Below are positions 1-64,000 of a stretch of 64,000 nucleotides of DNA, piece after piece (the stretch's first letter is position 1; the number at the start of each line of letters is the position of its first letter). The notes below the pieces were generated by a model that was not told the origin of the DNA, did not search any database, and saw only the letters and a list, made by a program, of their open reading frames with translations. The translations under genes were made by a program, and so were the position numbers. Source of the stretch: an uncultured Planctomycetaceae bacterium (GTDB taxonomy: Bacteria; Planctomycetota; Planctomycetia; Planctomycetales; Planctomycetaceae); contig CAWFGE010000013.1 of NCBI GenBank assembly GCA_963815195.1, forward strand, positions 256,001 through 320,000. The letters are read 5' to 3'.

Positions 1-1
1 C

Positions 2-2500
2 GCGGTCTCCCGGTGGGCCGTCACAATCAGCGGCGGCAGCGTCAACAACACGTTGCTGAATAACGTCCTCTACAATTTCGGGACCTGGAAAGGCAGCTTC
101 AGCCTTGCCCCAGACAGCTTGTCCGGATTGATCAGCGACGATAACCTCGTCATGGACCGGTTTTCGGCCGACAACGAGAACACTCGAATCACGCTCGCCG
201 ATTGGCAGGTGCAGACGGGACAGGATCAGCATTCGATGATCGCCGACGTCGGCAGCCTGTTTGTCGATCCCAGCGGCGGAGACTTGCATCTTCTTGCGGG
301 CAGCCAGGCCATCGATGCAGGAACCTCGCAATCCGCCCCCGCTGTGGATTTTGAAGGCGACGCCCGGCCGCAAGGCGCGGGCATCGACATCGGAGCCGAC
401 GAGTTTGCCGGCGTCGTCGTGCCTCCGCCTCCCGTCTCCTCGTTCGCGGCCGGCTTTGATTTCGGAACCAGCGACTCTCCCGTCGCCAATGGCTACACTC
501 AAGTCGTCGCCGGCAGTCCCTACAATGCCTCCGCGGGCTTTGGCTGGACCTCGCAAAACTGGACGGGCGCGGATGATGCCGGCGGTTTGGACCTCCTGAC
601 CCGCGATGCGGCGATTTCTCAAGCGGGCACCTTTGCGGTCGATGTGCCGGCGGGAGGATATGATGTGACCCTCACGCTCGGCGACGCCGTCGGCGTTTCC
701 GACAACGTCTCCATCTCGCTGGAAGGGACGGCCGTGGACAGCGTTTCGGCTCTCGCCGGCGAGCATGTTTCAGGGACGTATCATGTCGACGTCGCGGATG
801 GGCAATTGACCGTTGATCTCAATGACTTGGGCGGGCAGAGCCGGTACTTCTCTCTCAATGGAATCTATGTCATATCCACCGACGCGCCCCCGGCCGACCA
901 GACCGGGCCGCAGGTCATTTCCGCCGCCCCGATCAAGTCGCAGCCCAACACGCTCAATGGTTTTCAGATCACCTTCAGCGAAGCCATCCCCGATGGCGGA
1001 CTGCAACTCGGCGACCTGACGTTGGTCGGACCGAACGGCACCCTCCAGCCGAGCGGTCTGACGCGCCTGAGCGAGTCGGAATTTCAAGTCGATTTCCCGG
1101 TGCAAACCGCGGTCGGGGCTTACACGCTCACGCTGGCCCCGCAGGTTACCGATCTTGCGGGAAACTTGATGGACCAGGACGGCGACGGGACGGGCGGCGA
1201 ACCGGCGGACGATCAGTTCCAGACCACCGCCGAGATTGCGGCGGCGACGTTTGAAGCCGGCTTCGACTTTGGCACGTCCGATTCGCCGGTGGGCGGCGGG
1301 TATCGGCAGGTCACCGCGGGCACCGCGTACGATGCCTCGCTCGGTTATGGTTGGACCAGCCCGTATTGGATCGGAGCGACAGACCGCGGAGAAGCCGATG
1401 CCCTGACGCGGGACTCCAATATCACTCAAACAGGAACGTTCGCCGCGGATTTGCCCAACGGCGCCTATGACGTGACCGTTACCATCGGCGATGTCGTCGG
1501 CATTTCCGACAACCTGAGCGTCTCCTGGGAAGGCCAAGACGCGGGCCAGATTTCCGCCGCGGCGGGAGAACACGCCTCGGGCACGTACCGGGTCGAAGTC
1601 AGCGACGGGCAATTGACGATCGATATGAAAGATTTGGGAGGCGCCGACCGGTATTTCTACTTGAACGCCATTCACATTCAATCGGCCGGGGCTCCGCCTG
1701 CCGATGTCACGGGACCGCGGATCGTTTCCGCCGCGCCGATCAACTCGCAGCCCAATACGCTGGACGGTTTTCAGATCACCTTCAGCGAAGCCATTCCCGA
1801 TAACGGGATCCCGTTGAGCGCGCTGACCGTCACCGGGCCAAACGGTCCCATCCAACCCGGCGGACTGGCGCGGATCAGCGCGACCGAGTTTGAGGTCGAC
1901 ATCCCGGCTCAAACGGCCGCCGGACTTTACACGCTCACGGTGTCGCCCCAAGTCACCGATGTCGCGGGCAATCTGATGGACCAGGACGGCGATGGGACGG
2001 GCGGGGAATCCGTGGACGATCAGTTCCAGGCGATCGCCCAATTGTTCGCATCGTCCGCGTTTCAAGCCGGCTTCGATTTCGGCACCGCGGACTCCCCGGT
2101 GGCCGACGGCTTCCAGCGGGTCACACCCGATACCCGCTATGCGTCCTCCGTCGGCTACGGTTGGACCTCGGTCTTCTGGACGGGAGCGAAAGATCGCGGC
2201 GGATCGGATCCGCTGACGGAAGACTCGAACGTCAGCCAAGCGGGAACATTCGCCGTGGATCTGCCCAACGGCACTTATGATGTGACGATCACCATCGGCG
2301 ACGCCGTCGGCGTCTCGGACAACCTGAGCGTGTCTTTGGAAGGCAGCGAGGCCGGTCAGATTTCGGCCGCGGCCGGCCAACACGTCTCGGCCACGTATCG
2401 CGTGGAAGTCACGGATGGGCAACTGACGATTGAGCTAACCGATCTGGGAGGAGCCAGCCGGTACTTCTATCTCAACAGTCTGCAAATCCGCAGCGTGTGA
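2..2500 (+). CDS. 5'-truncated large secreted/surface protein: end of a beta-helix-type region (choice-of-anchor Q-like), then 3 galactose-binding-like beta-sandwich modules alternating with 2 Ig-like modules
   Basis: The frame is open from base 2 with no stop before the ORF-track start at 53. It has the motif GDLHLLAGSQAIDAG...DFEGDARPQG..IDIGADEF, three FDFGTxDSPVxxG[YF] modules (GFDFG at ~452, 1259, 2069) and two Ig-like TFSE...VTDxAGNLMDQDGDG modules. Confidence 0.75.
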   Translation, partial: AVSRWAVTISGGSVNNTLLNNVLYNFGTWKGSFSLAPDSLSGLISDDNLVMDRFSADNENTRITLADWQVQTGQDQHSMIADVGSLFVDPSGGDLHLLAGSQAIDAGTSQSAPAVDFEGDARPQGAGIDIGADEFAGVVVPPPPVSSFAAGFDFGTSDSPVANGYTQVVAGSPYNASAGFGWTSQNWTGADDAGGLDLLTRDAAISQAGTFAVDVPAGGYDVTLTLGDAVGVSDNVSISLEGTAVDSVSALAGEHVSGTYHVDVADGQLTVDLNDLGGQSRYFSLNGIYVISTDAPPADQTGPQVISAAPIKSQPNTLNGFQITFSEAIPDGGLQLGDLTLVGPNGTLQPSGLTRLSESEFQVDFPVQTAVGAYTLTLAPQVTDLAGNLMDQDGDGTGGEPADDQFQTTAEIAAATFEAGFDFGTSDSPVGGGYRQVTAGTAYDASLGYGWTSPYWIGATDRGEADALTRDSNITQTGTFAADLPNGAYDVTVTIGDVVGISDNLSVSWEGQDAGQISAAAGEHASGTYRVEVSDGQLTIDMKDLGGADRYFYLNAIHIQSAGAPPADVTGPRIVSAAPINSQPNTLDGFQITFSEAIPDNGIPLSALTVTGPNGPIQPGGLARISATEFEVDIPAQTAAGLYTLTVSPQVTDVAGNLMDQDGDGTGGESVDDQFQAIAQLFASSAFQAGFDFGTADSPVADGFQRVTPDTRYASSVGYGWTSVFWTGAKDRGGSDPLTEDSNVSQAGTFAVDLPNGTYDVTITIGDAVGVSDNLSVSLEGSEAGQISAAAGQHVSATYRVEVTDGQLTIELTDLGGASRYFYLNSLQIRSV

Positions 2501-2507
2501 GGAATTT

Positions 2508-2588
2508 CAGCCGGAACGCGCTCGCCTCCGGTTCAGCGATCGCCAGCGAAAATCAAATGAACCGGGGCTAGCGGCCTGCGGCGAATGA
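2508..2588. repeat. REP-like doublet (family A) between convergent genes
   Basis: CCGGAACGCGCTCGCCTCCGGTTC ... GAACCGGGGCTAGCGGCCTGCGGC. The same two-part motif recurs at ~29190, 39675, 40250 and 41430. Confidence 0.7.
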
Positions 2589-2597
2589 TTCTTCCGA

Positions 2598-3695
2598 TCA
2601 CGTGGCGGTTTGAAGGTCTTCGAGGTGTGGGTGATGGAAATTCGGTTGGCTCGCGCCCTGCTCGGCTTGATGGATGAAGTCCGCCATCTCACGGGCCGTG
2701 ACGTAGTAATAATGGAAGGGACGCTCCGGGGATTCCGCGGCACGGGCGAGCGATTCGTGGAACCGCCGCATCGGTTCGCCGAGCAGCATGCCCGCGTTCT
2801 TTTCGACGGCCCCGTGCGTGTGCAGCTTGATGAACAACCAATTCGGCTGCCCCACGACGCGCACGCCCGCCCGCATCCAGAACTCCAACCGCTCTGGCGT
2901 CGGCGGTTGGAGGCCGTGGAGATCGCCGTTTTCCAAGCGGGGAAGAAAGCCGTGTTTCCTCCGCGACCAATCCAAGGCCAAGGGCCCCTGCACCATCAAG
3001 AGGGCCTCTTCGGGAGGACGCCGGCCGACTTGGGCGGCGATGCCCCGGTCGTGCGATTTGGGACGGTGCGGATCATCGACCGCATAATAGATGCTGTTGA
3101 TTGTCCGCGTCTGCGTTTCGCTGGGAGCGGAAGGCATCGTGAAGTCGGCGTAACATCCGGTCTCCCGGAGCACCGTCAACTCATTGTTCACGCCGCACCA
3201 GCGACCGTCCGCGCGGGAATTGTCCAACGCCCAGTTGCCGTGGATGAAGCCGTACTCGATCCGGCCTTCCGCATTCGGGCGGAGCAAGCCGTGCTCGTTG
3301 TGCAGCTCGGCTTTGAACCATTCGAGCGTTTCCCGGAGTCCCTCTGCGGTGTCGTTGTCGTGGTGCAGATGGATCTCGACATCGCCGAAACCTTGTTCGC
3401 AGAGTTCCGCGATCTGGGCCACATGTTCGGGGGCGTATTCGTCGGCGGGCCAGAAAAACGAATGTTGCGGAGGCGTGCCGCGGGAGTCCGCGCGATCCGC
3501 CGCCATCTTCGGATAATCTTCCACCCAACGCCGAACCCGCTCCTGTTGTTTCCAGGCGGGAACCTTGCCGTGCATGGGTTCGTAATGGTCGGCGATGCAA
3601 ACAAAGACGTGCGGCGATTCTCCCTGTTTGATCCGATGGCCGTGCGCGAGCAATTTCACCAGCGCGCTCCAATGCAAACCTCGCGGACGGTACAT
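2598..3695 (-). CDS. Conserved hypothetical protein of EPS loci, possible metal-dependent polysaccharide deacetylase-like enzyme
   Basis: 365-aa ORF with His/Asp-rich motifs ADHYEP, EIHLHH, FIHGNWALDNS and KLHTHG. Last gene of the glycosyltransferase cluster. Confidence 0.6.
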   Translation of the reverse strand: MYRPRGLHWSALVKLLAHGHRIKQGESPHVFVCIADHYEPMHGKVPAWKQQERVRRWVEDYPKMAADRADSRGTPPQHSFFWPADEYAPEHVAQIAELCEQGFGDVEIHLHHDNDTAEGLRETLEWFKAELHNEHGLLRPNAEGRIEYGFIHGNWALDNSRADGRWCGVNNELTVLRETGCYADFTMPSAPSETQTRTINSIYYAVDDPHRPKSHDRGIAAQVGRRPPEEALLMVQGPLALDWSRRKHGFLPRLENGDLHGLQPPTPERLEFWMRAGVRVVGQPNWLFIKLHTHGAVEKNAGMLLGEPMRRFHESLARAAESPERPFHYYYVTAREMADFIHQAEQGASQPNFHHPHLEDLQTAT

Positions 3696-3750
3696 GATGC
3701 TGTGGTTCCCATCGTCTGAAGAGTGTCGGATTCGACGTGACGCCGGTCTC

Positions 3751-4917
3751 TTAACGGGCCGTGCGATGCCAGGTTCCGCGTTGATGCGTCGTCAGCCATC
3801 GCCAAAAGCCCACCAACAGGGCGGCGTTCATCGAGCAGAACAGACTGCTCACGCGAATGAGTCTGAGGGAGGGGTGTTGTCCGCGGGTTCGGCTGCCCAC
3901 GAAGGCCAGCCCATAAAACCCAAGCTGGGCCAATAGCGTCCCTTGATAGAAGCCGTGGTCGAGCAAAGCCCCGTTTGCGAGCAGGATTCCGACGAGAAAG
4001 AACGGAGCGAGCCATCTCAAAACTTTGTGCGAGAAAAAGCAGAACCCCGTCCAGCCGTGCCTTGCCGAAAGCAACCGCCAGAGCAGCGTCAGGCTTTGAT
4101 AGCCGCCGGCCCCAATGCGGGAGCGCCGCCGAAACTCGGCTCCCAGCGTGGGCGGGGTTTCCTCGAAGGCGAGCGCCGCCGGTTCGTAGTCCACGCGGAA
4201 TTCGTGCCGCAATTTCGAGAGCAGCGGGATCACGAAATCATCGATGATGGTGTTATTCGGAATGGGCACGTAAAGTTTTTTCGGCAAGGCATAGATCGCC
4301 CCGTTGGCCCCCAGGAGCGTTCCCACCCGCGATTCGCAGCGTTTGAGGAAGGTTTCGTAGCGCCAATAGAAGCTGTCGACGTTTTGCCCGGTGGCCGGGT
4401 CCGTCAGAATCAGCCGGCCGCACACCGCGCCGACGTTCGGATCGTCGAATCGCCGCACGAGACGCCGAATGGCCTGCGCGTCGTACATCGTGTTGGCATC
4501 GCTGAAGACGACGATGTCGCCCGTGAGCCTGGGGACGGAGGAATTGAGGACCGCCGACTTGCCGCGCCGCTCTGCATAGTCGAACAGAACGACGCCCTGC
4601 GAAGCGTACCGCCTGACAATCGCGTTGGTGCCGTCGTCGCTGCCGTCCGATCCGACGACGATCTCCAAGCGGTCGCGCGGATAATCGAGGGCCAGCGCAT
4701 TTTGCAGGCGTTCTTCGAGGACGTTTTCTTCGTTGTAAGCCGCGATCAATAACGAGACGGCGGGCAGTTCGCCAGACGTCGTTTCCGGAGGCGAAGTCTC
4801 GCGGCCCAACAACCGAGACGCCAGCCAGATCAGCGCGGGATAGAGGATGTAGGTATAAGCCACCAAACCGGAGCAAATCCAGAAGACGAAAGACATCAAA
4901 AGTTCAAACCAGTTCAT
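3751..4917 (-). CDS. GT2 glycosyltransferase (CESA-like, IcaA/PgaC type)
   Basis: N-terminal TM helix, LIAAYNEE, SDGSDDGT, FSDAN, GANGAIYA, IDDF, RRRSRIG and C-terminal TM helices. Confidence 0.9.
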   Translation of the reverse strand: MNWFELLMSFVFWICSGLVAYTYILYPALIWLASRLLGRETSPPETTSGELPAVSLLIAAYNEENVLEERLQNALALDYPRDRLEIVVGSDGSDDGTNAIVRRYASQGVVLFDYAERRGKSAVLNSSVPRLTGDIVVFSDANTMYDAQAIRRLVRRFDDPNVGAVCGRLILTDPATGQNVDSFYWRYETFLKRCESRVGTLLGANGAIYALPKKLYVPIPNNTIIDDFVIPLLSKLRHEFRVDYEPAALAFEETPPTLGAEFRRRSRIGAGGYQSLTLLWRLLSARHGWTGFCFFSHKVLRWLAPFFLVGILLANGALLDHGFYQGTLLAQLGFYGLAFVGSRTRGQHPSLRLIRVSSLFCSMNAALLVGFWRWLTTHQRGTWHRTAR

Positions 4918-5941
4918 GAGGGCAAATCCTTTCAGAAGAGGCTCTCGTGCGAGCCGATCGCAGTTCCCCGGCGGCTTGCCGGGAAGTTGACGCGTTTTCG
5001 CAAATCGGGGCCGGCCGGGCGGCGAGCCACATGTAATCGGCCGCCAGTTCGTCGGCGTTCCATGGGGCGAAATCGGTATGCACCGAAAGTTTTCCGCTGC
5101 GAATGGCCTCGCGGGCCCGCTCGTCCATCCGCACGCGCTCGGTCACAATCTGAAAGTCCGCGTCTTCGACAAGCCGGCGGTGCTCGACGCAGCGAAGCCG
5201 GTTGTGATACGCCAGTCCGCTGCCTCCCAGCCAATACCACTGCCGCTTCGAGAACTTCAGAAAATTGGCGCCGGTGATGGAGGAATCCACGGCCACGAAA
5301 TGGTCCTGCGGATTGAAGCGGTGGGCGATGAGTCCGCCGGGTTTGAGAATCCGCCGGCTCTCCCGATGAATCGCCTGGAGAACCTCCGGGGGAATGTGCT
5401 CCAAGACATTCGAGCTGACGATAAAGTCCGCCGTGCCCTCGGCCAGACCGGTTTGGCGCGCATCGCCGGGGCAGCGGTATTCGATATGGAAGCGTTCGAG
5501 CAGCCGATCGAGTTTTAGATCGTTCAACTTTGAATCGTCGGGAATCGCTGGCTCAAACCGCCGGCGGATTTTCTCTTCCGGAAGTTGCAAGCTCGCCGAG
5601 ACTTCGTGCAATCGCGATCCAATCGCCCTGATGGTTTCCCGGACATAGTCCCGGTCGAGCCAGGGGTTCACATCGAACGTTACGATCCGCTCGGCCCCAG
5701 CCAGCCGCAGCAGGATCGGCAGAAACGGACGCCAACCGGTTCCGATCTCCACGCAGACGGCCTTCTCGAGTTGTCCGCCGGCTCCGCGAACGAGATCGAC
5801 GATTTCCACCGAGCGCTTCAGCGACTCGGGAAAGTCGAAGCCGTTCGTGCCGCAGGCCCGTTGCAGTTTGTGATAAACACTTCGCCCGCCGGGAACGCGG
5901 CTGAGCACCGCAGACGCCGAGGCCTTGATGATCCACTTCAT
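4904..5941 (-). CDS. Class I SAM-dependent methyltransferase
   Basis: VEIGTGW motif I, DFIVSSNVLEHIP, RRILKPGG. GGAGGA RBS before the ATG at 5941. Confidence 0.85.
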   Translation of the reverse strand: MKWIIKASASAVLSRVPGGRSVYHKLQRACGTNGFDFPESLKRSVEIVDLVRGAGGQLEKAVCVEIGTGWRPFLPILLRLAGAERIVTFDVNPWLDRDYVRETIRAIGSRLHEVSASLQLPEEKIRRRFEPAIPDDSKLNDLKLDRLLERFHIEYRCPGDARQTGLAEGTADFIVSSNVLEHIPPEVLQAIHRESRRILKPGGLIAHRFNPQDHFVAVDSSITGANFLKFSKRQWYWLGGSGLAYHNRLRCVEHRRLVEDADFQIVTERVRMDERAREAIRSGKLSVHTDFAPWNADELAADYMWLAARPAPICENASTSRQAAGELRSARTRASSERICPHELV

Positions 5942-5971
5942 CGATGTCCTCCCCAATGTTTTCTTCCGACT

Positions 5972-7321
5972 TCAGACGGTCTCCAAGAGCTTGGGCCCCG
6001 CCGCGCGAACGGCGGCCTCCAGAACCGCCGCGAGCTCGCCCGCCTGCGCGGGCCGGGCAAAGCGGGACAGATCGTGTTCCAGAATCTGCGTCGTCGGCTT
6101 TCCGGGATGCATGGAAACCTCGCGGGCCAAGGCGTCGGCGATTCCGGAAATGTCCCCCGGATCATGCCGGCTTTTGAGCGGGTACTCTTCGAGCAGATTC
6201 CAAACTTCCCCGCGCGGCGCGATGGCCAGGATCGGCCGGCTCGCGGCCATGTACTCGAAAACCTTGGCAGGCACGACGCGGGCCGAATCGGCGTTGTCGC
6301 TCAAGAGCAGGCACAACCCGTCCGCAGACTGCATGAGCCGCACGGCCGCGGCGTGATCCACATAGCCCGCATCGGTCCATTCGCAGGAGGTTCCCTCGAG
6401 TCGTTCCAAAAGCCGACTTTGGGCCTCGGTGCGACGGCCGGCGAAAACCAGTTCGAGCCGGCTCGCCAACTCCGGCGATTCCCGGTCGAGCCGCTCCACC
6501 GCGCGGACCAACGGCTCCACCGAGGTCAGATTCCACAATGTCCCCACATAGACCAGACGATATTTTCGGCGCGGCTCGGCCGGCCGGGTTTCGGCCGCGC
6601 GAAAATCGCCGGGATCGTATCCGTTGTAAATGCAATCGACCGTCGCCGCCGTTCCCGCTTGATGACACAACGCGCGAATGGCATCGGCACTGGCGAGAGT
6701 GGTGGTCAACACGGAACTCGCCGCCCGCAGGACGCCGGCCTGCATCCGCTGTTGGACTTTGTTCGAGAGGGCAGTGATGTCGCGATTCTCGCGGTGCCGA
6801 TTGCTCAAATCCCATTCATCGCGGTAATCCAGCACGAGCGGAATCCGAAACCGCCGGCTCAGATGCCGGCCGATCAGGAACGACGTAAACGGCGGGGCCG
6901 TCGCCAGGATCGCCTGATGAGGCATCTCCCGCAGCAATGCCGACGCGGCGCGGATCGCCTGCGGAGCCCACAGGATTTGCGGGTCGGGCTGCAAGAAAAA
7001 CAGGGCCGAGCGCTTGGCCCAGCGTTTCATCCAGCGGGTGATGGAAGGCCGGTTGGTTTTCGATTCCGCATCCGCAACGAGCGACTTCACGCGGTAAGCC
7101 GGCTCCCAGGACTTCGCCCGCCGCACGATCAAATCGTCCGGGAGTTCCTCGGAGAGCGTGGGATCCTTTACGGGCACGGAGGGATTTTTTGCGGTCACGA
7201 CCGAAGCCTGCCAGCCGTGCATCGGCAGATACTTGACGAACTTCGCCGCCCGCTGCACGCCCGCGCCGCCGACCGGCGGGAACTCGTAGGAGATGACTAA
7301 AACTCGGTTTGTCGTTTGCAT
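5972..7321 (-). CDS. GT4 glycosyltransferase
   Basis: VLVISYEFPPVGGAGVQR, LDYRDEW, IYNGYD, PAKVFEYMAASRPIL. Start placed at MQTTNR. Confidence 0.88.
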   Translation of the reverse strand: MQTTNRVLVISYEFPPVGGAGVQRAAKFVKYLPMHGWQASVVTAKNPSVPVKDPTLSEELPDDLIVRRAKSWEPAYRVKSLVADAESKTNRPSITRWMKRWAKRSALFFLQPDPQILWAPQAIRAASALLREMPHQAILATAPPFTSFLIGRHLSRRFRIPLVLDYRDEWDLSNRHRENRDITALSNKVQQRMQAGVLRAASSVLTTTLASADAIRALCHQAGTAATVDCIYNGYDPGDFRAAETRPAEPRRKYRLVYVGTLWNLTSVEPLVRAVERLDRESPELASRLELVFAGRRTEAQSRLLERLEGTSCEWTDAGYVDHAAAVRLMQSADGLCLLLSDNADSARVVPAKVFEYMAASRPILAIAPRGEVWNLLEEYPLKSRHDPGDISGIADALAREVSMHPGKPTTQILEHDLSRFARPAQAGELAAVLEAAVRAAGPKLLETV

Positions 7322-7352
7322 CTTCGGCTCTTGGAATGAAATGCCGGTTGGC

Positions 7353-8585
7353 TCAATGGGAGTGTTGGTGGACACCGCGCGCGGAAATGGTCTCTGGGTT
7401 TGATTCAACAACTCTGGAACGCGGCGGCATGACCTGATGGAAGACCGCGAGCAATGCCTCCGCGGATTCCGACCAGGTGGCGTGAGGTTTTCCTTCGGGG
7501 ACGTCCGGGCGTACTTCCGAAAGCAAACTTGCAATCGCATTGGCCAGAGCGGGCGGATCGTTCGCGGGAACCAGGCGATCCGCGCGGCCGGCGATTTCGG
7601 GAATCCCGCCAACCCGGCTGGCGACAAACGGCACGCCGCACGCCTTGGCTTCCAATAACACGTTGGGCACGCCTTCCGATTGGCTGGGCAGAATCACAAC
7701 ATCGGCCGCGCGGAACCAATCGGCCAACTCGGCATGCGGGCGCACGCCTTCCAGCGTGATGTGCTCTTCAAGCTGCAGTCGCTCGATTTGCGCCGCCAGA
7801 CTTTTACGAAGGGGGCCTTCGCCGAGAATGTGGCAGTGAAAGTTGCGTTCTCGGTTCCGCAGAATCGCGCAGGCGTCCAAGAGGACGGGCACCTGTTTCA
7901 CCGGGACGAGATTGCCCACGAACAACAAGCGGGGCACACTTGCCTCCAATCCCAGCTGCTCTTGCGCTTGGGTTCGGCTGCCGGGACAAAACAGGTCCTG
8001 GTCCACGCCGTTATAGACGACATGCACGCGTTCGGGATCTGCCCCGAGTTCCACGACTTCGTCCGCCAACTGCCGGCTGACGGCCACGATTCTGTCCGCT
8101 TCGCGCAGCGTTTCGATCGTGCCCGGTCGCCGGCCGGGATATTGAGCGAGCGTGTGCACGTCAGACCCCATGACTTTCACCACCACGGGCCGATCGGCCG
8201 CGTGCCCCAATCGCACGGCGGTCCAACCGTCGGGATAAGCCCAGGGCGCATAAATCACATCGGGCTGAAATTGCCGAAGCACCGCATCGAAAACCCGCCG
8301 CACGCTGAGCCGATACCATTGGCCCAGCCCCTTGCGGAACATCGCGGGCAGATAGAGAAACCGCGGATGATTGATCCGAATGGAGTCCCGCCACAACCAG
8401 CGGTTCCTCGGCATCGATCGGCGGCGTTCTTCTCGCCCCGCAGCCCATTCCTGCGTCCAGGCAACCGGGGCGATCACGCGCAACTCGGCCCGCTCGGCCA
8501 GCGCTCGGATCTGCTGACGATTGTGCGCGCAGCTGTGCGGCCGATAGGGCGTCGGATATTGGGTTGTTAGCGCAAGGATTCGCAT
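7353..8585 (-). CDS. GT4 glycosyltransferase (TuaC-like)
   Basis: MRILALTTQYP, AYPDG, GSDV, VYNGVD, FVGNLVPVK, PSQSEGVPNVLLEA, SRVGGIPE. Confidence 0.9.
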   Translation of the reverse strand: MRILALTTQYPTPYRPHSCAHNRQQIRALAERAELRVIAPVAWTQEWAAGREERRRSMPRNRWLWRDSIRINHPRFLYLPAMFRKGLGQWYRLSVRRVFDAVLRQFQPDVIYAPWAYPDGWTAVRLGHAADRPVVVKVMGSDVHTLAQYPGRRPGTIETLREADRIVAVSRQLADEVVELGADPERVHVVYNGVDQDLFCPGSRTQAQEQLGLEASVPRLLFVGNLVPVKQVPVLLDACAILRNRERNFHCHILGEGPLRKSLAAQIERLQLEEHITLEGVRPHAELADWFRAADVVILPSQSEGVPNVLLEAKACGVPFVASRVGGIPEIAGRADRLVPANDPPALANAIASLLSEVRPDVPEGKPHATWSESAEALLAVFHQVMPPRSRVVESNPETISARGVHQHSH

Positions 8586-10000
8586 GGGCTTTCTGGCTTT
8601 TCCTGAGACGGGCGGCAGCGATTCACGACGACTTGCAACTTGCCGGACCGCGTGAGCGGGATGTCCGCGACGACCGAGCATTCCAGCTTGAGGGCATCGC
8701 CCATCTGCCGGCGGATTTGGCGTTCGAGCTTCAATGCTTGCTCAGTGTTCCAGTCGTCGGTGACGACGAGTTTCAACTGCACGGCGTCCGGCCGATCTTG
8801 AACGGCTTGAAACCGCCGGACCGCCGGGAAGTCCTTGATGAGATGCGGGAAAAACTCGCCGGGCAGATGCCGGCCGTCGGGGCTTTGGAGCACATCCAAT
8901 CGGCGTCCGGTGACTTCGCGCAAGAGCGGCAGACCGCGCCCGCAGGAACACGTCTCCCAACCCGCGACGGCGCGGTCTCCGTTGGCGTAACGAATAAACG
9001 GCATGCCGAGGTTGTAAAGATCGGTGACCACCACGTTGCCGACTTCGCCCTTCGGCGCGGGCCGGCCGTCATCGTCCAGGATCTCGAGGAGCAGGTGCTC
9101 GCTCGTGAGATGCAAGCCTTCATGCCGATCGCACTCCGCCGCGATCAGCATGAACTCCCGCGAACCGTAGGTCTCAAACACCGGGGCCGCGAAGACCTCT
9201 TCGATGAGTTCCCGCTGGAACGGATACAGCTTCTCCGCACCGACGATGATCGATCGCGGCGAAACGGGTTCGAGACCCCGGTCCTTCAGCATTCGGGCGA
9301 ACAGATACAAAGGCCCGGTATAAGCCACGGCCACGTCGGCCCGGCAGCGGTTCCAGGCGGCGAAGTAATCGAGAAGCCGCTCTTCGCTGAGGTCGAACGT
9401 ATTCAGGATCCGCCGCCGATACAGAATGCGATCGTAGAGATGCCCTTTGATCCGCTGTGCCGGCGAGCGGTCTCCCAAGGGCACGCCCCACAAGTAAATC
9501 TGATTCGTGCCTGGAAAGGCGCCGGCCCAGTTGTAGCCTCGCTGCGATGCGGCCACGCGGCGGTCATGGCTGTCGAAGCTCAAATCGAACGTCAGAGGCA
9601 CGCCGCTCGATCCGCCCGTTGACTTGGTCAAGAGTTTTTCATCGGGCGGATTGGATTGCATCGCCGCGCGGTGGGTGCGGATCGTCTCGCGGTCGATCAC
9701 CGGCCAGGCTTGGAAGTCGGCGAGCGCCTTCAGATCCCGGCTTTGCAAGCCGGCGGTTTGCCATTGGTTGCGGTAAAACTCGCAATGCCGCTCGGCGTGC
9801 TTTAACAGATTCTGAAGCGCTGCCGTTTGACGTTCGGCGAGTTCCGCTTCGGATTCCCACTGGCTCTGTTCCAGATCGTTCAGGTAGCGGAAGGTCGCGC
9901 GGCGTTTGATGTGGCTTTCGAAGCCGCGAATCAAACCGCCGCGGATTCGCGTGGTCCAATGATGGGAACCGTTGTGGCGGGAAGGCGTTCGCTCAAGCAT
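8567..10000 (-). CDS. Phenylacetate-CoA ligase family (CapK/PaaK-like) adenylate-forming enzyme
   Basis: STGGSSGVP P-loop, ETYGSRE, TDLYNLGMPFIRYANGD, CSCGRGLPLL, GRRLD. Confidence 0.88.
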   Translation of the reverse strand: MLERTPSRHNGSHHWTTRIRGGLIRGFESHIKRRATFRYLNDLEQSQWESEAELAERQTAALQNLLKHAERHCEFYRNQWQTAGLQSRDLKALADFQAWPVIDRETIRTHRAAMQSNPPDEKLLTKSTGGSSGVPLTFDLSFDSHDRRVAASQRGYNWAGAFPGTNQIYLWGVPLGDRSPAQRIKGHLYDRILYRRRILNTFDLSEERLLDYFAAWNRCRADVAVAYTGPLYLFARMLKDRGLEPVSPRSIIVGAEKLYPFQRELIEEVFAAPVFETYGSREFMLIAAECDRHEGLHLTSEHLLLEILDDDGRPAPKGEVGNVVVTDLYNLGMPFIRYANGDRAVAGWETCSCGRGLPLLREVTGRRLDVLQSPDGRHLPGEFFPHLIKDFPAVRRFQAVQDRPDAVQLKLVVTDDWNTEQALKLERQIRRQMGDALKLECSVVADIPLTRSGKLQVVVNRCRPSQEKPESPCESLR

Positions 10001-11859
10001 ATCGTCGCTCTTTCGCGAAATGGCGGCTCCGGGATTTCAAGATGAGTTCGTTCCAACGTTCCAGGCTGATGAGCACCCAGAGGATCTCCGCGTCCCGGGC
10101 GTTCGGGTTTCGGCGGAACCGGCGAACCACGTCCGCGACCGCGCGGCGGCTTAAGAGTTCCGAGCAGAGAGACCTGGCGTCTCCCAAAGCATCCACGTGG
10201 GGGCGGAGAGCCTTGGGATCGCCCAACCACATCACCAACGGGGCCGGGCATCCGCTCTTGGGGCGATCGAAGCACGCGGCGGGCACGATGCCGCGGGCGG
10301 CTTCGTACAGCAGATGTTTCGCCCGCCAATTCTTCGTGCGGAGAGAAAGTGGGATCGACGCGATGCGGTCCGGGAACAGGCCGTCCAGATAGGGGTTCCA
10401 TTGAACCATTCCGAGCCGGCGGGCCATCGCCTGCTCGGCGGCGAGTTCCGACGACATGTTGGCCATCAAACCCAGCTCGTAAATCGCCTCCAGTTTGGCG
10501 CCGGGTCCGACGCGGTCGAGAATCGCCGTGTGATAGGGAAAGCTGTCGGCCGACCAGATGCCCAGCGATTTCGCGGATGCGGAAAGCCACTCGAACGGCA
10601 CATAGGCTTTGGCCAAAACGCAGACCATTCGCCAATCCGGTTCGCCGACGAGCCGAAATAGATCCCGCCGAGCCCGGTTGAGCCGCCCCGCCAGATTCCA
10701 CGCCCCGCGCGGGACGCGGTATCGGTCCGCGAGCCCGCGGAGGTAGAGCACCTTCTGCATCGTCACATACCAGGCGCCGCCCAAGAGGGTGTCGGCTCCT
10801 TCGCCGGCGATCACCGTTCCAACCCCTTCCTGGGCGAGCAGCTGGTAAGCGTGCCGGCGGGCGAGAAAGTTCGGATGCTCCACCGGCAGCGAGGTTTCTA
10901 TGGTGATGGCATCGAGCAATGCGGGCGTTTGCTCGGGGCGAACTTGGAGCGGCGACCAATGTTGCTCCGCGCTTCCGAGCTCTCCCACCGAGGTCCGGGC
11001 GAACTCCAGGTCGGCCGTGCGGTCGTCGAATCCATACGTTGTCAGATGCAGCCCCTTCCGCGGGGATTCGGAAAGACTCGCCGCCAGGAAGGCGCGTATC
11101 GAGTCCGCCGCTGTAGAGCATGCCGAACGTCCGGCCGCCGGCTTTGTCGTGGAACTCCCAGCCGTCTTCGAGTTCCTCGCCGAGCGCCTGCCGAATGCGG
11201 GCGACGGACGCGGCTTCTTGAACCGAGTCCCGCTCCTCCGCGGGCGGGTTCGATGTCGGTGGTGCGTAGCGTTGCTCCGAGAGCCGAACCTCTGGATGGG
11301 CGTAGTTGACGCATAGGGCCGATCCCGGCAGGATGCGGTGAATGCCCGCCAACAAATGCTGCCGATCGGCGACATGCCGCAACGTGAGGAACTGCAGAAC
11401 CGCGTGGCGGTTGATCTCGGGCGTTGCCTCGCCCCAGTCCTTTAAGTCCGCCAGTTCCGTGGAGACGACCAGGCCGCGGTTTCCCGGAAGATGCCGATAC
11501 AGGATCGGCACCGTGCCAAAGCGATCTGTTGCGGCCCAGATCTGGCGCCGCCTGCGATCGTGAACCAAGACCGCCCAACTTCCGCGAACCTGCGCGAAGA
11601 GCGAAGGCCCGGTTTCCGCCCATCGCCTGGCCAGGTATTGATTCAGCTTTTCGAAGTCCACCGTGCGGCCGCTGTGGATGAAACGCGGCCGGCCGATCCA
11701 CGCGAACTCGAGATTTCCAAGAGCGTGCCAGGTTTCCTCGCTGCCGACCGGAAACTCCAGGGCCCGATCGATCGAACAATGCAAGCGAAGCCCCGCGTCC
11801 GGTTTCGGCTGCGGCGGGCGGATGGTTTGAATGTCAGAGAGAATGGTAAATCTCCTCAT
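9993..11859 (-). CDS. Asparagine synthase-related amidotransferase (frameshift near 11095)
   Basis: The N-terminal Ntn-like part (GSWAVLVHD, ATDRFGTVPILY) and LYSGGLD lie in ORF 9931..11859. AGEGADTLLGG, KHLLYEAA and DRPKSG lie in ORF 9993..11375. One indel just after SGGLD joins them. Confidence 0.8.
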
Positions 11860-12927
11860 AACGAGCGGCGGTTTGAGACACGCTGAATTCCCGATCGAGT
11901 TTTCCGCGGCCCGCGCGTCCCATGTCCCGCCTGGCTTCCGGATGGCGAATGATCTGCCTCAGTGCCGCGGCGAGTGCCGGGGGCGATGCGGGTTCGACGA
12001 GCCGGCCGGTCACGCCGTCTTCCACCGCGGCGGGAACTCCGCCGACACGCGTGGCGACAATCGGCAAGCCGGCGGCCATGGCTTCCAGCACCGTCATCGG
12101 AAGCCCTTCCGTGCGAGAGGACAGAACGAACACGTCCAGCCCGCTCAACAATTCCGGCACGTCATGTCTTTCCCCCAGGAACGACACGCACTCCGCGATT
12201 CCCAACTCGGCGGCCTCGCGCTCCAGTGGCGAACGCAGGGGACCGTCGCCGATCACCGCCAGCCGCGCCTCCGGGCGGGCGGCGTAAAGCTCCTTGAAAG
12301 CCCGGAGCAGCGTGTGATGGTCTTTCTCCGCAGCCAGCCGGGCGACGATTCCCAAGACGCAATGCTCCGGCCCATATCCGAGCCGCGCTCGCACCCGCTG
12401 CCGATGCGCCGGTTGAGAAAAGGCTTCCGCGAGAATGCCGTTGGGAACGACGGTCACCGGAAACCGCGTCGTCTTGCACCAGCCGTGAATGATCCTCTCC
12501 ACTTCCTCCGACACCGCGACGAGGCGGTTTCGCCGCGCCAGGAATCGGCTCACCCGTGCGCCCCAGCCGGAACGCGGAATCTCGCCGCCGTGCTTGGTCG
12601 TCAGCAGCCGCGGGCGCACCGCGCGGAACTCAAAAGCCCGGCATAAATCAACGCGAGCAGGTTGTGGCAATGCAGCACATCCGGCTGGAGGCGGGCGATC
12701 TCGCGCTGCATTCGCCAGAGCCGCGAGCCGAGCCCTTTGTCGGTTCCCACAACCCGCACCTTGATGCCCGCGTTTTCCAGTTGTTCCCCGAAGTGGCCTT
12801 TTCGTTCCAGGCAGACGACGCTGGTCGGTCCGTCCTGGCGGTGCCTGACAAGTTCATGCACCAGCCGTTCCATTCCGCCGACCTCGAGCGATCGGATGAC
12901 GTGCGCCACATGCAAACCGGCAGCCAT
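11834..12927 (-). CDS. GT4 glycosyltransferase (frameshift near 12620)
   Basis: MAAGLHVAHVIRSLEVGGMER...PDVLHCHN in one frame; TKHG, VPNGI, ARLAAEKDH and SSRTEGLPMTVLEAMA in the next. One missing G (CGG[G]TG) restores the frame. Confidence 0.85.
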
Positions 12928-13952
12928 TAGTGCGACCTCCCGCTCAGATGGGCCATGACGGGACGATGATCGGACCCCACGTCCGCAAGCACTTTGCAGT
13001 CCTCGACCTGCCAGTTTGCGCCCGGCAGAATGTGGTCGATCCGAATGCCGTGCCAGCGGGTGAATTTGGTGTAACCAAACCCCGAGCCCGCGGTAGAAAA
13101 GGCATTCGGCCGATCCGACCAGAATTGCTGGTAAATCCTGCTCTCGACGGGCATGTTGAAATCGCCCGCCACGATGCGGGGGCCGAATCTCAGGTCGATC
13201 CATTGGCTGATCACGCGGGATTCGCGCTCCCGCTGGTCGGTCAGAGCCTGCAACTTGGAAATCCCGCTTCGCCCGGAAAAGAGGACCGCTTCCAAACCGT
13301 CCCGCGGCGTTTCCAAATGGAGCGTCACGCAGTCGATCGAACCGAGCGGCGATTCGACCCGGCAACCCAGCGCGATCGTGCCCCATCCTCCAAACACGGA
13401 TCGATCCAAACGCCGCGGATGGCTCAAGGGATGCCGGCTCGCAATGCACAGCGTCCCATCCTGCCGGACATGCCAACCGCGGCGGAGCGGTTCGGGCACG
13501 TCGTCAAAGTTGTTGGGCGGGCATTCTTGCAACAGCAAAGCATCCGCCGACGAGGCCGCCTCGAGCAGCCGCCACAGATTGGACCGCTCGCTCTGCAAAT
13601 TGCAGGTCACGACGCGGAATGTCTGAGACGGGTTGCCGGCGGATTGGGACGGGAAGGAAATCTCCAAGCCCAGAATCGGTCCCAAGAGCAACGCCAACAG
13701 CACCGCGTCCCACCACAGCCATTTCCGCCGGTATCGCATTGCCAGGAGAATCAACGGCAGCAAGGGCAGTCCAAAAAACCAGCGGGGCGAGAAGAGCAAC
13801 ATCGTGCCCCACCAGGTGCGGTCTCCCGCGAGATAAAGGCTCGCCGCAATCAGCGCGAGAGCCGCCCCGTAAGCACAATGCAGACCCGCCACCCAGCGCC
13901 GCATGGCGGGCTGAGAAGAAGGCGAGGAGATTGGTGACGGCGTTTGATCCAT
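12927..13952 (-). CDS. Endonuclease/exonuclease/phosphatase (EEP) family membrane protein
   Basis: Three N-terminal TM helices, VVTCNL, LLQE, LHLETP, VAGDFN, IRIDHIL, GSDHRPV. Confidence 0.88.
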   Translation of the reverse strand: MDQTPSPISSPSSQPAMRRWVAGLHCAYGAALALIAASLYLAGDRTWWGTMLLFSPRWFFGLPLLPLILLAMRYRRKWLWWDAVLLALLLGPILGLEISFPSQSAGNPSQTFRVVTCNLQSERSNLWRLLEAASSADALLLQECPPNNFDDVPEPLRRGWHVRQDGTLCIASRHPLSHPRRLDRSVFGGWGTIALGCRVESPLGSIDCVTLHLETPRDGLEAVLFSGRSGISKLQALTDQRERESRVISQWIDLRFGPRIVAGDFNMPVESRIYQQFWSDRPNAFSTAGSGFGYTKFTRWHGIRIDHILPGANWQVEDCKVLADVGSDHRPVMAHLSGRSH

Positions 13953-14044
13953 ACTTGGCGCGGGTCGCTAACGAAAATCGGTCAACGGAAAAATCAACAA
14001 CAGGCCGGCGGGACATTCCGATCGAGGGGTGAGTCAAAAGTCTC

Positions 14045-15361
14045 CTAAGACCACTGCACGGTCAGGCGGACGAACATATACGTGGCCGCCATGAAGGCAA
14101 CGCTCGCCGCCCCGGTTTGAAGCATCGAGCGCGGATTCACGCCGAACCGCGGGAGCGGCAAGTCGCAGGCGTCCAACTCGTCGGCCTCCACGCGAATCGA
14201 AGCGACGGCGATTCCCAAAATCAGGTAGGTCGGCACAATGTACGACCGCGTCAAAGACAGGCAGGACAGCCCGAAGCCGACGATGCACCCCAAGGCCGTC
14301 GCCAGGAGCCGTTGGGAGTCGATCCAATCCTCGCGGGCGGCTGTTTTGCGGAGGTCGTAGAGCAACACGACCGCCGAAAAGAACGCCCCGAAAAAACACG
14401 CCCCACCCAAAAGCCCCAGTTCGGTAAAGCAATGCAGAAACGAGTTGTGGGCCACGTGTCCGACTTCCTCGGCATATTGCCCGTACCCGATTCCCCACAG
14501 CGGCGACTGCTTGAACAATCCCAGCCCCTCCGACCACAATTGCACCCGGCTTTGCCCCGTGCCGGAGGTCATGGCGTCCTCGCGCATGCGGAACACGATG
14601 AGCACCATCGGCATCGTGGCCGCCACCCCCAGAGCCGCTTTCTTCCAGCCCCACCGGGCATAGGCCAACGTTCCGAGCGCCCCCAAAAGCGCGAGCATGC
14701 CGCCGCGCGACCGCGTGAGAAACAGCGCATACCCCAACAGCAGCATGACCGCCATCAACGGCCCGCGGCGGATTAGACCGCGCTGCTCTCCCAGAAAATG
14801 CAGGCAGAAGACGATCCCCAGGACCAGGATCATCGCGAAGTCGTTGGGATCGGCGAAAATCCCCGTGCTTTGAAGGCGATCCAACTCGAAGCTGCGGCCC
14901 GTCGCATGATCGACGACGCGCTGCTGCATCGAAGCCTTGAGTGCCGGCAGATGCCAAACGTCGAAATAGTGTAGGAGCGATAAGCCGGCGAGGACGGTCA
15001 CAAACAGCAACAAGGAAAACAGCAGTCTCCTCAGACGCTCGTGCGAATCCACAACCGCCGTCACCAGGACGTAAAACAGCACCACCTTCCCAAAGTCGAG
15101 AAGCGACCATCGCATATGCCACAGAGACAATTGCGACAAGAATGACAAAGGCACCGCCGCCAACATTCCGAGGACGCACACAGTGATGGGATTCGTTCTG
15201 AGATTGCGGATCTGCAAATTCCGCGCGATCCGCGGTGCCGACACCACGAGCGAGGCGATAATCAACCATTCATAAATCGGCCAGCCCTGCACGGCCGGCA
15301 CCAATTCCGCCGGCCGAATAAACAGCGTCGCCGTCAACAGCAGAAATAAGGCGTAGTCCAT
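14045..15361 (-). CDS. O-antigen ligase/Wzy-like polymerase family membrane protein
   Basis: Multi-TM protein with DPNDFA, TRSRGG, PLWGIGYG and VAHNSFLHCFTELG. The start could be 15361, 15421 or 15451. Confidence 0.85.
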   Translation of the reverse strand: MDYALFLLLTATLFIRPAELVPAVQGWPIYEWLIIASLVVSAPRIARNLQIRNLRTNPITVCVLGMLAAVPLSFLSQLSLWHMRWSLLDFGKVVLFYVLVTAVVDSHERLRRLLFSLLLFVTVLAGLSLLHYFDVWHLPALKASMQQRVVDHATGRSFELDRLQSTGIFADPNDFAMILVLGIVFCLHFLGEQRGLIRRGPLMAVMLLLGYALFLTRSRGGMLALLGALGTLAYARWGWKKAALGVAATMPMVLIVFRMREDAMTSGTGQSRVQLWSEGLGLFKQSPLWGIGYGQYAEEVGHVAHNSFLHCFTELGLLGGACFFGAFFSAVVLLYDLRKTAAREDWIDSQRLLATALGCIVGFGLSCLSLTRSYIVPTYLILGIAVASIRVEADELDACDLPLPRFGVNPRSMLQTGAASVAFMAATYMFVRLTVQWS

Positions 15362-15713
15362 CCGCGGTGAACGTCTCAGAAAGTCCAGAACGTCGGGAAA
15401 CCGGAACGCTCCCGGTTTCATCGTCCTCGGCGAAGGCCCGTCCTTGTCCAATCCACCAGAGATCGGCCCGGGTTCCGCTGATGGTCCCCATTAGAATTCT
15501 TTTGGACGATCGGCTGTATCGGACTATTCAACGAAACCGCGGCGGCAACCTTCGGCGGCGGGCTTAAGTGGACCCCGCGCGGATGGAGAATTTTTCACAC
15601 CGCCGAAAGGCTGCCCCTCTCTCTGGATAAGGGATCCCCACAGGGGACCTGCGGAATCTCCCCGACCTTCGATCCCGATCACCGCGCCCGACTTCGCGCG
15701 GTCTCACGCCGCA

Positions 15714-15930
15714 AAATCCGAAACTCGAATCTCGAAATCCGAAACATATTCCATGACCCGAAATTCCAATGTCCAAACCCCAGGAACGTGTTTGAAAATC
15801 TGAGCGGTCGGCGCTAGCCTCCGGCGTCTAAAGCGTCGCGTGTGTTTTTTGAAAGAAGCGATTTTGTTTGGGACATTCGGATTTTGAGTTTTGGATTTGT
15901 TTCGCATTTCGGATTTCGTGATTCGGATTT
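15714..15930. repeat. Nested palindromic element: heptamer-rich outer inverted arms enclosing a REP (family B)
   Basis: AAATCCGAAACTCGAATCTCGAAATCCGAAAC (15714..) is an imperfect inverse of GTTTCGCATTTCGGATTTCGTGATTCGGATTT (..15930). The inner ACGTGTTTGAAAATCTGAGCGGTCGGCGCTAGCCTCCGG is the near-inverse of 31076..31116. Confidence 0.7.
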
Positions 15931-16053
15931 GCACCTGAAGCAGGCTGATCCCATTGCCGCCGGCGCGAAGCGAACCGGCCCGGGAATTACAAGCACCAAA
16001 ACGCAAAAAAATCCGGGCCTTCGGGAATGGCCCAAAACGGGAAAATCGGCCCT

Positions 16054-16082
16054 TTCGCCGGCTCTTGACGGGGGGCTATAAT
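16054..16082 (+). promoter_or_regulatory. Putative sigma70 promoter for the DUF2617 gene
   Basis: TTCGCC-17 nt-TATAAT, ~50 nt upstream of the ATG. Confidence 0.35.
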
Positions 16083-16134
16083 TCAAGCCGTCTTATTCTT
16101 CCATCATTGAATTGATCTCACTCAGGAACTTGCC

Positions 16135-16677
16135 ATGAGTGTCAGTTTTGCCCGGCCCGACGTGTCCAACTTGATGTTTTACGTTTACGCGCGGGCTTTG
16201 CATCCGGAGTTGTTTTCCGTCAAAGCCGAGCGGCGGATTGAAACGGCAGACTACGAAGCCGTCGTGCAGATTTGCAATGCCGGCCACGTCCTGCGGTTTC
16301 GCCGGCAGGAGCACACGCTCGTCGAAATCATGACGGCCGAGCATCAGTTGTTCCCGCAGCACAAACGCCTCTTGGATCGCCGGATTCTCGGATGCCGGCA
16401 CGCGGCGTGCCATCCGGGCGGGGGCGTCGAATACCAGGTGAGCTTTCAGCTCGAACGTCTCGAGCCCGAAGTCTTTCACCACGCCCACGAAGAGTTGGCC
16501 CTCGACTGCCGATCGGCGGAATTGGCGTATGCGTTTCCCTCCGGGCACCGGTTCTCGCCGACCCCGCTGAGCCTGCTCCGCGTGGACGCCGACCGCAAAA
16601 GCCTCCTGGTGCACACCTTTCACACCTTCCCCGAATGCTGGGCGGTCGTGAAGACGCAGACGTTGATCGAGTTCTAG
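16135..16677 (+). CDS. DUF2617 family protein
   Basis: RPDVSNLMFYVYARALHPELF ... HTFHTFPE..AVVKTQTLIEF, preceded by AGGA. Confidence 0.75.
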   Translation: MSVSFARPDVSNLMFYVYARALHPELFSVKAERRIETADYEAVVQICNAGHVLRFRRQEHTLVEIMTAEHQLFPQHKRLLDRRILGCRHAACHPGGGVEYQVSFQLERLEPEVFHHAHEELALDCRSAELAYAFPSGHRFSPTPLSLLRVDADRKSLLVHTFHTFPECWAVVKTQTLIEF

Positions 16678-17083
16678 AGTTCGAGAGCGCCTGCACTATT
16701 AATGCGTCGCCGGGAAGCTGGGCGAACTTTGCGGTTCGCCCAGCCGATTCCGCCCATCCGTGATGCGCGGCGAAAACCTCGGCCCGCCTCGCGCGTTCCG
16801 CCGAACAGCTCATGTGGGGGACTTTGGCGAACCGACAAAACGAATTGGCCCCCCGATGTGCGCACCCAGGCGGTCCTTCGTCCGCGCTTGCCGCGGCCCT
16901 CTCGCTTGTTTCACGCATCAAAATTCGTTATTTTGATGATAACGATCATCCAAAATAGTCAATCCATTTGGGGAACTTAAAAAAAACTCCCCAACCCGCC
17001 CGACATTCCAGCCTTCCAGCCAAGGCGACGGATTGGTAATCCTACCCGTCCAATCCCGCTTTGATCTCCGAAAGGAGCACGAC

Positions 17084-18718
17084 ATGCGGCTTTCGTCGTT
17101 GTTTTGTTTCATTGCCGGCCTTGTTGTTTCTTCCGCTTGTCCCACCCAGGCGGCGGATCTGCTGCCCGCGGACCGCGAGATCCCGGCGGTGATCGATCAT
17201 TACATTGGCGAAAAGCTCAACGCCCAGGACGCCAAACCCGCTCCCCTGGCGAGCGATCTCAATATCCTCCGCCGGACCACGTTGGATCTCGCGGGCCGGA
17301 TTCCCACGCTCGCGGAAGTCGAAGATTATTTGAGTTCCTCCGCGACGGACAAGCGCCAGAAGCTCGTGGACCGCTTGCTCGCGAGCCCGGATTTTGCGTT
17401 TCATCATGCGAACGAACTCGACGCCGCCCTCATGGAAAGCTTCGCCGGCGACGGCGAGTTCCTCAAATATCTCCGCCACGCCGCCACGGAAGATCGCCCC
17501 TGGGACCAGATGTTCCGCGAGATGATTGTCGGCGATGAGGCCAAAGAGCCGCAGAAACACGCCCTCACGTTTTTGAAGAAGCGCATCGGCGATGCCGACC
17601 GCATGACCAACGACACCAGCCGGGTGTTCTTCGGCGTCGCCGTCAACTGCGCCCAATGCCACGACCATCCGCTGGTCTCCGATTGGAAGCAGGAGCACTA
17701 CTTCGGCTTCAAATCGTTCTTCGACCGCACCTATCAAACCGCGAGCAAGAACCTCGCCGAAAAACTCTCCGGCGAAGTGAAGTTCAAGACCACCGACGGC
17801 ACCGAGAAAAACGCCTCGTTCATGTTTCTGACCGGAGCCAAAGTGGAAGAACCGCAGCGCGAAGTCAGCAAAGAGCAGCGGAAGAAGGAAGAGGAGCAGA
17901 TCAAAAAGGCGATCAAGGACAAAGACGCCGAACCGCCCCTGCCGGAGTTCAGCCCGCGGGCGGAACTGGTGAAGTTGGCCCTCGATGAAAAGAACAGCCG
18001 ATTCTTCTCGCGGAACATCGTCAACCGCCTCTGGGCCAGATACTTGGGCCGGGGCCTGGTGCATCCTTTGGATCAACTCCATTCCGAAAACCCCGCGAGC
18101 CATCCCGAACTGATGGACTGGCTGACCCGCGATTTGGTGGAGCATGGCTATCATCTCCAGCGGTTGATTCGCGGGATCGTGCTCAGCGATGCCTACGCCC
18201 GCGAAAGCCGGTGGACCGGCGACGGCGAAGCCCCGTTGGATTTTCTGTTCGGCATGGCGAAGCCCCGCGTGATGACGCCCAAGCAATACGCGTTGTCCCT
18301 GTACATCGCCTCGGCCAGCCCGGAAAAATATCCGCTGGATGTGAAGCCCGAAGACTGGGCCAAGACCCGCGAGAGTCTGGAAAACGCCGCCAACGGACTA
18401 TCGAACCAGATGGAATATCCCAGCGAGCATTTCCAGGTCAGCGTGAGCGAAGCCCTGTACTTCAGCAACAACGACCGCATGCAAAACGATTTTCTCCGGG
18501 ACTCGGGCGATAAGCTCGTCGGTTATTTGAAAGGCAAAGATGATCCCGCCGAGATCCTCCGCACGGCGTTCCGCGTCACTTTGAACCGCGAACCGGAACC
18601 CGCGGAAGTCGCTGCCTTCCAACAGTACCTCGACCAAAGAGCCGACCGCCGCGTGGAAGGTTTGCAACAAATCGTCTGGGCCCTGTTGACGAGTCCCGAA
18701 CTGCGTTTCAATTACTAA
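17084..18718 (+). CDS. DUF1549/DUF1553 (PSCyt2/PSD1) domain protein
   Basis: Signal peptide, RRTTLDLAGRIPT, CAQCHDHP, NIVNRLWARYLGRGLV, NPASHPEL, WALLTSPEL. AGGAG RBS. Confidence 0.9.
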   Translation: MRLSSLFCFIAGLVVSSACPTQAADLLPADREIPAVIDHYIGEKLNAQDAKPAPLASDLNILRRTTLDLAGRIPTLAEVEDYLSSSATDKRQKLVDRLLASPDFAFHHANELDAALMESFAGDGEFLKYLRHAATEDRPWDQMFREMIVGDEAKEPQKHALTFLKKRIGDADRMTNDTSRVFFGVAVNCAQCHDHPLVSDWKQEHYFGFKSFFDRTYQTASKNLAEKLSGEVKFKTTDGTEKNASFMFLTGAKVEEPQREVSKEQRKKEEEQIKKAIKDKDAEPPLPEFSPRAELVKLALDEKNSRFFSRNIVNRLWARYLGRGLVHPLDQLHSENPASHPELMDWLTRDLVEHGYHLQRLIRGIVLSDAYARESRWTGDGEAPLDFLFGMAKPRVMTPKQYALSLYIASASPEKYPLDVKPEDWAKTRESLENAANGLSNQMEYPSEHFQVSVSEALYFSNNDRMQNDFLRDSGDKLVGYLKGKDDPAEILRTAFRVTLNREPEPAEVAAFQQYLDQRADRRVEGLQQIVWALLTSPELRFNY

Positions 18719-18729
18719 AGGCGAGCGTG

Positions 18730-18820
18730 GGGCGTAAGCCCGGGCGTAAGCCCCATGATCACTCGCAAACTCATTAAAACATTCCACATGACCAGGGGGC
18801 TGACGCCCCCCGCTCGCCTG
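18730..18820. repeat. REP-like palindromes (GGGCGTAAGCCC / GGGGCTGACGCCCC)
   Basis: Short GC-rich palindromes in the intergenic gap. A similar GCGGGCTTACGCCCGC lies at ~29056. Confidence 0.5.
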
Positions 18821-18842
18821 ACAATCAGCGGAGCAGAATAAC

Positions 18843-20155
18843 ATGAAACAACAAAAAGGCCGAAACAGTTTCTGTGGTTCGCCGGAGCATCCCATCAGCC
18901 GGCGGGGATTCCTCGGAACGACCGCAGGCCTCGGAGCGGCGGCGTTTGCGGCGGACATGACCATTCTCGATCACCTCAAAAACCCGCTGATGGCGGGCGA
19001 GCTCAAGAAGCAGCAAAAGCACGTGATCCTGTTGTGGCTCGCGGGCGGGGCCAGCCAGCTTGAAACCTGGGATCCCAAACCGGGCCGACCGACCGGCGGC
19101 CCGTATCGGCCCATCAAAACCGATGTCCCCGGCATCGAGATCAGCGAGCTATTGCCCAAGATGGCCCAGCGGATGAAGCACACCGCGATCATCCGCTCGC
19201 TCAACACCCGCATCGCGGACCACGGCGGCGGCGCGAGCCTGATGGAACTCGGCCGCCGGCAGGAGCCGGCCTTCAACTATCCCGACCTGGGGGCCATGTG
19301 CGCCCGCGAACTGCGCGGGCCGACAGCCCGGTGCCGGATTACGTCTCGATGTACTCCTCCACCGAAGGCCGGCGAAAAGGCACGTCCGGCTTTTTGGGTT
19401 CGCGGTTCGCTCCCATGTTCCTCTCGGACAAGATGGTGCCCGAAAACATCAATCGGCCCTCAGGCATCAGCGAAGTCGATCACCAGGCCCGAAACGACCT
19501 GCGGGAACTGTTGGCGAATCGTTTCGAGCGGGAGCGATCCACCAACGTCATCGCCAGCCACAACTACGCCTACCAGCGCGTGCGGGGTTTGATGGCCAGC
19601 GAGGAACTGTTCGACATCACCAAAGAGCCGCAAAACATGATCGATCACTACGGCCCCACGCAGTTCGGCCAGCAGTGCCTGATCGCCCGCAGGCTCGTCG
19701 AAGCCGGCGTGCCGTTCGTCAAAGTCGCCCGCGCCTGGTGGGACAGTCACGGCCAGAACTTCGAGACGCACCGCGAACTGTGTGCCGACCTCGACCACGC
19801 CATGACCGCCTTGATCGACGACCTCCAACAGCGAGGCCTGCTCGAACACACCCTGATCATCACCTTGGGCGAGTTCGGCCGCACGCCGCGGATCAACGCG
19901 AGTCTCGGACGCGATCACTTCGCGAGCGCCTGGAGCACATCGCTCACCGGTTGCGGCATCAAAGGCGGCTCCGTCTACGGCAAGACCGACGACGACGGCA
20001 ACACGGTGAAGGAGGGCGAAATCAAAGCCGGCGACCTGTTCGCCACGATCTTCGACGCGTTGGGCATCGGCCACAAAACCGAATACTACATCGGCTCCCG
20101 CCCGATCCCCATCGTGGACTTCGGCTCGAAACCGGTCAAAGAAGTCCTCGCCTAA
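18843..20155 (+). CDS. DUF1501 domain protein, Tat-exported (frameshift near 19313)
   Basis: SRRGFL Tat motif and LLWLAGGASQLETWDPKP, then ARRLVEAGVPFV, WDSH and GEFGRTPRIN..GRDH. One missing G (CTG[G]CG) joins the two ORFs. Confidence 0.9.
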
Positions 20156-20167
20156 ATCCCAAAGAGT

Positions 20168-20393
20168 TTTTCAACGCAAAGGCGCAAAAGAGAAGACGCA
20201 AAGGGCCGCAAAAAAAAAGGTGGTAAAGAGATACCCGTCTGTGCGGACGATTTGATTTCGCAAAGACAAGAATGTCTGTGCCACCTTGCCATGAAAGGAA
20301 AAAGCGATCCTAAAGATTGTAAGACTTGATGATCACCTGATGAAATCTTCCTTTGCGTTCTCTGCGTCTTCCCTTTGCGCCTTTGCGTTAAAA
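20168..20393. repeat. Nested palindromic element: ACGCAAAGGCGCAAA outer arms enclosing a GGTGGCACAGACATTC-type REP pair
   Basis: 20168..20213 and 20351..20393 form a ~43-bp imperfect inverted repeat. Inner pair: GGTGGTAAAGAGATACCCGTCTGTGC and GCAAAGACAAGAATGTCTGTGCCACC. Confidence 0.7.
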
Positions 20394-20421
20394 CCGTTTT
20401 GAAAACGAAGGACAAAGCATC

Positions 20422-21435
20422 ATGGCTAAAGCCGATCCTAATAAGCTTAAAAAAACCAAAGACATCGGGTCGCGGGACATTTTGTTTTCGGTCGTCCTGG
20501 TCGAGGGCAGCGGGCGGTTGTATGTGGCGAGTTCGGACTTCAAGGTGCACGAAATCGACACCGCCGCCGACAAGCCGGAGTTCAAAGCCTTCGAGGGCGA
20601 AGGCCATCAAAGTTACGTCACCTCGCTGGTGATGTCCGCGGGCGGGTTGGTTTCAGGCAGCTACGACGGCAAACTGATCTGGTGGAACCCCGAAGACCAT
20701 AAACCGGTCCGCAAAGTCGATGCCCACGACCGCTGGATTCGCCAACTCGCCGTCAGCCCGGACGGCAAAACCATCGCGAGCGTGGCGGACGATATGGTCT
20801 GTAAACTCTGGGAAGCCGAGACCGGGAAGGCCATCCGCAGCTTCACCGACCATAAGGAAATGACGCCGAACCATTATCCCTCGATGCTGTATGCCGTGAC
20901 CTTTTCCGCCGACGGCCATCTAATCGCCACGGGCGACAAAGTCGGACACGTCGCAATCTGGGACGCGGCCACGGGCGAAAAAGTCGGCGAAGTCGAAGCC
21001 CCCGTGCTTTACACCTGGGACCCGCGTGCCCGCCGGCATTCTATTGGCGGCATCCGCAGCCTCGCGTTTTCGCCCGACGCGAAGCAACTCGCCGTCGGCG
21101 GCATCGGCACCATTGGAAATATCGATCACTTAGGCGGACCCTCCCGCGTCGAACTCTTCGATTGGCAATCGCAAAAACGCCAGCACGAAATCGAAGACAA
21201 CAAGCTCAAAGGCCTCGTCGAGCAATTGACTTATCATCCCGAAGCCGATTGGCTCCTCGCGGTCGGCGGCGACAACGGCGGCTTTGTCACCTTCTACGAT
21301 CCCAAGACGGGCAAGTTGATCAACCAGGAAAAAGCCCCGATGCATGTCCACTCGGCCGCGTTTTCCAAAGATCTCACAACGCTCTACACCGTCGGCCACA
21401 ACAAAATCGCCATCTGGGAACTCAAAGGCGAGTGA
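20422..21435 (+). CDS. WD40 repeat protein
   Basis: Repeated GH...LVSGSYDGKLIWW, AH..WIRQLAVSPDGKTIASVADD and FSADGHLIATGD units. Confidence 0.9.
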   Translation: MAKADPNKLKKTKDIGSRDILFSVVLVEGSGRLYVASSDFKVHEIDTAADKPEFKAFEGEGHQSYVTSLVMSAGGLVSGSYDGKLIWWNPEDHKPVRKVDAHDRWIRQLAVSPDGKTIASVADDMVCKLWEAETGKAIRSFTDHKEMTPNHYPSMLYAVTFSADGHLIATGDKVGHVAIWDAATGEKVGEVEAPVLYTWDPRARRHSIGGIRSLAFSPDAKQLAVGGIGTIGNIDHLGGPSRVELFDWQSQKRQHEIEDNKLKGLVEQLTYHPEADWLLAVGGDNGGFVTFYDPKTGKLINQEKAPMHVHSAAFSKDLTTLYTVGHNKIAIWELKGE

Positions 21436-21715
21436 GCGGCACGGCGCTAGCCGCCGGCCTTGGAATCTCCATTGAAAAGGCCGGGGGCTAGCGCCCTTCC
21501 GCTCCATTGAAAAGGCCGGGGGCTAGCGCCCTTCCGCTCACTTGAAAAGGCCGGGGGCTAGCGCCCTTCCGCTCCATTGAAAAGGCCGGGGGCTAGCGCC
21601 CTTCCGCTCCATTGAAAAGGCCGGGGGCTAGCGCCCTTCCGCTCCATTGAAAAGGCCGGGGGCTAGCGCCCTTCCGCTCCATTGAAAAGGCCGGGGGCTA
21701 GCGCCCTTCCGCTCA
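21432..21715. repeat. BIME-like array: one inverted REP plus seven tandem 35-bp REP units
   Basis: Unit CTCCATTGAAAAGGCCGGGGGCTAGCGCCCTTCCG x7 (21467..21711; unit 3 has CTCACTTG), with no spacers. An inverted copy at 21433..21459 overlaps the WD40 stop codon. Confidence 0.9.
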
Positions 21716-21764
21716 CATTTTGCGACGTCGCGCAACGTCAAATCTGGTCCTTCGGGCGATTGAT

Positions 21765-22894
21765 TTAACTCGGCCGCGTGCCGGGCATTTGGCCGGAGAT
21801 TTGATAGACGTAGGCCATGATCTCCACGAAGACTTCATACATATCCAGCGGGATCTCCTGGCCGATTTTCACCTGCTGATAGAGCGCCCGCGCCAGCGGC
21901 TTGCGTTCGATGATCGGGATGCCGTGGCTCGCCGCGATCTCGCGGATCCGCCGGGCAATCTCCCCTTGCCCCTTGGCAATGACCGTCGGAGCGCTCATCG
22001 TGTTGGGATCGAATTGGATCGCCACCGCGATGTGCGTCGGGTTGGTGATGATCACATCCGCATTGGGCACCTGGCCGAGTTCGCGGGCCTGGGCGAGTTT
22101 GCGGTGCGTGTCCCGGCGGCGCATCCGCGTGGCGGGATCGCCCTCAAAATTCTTCAGTTCATCGCGGACTTCCTGCTTCGTCATCCTGAGGTCCCGGGTG
22201 AGCTTCCACCGCTGGAACGCATAGTCGATGATCCCTAAGACGATCAACGCCGCCGCCATCTCGAATGCCAATCGAATCGCGGAACTCCACAGATAGGCCA
22301 TCAAAGGCGGGGCGATCGCCCGCTCGCGGAAGTCGTCGCCGGGATCGTCCTCCGCCGTGGTTTGCCATTCCACGTCGAGAATCGCCAACGTGTGAGGCAT
22401 CGCGCGGGACACAAACAGGACTGCGATTGCGACCACGATCGTCAACTTGCCCAGGCTCACGCCCAACCGCATCACCGATTGCACCGAGAACAGCCGCCCG
22501 AAACCGGTCAGCGGATTGATCCGGGCAAAATTCGGCTGAAGCGATTCCCAAGAGACGAGAAACCCGAACTGCATCAGGTTCAAAGCCACGCCCACCAAAA
22601 CCATCGACGCCATGATCGGCAGCACAATGGGCGCGGCGAATTCCAAGAGCGCCCTGAGTTGATGGACCGCCTCGCCGGGCTGCAATTCGATGCTCGGTTT
22701 TTCGAGACGGTGATGAAGCATCTCGGCCAGCGAGCGCGTGCTGGACATCCCGAAAAAGAGCATCACGGCCGCCGCCGCGAGCATCCCGCCCGCCGCGTTC
22801 AAATCGGAGTCTGCGCAACCTGGCCTTTCCGCCTCGCCTCCTGCCGGCGAAACTCGGTCGGCTCCTCGGTGCGATCGCCAAAATCCTCGGGCAA
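21765..22894 (-). CDS. flhB: Flagellar export switch FlhB (frameshift near 22808)
   Basis: TTG start after AGGAG gives MPEDFGDRTEEPTEFRRQEARRKGQVA. The next frame has RINPLTG, LRMTKQEVRDE, the ITNPTH autocleavage motif and KPLARALY. Confidence 0.92.
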
Positions 22895-22920
22895 GCGGAC
22901 AAGCTCCTAATGCGAAACGA

Positions 22921-23918
22921 TCAATAACCCACAAGCGTCACCTTGAGCCGTTCGATCACGACGGGAATTAAATCGACAAGAAGATGCGCGGTGCCCGCCA
23001 GCGACAGCGAGAGGATGAAGATGTTGATCAACGCCCGGATGGGAAAGCCGAGGTTTAACACGTTGATTTGCGGGACCGTGTGGCTCAAAAAACCCATCGT
23101 GAGCGCCGTGAAGGACATCGCGACCAACACCGGAGCCGCGACTTGGATTCCGAGCACCAGCGACTGGTGCACGAGATTGCTGATCAGATCGGCGGCCGGT
23201 TGCGAGATCCAAGCCTCTCCGACGGGAATTGCTTGAAAGGTGTCTAACAGCGCGGAGACGACCAACAGATGCCCGGGCACCGGCGGCATCGTCAAGAACA
23301 CCATCATGCCGAACAGATAGAGCACTGCCCGCTGAGGCCCGCGTTCACGCCGAAGCCGGGGTTAAATACGCTGCTCAAGCCGATGCCCGTTTGCTGGTCG
23401 ATCAACTCCCCCGCAAGCTGGAGTCCGGAAAATACAATGGATAGTCCTAGGCCGAGAACGAATCCAAACGACAACTCCCGTGCCGCAACAACGCTCCAGC
23501 CCAAAAGCGAATGCGGCGTCTCGAAGCGATACCGCCATTCCCGGCGGGTGATCGGAAAATCCTTGGGTTTGCCTTGCTCACGATTGAGCCGCTCGAACCG
23601 GGCATGCTGCGCTTCGGGGACTTCCGCTTTCGTCAATCGGCCGTCGCGGTTTCGATCGAACTCGGCAAACGCCCGCCGGGCTTGATTGGGGAGCGCCGGC
23701 GTGACCAGAACCGCGCAGGCGATGACGATCAGGATCCGGACCTGGGCCGGCACCGCGGATTGGCCGAGGAGCGGCCCGACAAGCATCAATCCGCTGATTC
23801 GCACGAAGACGAGCGAGAACAGATAGAACTGGGCGATCGCCGCGCTTAAGAGCCCTGACTGACCGAGGGCGAGAAAATCCGGCCAGAGATTCCCGAGAGC
23901 GTGTTGTGCGGGTTCCAT
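22921..23918 (-). CDS. fliR: Flagellar export gate FliR with inserted EF-hand (frameshift near 23325)
   Basis: LVFVRISGL..P, ELSFGFVLG, QLAGELIDQQTG, then GHLLVVSALLDTF, IQVAAPV and PQINVLNLGFP. Lies between fliQ and flhB. Confidence 0.9.
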
Positions 23919-23963
23919 AGCTCACCCGGCGATCGCGGGCCTTTCCGGCGGGACGGCGAACAT

Positions 23964-24230
23964 TCAAAACGACGAGGGAACTTGCTGAAACAGATCTTGG
24001 GAGTATTCCACGATTTCGCTAATGACCCAAGGCAGCGTATAGAGCACGGCCAGCATCATCGCCACAATCTTCGGAACAAAACTGAGCGTCTGGTCTTGAA
24101 GCTGTGTGACAGCTTGAAACATGCTGATCACCAGCCCCACGGCGATCGCGGTCAATAGTGCCGGCGCTCCGATCAACAGCGACAGCACCAGGGCCGATCG
24201 CATCAATTCCACCGCATGGTCTGGAGACAT
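23964..24230 (-). CDS. fliQ: Flagellar export gate FliQ
   Basis: VGLVISMFQAVTQLQDQTLSFVPKI. Confidence 0.95.
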   Translation of the reverse strand: MSPDHAVELMRSALVLSLLIGAPALLTAIAVGLVISMFQAVTQLQDQTLSFVPKIVAMMLAVLYTLPWVISEIVEYSQDLFQQVPSSF

Positions 24231-24269
24231 CGGCGGCGCCCCTTCGATATTCTCGTTCATTGACAATTG

Positions 24270-25205
<936 letters not shown>

Positions 25206-25240
25206 GGAAGGACCTGGCCAGCGTGGCCGATGGGAACGTG

Positions 25241-25897
25241 TTACGAGTTTGCGAACGTGTTGAGTCGGGCTTCAAGTTCCTGGCGGGCACTCGACTCGTG
25301 CGAGGCGTCGCGGTTGGCGGATGAAAACGATTGGCTCAATAACCGGCTGAAGAACGACGGGCTTTCTGAATCGGTTGGATCCTCGGCCCGGCAAAGGTTC
25401 GTGAAGGATGCGACTTCGTGTGGCTCGGTGAACTCGGTCAATGTCGAGAGATGTTCGCCCGCCGATCCGACGAGCAGAATCCTCTGCCCGACTTTCAAGG
25501 CATAGAGGGTGTGCCGATTGGGAAGCGTCGTCATGCCCAGCACCTGGCACGCGGAATCCGGGAGCGGCTTCATCGCTCCGAACGGGCCGAGATGCTTCAT
25601 GGCTTTAACGGCCCCGATAATGCCCGCGGCGATGAACGTCAAAACGCCCAGGACGCGCCACATCGAAAACGGCTGCGATTTGGAGCGCGAGGCGTCTTCG
25701 GCGGCCGCCGGTTCGCGGCGCGGGGAAATGAGTTGCCGCCGGCTGCGCGCATTGGCCGCTGCCGGTTCGCGGGGGATTTGTTTTTGAGACTCCGGTTGGC
25801 GGACGTTGGCCGGACCGCGGAGCGCATCTTGCGGAAAGGCCGATGAACACATCAAGCCGAGAAGCAGACTGAAAGAGAATCGGAGTTGGCGCATCAT
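25241..25897 (-). CDS. fliO: FliO/FliZ flagellar protein
   Basis: Signal/TM helix plus [24 protein letters not shown]. Lies between fliN and fliP. Confidence 0.8.
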
Positions 25898-25929
25898 ATC
25901 CGCGGTGGTTTCTGTTTTCTGTCGGGGCG

Positions 25930-26511
25930 TTAGCCGTGGGGAGTCAAGATCTCCGCCACGCGGACGCAGAAGTTGTCGTTGAGCACGAGCACCTCGCCGC
26001 GGGCGATCAGGCGGCCGTTGACGAGAATATCCACGGGGTCGCCCGCCAGCTTGTCCAAAGGGACAACGGAGCCTTCCTTGAGTTGGACGACCTCTTCAAT
26101 CAGCAATTCCGTGCGGCCGAGTTCGATCCGTAAATCGAGCTCCACGTCTTGCAAGATGTCGAGCGGTTGCTTGGTCCGCCGTTCCGGCCGGCCGCCGTCA
26201 AACGGTTCCAAATCAAACGCCGACGGCTCCCCGAAAACCGCGGTGGGGTCGGGCATGTGGATGGATCCGGAAAGCGCCTCTTCGAGATGGGCTTCCGCGT
26301 CGTCGAGCGTCTGCTCAGGATCGGATTCCTCTTCATCGAGCGGTCGGCCGGCGGCATCGTCGTCGTCATTGCTCCCGCTTGTGTGTTGTGCTTTGGATGC
26401 AGCGGTCGGTTCTCGGGGCGGACTTTCCTCCCCAGCGTCGGAGTCGTCTTTCGGCGCGTTGAGCAAAGCGTCGATTTCGTCGGGATTGAGGTAATCCTTC
26501 TCGCCGGTCAC
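25930..26511 (-). CDS. fliN: Flagellar motor switch protein FliN with N-terminal EIDALL peptide
   Basis: SPOA domain LQDVELDLRIELGRT...LDKLAGDPVDILVNGRLIARGEVLV.NDNFCVRV. Confidence 0.92.
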   Translation of the reverse strand: MTGEKDYLNPDEIDALLNAPKDDSDAGEESPPREPTAASKAQHTSGSNDDDDAAGRPLDEEESDPEQTLDDAEAHLEEALSGSIHMPDPTAVFGEPSAFDLEPFDGGRPERRTKQPLDILQDVELDLRIELGRTELLIEEVVQLKEGSVVPLDKLAGDPVDILVNGRLIARGEVLVLNDNFCVRVAEILTPHG

Positions 26512-26600
26512 GACTCAGCTCTCATGAAAAGAAGCGATGATAATGGTTCCACGGCCGATTGCTTCGAAACGAGCCCCGAAGAGTCACGCGTGAGAACCGG

Positions 26601-27047
26601 CTACTGTTCCATCGTGCGGAACTGGCTGATGATGATATCGTTCACGTAGCTTTTATGTAGGACCTTGTTGATCTCTTCCTTGATTTGCCGTTTGAAGACG
26701 CTCAGTTCGGGATCCTGCAGGTCTTCGAGGCTCGCGCTGCGGGCAACCTTGATCACGGCCTGATGCACGCGGGCCTGCTTGCTTTTGCCGACCAACTCGG
26801 CGAACGCGATGTCCTGGCCCTCGGCGACGGTGGCCACCAGCTTGAACCGCACATGAATCACCGAACCCGGAGCCGCCAGGCTGTTGCTCACGCTAAACGA
26901 ATCGATGGGAACCTCGACGGTGTCGGGTTCCGAGGCCTCTTCCTCGGCGTTCGGTTCGTCCCCGGTCTTCGGCCCGCTGATCATAAAATACGTGCCGCCG
27001 GCGGTGACGATCATGGTGACGAAAATGATGAGAATATACTTGACCAT
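26601..27047 (-). CDS. fliL: Flagellar basal body-associated FliL
   Basis: Single N-terminal TM helix and a C-terminal KRQIKEEINKVL...DIIISQF. Directly downstream of motB. Confidence 0.8.
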   Translation of the reverse strand: MVKYILIIFVTMIVTAGGTYFMISGPKTGDEPNAEEEASEPDTVEVPIDSFSVSNSLAAPGSVIHVRFKLVATVAEGQDIAFAELVGKSKQARVHQAVIKVARSASLEDLQDPELSVFKRQIKEEINKVLHKSYVNDIIISQFRTMEQ

Positions 27048-27182
27048 GATGGGTTATGAGGAAATCCAGATTAAAAGACGGGCGCGGAACGCGATCATCA
27101 AAACGGACCGGCGGCGGCTTGCTGTGAAAACCGTTCCACGTTTTCAGATGACGGGGATCGGGACAGGACTCGAGCGTCCCAA

Positions 27183-27927
<745 letters not shown>

Positions 27928-27928
<1 letters not shown>

Positions 27929-28707
27929 CAAGCGGCCTCTTTCTCGCCGGCGTTTCGTTCGTTGGCGGGAAGCATCGTGTTCAGTTTTTGCTCCAGCACC
28001 CGCGGGTTGTCCCCCTCCTGGATGGCTAAAAGTCCGCGGACGATGACCTCCCGAATCTCGAGCTCGCGTTTGCTATAAAACGCCAGCTTGTCGGCGAACG
28101 GGAGAAAAAACAGGTTGGAGACGATCGCCCCGTAAAGCGTGGTGATCAAGGCCACGGCCATCCCCGGGCCGATGGCTTCGGGGTCGTCCATGTTGCCGAG
28201 CATGATGATCAGCCCCATCAACGTGCCGATCATTCCAAACGCGGGAGCATACCGGCCGACGGTATCCATCAGCGATTTGCCGGTTTTATGCCGTTGGCTG
28301 ATGGCCTCCATTTCGGAACGGAGGATCGCCTCCATCAGCTCGGCATCGGTGCCGTCGACGGCCATTTGGATCCCGAGGAGGACAAACGGATCGTCGATGT
28401 CGGCCGTTTTGTTTTCCAAGGCGAGAATCCCGTCCCGCCGGGCCAGTTCGGCGAACTCGATCAGCTGCGCGATCACCGGCCCCATGTCCTTGGTGTTCGG
28501 CATAAACACTTTTTTCAGGATCTTGGGGGTCGACAGCAACGTGCGGAGCGGGAAGGCGATGCAGCACGCCGAGATCGCTCCGCCGATGACCACCGCCGCG
28601 GACGGATAATCGATGAACGAACTAAAGCTCGATCCGGGAGCGATCACAATGGAGAGCAGCAAAAGCGCCACTCCCATCGCCAAGCCTCCCACCGTTGCCT
28701 TATCCAT
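27928..28707 (-). CDS. motA: Flagellar stator MotA/PomA
   Basis: ARRDGILALE, APAFGMIGTLMGLI, GPGMAVALITTLYG, IQEGDNPR. Confidence 0.95.
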
Positions 28708-28722
28708 CGAACGCCGGTTCCT

Positions 28723-28917
28723 TTAATGCATGAAGGCCGATTGAATCAAACGCCGATATTCCAGGCTCCGCCGGACGACCTCTTCCATGGATTCTTGCAC
28801 GATCACGCGATCGTTCGAGGTGAGCGTGATATAGGTGTCCGGCCGCGACTCCACGGACCGAATCAACTCGGCATTCAGCACGAAGGGATCGCCGTTGAGT
28901 CTGGTGAGCTTTATCAT
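28723..28917 (-). CDS. flbD: Flagellar FlbD/SwrD family protein
   Basis: MIKLTRLNG..FVLNAELI..VE..PDTYITL. Lies between flgE and motA. Confidence 0.9.
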   Translation of the reverse strand: MIKLTRLNGDPFVLNAELIRSVESRPDTYITLTSNDRVIVQESMEEVVRRSLEYRRLIQSAFMH

Positions 28918-28960
28918 GGTCTGTGTACGGTTTATATATGAATTGCGAAAGGTTGATCGA

Positions 28961-29262
28961 GAGCCGCGAAGCGGCGCTAGCAATTCACTGATCGCTTTTA
29001 TTTCCTGAACTTGCTGTCGCCGCTTCGCGGCTTATGAAATCTTGGTTCTCTCTCTGCGGGCTTACGCCCGCAGCTATCTGCTACCGCCGCTTCGCGGCTA
29101 AGCCAAGGTTCCCTTTTCGTGCAGGTTCTCGGCTAAGAATTGGCGAAAAACTCTCTCATGCTTTGTGTCTCTCAGCTTTGTGTCTCTCTGCCGGAACGCG
29201 CTAGCGTCCGGTTCCTCGGGTGCGGAAAACAAAACCGGGGGCTAGCGCCCGGCGGCTGATGA
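28961..29262. repeat. Cluster of REP-like elements (AGCCGCGAAGCGGCG family C, plus a family A doublet)
   Basis: AGCCGCGAAGCGGCG at 28962 and its inverse CGCCGCTTCGCGGCT at ~29018 and ~29085. Family A doublet at 29190..29262. Confidence 0.75.
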
Positions 29263-29292
29263 ATCTTTTGTGTTTGTAACACCACCTGTTGT

Positions 29293-30993
29293 TTATCGTC
29301 CGAGCAGGAGCAGTTCGTCGACCAACGTCTGGACCGAGCTGATCACGCGGGCGTTGCCTCGGTAGTTCGTCGATGCCAGTATCAAATCCACGAGGTTCTT
29401 TCCGATGTCGGTATTCGAAAGCTCCAAAGCGCCCGAGCGGACGGTGCCGATGCCGAAGTCTCCCGGGGCCGAAAGAAACGGCGTGCCGGAGCTGATTCCC
29501 TCGCGGAAGGTCGAAGAGCCTTCGTCGAGCAGGCCTTGGGGGTTGGTAAAGCGGGCGAGCACGAATTGTCCGAGCGGGCGCGTCACGCCGTTGTCGAAGA
29601 CCCCGGTGATCGTGCCGTTTTCCTGGGTGATAAAGCTCACGAGCGTCCCCGGGGGCGACCCGTCTTGCGAAGCCATCGTCACGTTGCTTTGGGCGTTGGT
29701 CAAGCCGGAGATATTGCTAAAGTCGGCGGTAATTTGCATGGGGCTGACGGCGGCGGTGCTGTTGCGGTCGATGGAAAACGTCTGCTGGCCGCCGCTCAGC
29801 AATTTGCCTTCTCCGTCAAAGACAATCGTCCCGTTCGAGAGGGCGATGTCTTGATCGCTGTCGTCCTGGCTGTCCAGGAGGTAGCGGAAGGTCGTTGAGT
29901 TCGCCGTATTGGATTCGAGCGTTGCCGAGAGCGTGACGGTGAGAGGTTGGCCGAGCGAGTCGTAAACGATGAAGTCTGCCGTGGTGCTCTCGCCGTTCGC
30001 GGCCTGGGACTTGGTGAAGTTGATGCCGGCCGGCTGATTGATGCCGCTATTCGAGACGAGCAGGTTATTGGAGCCGATGACCAGATCGTTGACGGTGCCG
30101 CGATTCCCGGTGATTTGGATCTGTCCGGTTCCGTCGATGGTCACGCCGGGCTGCGCGCCGGTCACGGTGTCGTTGGGGACGGTGCCCCCGGATTGGATGC
30201 CCAGCGTATTGTCGATCAGGGTGAGCAGGTCGCCGACGGAGGTCGTCCCGTTGATATCCAGAGTGTTCGCGGGCATCGTGCGGTCGCCCTTTTGTCCGTT
30301 GAACGTGATGGTCTCACCCGAAGGGAACAGCGACGTGCCCCCGGCGTCGGTGACGTTGACCAACAGCGATCCCGCCGTGGCGGGACCGGGGCCGGCCGTC
30401 GCGTCCAAAAGCGCATCGCCCACGAGCGAAGCTCCTTGCGTTCCGATTTCCCCGTTGGGATTCAAAGCCCCCTTGAAATCGACCTGTTTCGTGCTTTCGG
30501 CGACGTTCAATTCTCCGAGCGGGATTTGAAGGTCGGTCAACTGCGTGGTGACGAGGTTGAAATCCTGATCGATTCCATAGCCCTGGACGCGCAATCCCTG
30601 CGAATTGACCAAATCGTTGGAGCTGTTCAAATTGAAGTTGCCGTTGCGGGTATACAAGTCGCCGGTGTTGTCTTTGACAACGAAAAAGCCGTCGCCTTGA
30701 ATCGCAAAGTCGGAAGGGCTCGTGCTGTTGGAAATGCTGCCTTGGCTGAAGTCCCTTTCGACCGCGGCCACCATAGCGCCCAGGCCGATCTGGCGCGGGT
30801 TGGTCCCGCCGTTCGAGTCGGTCGCCCGCGAACCCACGGAGAGCGTCCGCGAAAGCTGCGACATGAATTGAACGTTCGAAGACTTAAAGCCCGTGGTGCC
30901 CGCGTTGGCGAGATTGTTGCCGAGCACGTCGATGGCTTTTTCATTGAGCGACAACCCGTTCAATGAAGTATTAAAAGCAGAGGTTAATCCCAT
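29293..30993 (-). CDS. flgE: Flagellar hook protein FlgE
   Basis: GNNLANAGTTGFK, DFSQG, AIQGDGFF, YTRNGNF, FTNPQGL, SGALELSNTD. Confidence 0.95.
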   Translation of the reverse strand: MGLTSAFNTSLNGLSLNEKAIDVLGNNLANAGTTGFKSSNVQFMSQLSRTLSVGSRATDSNGGTNPRQIGLGAMVAAVERDFSQGSISNSTSPSDFAIQGDGFFVVKDNTGDLYTRNGNFNLNSSNDLVNSQGLRVQGYGIDQDFNLVTTQLTDLQIPLGELNVAESTKQVDFKGALNPNGEIGTQGASLVGDALLDATAGPGPATAGSLLVNVTDAGGTSLFPSGETITFNGQKGDRTMPANTLDINGTTSVGDLLTLIDNTLGIQSGGTVPNDTVTGAQPGVTIDGTGQIQITGNRGTVNDLVIGSNNLLVSNSGINQPAGINFTKSQAANGESTTADFIVYDSLGQPLTVTLSATLESNTANSTTFRYLLDSQDDSDQDIALSNGTIVFDGEGKLLSGGQQTFSIDRNSTAAVSPMQITADFSNISGLTNAQSNVTMASQDGSPPGTLVSFITQENGTITGVFDNGVTRPLGQFVLARFTNPQGLLDEGSSTFREGISSGTPFLSAPGDFGIGTVRSGALELSNTDIGKNLVDLILASTNYRGNARVISSVQTLVDELLLLGR

Positions 30994-31026
30994 GTGTGTC
31001 CCCCTTGAGATTATTTGCGTCGATCA

Positions 31027-31116
31027 AGCCGCGAAGCGGCGGTAGCAGAGAGCTGCAGGCGTCAGCCCATCGAAACCGGAGGCTGGCGCCTATCGCTCAA
31101 GTTTTCAAACACGTTT
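31027..31116. repeat. Composite REP (family C plus family B) between flgD and flgE
   Basis: AGCCGCGAAGCGGCGGTAGCAGA followed by ACCGGAGGCTGGCGCCTATCGCTCAAGTTTTCAAACACGT. Confidence 0.7.
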
Positions 31117-31539
31117 TTACTCGACATACTGCACGTCCTTCAAAGCGATTTGATCGGAACCCACGCCGACGTAGGCGTTGCCGTCTTGAATGAAAGCCCG
31201 CTGAACGACGCCTTGGACCGTTTTTGAATTCCCGTTGACCGAGACGGTGCCGGAGATGGTTTTGCCGATCAGCGAGGCCGCGGAGGTGAGCTGTTCCTGC
31301 GAGCCGAGGTTCTTGAGCACGTCTCCCAACTCGGTGCTGGATTGCAGCGAACGCATTTGGGAAATCTGATTGAGCAGCTCTTCGTTCTTGGTCGGTTCGA
31401 GGGGATCCTGGTTTTGCAGCTGCACGATCATCATTTTCAAAAAGTCTTCCGAAGACAGGGCGTTAAAGCCCGTCTGGTCCTTCGAGACCGTCGGGGTGGA
31501 CGTCGCCGAGGACGCGGAGGAAGTCGCGGAAACAGTCAT
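31117..31539 (-). CDS. flgD: Hook capping protein FlgD
   Basis: DFLKMMIVQLQNQDPLEP..NEELLNQISQM; AASLIGKT. Confidence 0.93.
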   Translation of the reverse strand: MTVSATSSASSATSTPTVSKDQTGFNALSSEDFLKMMIVQLQNQDPLEPTKNEELLNQISQMRSLQSSTELGDVLKNLGSQEQLTSAASLIGKTISGTVSVNGNSKTVQGVVQRAFIQDGNAYVGVGSDQIALKDVQYVE

Positions 31540-31579
31540 GTCGGCAGTTCCTCAATAAGAGGGAGTCGTCGGTGAAAGA

Positions 31580-33322
31580 TCAAATATGAATATCGATTCC
31601 CGTGAGGGGTTGTGTTCGATACCGGCCGTCCGCGAGCTGGGCCGGGTCGTCGGGGGAGGCCGTGTCGGTCAGCGTCTCTGTATTCGATGGATCGTGATAG
31701 GGTTGCCCGCCCAACGGGTCGTCAAACTCTTGCTGCGTGGAGGGAAACTGCTCAAAGCCGGCCTGGGAATGCGATCCAACATCCGCCTGCGAGTCGAGCA
31801 GATTCAGTTCAATCCGGTCGACGTGGGCGTTCGTGCGATGGAGCATGTCGTGAAGCTGCTGCATATGGTCCTGAATCGCCTGGTGGGCGGCCGCGTTGTG
31901 CACGTCGAGCCGGGCGGTGAGCGTGCCGTCCTTCGAAACGATCTGGATATCCAACACGCCGAGCTCCGGCGGATGCAATCGCATGCGGAGCGACTGGCCG
32001 CCCTGGACCGCTTGCAAAACGTTCGTGCCGATGCGATCGACAAGAGCCTCGGGGCTGGAATCGGTTTGTCCCGCCGCGGCGGTCGCGGCATCCGCTGTGG
32101 GGGCCGCGCCGTTCGCGTTCGCGGGCGAATTCTGCGGCGGATCGACGCTCAACGGCTGCGAGTTCCGGCCGTCCGGCGTGTTCTCGATTTGGTGCGGCTG
32201 AGCATCCGGCAGTTTGACTTCCGGAGCCGAGATTTGCGGGGCCGGTGCCTTGTCGCTTTGGGGCGGTTCGCTCGTCGTCGCGGCTTGGAGAGCATCGTCC
32301 GTTTGAACCGTCGCCGCGGCGGGCTGTTGAACTTGAGGAGAGTATTCGCCGATCGCACCCGACGGAGGCTGACCGTGCGAAAGGAGCGGACCGGTCGGCC
32401 CGTCTACGGAATTCTTGTTTTCCTTGGCCGCCACGCCGTCGAAATTGGCTGCCGCTTTCGAGGTCTTATCTTTGGGCGAGGCGTCAATGGCGATGGAAAG
32501 AATCGCGGCGGGGGGGGTTGTCGGTTCGTCCGCACGCGCCTGCCCCGCTGTTGTTTGCGCGGCTTGCGGGGAGGCCTGGTCGTTATGGTCTGTCTTGGAA
32601 TCGGCTGGCCGCTCGGTCGGAATCTGCGACTTTCCATCCGATTGATCGGCATGAGCAACCGGCTGGACGTCCGGCGAAGCACCATCGTTACCCGCTTGCG
32701 ATTGCGAAGGATTGGCCGGCTGAGCTTGATCGTTCACCGCCGAGGTTTGGGAATTCTCTGGACCCTTGGCGGTTGCCGTCGATGATTGAGAAATCTTCGG
32801 AGCGGAATCCGCCGAGGTCGTCTCGTTCGCATCCTTTTGGTCCGCCGGGGGCTTGGCCAAATCGACTTGAGCCGCATCGACTTTGGGCTTCGCGGAGTCA
32901 TCGAAATCGACGTTCTGCGAAACATCGGCCGGTTGGGAATCGACAACCGCAGCATGCAGCGGCGGCGTTCCCTGCGCGACCGGCGGGCTTTGATGCTTCG
33001 GATCCGAAGCGTCTGTTTGAGGTTTGGCCTTTTCGTCCGCTGGTTTCGCGGCAGGCGTTGGCGTCGCGCGAGTTGAATCCGCCGGGGAATTCTGTCGAGT
33101 GTGTGCCGAGGAATGGCCGTGCGGTAGCCCCTTCGGATGGGGGTGTTGTGGAGCATGGGAAGCCGAACGCGCCGGCTGCGATTTCCCGCTCCTCTTCTTG
33201 AGCATCTGCGCAAAAGCAGACGGCTGGTCCGGAAGTTGAGATGGCCCGGCGGCGCGGCCGTGCGAGGGCGATTGGCCGGAGCCCAATCGCCCCGACGAAT
33301 CAACCGGTTTCACCGCCTCCAT
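31580..33322 (-). CDS. fliK: Hook-length control protein FliK
   Basis: Long P/Q/S/A/D-rich region and a C-terminal MRLHPPELG domain. Directly upstream of flgD. Confidence 0.88.
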   Translation of the reverse strand: MEAVKPVDSSGRLGSGQSPSHGRAAGPSQLPDQPSAFAQMLKKRSGKSQPARSASHAPQHPHPKGLPHGHSSAHTRQNSPADSTRATPTPAAKPADEKAKPQTDASDPKHQSPPVAQGTPPLHAAVVDSQPADVSQNVDFDDSAKPKVDAAQVDLAKPPADQKDANETTSADSAPKISQSSTATAKGPENSQTSAVNDQAQPANPSQSQAGNDGASPDVQPVAHADQSDGKSQIPTERPADSKTDHNDQASPQAAQTTAGQARADEPTTPPAAILSIAIDASPKDKTSKAAANFDGVAAKENKNSVDGPTGPLLSHGQPPSGAIGEYSPQVQQPAAATVQTDDALQAATTSEPPQSDKAPAPQISAPEVKLPDAQPHQIENTPDGRNSQPLSVDPPQNSPANANGAAPTADAATAAAGQTDSSPEALVDRIGTNVLQAVQGGQSLRMRLHPPELGVLDIQIVSKDGTLTARLDVHNAAAHQAIQDHMQQLHDMLHRTNAHVDRIELNLLDSQADVGSHSQAGFEQFPSTQQEFDDPLGGQPYHDPSNTETLTDTASPDDPAQLADGRYRTQPLTGIDIHI

Positions 33323-33403
33323 GCGCTATCCCCCCACAATCGCCTTGCAAACTCGGCCCGATGCCGAGGCACAATGCTTATGTATCGTCTTGGACTGGGA
33401 GGA

Positions 33404-34048
33404 TTATTGAACCTGCTTTATTTGGTCGGCGATAAACTGGACAGACGGATCGCCGTGCGCGAGCGATTCGAAGATTTCCACCCCCCGTTTTCGCTGTTCG
33501 TCGTCACCTTGATTGAATTCCTTGAGGATTTTTCCAATCGATTTGACGGGCATGCCTTTGAGGAGCGTCACGTTCTGGTCGGTCGGCAACTGCATCAGTT
33601 CCTGAACGGCTTCACCCGGCGGCAACGCCAAGAGGACGCCTTGGGCCAGTTGGGTGGCCTCGGAAACTTCGCGATCTTTTAGCTGTTTTAACTCCTCGGC
33701 AAACTGGGTTTTGCCGGCTTCGAGCATCTGCTTTTCCCGCAGGAGCGCATCCCGCCGCTCGACAATCATCTGCGCGAGCCGGTCCAACTCGCGTTCGCGG
33801 TCTTCGAGATTGAAGGTGCGAATCACGCGTTCGCGCATCAGTTCTTCGATCGAAAATTCCCGCTTCAAGTTTTCCGCCGGTTCATCGACCGACTTTAACG
33901 ACTTGCCCTCCTCGAGCACCGCTTGGATTTCCCAGAGGCTTTCCGTGGTCAGCACTCCCGTCGCGTAGAAGTAGCCCATCGCGGCCAGTTGCGCGAGCAC
34001 GGCGATCGACGAGGCGACTGCGAACGTCATCAGGATCGTGCGTTTCAT
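33404..34048 (-). CDS. MotE/YlxF-like flagellar protein (TM, coiled coil, MgtE_N-like end)
   Basis: N-terminal TM, coiled coil and LLKGMP..SIGKIL. Lies between fliJ and fliK. Confidence 0.6.
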   Translation of the reverse strand: MKRTILMTFAVASSIAVLAQLAAMGYFYATGVLTTESLWEIQAVLEEGKSLKSVDEPAENLKREFSIEELMRERVIRTFNLEDRERELDRLAQMIVERRDALLREKQMLEAGKTQFAEELKQLKDREVSEATQLAQGVLLALPPGEAVQELMQLPTDQNVTLLKGMPVKSIGKILKEFNQGDDEQRKRGVEIFESLAHGDPSVQFIADQIKQVQ

Positions 34049-34497
34049 GGCATCGGCTTCCTTAACCTAATCGCGGAGAGGACGTCCTCTTGCTCTTTAA
34101 GGATTTGCTTCGTCTGTTCGCGGCGGAACTCGTCCCGCTGTTTCTCTTCCAGCTTTTCGAGGGCTTTGACTTCCTGGTCGGCAAGAACCAGCCGGGCCCG
34201 GCATTGGCCCGCGCTGTTTCGCGCCTGATCGCATTCCGCGAGGTTTTTGTGATAAGCCATCTTTAATTCCGACAAGTGCATCTGGCACCGCGAGATGATA
34301 TCGATGTCGATTTCTCCAAGAGCGGACTCTTCCCGCAAATGCCCCATCAGCTCGTGTTGCTCGCTTAGGACCGCTTGGTTTTTGTTCTCAAGTTCTTTGA
34401 GCTGCTCGATCGCTTTCGCCAGATCACGCCGGCATTCATCGCGTTTTCGTTTCCGAAGCCCGAGCACCGACGCCAAAGAAAACCGAAATGCCGCCAT
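34045..34497 (-). CDS. fliJ: Flagellar export protein FliJ
   Basis: FRFSLASVLGLRKR, coiled coil, EVKALEKLEEKQ...EQ. Follows fliI. Confidence 0.88.
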   Translation of the reverse strand: MAAFRFSLASVLGLRKRKRDECRRDLAKAIEQLKELENKNQAVLSEQHELMGHLREESALGEIDIDIISRCQMHLSELKMAYHKNLAECDQARNSAGQCRARLVLADQEVKALEKLEEKQRDEFRREQTKQILKEQEDVLSAIRLRKPMP

Positions 34498-34563
34498 GAC
34501 GTTCCAACAACAATGAAAGAGGAGCAAACCTGGGAGGATGCGGTTCCGATTTGAGAACGGCTT

Positions 34564-35904
34564 TTATGCGGATGGTGATGCCTCAGTTTGTCTAAAAGCG
34601 TTCGAAGACCCGGCCGTCAGTTGGATGAGTTGCTCGATCGAAACTTCCAGGGATTGTGTTTCGCGGGGAGCCTGCCGAAGGAGGCGGTTGATCGGTTCCC
34701 GAAACGCGATGGCCTTGTCCACAAGGGCGTTCGAGCCCGGCTGGTAAGCCCCGATCAGAATCAAATCTTCGTTTTCCCGATACGCCGCCAGGAGTTCGCG
34801 GAGCCGGTTCGCCGCCTGCTGATGGTCCGGACCGGCGAGTTGGGTGATCAATCGGCTCACGCTCGCCAGCACGTCGATGGCGGGCCAATGGGCTTGATCC
34901 GCGAGCTTTCTCGACAGCACGATATGCCCGTCCAAAATGCCCCGCGCGGCATCGGCCACCGGTTCGTTCAGATCGTCGCCCTCGACCAGAACCGCATAAA
35001 TCCCGGTGATGCTGCCCCGCTCGTTTCGTCCGCTGCGTTCCAGGAGTTGAGGCAGCGCGGAGAAGACGCTCGCCGGATAGCCCCGCGTGACGGGCGGTTC
35101 GCCCCGCGCCAGACCGATCTCCCTTTGAGCCAACGCGAACCGCGTGACGCTGTCCATCATCAATAACACGTCCCGGCCCTGGTCGCGAAAATACTCGGCG
35201 ACCGTCATCGCCGTTAACGCCGCGCGATGCCGATCGAGCGCCGGTTCGTCGCCGGTGGCGACGACGACAACGCTTCTTTGCAATCCCTCATCGCCCAGGT
35301 CGCGTTCGAGAAACTCGCGCACCTCGCGGCCGCGCTCGCCCACGAGGGCGATGACATTCAAGTCGGCGGAAGAAGAACGCGCGATCTGACCCAGCAGCGT
35401 GCTCTTGCCGACTCCGCTTCCCGAAAAAATGCCAACCCGCTGCCCAACGCCCAGCGTCAACAGCGTGTCGATGGCTTTGACGCCCGTGGCCAGCGGCGTG
35501 TCGATCGGCGGGCGGTGCATGGCCGATGGCGGCCGTTCCAAGAGACTTCGGCTTTCGAGCATCGCCGGCGGCGGCTTGTTGTCGAGTGGCTCGCCGCGCG
35601 AGTTGACCACCCGGCCGACGAGCCCGTCTCCCACGAACGCCGCCACCGTCGATTTGTGCAGCCGAACGCGATTGCCGCTGCGAATGCCGGTGAAATCGCC
35701 CAGAGGCAAGAGCAACGTCTTGGAATCCTTGAAGCCGATGACTTCCGCCTCGACGAGCGGGCCGCATTCGCGTTCGATCATCGCCGTGGCCCCGAGCGGC
35801 GCGGGAAATCCGCCGGCGACGATGGATTGCCCCGCCACCTCGGTGACCGATCCGCACAAGGCATAGGGAAAGATTTTCCGCACCTGGTTTTTAAGATTTT
35901 GCAT
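34564..35904 (-). CDS. fliI: Flagellum-specific ATPase FliI
   Basis: GQRVGIFSGSGVGKST, GERGREV, MDSVTRFA.AQREIGL, LVEGDD, DGHIVLSR. Confidence 0.96.
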   Translation of the reverse strand: MQNLKNQVRKIFPYALCGSVTEVAGQSIVAGGFPAPLGATAMIERECGPLVEAEVIGFKDSKTLLLPLGDFTGIRSGNRVRLHKSTVAAFVGDGLVGRVVNSRGEPLDNKPPPAMLESRSLLERPPSAMHRPPIDTPLATGVKAIDTLLTLGVGQRVGIFSGSGVGKSTLLGQIARSSSADLNVIALVGERGREVREFLERDLGDEGLQRSVVVVATGDEPALDRHRAALTAMTVAEYFRDQGRDVLLMMDSVTRFALAQREIGLARGEPPVTRGYPASVFSALPQLLERSGRNERGSITGIYAVLVEGDDLNEPVADAARGILDGHIVLSRKLADQAHWPAIDVLASVSRLITQLAGPDHQQAANRLRELLAAYRENEDLILIGAYQPGSNALVDKAIAFREPINRLLRQAPRETQSLEVSIEQLIQLTAGSSNAFRQTEASPSA

Positions 35905-36622
35905 GGCTGTCTCGTTGACTCTCCGGCGGAATCAGCTCGGCGAAGATTCGATCGAGCTGCGTATTCACGCGGCCGTCCAATCGGCCGTATTCCGATTCGA
36001 TCACGCAATCGCCCCGGTGCAAACTGTCGTCCGCGCGAAGTTCCATCAGGTCGTTAAAGCCGGGCCAGCTTTCGGAGGCGTTCATGGCTTTTTGGATGGA
36101 GTCCGCATCTTCGGGATGCAGCCGCACGAGGAGCCGATTCCCCGTGGAGGCAAGTTCCATCAACTCGCGGATCATCGCCCGGCCGAGTTCAGGACGATGG
36201 GCCAATTCGCTGCGGAGGATTTTTTCCGAAATGGCGATGCAAAGTTGAATGGCCGTCGCCTCCCAACGGGCCAGCCAATTCATCCGCGCTTGGGTCACGG
36301 ACTCCGCGAGCGCTTGAAGAGACGAGAGGCTCGCTTCCACCCGCTGGTTGACCTCGGCCTGTAGTTGCGCGTCGGCCCGCTTTTGGATTTCCGCGTCCGC
36401 CGCCTTCATGCCCTCGCGATACCCTTCCGCGTGGCCCGCTTTCCGGGCCTCTTCCTGGATGGAGCCGGCCTCGGTGCGGGCCTGGCTAAGGACTCGCCCG
36501 GCTTGCTGCCGAGTGGCTGCGAGCTGCTCGTGGCATCGGCTCTGAAAGTCCTCAAAGTCGAAGACGAGCTTTTGACCAAGCTGCCGAACCGACTCGGCCT
36601 TAATGACGCGCGGGCGTTCCAT
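35891..36622 (-). CDS. fliH: Flagellar assembly protein FliH
   Basis: AxxxG(xxxG) repeat KAGHAEGYREG, VRLHPED, GDCVIES..GRLD. Confidence 0.88.
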   Translation of the reverse strand: MERPRVIKAESVRQLGQKLVFDFEDFQSRCHEQLAATRQQAGRVLSQARTEAGSIQEEARKAGHAEGYREGMKAADAEIQKRADAQLQAEVNQRVEASLSSLQALAESVTQARMNWLARWEATAIQLCIAISEKILRSELAHRPELGRAMIRELMELASTGNRLLVRLHPEDADSIQKAMNASESWPGFNDLMELRADDSLHRGDCVIESEYGRLDGRVNTQLDRIFAELIPPESQRDSHAKS

Positions 36623-36875
36623 GATGTCGGCGTTTCTGAGGTAAATCGATTGATTTCGGTGATCGAGAAGTGATTGTGTTGGATGCAAACACAATCAGCG
36701 AAATTCGCGGCGATCCGGTCGTTACCATTTAACAACGACTAGACTACGTTCGTTCGGATGGAAACATTTATCATGTTGAATCACGACACAAGTCTTTCGT
36801 ATGGACTAATATCCCAACCTCTAGCCTCCATCCTTCATCCTTACATACATTCGCTCGAACGGATCGTTAAGAACA

Positions 36876-37871
36876 CTAGCTAATATACTGATCCCCGTCC
36901 GCGGCGGAGCTGACTTCGATCTCGCCGGCGTCCTCGAGCCGGCGGACGGTATCCACGATTTGCTGTTGATTCGTTTCCACGTCGCTGACTTTCACCGGGC
37001 CGAGGTAATCCATTTCGTCGCGCAACATTTCCGCCGCGCGCTGGGAGAGGTTGCCGAGCACCTTCTCGCGAATTTCCTCGGAGGCTCCCTTCAAAGCGAC
37101 GGCCCACTGCTTGTTGTCCACTTCCTTGAGCAAGGCTTGAATGGCTTTGTTGTCGAGCTTGAGCAGGTCGTCGAACACGAACATCAACCGCCGGATTTCC
37201 TCGACGAGTTCGTTGTCCTCTTCTTCGAGGTTCTCCAAAATGCCTTTGTTCGTCGAGCGGTCGGTCACGTTCAGAATCTGGGCCACCATCGGCACCCCGC
37301 CGGCTTTTTCGAGCTGCTGGCTGAACGTGGACGTCATGCGGCGCTGGAGGCCTTTTTCCACGTCTTTGACGACTTCGGGGCTCGTTTGCTCCATGTTGGC
37401 GATGCGGCGGATAACTTCCGTTTGCTTGTTGAACGGGAGCCCCGCCAGAACCTCCGCGGAGAGATTCGCGGGCAAATGCGACATGACCAGAGCGATCGTT
37501 TGCGGATGCTCTTCGACAATAAAGGTCAGCAGGTTGTCGGCCCCGACCTTTTGCAGAAAGCCAAACGGAACCGCGCTCATCGACTGCTTGACGCTGTCGA
37601 GAATCCGAAGCGCGCGGTCGTTGCCCAGAGACTGCTCCAACAACTCCCTTGCGAAATCCATCCCGCCCCGCTCGATGTGCGACCGCGCATTGACGAGATC
37701 GTAAAAATCCTTGACGACGGTTTCCTGCTCATCCTTGGTCACATCCTTGAGCCGCGCAATCTCGAGCGTGACTTGCTCCACCAGGTCGGCGCGCATCTGC
37801 GACAGCACCGCGGCGGCCAGCGGCTTGTCGAGACTTAATATTAACACCGCGGCTTTTCGAATCTCGCTCAT
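36876..37871 (-). CDS. fliG: Motor switch protein FliG
   Basis: RKAAVLILSL, EHPQTIAL, MFVFDDL, ALKGAS, NLSQRAA, LGPVKVSDVE. Confidence 0.96.
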   Translation of the reverse strand: MSEIRKAAVLILSLDKPLAAAVLSQMRADLVEQVTLEIARLKDVTKDEQETVVKDFYDLVNARSHIERGGMDFARELLEQSLGNDRALRILDSVKQSMSAVPFGFLQKVGADNLLTFIVEEHPQTIALVMSHLPANLSAEVLAGLPFNKQTEVIRRIANMEQTSPEVVKDVEKGLQRRMTSTFSQQLEKAGGVPMVAQILNVTDRSTNKGILENLEEEDNELVEEIRRLMFVFDDLLKLDNKAIQALLKEVDNKQWAVALKGASEEIREKVLGNLSQRAAEMLRDEMDYLGPVKVSDVETNQQQIVDTVRRLEDAGEIEVSSAADGDQYIS

Positions 37872-37914
37872 GGGATTTCGGTCGAATTCGGTTTGAAAAA
37901 CTAGGAAGCATCGA

Positions 37915-39528
37915 TCAGGCTTGCACCTGGTCCAGCCATTCTTCGAGGATCCCCGCTGTCAAGTCGGGATTGTCGCGAACCACCGATTGCAGTTTGTCCC
38001 GCACCGATGTCTCCTTGCGGACCGCGGGTTGGTCCGGTTCTTTCGGAGGTTCCGGCTTCGCTTCGCGGGCCTCTTCGTCGGGGTTCGGCTCCGCGGGATA
38101 GTTCGGGAGGGCTTTATAAATCATCCAAAACCCAAAACAAGCCAACGCCAACAGCCCGAGCTTTCCGCTCCACTGGCCAGCGAGCTCCAGAGCTTGTTGC
38201 CAGTAAGACGCTTGCGGCGGCTCCTCGTCCCCGCGGATGGAATGGTAAGTGCTCACATCGACGGAAGCCGGGTCCGATCCTTTCGGGATCAACACCGCGG
38301 CCGTCGCTTTGATCTTTTCGATCTCTTTCTGCTCAATGTCCTTCACGGCCCGCTGATAGGTGTCGGCGGTCCCATTCGCCGCGGGTTCCACTCCGGTCTG
38401 TTTGGCGACCGCCTCGTAATAGGACCGGGGCACCTTGATGGAGACTTGGACGGCTTTGGGCATGGCGGCGAAGAACGCCTGCTCGGTCACGGTGAACGAA
38501 GGCGTGCTCGTGCTGGCGGCGTCTTCCTCGGTGATTTGCCGGGTCTCCGTGGGGCCCGTCGAGGTATCGAGGCTTCGCGGCTGGTTGTTGCGGACGCCCG
38601 GCTCGGAACGCGGGTATTTGTTTTCCACTTCCTCGGTGCGCGACTGAGTCGTTTCGTAAAGTTTCATCGTGCCTTTGGTGTCGATCTTTTGGATCCGCTC
38701 GACGCGGGATTTCAACGCGTCCACATCGACATTGACCGTGACCAAGACGTCGGGAATATAGGAAAGCGCCTTCGCGATTTTGCTTTCATACTCGCGCGTG
38801 AACTCGCGAATCCGCTTCATCAAACCGTGATCGATCGCGCCGTCCAGGTCGTCCGACGTGTGCGAGACGCCGGTGGACATATCGAACACCGTCACGTTGG
38901 CCGGCGTGAGATCGGGGACCATCGAGGCGACGGCGGTGCGAAATGAACGCGTTTGGACGGGCGAGATTTCGTGGCCGCGCTTGGGGCGGACGTTGACCGT
39001 CGCTGTCACGGCGGCCCCCTGGTGAGGCCAGCGGTTCGCTTTGGAGCGGGCCCAGGCGACGCTGGCGTATTCGATCGAAGGAATCGCCTCGAACGTCTGT
39101 TGCAGGAACTTCGCGAGGGCAATGTCCTTTCGCTGCTGCGTCGTGCGGTTGCTTTCGAACACACCCATCCCGCCTTCGAGTTGTTTTTCGAGCGCATCGC
39201 CGAACCCGGAAGGCAGCGCGCTTCCGTTGATGAGTGCCCCGTGATAACGAGCCACTTCTTTTGCGGGCACGAGCAGCATCTGGCCGTCCCGCCGGAAATC
39301 ATCGAGGCCGGCGTCTTTGAAGGTTTGCTCGGCGTTGATGATTTCTTCCGTGGTGAAAGGTTTTCCGAATGACAGCGGCGTATAGCCCGACGAGGAATCC
39401 CGCATGGTCAACAGCAGAAACCCGCCAATGAAGATCGCCGGTACGATCGCCAGCGACAATCGTTGGCTAGGCGAAAGCGATGAGACGATTCGCGAGATTT
39501 GTTGAAATGTCTGCCCCAACGCTTGCAT
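37915..39528 (-). CDS. fliF: MS-ring protein FliF
   Basis: Two TM segments, VASMVPDLTPANVTVFD, SEPGVRNN and a C-terminal NPDLTAGILEEWL. Lies between fliE and fliG. Confidence 0.85.
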   Translation of the reverse strand: MQALGQTFQQISRIVSSLSPSQRLSLAIVPAIFIGGFLLLTMRDSSSGYTPLSFGKPFTTEEIINAEQTFKDAGLDDFRRDGQMLLVPAKEVARYHGALINGSALPSGFGDALEKQLEGGMGVFESNRTTQQRKDIALAKFLQQTFEAIPSIEYASVAWARSKANRWPHQGAAVTATVNVRPKRGHEISPVQTRSFRTAVASMVPDLTPANVTVFDMSTGVSHTSDDLDGAIDHGLMKRIREFTREYESKIAKALSYIPDVLVTVNVDVDALKSRVERIQKIDTKGTMKLYETTQSRTEEVENKYPRSEPGVRNNQPRSLDTSTGPTETRQITEEDAASTSTPSFTVTEQAFFAAMPKAVQVSIKVPRSYYEAVAKQTGVEPAANGTADTYQRAVKDIEQKEIEKIKATAAVLIPKGSDPASVDVSTYHSIRGDEEPPQASYWQQALELAGQWSGKLGLLALACFGFWMIYKALPNYPAEPNPDEEAREAKPEPPKEPDQPAVRKETSVRDKLQSVVRDNPDLTAGILEEWLDQVQA

Positions 39529-39635
39529 GGTCTAACTGTCCTTACGGTTTAATCTTTAGGTCAAGTCTCGAACCAATTGGTGCCGTCTGAGCGATTCCGA
39601 GCGAGATGAGAGGTTGGAGGTTGGAGGATGGAGTA

Positions 39636-39778
39636 TAGAAACGAGTGTATTTTCAATGCTAAGAATTCGGAGCTGCCGGAACGCGCCAGCGTCCTGTTGG
39701 CTCGGCAAAAACCGGGGCTAGCGCCCTGCGGCCAATTTTCAGCCTGAAATTCATGCTCTGACGGAGCACTCGTTTCTA
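39636..39778. mobile_element. MITE-like element, copy 1, carrying a family A REP doublet
   Basis: Perfect 12-bp terminal inverted repeat TAGAAACGAGTG / CACTCGTTTCTA. The body TTTCAATGCTAAGAATTCGG...GAAATTCATGCTCTGACGGAGCAC is shared with copy 2 and partly with copy 3. Confidence 0.6.
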
Positions 39779-39795
39779 ACATCCTTCAGAATTCA

Positions 39796-40101
39796 CTAGA
39801 CCTGGATTTGCTTGAGTTCCTTATAGGCTTCCACAACTTTATTGCGGATTTGCAACATGGTTTTCAGCGACAGCTCCGCTTGTTTGATGGCCGTGAACAT
39901 TTCGATGTTCGTCACGGGGCGTCCGAGCAAGTTTTCCTCCATCAAGTAGTTCGCCTGCGACTGCTGGCCGGCGACGTTATTGACGGCTTGCATTAACATT
40001 TGACCAAAGAGACTTGTCTGCGCGGGCGGATTCGCCGCCGGATTCGGCAGCCGGAGCGCACTTTGCGGGGAAATTAAAGGGATCGGCGGCATATTCATCA
40101 T
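39796..40101 (-). CDS. fliE: Hook-basal body protein FliE
   Basis: AELSLKTMLQIRNKVVEAYKELKQIQV. Confidence 0.92.
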   Translation of the reverse strand: MMNMPPIPLISPQSALRLPNPAANPPAQTSLFGQMLMQAVNNVAGQQSQANYLMEENLLGRPVTNIEMFTAIKQAELSLKTMLQIRNKVVEAYKELKQIQV

Positions 40102-40215
40102 TGAATCGTTCTCCCATGCACTTGCTTTCTAACCATCCATCCAGTCACATCATCCATTAGCCGCAGGGCGCTAGCCCCGGTTCTACCGATGCCACTGTTT
40201 TGCACTAACAAGTAT

Positions 40216-40348
40216 CTTGTGCAGTTTCAATGTTAAGAATTCGGGTCCGATGGAACGCGCTAGCGTCCGGTTCGCTCGGCGAAAGCCGGGGTGAGCGCCC
40301 CGCGGCTAATTCTTTTAACCCGAAATTCATGCTCTGACCGAGCACTAG
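40216..40348. mobile_element. MITE-like element, copy 2
   Basis: CTTGTGCAGTTTCAATGTTAAGAATTCGG...GAAATTCATGCTCTGACCGAGCACTAG. The terminal CTAG contains the flgC stop codon. Confidence 0.6.
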
Positions 40349-40755
40349 CCTAGAATTCGCAGCGTCAGGTTGGCCATTTCTTTGGTCATATCCATTGCGG
40401 CGACGTTGGCTTCATAGGCGCGGCTGGCTTCGAGGGCGTTCACGAACTCTTGCGTCAAATCGATGTTGGGGTAACTCACGAAGCCGTCTTCGCCCGCATC
40501 GGGATGCCCCGGTTGATAGACGCGTCGAGGCGTCGAGGTCTGATCGGTTTCCACTTGAAAATTCACGCCGACGCCACCCTTGGCTTCGGAATGCCGCTGG
40601 CTGGCGGAGAACGTGACGAACCGCCGCTCAAAGGGTTTGACGGTTCCCTGTTCGTCGCGTGTGGTATTCAGGTTGGCGATGTTGCCGGCGATGACGTTCA
40701 TGCGTTGCCGCTGCGCCAAAAGGCCGCTGGCACTAATATCTAAGGAGCGAAGCAT
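40345..40755 (-). CDS. flgC: Basal-body rod protein FlgC
   Basis: ISASGLLAQRQRMNVIAGNIAN, YQPGHPDA..DGFV.YPN, ASRAYEAN. Confidence 0.96.
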   Translation of the reverse strand: MLRSLDISASGLLAQRQRMNVIAGNIANLNTTRDEQGTVKPFERRFVTFSASQRHSEAKGGVGVNFQVETDQTSTPRRVYQPGHPDAGEDGFVSYPNIDLTQEFVNALEASRAYEANVAAMDMTKEMANLTLRILG

Positions 40756-40790
40756 AGGTTATACACCTTCGACTGAGGATTTAGATTCTT

Positions 40791-41249
40791 TCAAACGCGT
40801 TCGGAAATGACGGTTTCGAGCTGGCTCATTTGGTTTGTGAGCATTTGGAGCAGGAACGATTGTTTGAGCATATTTTTCGAGAGTTCCGCGACCTCTTGTT
40901 CGATGCTGCGGTTGTTGGCGTCCTGAAACGTAATGTTTCGCGGCTTGGCAAGGACGGGGTCACTCAGGGCGGCAATTCGCATCGGCGGCTTGTCTTGAAG
41001 ATACGGGTGGGCGGCCAAATCCGGCGAAATCGACGGAGACCGCCGCTCTTGGATCACCGCTTTGAGGGTTTCTTGAAATCCTTGGGTGTCCAAATCGCGA
41101 GTTTTATAGGTCGGGGTATCGATGTTCGCGACGTTTCCCACGAGCACATCGTGCCGCTTCTCGCCGAAGATCGCGGCCTGCCGGAGGGCTTCGGTGATCG
41201 TCTGCCCTAAAAACGGCATGGGCGGATTTGTAGTCGATGGGGTTAACAT
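40791..41249 (-). CDS. flgB: Basal-body rod protein FlgB
   Basis: RHDVLVGNVANIDTPTYKTRDL, DANNRSIEQE. The start codon is uncertain. Confidence 0.92.
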   Translation of the reverse strand: MLTPSTTNPPMPFLGQTITEALRQAAIFGEKRHDVLVGNVANIDTPTYKTRDLDTQGFQETLKAVIQERRSPSISPDLAAHPYLQDKPPMRIAALSDPVLAKPRNITFQDANNRSIEQEVAELSKNMLKQSFLLQMLTNQMSQLETVISERV

Positions 41250-41396
41250 TAATAGGTCTTTCAAGCGTTTCACATCAGTTCGCCGCCGGGAGGGCACCGC
41301 CCGCAGGGTGGTCCGCCCCGGTCGATCTGTTTGTTCCAATTTCGCTGAGCCGGCCACTACCGCGTGCCGGCTGATGAGGGTTGGTTATCCTATCGA

Positions 41397-41510
41397 CTAG
41401 TGCATTTTCAATACTAAGAATTTGGATCAGCCGAAACGCGCTAGCGTTGGCTTCGCTCGGCGAAAACCGGGGCGGTGCCCCCCTGCGGGCGGTGCCCGAC
41501 GGAGCGCTAG
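41397..41510. mobile_element. MITE-like element, copy 3, flanked by CTAG on both sides
   Basis: CTAG-TGCATTTTCAATACTAAGAATTTGG...GACGGAGCG-CTAG. The right CTAG contains the stop codon of the FlgN-like gene. Confidence 0.6.
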
Positions 41511-41956
41511 CTCGAGATGTCGATGCGTGATTTAAGATTTCCTTGAGGAGGGGATTCGTAATAGGTTGAGATGTTTTTTTGTTGTGATAGGATTCGCAGT
41601 TGTTCACCGGTGTTGTGCTGGCGTTCTTGCATGAGGCGGATGGATATTTGTTCGGTTTCGGACATGGCCAGTATCGAGCGGTCCACTTGTTCGAGCGTCT
41701 GGAGAACCTGGTCGGCGATTGTCTGGGAGGGGTCTTGTTTGATTTGACGGCAGGCTTCGCGAAGATCGGACACAGTCGCCAACTGGTCGATGAGATGCTG
41801 CTTCTGGCGGAGAATCGCCTGGACCGTAACATCGTCGGCTTGCTCGATCGCCTCGAGTTGCGATCCCGCGAGCTGGACGAGTTGCCGGGCGAGGCGCTCA
41901 CATTGTTGCGTTTGGAGGAAAAGTTGTTCGGCGTCGACGGGGGCGCTGCTTGGCAT
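41507..41956 (-). CDS. FlgN/FliT-like helical flagellar protein
   Basis: QLEAIEQADD..VQAILRQKQHLIDQL helical pattern. Lies between the TPR gene and flgB. Confidence 0.5.
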   Translation of the reverse strand: MPSSAPVDAEQLFLQTQQCERLARQLVQLAGSQLEAIEQADDVTVQAILRQKQHLIDQLATVSDLREACRQIKQDPSQTIADQVLQTLEQVDRSILAMSETEQISIRLMQERQHNTGEQLRILSQQKNISTYYESPPQGNLKSRIDISS

Positions 41957-41970
41957 GGTTTCTTGTTGGG

Positions 41971-44501
41971 CTAGTGGCTTGGGTTGGATGGAACGGCGCG
42001 CGGCAGGGAAGTCATTTCGAGCGTCCAATCAAACCAGTCCGTCCACTGTTTCCGCTGGTGCAGATTGGTGGATGGCGATTGGAAGATCGAAGGCTCCATG
42101 CGCTCGGCCAGGATCTGGGCTTGCTTTAGGGTGCTGCGGGCTTCTTCGGGCTTTTTGAGTTGCTGATAGCATTGGGCCATTTGCAGATAGGACAGCAAAA
42201 CGCGGACGTGGTTGGGATAGCGGTTGATGGCGCTGCTATAGACCAGAAGGGCGGCATCGTAATCGTGCAGGGCGAATTCGATGTCGCCCAGGTCGAAGAA
42301 GGTGTTTTGCATCAGACGCAGCTCGAGGGGGCTTAAGCCGACGGTTTCTTCCGTCTGGAGCAGACGCGTTCTCAGTTCGCGCAGAATCTGTGCCGCGACT
42401 TTGAGCCGCTGGTGATATTCCTTGGCCAATTCCTGCTTCTCGTTGGCGATCTGCGCGTTTTCGAGTTTTTCCTGATACTCGCTGGCGCTTTTCTGATAGG
42501 CCCGCGCGAGCAGGTATTGCGCTTCGAAGTGCTTGTCCTGCGAGGGATACCGCCGGACGTATTCGCTCAGCTTTTTGATGGCCTCGTCCCAGTTGACGAG
42601 GTTCGATTTTTTCGAGGCGCTCGGGTTTTCCGGTTGGGCGGGATCGGCGGCGAGCTTGTTTTCCAGGTGGCCGCTCATAGCGATTCGCGCGGAGGTGACG
42701 TGATAGAGCGTGCTGCCCAGCGCGAAGAGCGATTCCCGCCATTCCTTGGCGGCGGGGCCGAGCGAACTGGATTCGATGATGTCCCGCCAGGTCTCTTCGG
42801 CTTTTTGGAACTCCCCGCGTTCGAGGTGGGCGATTCCCGCGAGGTACGACGCCTCGAACGATGCGGGATCCTTGGGATGCCTTTGGATCGTGCGTTCGAG
42901 AAGGTTAAGGGCGTCCTGCGTTTTGTCGTCGGTGAGATCGGTATAGGCGAGTTGGACATAGGCCAAGGGCAGCCGCTCTTTGGGCGCGGTCGCGATGAAT
43001 TTTCTGATCTGGGCCTGGGCTTTTTTGAAGCGGTGGCCGCGCATGTAATGCTCCGCGCTGATCCATAGAACGTCGGAATACTTGGGAGACGACTTGAGCA
43101 AATCGGCCAAGGCGGCAAACGCATCGCCGCTGGCGGTCCAGCGCTCCTGGATTTGCAGCCCGTAGGTCTTGGGATCTTTGACGAGCCATTGGGCGTTTTG
43201 CTCTTCGTAGTATTCGGCCCACTTCTCATAGGTGCGGGCCTCGAGTTCGCGGGCCTGGATCACGGTAAACAGCGGCGGCATGAGGCGCGACAAGGCGATG
43301 GCGTTGGCAAAGTCGTGCCCTTCGGCCCATCCGCTCCACGCCTGGAGGATCAATTTGCGAAACTGGGCGATGCTGACCCAGCGGTTATGATAGGTTTGGG
43401 GATCCGGAAGACCTTTGAGCGCCTGCTCGTAAGCGGAGAGGGCTTCCTCGTCGCGGCCGGCCAGTTGCAACAGCCAGCCTTGATGCAGCGAGGCGGCCAC
43501 GCCTTCGTGGGATTTGGGATAGCGGGCCGTCGTGCGCTCGTATTGATTGATGGCCCGGTCCATGTCGCCGAGCGCCTCTTCGCAGACTCCCAAAAGATAA
43601 AACACCTGCCGGGTTTGTACATCGGTCAAACCGCTGGCGTTTTGGAGCGACTGCAGAGATTCCCGCGCCTCTGGTAGCCTCCGACCGTCTTCAAGGCCAG
43701 GAGGGTTTGCACTTGGATAATGCGAATTCCGACATGCCCTTCTTCGCGGGGATCGAGTTTGGGCAGCGCCTTGACGGCTTCGTCGGTGCGATCGAGCGCG
43801 ACGAGCACCTGGGCCTTGAGAAGCATCGCCAGGTCGACGTCTTTCGCGGCGGCCTTCTCCGCCTGGAGCTTTTTGAGGAGCCCGTCGGCGTGGTTCAATG
43901 CTTTCGCGAGCAAGGGCGGCGTCCGCAGCTCGAGATAGATTTCGATGAGCTTCGTCGTGAGTTCCTGGTCGTCTTGGGGCGAGGATTTCAGGGCTTCCTC
44001 GACGTAGGGGCGAGCCTCGGAAGGAGAGCCGAGCGCGTGCAGGCTCAAGCCCAGGGCGTAAGCCCATTCCGTCCGGTACTGGGCATTGAGTGCCAAGCGC
44101 TCCGCGTCGCGCAGGTATTTGACGGCCGCGGTGAACCGTTCGTCCCGCTTGTCTTCGGAGGCGTCCAAGCCGTCGCGGAAGGCGGCGATCCCCAAAATGT
44201 ATTCCGCCGCTCCGGGAAAATCCGGATCGTGGTATTTGATCGCCTGCAAATCGAGCGCGATTTTCCGGGCGGCCCGGCGATTGGCGGGGGAGTCGTTTTG
44301 CTTTTCGATCAAGGCAATGGCTTGCTGTTGCCGTTCCGCGGGGGGCTGGCCACCCGACGAGGCACTGTACCAAATCCAAACCCCCAACAACGAAAGCGCA
44401 GCGGTGCCCGCCATGCCGATCCGCCGTTTGGACCAGAATCCGGCGGACGCCTCGGCGGTTTCGGGTTGGTCTTGAGGATTTGCTTTGTTCTTGATCGGCA
44501 T
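41971..44501 (-). CDS. Large membrane-anchored tetratricopeptide repeat protein (frameshift near 43672)
   Basis: An N-terminal TM (AGTAALSLLGVWIWY) and TPRs in ORF 43626..44558 continue into the TPRs of ORF 41971..44568 (YLLGVCEE, YLAGIAHLE, YLLARAYQ, FDLGDIEF). About 840 aa when joined. Confidence 0.8.
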
Positions 44502-44912
44502 GGATTTGAATGAGTGAGGGGCCCGCAGTGCGGAGAATCGCCGGCCGGCAAGGTGCACCGCTTATCACCAGATGTTCATTCAGGAGATTACGGCAAAATG
44601 CGATCCGAAATCTGTGAGGGGAACGAGTGAGAAAAGTGGGGAATCTATAGGAGAAAACTGCATTCCTGTCAATCAGATTTTTAACCCTTGAAAAATGCTT
44701 AAACGTAGAAACGTCGTTGGCTCACCGGAGGGGGAGAGCGATCCCGGAACTCTTGAAAACCAAGCTCGCGAGACCGGCGCACAGAAAATCTGTCCATGCA
44801 GAGGAAAGATCGAATTTGGGTAACGCCGGGGTTTATCATGGTTTACGAAGGGCGGACTTCTTAGAATGTGTGGAAATTGCGAATGAATTTCCCTTCTTGA
44901 ATCCCTTCACGA

Positions 44913-45862
44913 ATGAAACACACTTTGACACCCGAGTCCGGGCAACAGATTCGAGCGCTCCGAAACAACCTGGCCCAAGTCATTCAAGGAAAAGACGACG
45001 TCCTGGATATTCTCATCGTGGCCTTGCTCGCGGGCGGGTCGATTTTGATGGACGATGTGCCGGGCGTGGGGAAGACGACCCTCGCGAAGGCGCTGGCCCG
45101 GTCGATCGACGTCACGTTTCACCGCGTGCAGTTCACGCCGGATTTGCTGCCTAGCGATATATTGGGATCGTCGATTTATCATCCGGTGGACGGGTGCTTC
45201 AATTTTCGCGGGGGGCCGATTTTCTGCAACGTCCTTCTGGCGGATGAAATCAACCGCGCCTCGCCGCGAACGCAGTCGGCCCTGTTGGAAGCGATGAGCG
45301 AAATGCAGGCGACCATCGAAGGCGTGCTGCATCCATTGCCTGCCCCGTTCCTGGTGATCGCCACGCAGAATCCGATCGATTTCCACGGGACCTATCCGCT
45401 GCCCGAGGCCCAGTTGGACCGGTTCCTGGTGCAATTGCATTTGGGGTATCCCGACGAAGAGCACGAAGTCGAGGTGCTGTATTCCCAGCAGGAGACGCAC
45501 CCGGTGGAGTGGGTCGAGCCGGTGCTCACGCGGGAAGAGGTATTGGAGCTTCAGGACTCGGTGAAGCACGTCCACGTGGAGCGGAACGTGGGCGAGTATC
45601 TCGTGCGGGTGGTGCGGGCCTCGCGGGAGGATCCGCATTTGAAGCTGGGCGTCAGTCCGCGGGGATCGCTCATGCTCTTTGCGCGGCTCAGGCGGCGGCG
45701 TTTACGGCGGGACGAAGCTATGTGCTGCCCGACGATGTGCAACGGCTCGCGCCCTATGTGCTGCCTCACCGGATGATCCTCACCGCGAAAGCCCGTTATG
45801 CGAACATCCAGCGGGCGGAGATCGTCAAGAACATGCTCGAGCGGGTGCCGGTGCCGACATGA
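44913..45862 (+). CDS. MoxR-family AAA+ ATPase (frameshift near 45680)
   Basis: DVPGVGKTTLA, RVQFTPDLLPSD, LADEINRA.PRTQSALLE, ATQNP, GTYPLPEAQLDRF. The C-terminus YVLPDDV...HR is in the next frame. Confidence 0.92.
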
Positions 45863-47163
45863 CTCAATGGAGCAAACGCTGGCTGAATCAACTTGTCGTC
45901 CCGCGCTGGGTGTGGGATTTTTGGCGGTTCAAGGTGACGCTTTCGGGCCGGCTGTTGATCGGGTGCACGGTGATGTCCTTGTTGGGGACCATTTCGGTGC
46001 AGATCCCGGTGTATCAGATTTTTTGCGCCTTCGCTTCGCTGTTGGTGCTTTCGTTTATTGCGGGAATTTGGTGCCGGCCGCGGGTGACGCTTTCGGGTGA
46101 ATTGCCGCGAACGGCGACGGTGGGGCAAGTGGTGCGGGGGGAGTTTCAGATCATGAATCCCGGCCGCCGGGCCGCCTATGATTTGTCGCTGGGCTTCATC
46201 GATCTGACGAAAGCCGTCGAACACACGGACCGGGAGTTGTCGGTGGACGTGTTGGCGGCGGGGGATGCGGTGACGATGCCGGTGACGTTAATGCCCAGCC
46301 GCCGGGGCCTTCACGAGCTTCCGGATCTCCGCGCGTACAGCACGTTTCCGTTTGATTTGTTTCGCAGCGGGTCGTCGGCGCTTCCGATGCCGCCGCTGTT
46401 TGTGTTGCCGGCGTTTCATGCCCTGGCGGATGTCAGCGTGCCCGTGGGAATGCGGCATCAGCCGGGCGGGGTCGCTTTGACGTCCCACATCGGCGAATCG
46501 CCGGAGTACATCGGCAATCGCGAGTACGTGCCCGGCGAACCGGTCAGGCGGATCGATTTTCGCTCGTGGGCCCGGCTGGGCAAACCCGTGGTGCGGGAGT
46601 TCCAGGAGGAATATTATTGCCGAATCGCGCTGGTCCTGGACACCCACGTCGTTCCCAAGCGGACCTGGGGATCATTCGAGCGGTGGGCCGAGGGCTGGTA
46701 TCTTCCTTATGAGCCGGGGCCGGATGAATTTCCCGAATTGGAGGCGGCGGTGAGCCTGACCGCGGCCCTGGCGGATGCCCTCGCGCGCGGCGAATACCTG
46801 ATCGACCTGTTCGCGGCGGGGCCGGATTTGTACGTCTTCCAAGCGGGCCGGCACATCGCCCACTTCGAAAGCGTATTGGAAATCCTCGCCTGCGTGGAAG
46901 CCTGCCGGCAGAACCCGTTCGCGGACATCGCCCCCGCGTTGTTCGACGAACTCGGACAGATTTCCACGGCGGTTTGCGTGTTTCTCGATTGGGACGAATC
47001 CCGCCGGGAGCTGGCGCAGACGATCGTGGAAGCCGGCTGCCAAATCAAACGCATCATCATCCGCGACGGCCCCACGACAGATCCCCCCGACGACCCGGCC
47101 TTCGGCCCCTGCCGGCAATACAGCATCGCGGAAGTCACCGGCGGCGGACTGGAGTTTATTTGA
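45859..47163 (+). CDS. DUF58 domain protein
   Basis: ATGA overlap with the moxR gene. RRG, FPFDLF, EYIGNREYVPGE..RRIDFRSWAR, VREFQEE. Confidence 0.9.
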   Translation: MTQWSKRWLNQLVVPRWVWDFWRFKVTLSGRLLIGCTVMSLLGTISVQIPVYQIFCAFASLLVLSFIAGIWCRPRVTLSGELPRTATVGQVVRGEFQIMNPGRRAAYDLSLGFIDLTKAVEHTDRELSVDVLAAGDAVTMPVTLMPSRRGLHELPDLRAYSTFPFDLFRSGSSALPMPPLFVLPAFHALADVSVPVGMRHQPGGVALTSHIGESPEYIGNREYVPGEPVRRIDFRSWARLGKPVVREFQEEYYCRIALVLDTHVVPKRTWGSFERWAEGWYLPYEPGPDEFPELEAAVSLTAALADALARGEYLIDLFAAGPDLYVFQAGRHIAHFESVLEILACVEACRQNPFADIAPALFDELGQISTAVCVFLDWDESRRELAQTIVEAGCQIKRIIIRDGPTTDPPDDPAFGPCRQYSIAEVTGGGLEFI

Positions 47164-47339
47164 GAGCGCGCCACCGAAAAATTGAGTGCGTGGTTTGCGA
47201 TCATCGGGAGAATTCTTCGAGATCTAAAACCCGTTGATACGTGCACGTCCTTGACCGCAGACGCTGGGAGTGCTTTTATAATTGTTGTTCGGTGCCGCGC
47301 CGGTCACGAAACGAAGGCTCCTTCATCGAAAGAGAAATC

Positions 47340-47918
47340 ATGGCGGGATCCGGCTGGAGTTTCTTAGTCGAATACGATGGCAAGCCAGAATCTCTGATGC
47401 GATCGCTGGAAACACATGTTTTCCAATCCGGTCGCTTCGACATCCCCATCGTGGAGCCTGAGTTCCTTGACGAGATCGATTTCTTCTCGGTCAGTGATGA
47501 AGAACGCGAGGAGATGGCAGAGCAATACGGACTCGAGGCGATGCTGACGGTGGCCCGGCGTGTCGGTTTCGCCGATTTCGTACCGTGGTGCGTCGAACGA
47601 ATGAAAACGGGACGCGTTGAAACTCTTGAGGAATTGCGGGCCATGCAATGCCTGTCGTCCTCAGGCACTCATTCACCCCTCGACATGTCCGGCATTTCGG
47701 ATGCCCCTGAAGACTTCAAACTCTATCCTCTCGCGGACGATCAGATATTGAAGGTGTTCGGAACGTCGCGTGTTCGGTACGATGATGTCGCATCGAGGGA
47801 CATGTTCGTGGCCAGGTCGCTTCCAGAGGCGTATGCGAACTGGCAAGGCGTTTTTGTCCCGGTTTATACTGGCGATTCCATCACTCATGCGTATGTCGAA
47901 GGCGCAAGTGGAGATTGA
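47340..47918 (+). CDS. Hypothetical acidic protein
   Basis: 192-aa ORF MAGSGWSFLVEY...GTHSPLD...YVEGASGD. Visibly less GC-biased than its neighbours. Confidence 0.6.
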   Translation: MAGSGWSFLVEYDGKPESLMRSLETHVFQSGRFDIPIVEPEFLDEIDFFSVSDEEREEMAEQYGLEAMLTVARRVGFADFVPWCVERMKTGRVETLEELRAMQCLSSSGTHSPLDMSGISDAPEDFKLYPLADDQILKVFGTSRVRYDDVASRDMFVARSLPEAYANWQGVFVPVYTGDSITHAYVEGASGD

Positions 47919-47980
47919 ATGGCCGGGCGTCGTCGGCCTTTGCTCCTGAATGAAAACCACATCCCTATTGGAGGTGAACG

Positions 47981-48888
47981 ATGAAACGATTTGATGTTTT
48001 TTGCGCGATCGCAGCGGCTTTGTTTTTGGCAGGTCCGCGGATTTCCCAGGCTGCGGACGAGAAAGAAAAGCTCGAACACTCCGCGGCCGAGAAAACCGCG
48101 ATGGCGGATGTCCGCAAGCTCGGCGGGCACGTGATGGAACTCGCCCAGACCGATCCGCACCTCGAAGTCGCCTATCATCTGACGGACGGAAAGGTCGGCG
48201 ACGACCATTTGAAACCGCTCGCCCAGATGCCTTTGCTCGTGTCGCTGAACCTGCGGGGCACGGACATCACGAACGCGGGGCTGGCCCATATCTCGGCCGT
48301 CAAATCGCTCCGCCGGCTGCACCTTGAGAAAACGCAAATCACCGACGAGGGCCTGGCGAGCCTCAAGGATTTGGAGAACCTCGAATACTTGAACCTCTAC
48401 GGTACCGCCGTCACCGATCAAGGCCTCAAAAGTCTCGAAGGCCTGAAGAACCTGCGGAAGCTGTATCTCTGGGAGACCAAGGTCACCGATGCCGGGGTCG
48501 AAGCCCTCAAGAAAAAGCTGCCCATGCTGGAAGTCATCCGCGGCCTGAGCCTCGCCGAACCCGAAAAGAAAGAAGAACCGAAAAAAGAAGAACCGAAAAA
48601 AGAAGAACCGAAAAAAGAAGAACCGAAAAAAGAAGAACCGAAAAAAGAAGAACCGAAAAAAGAAGAAAACCGAAGAAGGAAGAACCGAAGAAGGAAGAAC
48701 CGAAGAAGGAAGAACCGAAAAAAGAAGAGCCGAAAAAAGAAGAACCGAAAAAAGAAGAACCGAAAAAAGAAGAGCCGAAGAAGCCCGAAGCGAAGAAGGA
48801 AGAGCCGAAGAAAGACGACGCCAAGAAAGTCGCGCCGAAAGAGCCTGAGGACAAGAAAGCGGACGAGGCGAAGAAGAAGGATTCGTAG
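47981..48888 (+). CDS. Secreted leucine-rich repeat protein with a PKKEE repeat tail (2-nt insertion near 48668)
   Basis: GGAGG RBS, signal peptide and LxxLxLxxTxITDxGL repeats. Removing AA at 48668-69 gives 13 PKKEE units and the stop at 48886-88. Confidence 0.85.
48578..48774 (+). repeat. 15-bp coding minisatellite (CCGAARAARGAAGAR), 13 units
   Basis: Six units, an extra AA, then seven units, read directly from the sequence. Confidence 0.9.
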
Positions 48889-48898
48889 CGCGGCGGCA

Positions 48899-48939
48899 GT
48901 CCCCTCACCCTAACCCTCTCCCCCAAGGGGACAGGGGAC
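48899..48939. repeat. REP-like palindrome CCCCTCACCCTAACCCTCTCCCC..GGGGACAGGGGA
   Basis: GC-rich imperfect palindrome immediately after the LRR stop codon. Confidence 0.55.
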
Positions 48940-48960
48940 AAAACCGGGGCGCCTAAAAAT

Positions 48961-49002
48961 AAAAAACCGCACCGGGTGCGCATTGAATGCGCGGCGGTGC
49001 GG
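48961..49002 (-). terminator. Intrinsic terminator (minus strand)
   Basis: Stem CCGCACCG...CGGTGCGG preceded on + by an A-run, which is a U-tract on the minus strand. Confidence 0.55.
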
Positions 49003-49017
49003 CGACCGTTCGGTTTT

Positions 49018-49062
49018 GACGCCGGCTTTGGACTTCTAAAAGAAGTCCGCCGGCGTTTTTTT
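49018..49062 (+). terminator. Intrinsic terminator (plus strand, LRR gene)
   Basis: GACGCCGGC..GGACTTCT-AAA-AGAAGTCC-GCCGGCGT followed by a T-run. Confidence 0.65.
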
Positions 49063-49112
49063 GCCGGGCGCGATTAAGCTTAAGAAGGCGAAAAGGCCCG
49101 GCCCGGATATCC

Positions 49113-49364
49113 GGTGGAGGGAGCGATGTTGAAGACGAGGACAGACTCGGTCCCGGTTCGCCAAGGATTGCAATCGTGACTTTGCCGCTCGAACTGCCGC
49201 GGCAAAGCGGCCGGCGTTCCGGAACCCCACATCAAGTGGAAACTCCAAATTCAATCCCTCTACCCTAAGGGACTTCATTGCGCCACAAGCCGATTTTCGG
49301 CTGTAACTGCCCCGCAGATAAGCAGTTCGGCCGCGAATTCTTCGGTGCGGCCGCGGACCGGGAT
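49113..49364 (+). ncRNA. Candidate structured non-coding RNA (family unassigned)
   Basis: Long-range stems 49113-122/49255-264 and 49150-161/49353-364 (G-U pairs favour +). Local hairpins at 49180-207, 49288-302 and 49305-327. Confidence 0.3.
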
Positions 49365-49384
49365 CATTTCTTCTGGAGCATTCC

Positions 49385-51006
49385 TTAGATCGGCTCGGCG
49401 ATGAGGGGGATGTGCTCGGCGGGGTCGACGGTTTCGGGAAAATCGCTGCGGTAATGCACGCCCCGGCTTTCCCGGCGGGCGGCGGCGGCCGCGATCATCA
49501 TCCGGGCCACCAACAGCATGTTTTGAAGCTCCCAGCCGGCGGGATGTGAAAACTCGTGCGTCGAGACGTAGCGGTCCCAGAAATTCACCTGGTCCGCGGC
49601 TTCCTTGAGGCCCTCCGCATCCCGGCGAATCCCCACGTTCCGCCACATCAAACTCATTAGCGAGTTTTGCACATCGGTCAGGTTGAGCTCGTTCTCATCC
49701 GCGGGCTGCTCCGAAAAGCTGGCTTCGATGGCGAGCGCCGCAAAGCGGTCCGGCAACTCCTTCGCCTGGGCCGCGGCGCCTTGGCCGCAGCTCAAACCGA
49801 AGACCAGGCCTTCCAAAAGACTGTTCGAGGCCAGGCGATTTGCCCCGTGCAGTCCGCTGGATGTGACTTCCCCCGCGGCCCAAAGTCCGGGCAGCGTGGT
49901 TCGGCCGTCGATATCCACTGTCAATCCGCCGACCATGTAATGTGCGCCGGGCCGGACGGGGATCAGATCCCGCGTGATGTCCAATCCGAAATCCGCACAG
50001 ACTTTGCCGATGTGCGGAAACCGCTCGCGGACCAGGTCGGGATCCAGATGCGACAGATCGAGATACACGCACGGCTGGCGGGTTTTCGCCATCTGGCTCG
50101 TGATGGCCCGGCTGACATCATCGCGCGGCGCAGCTCGCCCGCTTCGTGATAATCCGGCATGAAGCGGTAGCCGGTGCTGTCCCGCAGATAAGCCCCTTCG
50201 CCGCGGACGGCTTCGGTAATCAGATGCCGGGAGCTTCCCGCGATATACAGCACCGTGGGATGAAACTGCATAAACTCCATGTCCCGCACCTCGGCCCCCG
50301 CGCGGAACGCGATCGCGTGCCCGTCGCCGGTGGCGATTTCGGGATTGGTCGTCTCGCGATACAGCCGGCCCGCGCCGCCGGTGGCGAGAATCGTCTGCTT
50401 GGCCCACACGATTGTCTTGCCGTGATGCGGGTTCCAGACGATCGCCCCCTGGCATTGGCCGTCGAACGTCAACAGGTCGATCGTGAAGGTTCGCTCCCAG
50501 ATTTGCACGCTCGGCCGGTTTCGCAGCTCCGCGAGCATCGCCCGCATGACTTCTTTGCCCGTCGCATCGCCCAACGCGTGCACGATTCGGCGGTGGCTGT
50601 GCCCCCCTTCTTGGGTCAGCGCGATTTCGCCGCCTTCCACGTCGAAGTTCGTCCCCATCTGGACAAGATCGCAGATTTGCCCGGGGGCCTCTTCGACGAC
50701 GTGGCGGACGACGCTTTCATCACACAGCCCCTTCCCGGCGGCGAGGGTGTCGGCGACGTGGCTGGCGAAATCGTCCAAGGGATCCAACACCCCCGCGATG
50801 CCGCCTTGGGCGTAGGTGCTGTTGGATTGGGCGAGCACGTTTTTGGTGACGACCACGGTTTCCAGGGCGGGACCGATGGCCAACGCCGCCCGCGTGCCGG
50901 CGATCCCGCCGCCGATGACGAGCACATCCACAAACATGTGCGGCACACGTTTGGGATGGAACTGAATCAAATACCGGCGTTTGGACGCGAGCTTCAAGGG
51001 AGTCAC
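49385..51006 (-). CDS. nadB: L-aspartate oxidase (frameshift near 50131)
   Basis: DVLVIGGGIAG, STYAQGGIA, EGGHSHRRIVHA, QFHPT, ITEAVRGEG; EL[A]PRDDVSRAI, AHYMVGG, GLHGANRLASNSLLE, ESRGVHYRSD. The GTG start overlaps the usp stop. Confidence 0.93.
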
Positions 51007-51470
51007 GGCATTTCGAATTTGTGTTCGGTGTGCCGGACGGTGAGCACCGGGCACGGGGATTTCCGCACGACTTTCTCCGCCACGCTGCCCAACAGAACAT
51101 GCGCGAGCCCCGATCGGCCGTGTGTGCCCATTACGATTAGATCGATGTCATGCTGTTTGGCGTAGCGGATGATTTCCAGAAACGGCGTGCCCTGGATCAC
51201 GTCCCGCACCACGGGAAAGTCCTCCGGCAGCGCGTCTCCGGGCCGCTTCGCGAGCGCCTGTTCCGCGCTTGCCTGGAGTTCCTTCATGTAATCGCCGGGC
51301 GGCGGGAAGGCCATGCCGGGCTCCGGGGCCATCGCCACCAGGTCCTGCAAAACGTGCAGCAAATGTAGCTCGGCCCCGAATTTCTCCGCAAACGAGCAAG
51401 CATAGTTTTTGGCCGCCTCGGAAAACTCGCTGAAGTCCGTGGGCATCAGAATTCTCTTGAGCGAAATCAT
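51003..51470 (-). CDS. Universal stress protein (UspA family)
   Basis: RILMPTDFS, LHLLHV, DLIVMGTHGRSG...GSVAEKVVR.SPCPVLTV. Confidence 0.95.
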   Translation of the reverse strand: MISLKRILMPTDFSEFSEAAKNYACSFAEKFGAELHLLHVLQDLVAMAPEPGMAFPPPGDYMKELQASAEQALAKRPGDALPEDFPVVRDVIQGTPFLEIIRYAKQHDIDLIVMGTHGRSGLAHVLLGSVAEKVVRKSPCPVLTVRHTEHKFEMP

Positions 51471-51743
51471 GCCAGTCTCCCTTTCAATAAATTGGCCGCA
51501 GGGCGCTCGCCCCGATTCATTCGATCTCGTTCGCTATCGCGTGCCGGCCGAGGTCCTGTCTCGTCGTCATTGAACCGCCAACGACCGTCCGCTTGGTCCA
51601 TCATATCCGGCGGACGATGCCAAATCCAATCGTTATGAACTTCTATCGTGGTCTCGGCGAGAGCGGTGGACAGCCGGGATTGCGGGCTACTACAGTAAGC
51701 CTACGTTTATTGCAGAGTTCCCCTTGAGAAAAAGCCGTTCCCG

Positions 51744-52382
51744 ATGTCAACTCCGTCAAAACGCCGACAATTTCTGCAGATGGCCGTTCTTGTCGAAGGC
51801 GGGTTGATTGTTTTGGCGATCGGGTTGACGTGGGCTCTGCAGATTTTCAACCGCGACCTGTTGGCGTGGAACGGACCGGCGGTGTTGTGGGGGCTGGCGG
51901 CGACGCTGCCGCTGCTGCTTGTGTTCGGGGCCATCTATTATTGGCCGGTGAGCGGATATCGCCGGATCAAGGATTTTCTCCTCGAAGCCTTGGGGCCCTT
52001 CATCGCGGCCTGCCGATGGTACGAGCTGTTGTTCGTGGCGATGCTTGCCGGCGTGGGGGAAGAATGGCTGTTTCGGGGCGTGTTGCAAATCTGGATGGCG
52101 CAGCGGTGGGGCGAGGTGGCGGGGCTCGTCGTCAGCAATCTCGTGTTCGGCATGTGCCACGCCATCACCATCACCTATGTGGTGCTCGCATTTTGCATGG
52201 GCGTGTATTTGGGCCTGTTGATGGACGTCCCCGCCGAGCGGTCTTTGCTCTCGCCGATGATTGCGCACGGGCTTTATGATTTCTTCGCATTCCTGCTGGT
52301 CGCCGCCGACTGGCGTAAACGGCTCCGCGAGCGCCAAGAAGAAGACGCCCCAGAGGAGGAAAAGGAGCCGCGCACGCAGTAA
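51744..52382 (+). CDS. CPBP/Abi (CAAX protease-like) intramembrane metalloprotease
   Basis: GEEWLFRG, FGMCH, AHGLYD and multiple TM helices. Confidence 0.9.
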   Translation: MSTPSKRRQFLQMAVLVEGGLIVLAIGLTWALQIFNRDLLAWNGPAVLWGLAATLPLLLVFGAIYYWPVSGYRRIKDFLLEALGPFIAACRWYELLFVAMLAGVGEEWLFRGVLQIWMAQRWGEVAGLVVSNLVFGMCHAITITYVVLAFCMGVYLGLLMDVPAERSLLSPMIAHGLYDFFAFLLVAADWRKRLRERQEEDAPEEEKEPRTQ

Positions 52383-52745
52383 GCGGGAGCCGTTCAACCG
52401 CTTACTGCGTGCGCGGCTCGTGTCTCTTGCGGATGTGGTCCCGTTGTCGCCATGAACCGGGGCTAGCGCCCGTCGGCTAATAAATGGTCGGCGGCTGGAA
52501 TCCGCCGCGACGACTCGATGGTGAAAAAGACGGCGGTCACGGGTTTGCGGCATCCGTGCCTTTTGAAAGGTGGATGTGAAACCGGCGATCCATGCCGGCC
52601 GCCAAAAATTGGCCCGCCGTGGGCGACGTCAACAAGCCCGCCTGATGGCCATGAGCCGGTTGATCCTGTTTTTCGATTTTTTATCAAAGCCGCGCGGGGA
52701 CTTCCCCTCCTTGAGAAAATCCCCCGCGCGGGGTCGGGTCTGCCG

Positions 52746-53510
52746 TCATGCGGCGTGTCGGGCCGTCATCGGCAGGATGGCCGGTTGTTCTTCCGCCTGG
52801 CAGGCTTCCAGAAACGCTTCGAAGACTTGCATGTCCAAGGCCGAGGCCGTTTCGTTTTCGGGATGCCATTGCACGCCCAGGCAGAACCAGTCGGACGTGG
52901 ATTCGTACGCTTCAATCACGCCGTCGGGAGCGGTCGCGCACACGCGGAAGTGCGATGCAACCTGATCGACGGACATGTGGTGCTGGCTGTTGACGCGGAT
53001 TTCGCCGGGTCCATAGATTTTGTCCATGCGGGTTCCGGGCACGATATCGATAATGTGCCGGAGGCAGTTCTCGACCGAGTCCCGGTGGTGCAGGCTGCGG
53101 GGGATGTCTTCGGGAATGTGCTGGAACAACGTCCCGCCGCAGATGACGTTCATCGTTTGCATCCCCAAACCGATGGCAAGCGTGGGGATCCGCATTTCCA
53201 CGGCGAGTTTGCACAGTCGGCGGTCGAAGTCCTCCCGGCGGGTGGGCATGGAGCGGGTGTGCGGATGCCGCTCCATGCCGAGCCGAACGGGATCCAAATC
53301 GAAATTGCAGCCGGTCAAAACCAGGCCGTCGAGCAGTTCCAGGTATTGCCTTAAGTCGGCATCATCGGCCAGTGGGGGAATCAGCGAAGGCAGCCCCCCG
53401 GCCGCGGTGACCGAATCGTAATAGCCGGTGTTGACCCAGGTGAGCGGAATCGTGTCCTTCCGGGCCGCGCGAAACTCGCCATTGATACCGATGAGGGGTT
53501 TTCTGGACAT
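52746..53510 (-). CDS. Peptidase C26/PuuD-like class I glutamine amidotransferase lacking the nucleophile Cys
   Basis: KPLIGING, AAGGLP.LIPP, LDGLVLTG, AIGLGMQ (normally GICxGMQ), VNSQHH, GVQWHPE. Confidence 0.85.
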   Translation of the reverse strand: MSRKPLIGINGEFRAARKDTIPLTWVNTGYYDSVTAAGGLPSLIPPLADDADLRQYLELLDGLVLTGCNFDLDPVRLGMERHPHTRSMPTRREDFDRRLCKLAVEMRIPTLAIGLGMQTMNVICGGTLFQHIPEDIPRSLHHRDSVENCLRHIIDIVPGTRMDKIYGPGEIRVNSQHHMSVDQVASHFRVCATAPDGVIEAYESTSDWFCLGVQWHPENETASALDMQVFEAFLEACQAEEQPAILPMTARHAA

Positions 53511-53882
53511 TTTTCGGGTCCTTCCGTAATTGGGCGCGTCGATGCGCCGCCAGAAAAACAAAACAGGCGAACATGCCTGACGGGTCTTGTTGTGTTCCTC
53601 AAATGGATTCAGGGAATTGACGGAAGCTTCCACGCAGGAAATAATCGGCACGCGACCGCAAAGTAGCTGGACGGCTACGAAGAAAGCATCCCGTCTGTTT
53701 GTTCGTTTCCCTAAAACCAAATCGTTTGGTGGGAATGATGCTCAAGGCATCATCGTCAAGTCGCATGACAAATGCCGCCCAACAAGATTTGTTTGGGCCG
53801 CGTGCTTTCGATGGATGGATATTATTCTGGCTTGTTTGAGAAGTCTAGAATTTCATCGATTTTGGGATTTGGAGCCGCCGGA

Positions 53883-53898
53883 ACCCGACATCTTGTGG
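53883..53898. promoter_or_regulatory. NrdR-box-like palindrome
   Basis: ACCCGACATCTTGTGG matches the conserved positions of acaCwAtATaTwGtgt. Confidence 0.3.
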
Positions 53899-54109
53899 TT
53901 CGTTAGGACACTCAGAAATCCTCCCTTTTGAGCGCGAATCGTGTAACATCAAAGTAATAAACCACTTGCGGCATCGACCAGAATTCCACCGCCACCCCGC
54001 CAAGTGGACGCTCCAGGGGTGTCTTACCGATTTTTTCTGAAAGTTTTTTCGGAAGACTGACCACGCGGCGATGTAGCAAACAAATGACACGCCCCGCCGG
54101 ACATTCCCT

Positions 54110-54589
54110 ATGACGTGGACCTGCTCGACCCATTCCGAAACGCAAACCGAACAGCTCGGCTCGCTGCTCGCGGGCGAATTGGCGGCCGGGATGGTCGTCG
54201 GTTTGGTCGGACCATTGGGCGCGGGAAAGACCCGGCTGGTCAAAGCGCTGGCGGCGGCGCTCGGCGTGGACCGCGATGATGTGAGCAGCCCCACCTTCGT
54301 GTTGATTCAGGAATACCCGGCCCGCATTCCGCTTTTCCATTTCGACGCCTACCGCCTCCGCGACGTGGAGGAGTTTTTGGAATTGGGAGCCGAGGAATTG
54401 ATGGCCTCAGACGGCGTGTGCCTCATCGAATGGGCCGACCGCGTGACCGATGTCTTGCCGCCGGACACGCTGTGGATCGAGATCCGCCTCGTGTCTCCCA
54501 CGTCGCGCGAATGGGAGTTTCGCGCGGACGATCCGCAAACGGAACGCGTCATCGCCCGGCTCCGCGAAAAATGGGAACCCCCGGCCTGA
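54110..54589 (+). CDS. tsaE: tRNA t6A biosynthesis ATPase TsaE
   Basis: GPLGAGKT, SSPTFVLIQEY, HFDAYRL, LIEWAD. Confidence 0.95.
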   Translation: MTWTCSTHSETQTEQLGSLLAGELAAGMVVGLVGPLGAGKTRLVKALAAALGVDRDDVSSPTFVLIQEYPARIPLFHFDAYRLRDVEEFLELGAEELMASDGVCLIEWADRVTDVLPPDTLWIEIRLVSPTSREWEFRADDPQTERVIARLREKWEPPA

Positions 54590-54630
54590 CAGAGAGCCGG
54601 GTGCGTGTTTCAGAAAAGTAGGTAGGACTT

Positions 54631-54711
54631 GGGTGGCACGTCCCTGAGCTCCAGCGAAGGGCGTGGCCATCACCAAGACCACGCCCTTCGTGCCTCAGGC
54701 CGTGCCACCCG
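54631..54711. repeat. REP-like doublet (GGGTGGCAC...GAAGGGCGTGG / CCACGCCCTTCG...GTGCCACCC)
   Basis: ~80-bp imperfect palindrome after tsaE. A partial copy lies at ~60506. Confidence 0.6.
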
Positions 54712-54846
54712 CCCCGGACCTTCGGTCCTTTTCTGATGACAGTGAAAATGAAATAATGCAATCTGCCGACGGCGTGTTTCCAGAAGCGGGGGAGATCGGC
54801 GATCTAAACTTTTCAACGGGGCCACCAATCCTCAAGCGAGGGGCTT

Positions 54847-55914
54847 ATGCGACCAATCATTCTTGTTGGTTTGATCTCCGTTTTGCTGCTCGGTTTTGCC
54901 CGGCGCCATCCCGCGGCGGAGAACGAACAGGCTGACGAGGCAAGGCGTGCCAAGAGCGATCCGGCGAGGCTCGCTCGACTCCGCAAGGCCAAGATGCCCG
55001 ACATCAAAAAGCCCGTGATGTTTAATACGCCCGAAGCCGATGCCATTCTCTCGGCGCTCGAAGTCTTTCCGCCGGACAACGCGTTCAACCAGGTCGTCGA
55101 GGCATGGCCCCGGCATCCCAACTCCGAGAAGATCATCGACTCGATCGGTGCGGGCAAGCCGTTCCGCTATAACCCCGACATGGCCTTTGTGCTCGTGCCG
55201 CCCGGCCAGGCGCGCGTCAAGGTGAAACTTGTCGAATATCCAAACGAGTCGGATCCCGGCCCCTATCCCGTGCCCGATAACATTCCCATCGAAGGCTGGC
55301 CCGCCGCGTTCGAGCGGGGGCAGGCCAAAGCCCCCACATTGGCCGAAGTGCAGCGTCGCCCGGCGAAGTACGCAGGCGACCGCCACGCCATTGTGGTCGA
55401 TGCCCAAAACCGTATGCTCTACGAGTTTTTCACCTTTGGAAAAACGCCCGAGGGTTGGGCGGCCGGCCAGGCCTCGATTTTCGACTTGAAGACGAACAAG
55501 CTGCGGCCGGACGGGTGGACCTCGGCGGACGCGGCGGGCTTGCCGATCTTTCCCGCGGTCGTGCGTTACGACGAGATCGAGCGCGGGATCGTCGAGCATG
55601 CCATGCGCGTGACCGTCCGCCGCACGCGCCGGGCCTACGTACATCCCGCCACCCACGACGCGAGCCGGTTCACCGACGAGAACCTCCCCCGCATGGGGGA
55701 ACGCCTCCGCTTGCGGGCGGACTTTGACACCAGCAAATTTACTCCGCCGGTCCAGGCCATCTTGAAAGGCCTCAAGAAATTCGGCATGTTCGTCGCCGAC
55801 AACGGAATCGACTGGGCGATTTCCGTCGCGCCCGATCCGCGGATTCCCGTCCTGCACGAGGAACTTCGAAAAATCAAAGGCTCTGATTTCGAAGTCGTCG
55901 TCGCGCCGCAATAA
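54847..55914 (+). CDS. Conserved hypothetical secreted protein
   Basis: Signal peptide. ESDPGPYPVP, GDRHAIVVD, LYEFF, WTSADAAGLPIFP..VRYDE, HAMRVT, MGERLRL, GMFVADNG. Confidence 0.7.
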   Translation: MRPIILVGLISVLLLGFARRHPAAENEQADEARRAKSDPARLARLRKAKMPDIKKPVMFNTPEADAILSALEVFPPDNAFNQVVEAWPRHPNSEKIIDSIGAGKPFRYNPDMAFVLVPPGQARVKVKLVEYPNESDPGPYPVPDNIPIEGWPAAFERGQAKAPTLAEVQRRPAKYAGDRHAIVVDAQNRMLYEFFTFGKTPEGWAAGQASIFDLKTNKLRPDGWTSADAAGLPIFPAVVRYDEIERGIVEHAMRVTVRRTRRAYVHPATHDASRFTDENLPRMGERLRLRADFDTSKFTPPVQAILKGLKKFGMFVADNGIDWAISVAPDPRIPVLHEELRKIKGSDFEVVVAPQ

Positions 55915-56074
55915 GCGAAGCGCCAATTTGTCCCGCCGGGAATCCCGGAAAAGTTTTGGAAAAATGGGCTACGGTGGTGTAGGATCGGGGGTGAATCCGA
56001 ATCGGTGAATTGCATCGGCGACAAGCCGTTCCTTGCGTTTCCCCAATCCGTCCTCATTCAAAGGAGGTGCCCCC

Positions 56075-57608
56075 ATGGCCGGCCGGGAGTCCCATTGTCG
56101 CGAAACCGAGATTGGATACAGTCTTCCACACCTTTTAGGCCTGGTGAGCATTTTGGCGGGGATGGGGATCGTGGTCTTCATTTTCACCCGGCCGCAACCG
56201 GAACCGGCTCGCGGCGAAAAAGACCCTGCCTCAACGCTGGCCGTGCAAGATCGTACCGCGGCGAAAACTTTCGTTCCCATTCCGCCCGCGATTGCGGAAC
56301 GGGCACCGTTCCTTCCTCCAGGTCCAAGAGAAAACGATTTGACGGGAGCGGTCGCCGTCGCAGAAAAGCCTGCGGTCAAGTTGGCCCGGACCGAAACCCC
56401 GCCTGATCCTTCGCCTTATTTTTATCCCTCGATGGAATTGGAGTTGGAAGAGCACCTCGGCCGGAATGTGCCCACGGTGGGGCTGGATTCTGAAACAAGC
56501 CGGCGAGCTTGTCCGAACGCTGCGAGGCCCCCAGAAGGAAAACGAGAATCTCCAAGGGCCGGAAGAAGCGGTGCTTTCGCTGCTCGACGAGGCCACGCGG
56601 AAGGGGTTGCCGTTCCAGGAAAAAAGCCGCTGCCAGCTTGACGAGAGCTCGGCGAAATCCCTCGAAAAGTTCTCCGGAATGTTGCATGCGAAGAAACGCG
56701 ACGTGGACCGCTTCGTTCAGATGTCTGCTTCTTCTGCGAGCGCGAGCTCCGCCGAATTGGACCCGAAGTTCTCTACGCTTGCTTACGCCTTGGAGCACGG
56801 CAGCCAATGGAAGGCGAAGGAAGCGGTGCCGGCGCTTGTGCAGATCCTCGAAGCCGAGCCCGCCCCGGTCCGCGGGCAACTCGTCAAGATGCTGGCGGCC
56901 CATCCGGGGCCGGAGACTACCCGCGCCCTCGTGGACCGGGCCGTTTATGATGTGTCTCTGCAGGTTCGCTATTCCGCGAACGCCGTGCTCCTGAATCGTC
57001 CGCCGGCCGAGTCTCGCCAACGACTGCTCGAAGCCCTCCGCTATCCGTGGGATCCGGTGGCCTGGCACGCCGCCGAGACGCTCGTGCTCCTCAAAGATGA
57101 AAAAGCCGTCCCCGCGCTCATCAAACTTTTGGATGCCCCCGACCCGGCGCAGCCGTTCGCGGACGTGTCGGGCCAGATGGTGGTCCGGGAATTGGTGCGG
57201 GTCAATCACATGCGGAATTGTTTGCTCTGCCACGCCCCGTCTCGGAAAAACTCTGATCTGGTCTCGGCCCCCGTTCCCGTTCCGAACAGGCGGCCCTTCG
57301 CCGCGTATTACGGAAAGCGTCGATTTTCGGGGCTCGTGCTCGTGCGGGCGGACGTGACGTACCTCCGGCAGGATTTTTCGCACGTGCACCACGTGAAGGA
57401 TGCCAACCCCTGGCCCGAAGAGCAGCGGTTCGATTACTTCGTGCGAACGCGCCCGGCCACGCCGGAGGAGACGGCGGCCCTCAAAGACCAGCCTCCCGCA
57501 GAGAGAACCAACTACCCGCAACGGCAGGCCGTGCTCACTGCCTTGCGAAAGCTCACGGGCCGGGACCTGGGCACAAGCTCCACGAATTGGCGGCGGTTGA
57601 ATCTTTGA
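56075..57608 (+). CDS. Membrane-anchored HEAT-repeat protein with a CxxCH motif (frameshift near 56500)
   Basis: AGGAGG RBS and an N-terminal TM. HEAT repeats (AVPALVQIL, AVPALIKLL) and ELVRVNHMRNCLLCHAP in the next frame. Confidence 0.7.
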
Positions 57609-57723
57609 AACCCCGCGAGTCGGCCCGTCTTCGTTTGAGTCGCCGTCAATCAACGATTTTCTGTTGGAGATCGAAGCCCGATCCCTCGAACGTAGCGGTA
57701 CAAGATGCCTGACACGCTCGCCT

Positions 57724-59004
57724 TTAGGTTTGTTTTTCCGGGACGGGATTAAAGTCCAATGTGTCGGCGGGGACCATTTCTTGTTTGGTTTCGTCCCAGC
57801 CCATCATGCGGCCCGAACGCCAGGATTCGTTGGCCATGTTGACCGCGGCCACGCCCGCCATGCCGAGTTCCACCGGGCAGTTCAAGGGCTCGCCGTTTCG
57901 GAGGTGGTTGTGCAGGTTGGTGTGGTGCAGGTGGATGTCTTCGCCACCGGTCTTTTTGTGCTCGGCAAGGACCTGGTCGTCTTTGTCCTTGGCGACCCAG
58001 CCGGAGCCTGTGAAATACATCGTCCCGCGGTAGCCGCGGATCAGGTGATCGACGCCCACGCGGTTACTCATCGTGCCCAGGACATAGACCGTCATCCCCC
58101 GCGGGTATTCGCAGATCATCTCGAAGTTGTCCGGCAGATCCCGGCCGTCGGGCCATTGCCAGATCCCGCCCATGCCCGCGACTCGGCGGGGGAACTGCAG
58201 CTTGCAGGCTTTCATAATCCGCGTGATGCGGTGGATGAAGAGGTCCGTCGCGATCCCGCCGGAGTAGGCCGCGTAGCAGCGCCATTCAAAATAGTGGTTC
58301 GGGTTCCAGGGCACTTTGGGGGCATGGCCGAGCCAATCGTCCCAGTTCAGGTCCGCGGGTTTGGGCATGTCCTCTTTGAGCGGAGGCCGGCTCCGCCAGG
58401 GGCCTTGCGTGTCGTAGCGGCGGACGTATTCGATCTGAGCCTGGACGACCTGGCCCAGCACGCCGTCTTCGATGGCTTTCGCGGCGGAGCTGTAGCTGTC
58501 GTCGGACATGGCCTGCACGCCGACTTGCAAAGGCATGCCGGTTTCCTTCTGCTTTTTCATCACCTCGAGGCCTTGCGGGATCGTGTGCGTCATCGGCTTT
58601 TCGCAGTACACGGCTTTGCCGGCGTCCATCGCAGCCATTGTCATCGTGGAATGCCAATGCTCCGGCGTGGCGATGGTGACGTAGTCGATGTCCGCGATCT
58701 CCAGCAGCTTGCGGTAATCGGTGAAGGCCTGCTTGGCCCCGATGCGGGCGGCCCCTTCTTCCGCGCGTTTTTTCCAGCAGTCGGCGACGGCGATGGATTC
58801 GAGATTGTTCGTTTCCTTGAGGCGTTTGTGGGCGTTGAGATGATTGGTCCCCATGCCGCCGGCCCCGATAAAGCCCACGCGGATCCGCGAGTTCGCGCCC
58901 AGAACCCGGCCGTAACTCGCCGCGGTCATGCCCGCCGTCGCCAGGCCCGCGGCTCCCGCCGTGTACAGAAACGACCGCCGAGACACATTTGGTGAATCCA
59001 TCAT
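57724..59004 (-). CDS. Tat-exported Gfo/Idh/MocA oxidoreductase
   Basis: SRRSFL, VGFIGAGGMG, IATPEHWH, VYCEKPM, YSGGIATDLFIH. Confidence 0.92.
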   Translation of the reverse strand: MMDSPNVSRRSFLYTAGAAGLATAGMTAASYGRVLGANSRIRVGFIGAGGMGTNHLNAHKRLKETNNLESIAVADCWKKRAEEGAARIGAKQAFTDYRKLLEIADIDYVTIATPEHWHSTMTMAAMDAGKAVYCEKPMTHTIPQGLEVMKKQKETGMPLQVGVQAMSDDSYSSAAKAIEDGVLGQVVQAQIEYVRRYDTQGPWRSRPPLKEDMPKPADLNWDDWLGHAPKVPWNPNHYFEWRCYAAYSGGIATDLFIHRITRIMKACKLQFPRRVAGMGGIWQWPDGRDLPDNFEMICEYPRGMTVYVLGTMSNRVGVDHLIRGYRGTMYFTGSGWVAKDKDDQVLAEHKKTGGEDIHLHHTNLHNHLRNGEPLNCPVELGMAGVAAVNMANESWRSGRMMGWDETKQEMVPADTLDFNPVPEKQT

Positions 59005-59166
59005 CTTCAATCCCGTGTGTTAGAGTGCAAAATTGTGGGGCAAAAGGAAGAAAATCGCCCCAGCAGGATTTCATGGTAAACCGAGACTCCGCACGCCGCA
59101 ATTCCGAGGGAGATTTTGCGAGCCGAGGGTGCGTGCTTCACAAGAACCATCAGCGGCTGGGCGCTA

Positions 59167-59200
59167 AGCCGGAGGCTAGCGCCTACCGCTCAGATGTTCA
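59167..59200. repeat. REP family B copy
   Basis: AGCCGGAGGCTAGCGCCTACCGCTCAGATGTTCA. Confidence 0.6.
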
Positions 59201-59233
59201 AAAACCGCGGGCCGCGATTCTCAATCGAGAGTT

Positions 59234-60301
59234 TTACTTCAAGAGATCGCTGATGGAGCCGCCTTCTTCGTGGGTGCGGCGGATGGCTTGGGCGAACATC
59301 ATCGCGGTGGGGATGAGAAACAAGCGGTCGTGCCAGGTCTTGGCGTCCAGCCGGAACGGTTGGATGGTGTCGGCGACGACCAGCCGCTTCACGCCGTTCA
59401 AATGCTGGCCGGCCCGGCCGACGAAGAGGCCGTGCGTTGCGCACGCGGCCCAGACTTCGCCGCCGTGCTTTTCCACGGCCCGCATCGCCGCGGCGATCGT
59501 GCTGCCGCTGGAAATCAGGTCGTCGAGAATGATCACCCGCTTGCCTTTCACGTCGCCGACGATTTTGCTGGCGATGACTTCGTTCCCGCTGATGCGTTCC
59601 TTGTCGAGATAGACCACGTCGATCTGGTTGCCCATGTGCAGGCGTTTTTCCAAAGCGCTCCGAAAGCGTTTGGCCCGGCCCATGCCGCCGCTGTCCGGGG
59701 CGAGAATCGCGACGTTTTGGGGATCGTTGATCAGCGGATCGGGAATGTGCACATCGACATATTGCGGCTCGCCGTCCGCACCGTGCCCCGCATCGACGCC
59801 GCACAGAAAATCCGCGAGCAGGTTCTTGGCTTCCAGCGTGTCGGTGGGAATGCGGAAGGCGTTCTGAAAGGCCGAGAGGTTGTGCACGTCCATCGCCAGC
59901 ACGCGATCCACGCCCACGGCTTCGATGGCCTGGGCGAAATACTTGATGCTGATCGGGGCCCGGCTTTCGGTTTTTCGGTCCTGGCGGGCAAAGGGCAGAT
60001 AAGGCGTGACCAGCGTGATCCGCCGAGCCGAGGCGTCCCGCAGCGATCCGATGAAGAGCATCGCCTTGGTGAACTTCTCGCCGACGGACTGATCCTGCCC
60101 GGAATACAGCGAGGTGATGACGTACACATCGCAACCGCGGACGTTCTCGTCGCTGCGGACGTAAGGCTCCTTGTCGGCGAAATATTTCTCGATGTGCCGG
60201 GAGAGGGGCACATCCAAATACCGCGCCACCCGCTGCGCGTATTGCCGCGAACCGTCCAAACCGAATAGCCGGAAATTATTCAAACCTCGACTCCCCTCCA
60301 C
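59234..60301 (-). CDS. prs: Ribose-phosphate pyrophosphokinase
   Basis: FADKE, NVRGCDVYV, PYLPFARQDRK, MDVHN, APDSGG..RA, ILDDLISSGST, ATHGLF. Confidence 0.93.
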   Translation of the reverse strand: MEGSRGLNNFRLFGLDGSRQYAQRVARYLDVPLSRHIEKYFADKEPYVRSDENVRGCDVYVITSLYSGQDQSVGEKFTKAMLFIGSLRDASARRITLVTPYLPFARQDRKTESRAPISIKYFAQAIEAVGVDRVLAMDVHNLSAFQNAFRIPTDTLEAKNLLADFLCGVDAGHGADGEPQYVDVHIPDPLINDPQNVAILAPDSGGMGRAKRFRSALEKRLHMGNQIDVVYLDKERISGNEVIASKIVGDVKGKRVIILDDLISSGSTIAAAMRAVEKHGGEVWAACATHGLFVGRAGQHLNGVKRLVVADTIQPFRLDAKTWHDRLFLIPTAMMFAQAIRRTHEEGGSISDLLK

Positions 60302-60530
60302 CGGCGGGAGCCTCGAACGGATCGATGTCTGGGCCCCTCATGCGCGACGGCGATTGTTAAGAATTTCTGTTTCTTGCACATTACGCTCCGAACGATTTCC
60401 GGGTCAAGCGCAGCGGCGGAGTTTGTCGGCAAAAGACGGGTTTCACCCCTGTTGGCGGAACCGGGTTGACTTATTCTCACGCGATTTGGCTGACCGGTGC
60501 GGTTCGCCACGCCCTTCGAGGACCGAGGAA

Positions 60531-61295
60531 TTACACGTGGATTGCGGCCCCGCCGTCGACGGTGAGGGTCTCGCCTTGGACCAGATCCGACAGCGGGCTC
60601 GACAGAAACAGCACGACGTTCGCGACGTCATCCGCTTCCAGCACGCGGTCGCCCATCATGCTTTTTTCGGTGCGGCCGGCGAACATGCGGTCGGCGAAGG
60701 GGATTTTGCGGGTGGAATCGGTCTCGACGAGGCCGGCTTTGACGACGTTCACATTCACCCCGCGGTCGCCGACTTCCAGCGTCAAATGCCGGGCGATGCT
60801 TTCGAGCGCGGCTTTCGATCCGCCGATGAGTCCATACATGGGGAGTGCCATGTGCGAGCCGTGGCTGGAAATCGCCACGACCTTGGCCCGGCCTTCGCTC
60901 TTTTGTAAGAGCGGCAACGCGGCCCGGACGAGATACACGAGGCTCAACACGTTGGTGCTCATCGTGGTCTGGAAATGCCTCGCGTTTGCGGCAAGCAGCG
61001 GGCGAAATCCGCCGGTCGCGGCGTTGCTGACGACGATGTCCAATCGCCCGATGTTTTGAGCCACGAAGTCCATCATCGATTCCACATCATCTTCTTCGCC
61101 CACGTCGGCTTTGATGACATACGCCCGCCGGCCCATGCCGACGACTTCGCGGGCGACCTCCATCGCGGCTGCCTTGGAAGTGACGTAGTTGATGATGACA
61201 TCGGCCCCGGCCTGGGCGAATTTCAAAGCACATGCCCGCCCGATGCCCCGCGAAGCGCCGGTCACCAAAGCCACTTTGCCGTCCAAATGAATCAT
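60531..61295 (-). CDS. SDR, FabL/FabI-type enoyl-ACP reductase
   Basis: TGASRGIG, SNAATGGFRP and a Y-x6-K catalytic motif (YGLIGGSK), which is typical of enoyl reductases rather than the YxxxK of FabG. Confidence 0.8.
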   Translation of the reverse strand: MIHLDGKVALVTGASRGIGRACALKFAQAGADVIINYVTSKAAAMEVAREVVGMGRRAYVIKADVGEEDDVESMMDFVAQNIGRLDIVVSNAATGGFRPLLAANARHFQTTMSTNVLSLVYLVRAALPLLQKSEGRAKVVAISSHGSHMALPMYGLIGGSKAALESIARHLTLEVGDRGVNVNVVKAGLVETDSTRKIPFADRMFAGRTEKSMMGDRVLEADDVANVVLFLSSPLSDLVQGETLTVDGGAAIHV

Positions 61296-61314
61296 GGGTT
61301 TCTCGATGTTGCAG

Positions 61315-61352
61315 GATTAAGAGTAAGATTAAGATTAAGATTAAGATTAAGA
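61315..61352. repeat. (GATTAA)n hexamer microsatellite
   Basis: GATTAA GAGTAA (GATTAA)4 GA between the Rieske and SDR genes. Confidence 0.85.
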
Positions 61353-61355
61353 ATT

Positions 61356-62492
61356 TTAGCCGACCATCACCGGGTCTTCGACATTCGCGTTGGTTTTATC
61401 GCGGATGTATTCTTGGAAATGGAACAGCCGCTCTTCGCGGATGGAGATCAACCCGCGGGACGGATGCTGGCCTGATTCCATGCCTTTCTGGATGTCGGGC
61501 ATAATGCTCGTGTCTTCGGTATGCACCGTCGGCCAGAACTTGCGGCCCCAATGCCTGAGTCCCCGGTACAGCAGATAACTTCCCAACCGCCCCGGTTCGC
61601 CGGAATACACGAAGACCTTCGCAAGAATCCGCGAGCGGTGCGGGTTGATGGGGAACACCGCCTCGGCAAACGAGAACAGGGCCATTTTCCCGTACATCGT
61701 GTTGGGGTAGTAATGATAGTGCTTGTATTCGTTGTCGAACTCCCGCCGGGCCAGGCGATGCACCAACACGTTCAAGCGGTGGTCGATTTCCCGGTCGGCC
61801 CGCTGCGTGGTGGCATACGTCGTCCAGCCGTCTTCCAATTCATGAAAGCAAATCTCCGCCTCCGGCGACGAGCGGAACGTGTTGGGATGCACGTAGTCCA
61901 CGTGGTAGCTTTCCAGCGAATTCTCGATCTTGATTTTCCAGTTGCATTCGACTTCGTAATCCAGCGACAGGATCAGCCGCCGGTCCATCCCGAACAGGTT
62001 CTGGGCGATTTCGTAGCCCGGCCCCAACTGTTCGGACAACGGCGGCGGGTTGTCGCTGAGGTTCACGAAGATCAACCGGCCCGCGGTCTCGGTGTGGTAT
62101 TTGATTAAACCGAGTTCGCCTTGCTTCATGGGTTTGAAGCTGCGGGCGTCGGGGATTTTTCTGGTGTTTCCCGTCTCGTCGAACTCCCAGCCGTGGTATT
62201 GGCAGCACAGCCGTTCTTTCGCCTGGCCGCATTTCGCGTGGGTCAGCATGGAGAATCGGTGCGGACACACATTGAGCAGCGTGTGCAGCTCGCCGTCTTT
62301 GTTCCAGACGATTATGGGCCTGCCGAACAGTTCAAACGTCAGGAAGTCGCCGTCGTTCGGGATGTCCGTCAGCGTGCCCACGAACTGCCAACTGTCGCGG
62401 AACAGCCCGGCCATTTCCTGTTCGAGGTGCGCGTCCGAGGTGTAATGCTCGGGGCATAGCACCTGCGGCAGATGAGTTTCATGGATAAACAT
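61356..62492 (-). CDS. Rieske non-heme iron oxygenase alpha subunit (choline monooxygenase/ring-hydroxylating-like)
   Basis: CPH...CQYHGW Rieske motif, ENSLESYHVDYVH mononuclear Fe site, TED. Confidence 0.9.
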   Translation of the reverse strand: MFIHETHLPQVLCPEHYTSDAHLEQEMAGLFRDSWQFVGTLTDIPNDGDFLTFELFGRPIIVWNKDGELHTLLNVCPHRFSMLTHAKCGQAKERLCCQYHGWEFDETGNTRKIPDARSFKPMKQGELGLIKYHTETAGRLIFVNLSDNPPPLSEQLGPGYEIAQNLFGMDRRLILSLDYEVECNWKIKIENSLESYHVDYVHPNTFRSSPEAEICFHELEDGWTTYATTQRADREIDHRLNVLVHRLARREFDNEYKHYHYYPNTMYGKMALFSFAEAVFPINPHRSRILAKVFVYSGEPGRLGSYLLYRGLRHWGRKFWPTVHTEDTSIMPDIQKGMESGQHPSRGLISIREERLFHFQEYIRDKTNANVEDPVMVG

Positions 62493-62506
62493 GGCTGCTT
62501 CCTCTT

Positions 62507-63274
62507 TTAGGAGATCCCCACCAAGACGGATCCTTGACGGGCGAGAACCGCGTCGGATTCCATTCGGCCGCCAATCGTCGGGACTTCCCGCAACGCGGCG
62601 GGTGTTTCGGAGACGATCGCTGTCACCGCAATGTGGCCGTCCACGTGCCAGGTCGTGATGCGGGAGCGGTCCTTCAATGAAGTTCCCTCATATCGGCAAT
62701 GATACGCGCCGCCCTCAACGGATAATACTTCAAACTTTCGGGGCACGAAACTTTCGCCGGTGCCCACGGCTTTATAGACGGCTTCCTTCACGGCCCAGCA
62801 CGCCGCGGCCTGGCGGGCATCGCCCCTTCGCAATCGCCGGCGCTCCTTGGCGGAAAACCAGAACACGAGCGACTGCGGGTTGAGATCTTCCGGCTCCGCC
62901 AGATCCACGCCGACGCGGATCGCGGGATTCAATGAGACGCCCACCAGCGCGCCCCGGCGGGAATGCGAAATCGAAACGTGCCACGGCTGCGGTTTTTGCT
63001 CAACGTGAACCAGCGGCCGCACCGCCCGGCCCTCACCGTCGCGGGAGAGGATTTCAATCTGCTTCCACTCCGTAAACCAAGGCAGGAGTTGCTCGGCGAG
63101 CAGCTCTTTCGCGAGCCAACGCCCGGCGAGCCATTGCCGGTGCCGGCTTTCGTCGCGGTAGCGCTCGCATTCGCGGCGTTCCGCTTCGCTCAGCCAGTCG
63201 GCCGGTTCGGTTTCCCAGGCGGGCTGGATATTTTCAAAGGATCGATAACAGACCCAAATATTACGAGACAGCAT
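62507..63274 (-). CDS. 4'-phosphopantetheinyl transferase (Sfp-like)
   Basis: LSEAE, GRWLAK, VSISHS, VGVDL, WAVKEAVYKA. Confidence 0.9.
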   Translation of the reverse strand: MLSRNIWVCYRSFENIQPAWETEPADWLSEAERRECERYRDESRHRQWLAGRWLAKELLAEQLLPWFTEWKQIEILSRDGEGRAVRPLVHVEQKPQPWHVSISHSRRGALVGVSLNPAIRVGVDLAEPEDLNPQSLVFWFSAKERRRLRRGDARQAAACWAVKEAVYKAVGTGESFVPRKFEVLSVEGGAYHCRYEGTSLKDRSRITTWHVDGHIAVTAIVSETPAALREVPTIGGRMESDAVLARQGSVLVGIS

Positions 63275-64000
63275 CGAGAGGAGCCTCTGTCACAATGACG
63301 TTTCGGTATCCCTCCACTTGGAGTATGACGGAGCCGTCTTCTCCGAAGACGGTAAAATCGAACAACGCGAGCTTGCCGGTCCGGCCCCGTTTTTTGATGT
63401 GGACCAGGCAGACTTCGCCCGGCGCGGGAGCGCGGCCGAGGCGGACGGCTTCGATTCCATCGGGAATCGACACCGCCCCCCGCAAATGCCACCAGAGCAC
63501 AACGCCGCAACTGAAAAAACAGGCATCGAGCAAAGCCGAGGGCATGACCCAGCGGCTGCCTTGCCGCCGGCCGCCGACTTCGCCCGGCGAGGGAGCGACG
63601 ATCTTGCCCCAGCCGTCTTCTTCGTCGACGGCGAACTCGCGCAGGCAGCGGAACACGGGGCCGTGATAAATCACCAGCTCGCTTTCCGGATACCAGCACA
63701 GCGTCCAGCCTGCCGGTTCCGGCGGCGGCGGAACGGCAAGAGCCGGCCGCCTGGGAGCGGTCTCGACCTGGGCCCGCAGATACGGTTTGTCCTTCAATAG
63801 CAACTGCCCGCGGCGGTTGTAAAAGTCGCAGGTGAAATCGCATTGGATCATGTCCCCTTCGGCCTGGGCGTGAACCCGCGCGGCTTGCATCTCGTCCGTA
63901 TGAAACCTGAGGCCGTTCAGGATTTCGATGTTCTTGATCCCCACGATTTCGGAATCCTCGCCCGCCAAGAGCCAGGCCGATTCCAGGATGGTTTCCAAGG
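63261..64000 (-). CDS. C-terminal polyketide synthase dehydratase (PS-DH) domain; gene extends beyond the window
   Basis: Double-hotdog features LE..W, YHGPVFRCL, ALLDACF and FDFTVFGEDG.VILQVEGY. Overlaps the PPTase start. Confidence 0.8.
   Translation of the reverse strand, partial: LETILESAWLLAGEDSEIVGIKNIEILNGLRFHTDEMQAARVHAQAEGDMIQCDFTCDFYNRRGQLLLKDKPYLRAQVETAPRRPALAVPPPPEPAGWTLCWYPESELVIYHGPVFRCLREFAVDEEDGWGKIVAPSPGEVGGRRQGSRWVMPSALLDACFFSCGVVLWWHLRGAVSIPDGIEAVRLGRAPAPGEVCLVHIKKRGRTGKLALFDFTVFGEDGSVILQVEGYRNVIVTEAPLDAVS

Follow-up and report, generated by a model that had tools for sequence, protein, structure and literature searches.

The window, by which we mean the whole 64,000-nucleotide stretch of DNA from an uncultured Planctomycetaceae bacterium analyzed here, encodes a FliR carrying a real, conserved, and family-restricted EF-hand graft in what is a core subunit of the flagellar export gate. 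The graft is shown by homology to donor repeat units, by its position in FliR, by its conservation, and by its predicted fold. Its function is most likely structural, with calcium gating a minority reading. The gene, the insert, and their surroundings are laid out as follows.

23322..23918, minus strand: 5' part of fliR, residues 1-199, which holds the insert (PF01311 positions 2-113)
22921..23322, minus strand: 3' part of fliR, equivalent to residues 200-332 of its relatives, here in another frame (PF01311 positions 114-226)
23323..23324, no strand: one-base frameshift, probably an assembly error (run X1 contig; relatives unbroken)
23514..23681, minus strand: EF-hand-pair insert, residues 80-135 (loop length, pLDDT, structural matches)
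23658..23681, minus strand: helix leading into hand 1, modeled as a continuation of FliR core helix 58-87
23622..23657, minus strand: intact EF-hand loop 1 (D88, N90, D92, G93, L95, E99), then the invariant P101
23577..23615, minus strand: single helix 102-114 between both loops (model)
23535..23573, minus strand: degenerate loop 2, with G at position 1 and P at position 3 but retaining hydrophobic 8, E12, and an aromatic residue at 13
23964..24266, minus strand: fliQ (context; PF01313)
24270..25205, minus strand: fliP (context; PF00813), whose periplasmic domain falls opposite the insert by profile alignment
21765..22934, minus strand: flhB (context; PF01312)

The minus-strand reading frame 23918..23304 is the 5' part of fliR within a fliN-fliO-fliP-fliQ-fliR-flhB run; FliR is a single copy in the genome, located between fliQ and flhB of the flagellar cluster. 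The 5' part shares 81% identity with residues 1-199 of the unbroken 332-residue FliR of a related genome (G070), and the 3' part 91% with residues 200-332. PF01311 is covered over the whole model across the two frames, with both matches above cut-off. The break lies at about 23323, 191 nucleotides from the end of the insert, close to the 200 given by the first-pass annotation. A run X1 contig (more than 99% identical, depth 3.4) crosses this point with one extra base and one substitution; read by hand, the extra base joins the fliR frames, and the residue at the joint is the same as in P0002 and P0003. Given this extra base and the unbroken FliRs of close relatives, including P0003 with 332 residues, the frameshift is probably an assembly error, a correction drawn from a single contig of depth under 5 that would be weak alone; none of the aligned contigs reaches the insert itself (about 23541-23669), which speaks neither for nor against it. 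An origin of the insert as a frameshift artefact or part of a pseudogene is ruled out, since unbroken orthologues carry it and an independent contig holds the extra base.

Several other frames in these assemblies are broken. In the window, motB (27098-27931, minus strand) is frameshifted near 27350, and motB of G070 (L240) is frameshifted within about 15 bases of that point, apparently at a different base; the same gene is open over 251 residues in G058 and 261 in G028. The two breaks are probably independent assembly errors, the alternative being a real slippery site. One gene at 18843-20155 (plus strand) seems to be split into two overlapping frames near 19320, likely an assembly error, and fliP of G070 (L240) is split over several frames in its assembly.

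Between the conserved ends P74 and E148, the FliR of the window has 75 residues, compared with 23-30 in short-loop FliRs of the family and 23-28 in all 30 FliRs taken from the phylum's other families; about 48 residues have thus been inserted, in keeping with the roughly 50 first proposed. By sequence alignment, the insert replaces residues 61-72 of Salmonella FliR, the loop after the second hairpin helix, which has about 10 residues there versus 63 here, and the earlier view that canonical FliR has only a short loop at this site holds for Salmonella and the 30 other-family proteins alike. Loop 1, DRNRDGRLTKAE (residues 88-99, nucleotides 23657..23622), lies where the first-pass annotation had placed it. 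It has D1, D/N3, D/N5, G6, a hydrophobic residue at 8, and E12, and it matches the PROSITE pattern PS00018. In shuffles of the 60-residue insert region, PS00018 was matched once in 20,000 and a strict pattern never in 20,000. Pfam EF-hand models match residues 79-103, inside the PF01311 match, with E values of 2e-4 to 1e-3 and scores of 18.9-24.3 bits, below the curated gathering cut-offs of 25-30; EF-hand_6 is matched by 30 of 49 inserts at E values up to 0.1. The second hand that had been described as degenerate is indeed present, and its loop is canonical in none of 50 scorable FliR inserts.

How widely is the motif kept? A FliR search of 151 family genomes gave matches in 121, and loops were compared in 89 of the best-scoring family loci (the window's own excluded) together with the 30 from other families. 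Fifty-nine of the 89, from 38 of 58 coded genera, have a P74-E148 stretch of 70-85 residues with D1, N/D3, D/N5, E12, and P14, and the insert is kept at FliR identities down to 34%. The others comprise 24 with stretches of 23-30 residues and six with loops of 40-72 residues that lack the motif. Because this set had been ranked by a query containing the insert, the comparison was repeated with core-FliR patterns as the means of finding loci; of the 142 obtained, the 80 that scored best against an insert-bearing sequence were used, and in these the motif occurs in 70 of 70 loops of at least 60 residues and in none of the 10 shorter ones. Among the distinct homologous long loops pooled from both sets, D1, D/N3, D/N5, E12, and P14 are kept in 98 of 98, G6 in 64, and a PS00018 match in 71. 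The liganding residues, whose conservation among insert-bearing homologues the first-pass annotation had made the test of its proposal, have thus been retained throughout.

An alignment of 69 insert-bearing FliRs has 19 invariant columns, D88, E99, and P101 being three of them; the insert varies more than the core (2.4 versus 1.5 bits), and its surface residues outside loop 1 vary. The insert has a dN/dS of about 0.06, and the core one of 0.03, among 11 close relatives (L133-L143), rough figures given that dS is near saturation. The loop comparison, the long-loop test, the shuffles, and the conservation in all 98 loops together rule out a chance motif or a quirk of one strain. Loops of 40-72 residues without an EF-hand occur at the same site in L063, L075 (g45), L079 (g61), L082, L092 (g52), L080 (g68), and L211; these are decayed copies or independent insertions, and the site seems prone to insertions.

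Where did the insert come from? When its profile was compared with 1.84 billion representative sequences, the best 150 rows were filled by multi-EF-hand proteins, matched over the whole length of the profile in 4-32 stretches each. The unit repeated in these proteins consists of loop 1, an E-x-P motif, one helix, and loop 2. A spacing of 25 residues between the loops is shared by 139 of 215 donor units (drawn from 109 of the best 150 proteins) and 37 of the 50 FliR inserts that could be scored. Of the 215 donor units, 115 have a canonical loop 2, versus none of the 50 inserts, from which we conclude that FliR kept one site and dropped the other; a glycine at position 1 of loop 2, as in FliR, is already found in 29 of the 215. 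Repeat proteins such as P0024, P0030, P0066 (named in its source 'Ca2+-binding EF-hand superfamily protein'), P0070, and P0116 thus share whole-unit homology and equal spacing with the insert, but they contain several units, often with a canonical loop 2, and at least some start with a signal-like hydrophobic stretch, whereas FliR holds one unit in a membrane machine, its loop 2 dead. Similar units are encoded in the genome of the window at C13:553022-555016 and C21:127948-128934. Derivation of the insert from the periplasmic domain of FliP is ruled out, as the FliPs examined have no such loop and a full-unit donor exists.

EF-like loops are common elsewhere in this genome. A loose EF-like pattern is matched by 48 reading frames, among them shadow or dockerin-like frames, and single loops are scattered over many exported or membrane proteins that have nothing else in common, some with pilin-like N-termini (for example, in G000, C12:244041-245084, C12:727622-729523, C18:52812-54560, and C19:134859-136664).

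AlphaFold2 was run on the orthologue from G070, which shares 81% identity with the 5' part; its model has a mean pLDDT of 90, with 90-97 in the insert. In Foldseek, the full model matches FliR chains with an E value of 1e-8 and a probability of 1.0. FliR/SctT structures (8wk3_E, 6f2d_F, 6s3r_F) belong to the same family and share its fold and the fliP-fliQ-fliR-flhB gene order; the TM-score of the model on the target is 0.75-0.84 for the flagellar chains. In the model, helix 58-87 runs without interruption from the core into the first hand, bridges form at 94-95 and 123-124, and the only helix between the loops is 102-114. The models show the helix-loop-helix paired through a two-strand scaffold, with loop 2 supplying the second strand and one helix serving between both loops. 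Modeled alone, the insert has a pLDDT of 79, and its top structural rows are EF-hand proteins with Z scores of 4.3-6.1, a middling range that counts here only on account of EF-hand proteins filling almost all rows; Foldseek with the insert-only model returned no match at an E value of 0.001 or better, nearly all of its top rows again being EF-hand proteins. The insert is therefore predicted to fold as an EF-hand pair that continues a FliR helix.

Its position in the gate can be approached through FliP. A FliR-FliP profile alignment, weak (probability 4%, E 0.0098) yet in register at three anchors, sets the insert opposite the periplasmic domain of FliP. FliR is described as a P+Q fusion that lacks this domain in the accessible part of Kuhlen et al. 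(bioRxiv 10.1101/249128), and the weak alignment together with this published equivalence suggests that the domain and the insert occupy equivalent positions in the shared P/R fold. The two differ in that the FliP domain is unrelated in sequence, has no EF-hand loop, and is found in all FliPs examined. In the accessible parts of Johnson et al. (bioRxiv 2020.12.05.413195) and of PMC11739650, FliE and the FliF i-loop contact FliP and FliR in this region. We infer from these comparisons that the insert lies at the periplasmic wall and not near the plug that shuts the gate at its base, with the FliF i-loop, FliE, and the FliP periplasmic domain as candidate neighbors.

In a draw of 301 genomes of the class, with G000 counted apart, a FliR-family gene is found in 70 of 73 Planctomycetaceae genomes and in 173 of 227 others. 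Among 17 candidates scored per genome, a profile of the insert and its flanks was matched over its full length in G000 and 34 of the 70 FliR-bearing family genomes, as against none of the 173 from other families. Since the remaining 36 of the 70 gave no full-length match, flagella can be encoded without the insert. By their labels, carriers are Planctomycetaceae, including sequences labelled Gimesia (L136-L141). Two carriers bear other labels, L168 (a short contig in a Phycisphaerae bin) and L176 (Rhodopirellula); as their loops resemble those of the family, labelling or binning errors are suspected. Separately, a second, divergent flgB-flgC-fliE and fliR set is apparent at L213 (G017), L215 (G039), and L216 (G124), and second FliR-family matches occur in G051, G060, and G124, which suggests that some family genomes have two flagellar systems.

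Trees built without the insert columns require 8 state changes over 99 rows, and 7 over 49 rows once 13 long-branch insert-free genera and duplicates are dropped. Insert-free FliRs with loops of 25-29 residues are nested in carrier clades (g54 with g18 at a support of 98-99; g8 inside a clade at 99), and this nesting, found at starred branches, suggests one gain followed by several clean losses. The number of losses is uncertain, since a single clade of carriers is not rejected by the AU test (p-AU 0.064).

We tentatively favor the following model, in which the insert is a calcium-loaded structural module in the gate's periplasmic wall. One unit of a multi-EF-hand repeat would have been captured in the short loop of FliR by an ancestor that gave rise to much of the Planctomycetaceae. 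Within the FliP5-FliQ4-FliR1 gate, the position of this loop would be the one at which each FliP holds a periplasmic domain and FliR normally has none, and the graft would give FliR an outward-facing domain of its own, filling a gap in the wall round the rod socket. Free calcium in the periplasm is far above cytoplasmic levels, so loop 1, binding one Ca2+ there, would normally be loaded. The ion may make the small domain more rigid, an effect that the uninterrupted helix 58-87 would pass on to the FliR hairpin, with loop 2 acting as a folding partner only. The module would thereby aid the assembly or stability of the junction between gate, rod, and MS ring, and the opening and closing of the channel would not be its role. 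The ligands kept in all 98 homologous inserts and the predicted EF-hand-pair fold make a Ca2+ site in loop 1 likely, and the retention of one site without a cooperative pair counts for the structural reading.

Two systems offer partial precedents. As a working analogue we use GspG, the major pseudopilin of the type II secretion system, whose calcium site is not known to be a canonical EF-hand. It belongs to another machine, its binding has been measured, and its site is native, not grafted. According to the accessible part of PMC10574481, GspG holds Ca2+ at acidic residues in a periplasmic part of the secretion system and needs it for function. Mycobacterial GyrA likewise has an EF-hand-like site, a calcium-type loop that one lineage has in a linker of a housekeeping machine, as described in the accessible part of PMC3479174; unlike the FliR insert, it is cytoplasmic, is not a helix-loop-helix, and comprises a single loop.

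A close rival, which we consider somewhat less likely, is that the insert is a tolerated passenger in a permissive surface loop. Its ligands would then be kept only to avoid the harm that misfolding of the insert would do to FliR, and it would vanish upon clean deletion. Insert-free FliRs inside carrier clades, with at least 7-8 state changes, and the 48 EF-like frames of the genome, many with single loops, would fit this explanation. So would the rod and ring proteins: in FliE, FlgC, FlgB, and the first 330 or so columns of FliF, inspected by eye in the alignment portions listed for 27 loci with and without the insert, no indel matches its presence. This finding and the absence of the insert from about half of the family argue against a needed role. 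A mere passenger is harder to reconcile with an insert found in 38 of 58 genera and in FliRs of only 34% identity, and with four side-chain ligands kept in 98 of 98 loops, among which no half-decayed copy was found, although the long loops without an EF-hand in L063, L075, L079, and L082 may be decayed copies; the unrejected single carrier clade also leaves the supposed losses uncertain. A separate difference concerns FliE, which was not found with PF02049 in 6 of 13 insert-free genomes (G007, G010, G044, G056, G087, G091) versus 1 of 19 insert-bearing ones, the genomes being kin and not independent. Five of the six lie on fast-evolving FliR branches, and the absence may reflect divergence or decay of the flagellar system; we draw no conclusion on the insert from it.

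The first-pass annotation had proposed calcium-sensitive gating or assembly of the export apparatus. In such a sensor, loop 1 would fill and empty over the environmental or periplasmic range of calcium, and the change, relayed by helix 58-87, would change how the gate opens at its periplasmic end or how FliE and the rod dock, and with it rod nucleation. The invariant ligands and the predicted continuity of the entering helix with the core helix speak for a sensor; the accessible part of bioRxiv 2020.12.05.413195 adds that the gate flexes open at its periplasmic end to nucleate the rod, with FliR seeding one protofilament. Calcium also controls the related Yersinia injectisome, a shared link between calcium and type III export, but through other parts, namely the YopN-TyeA plug and the needle and not an EF-hand in the gate, in an injectisome and not a flagellum (accessible part of PMC3565153). 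We nevertheless regard a sensor as unlikely. Two live, cooperative loops per lobe, as in calmodulin-type sensors, are not what the insert has, loop 2 being canonical in none of 50; the site would be far from the plug at the gate base, and G6 is present in only 64 of 98 loops. With one loop able to bind, and with about half of family FliRs lacking the insert, several of them with a short loop, calcium-sensitive gating is unsupported, while the calcium site itself is likely and an effect on assembly or stability plausible.

More improbable still is a module for plain protein contact whose loop takes up Mg2+, a lanthanide, or no ion at all. Lanmodulin is among the structural matches (Z 5.6), tied with calcium EF-hands, and the Pfam scores below curated cut-offs would suit this possibility as well. 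The marks of lanmodulin, proline at loop position 2 and aspartate at 9, are however missing, with 0 and 2 of 59, respectively, and the invariant E12 is a mark of Ca2+ preference in EF loops.

In the main texts of the mostly open-access papers searched, we found no description of an EF-hand insert in FliR, nor of any added domain in this loop, and the word calcium is absent from the accessible part of PMC13710759. FliR is a core, conserved part of both flagellar and injectisome export gates, and as a conserved EF-hand shows that this loop can hold a folded domain, the loop becomes a candidate site for tags and a marker for cryo-EM. The insert further provides a natural test of whether the periplasmic domain that FliR lacks matters for rod nucleation, and it offers a direct route to asking whether calcium acts on the type III gate itself. 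With carriers among the sequences labelled Gimesia, a genus that has cultured motile species, such a test is practical. Should the sensor reading prove true, a type III gate would have a calcium sensor built in, and flagellar assembly in these planctomycetes would be tied to calcium.
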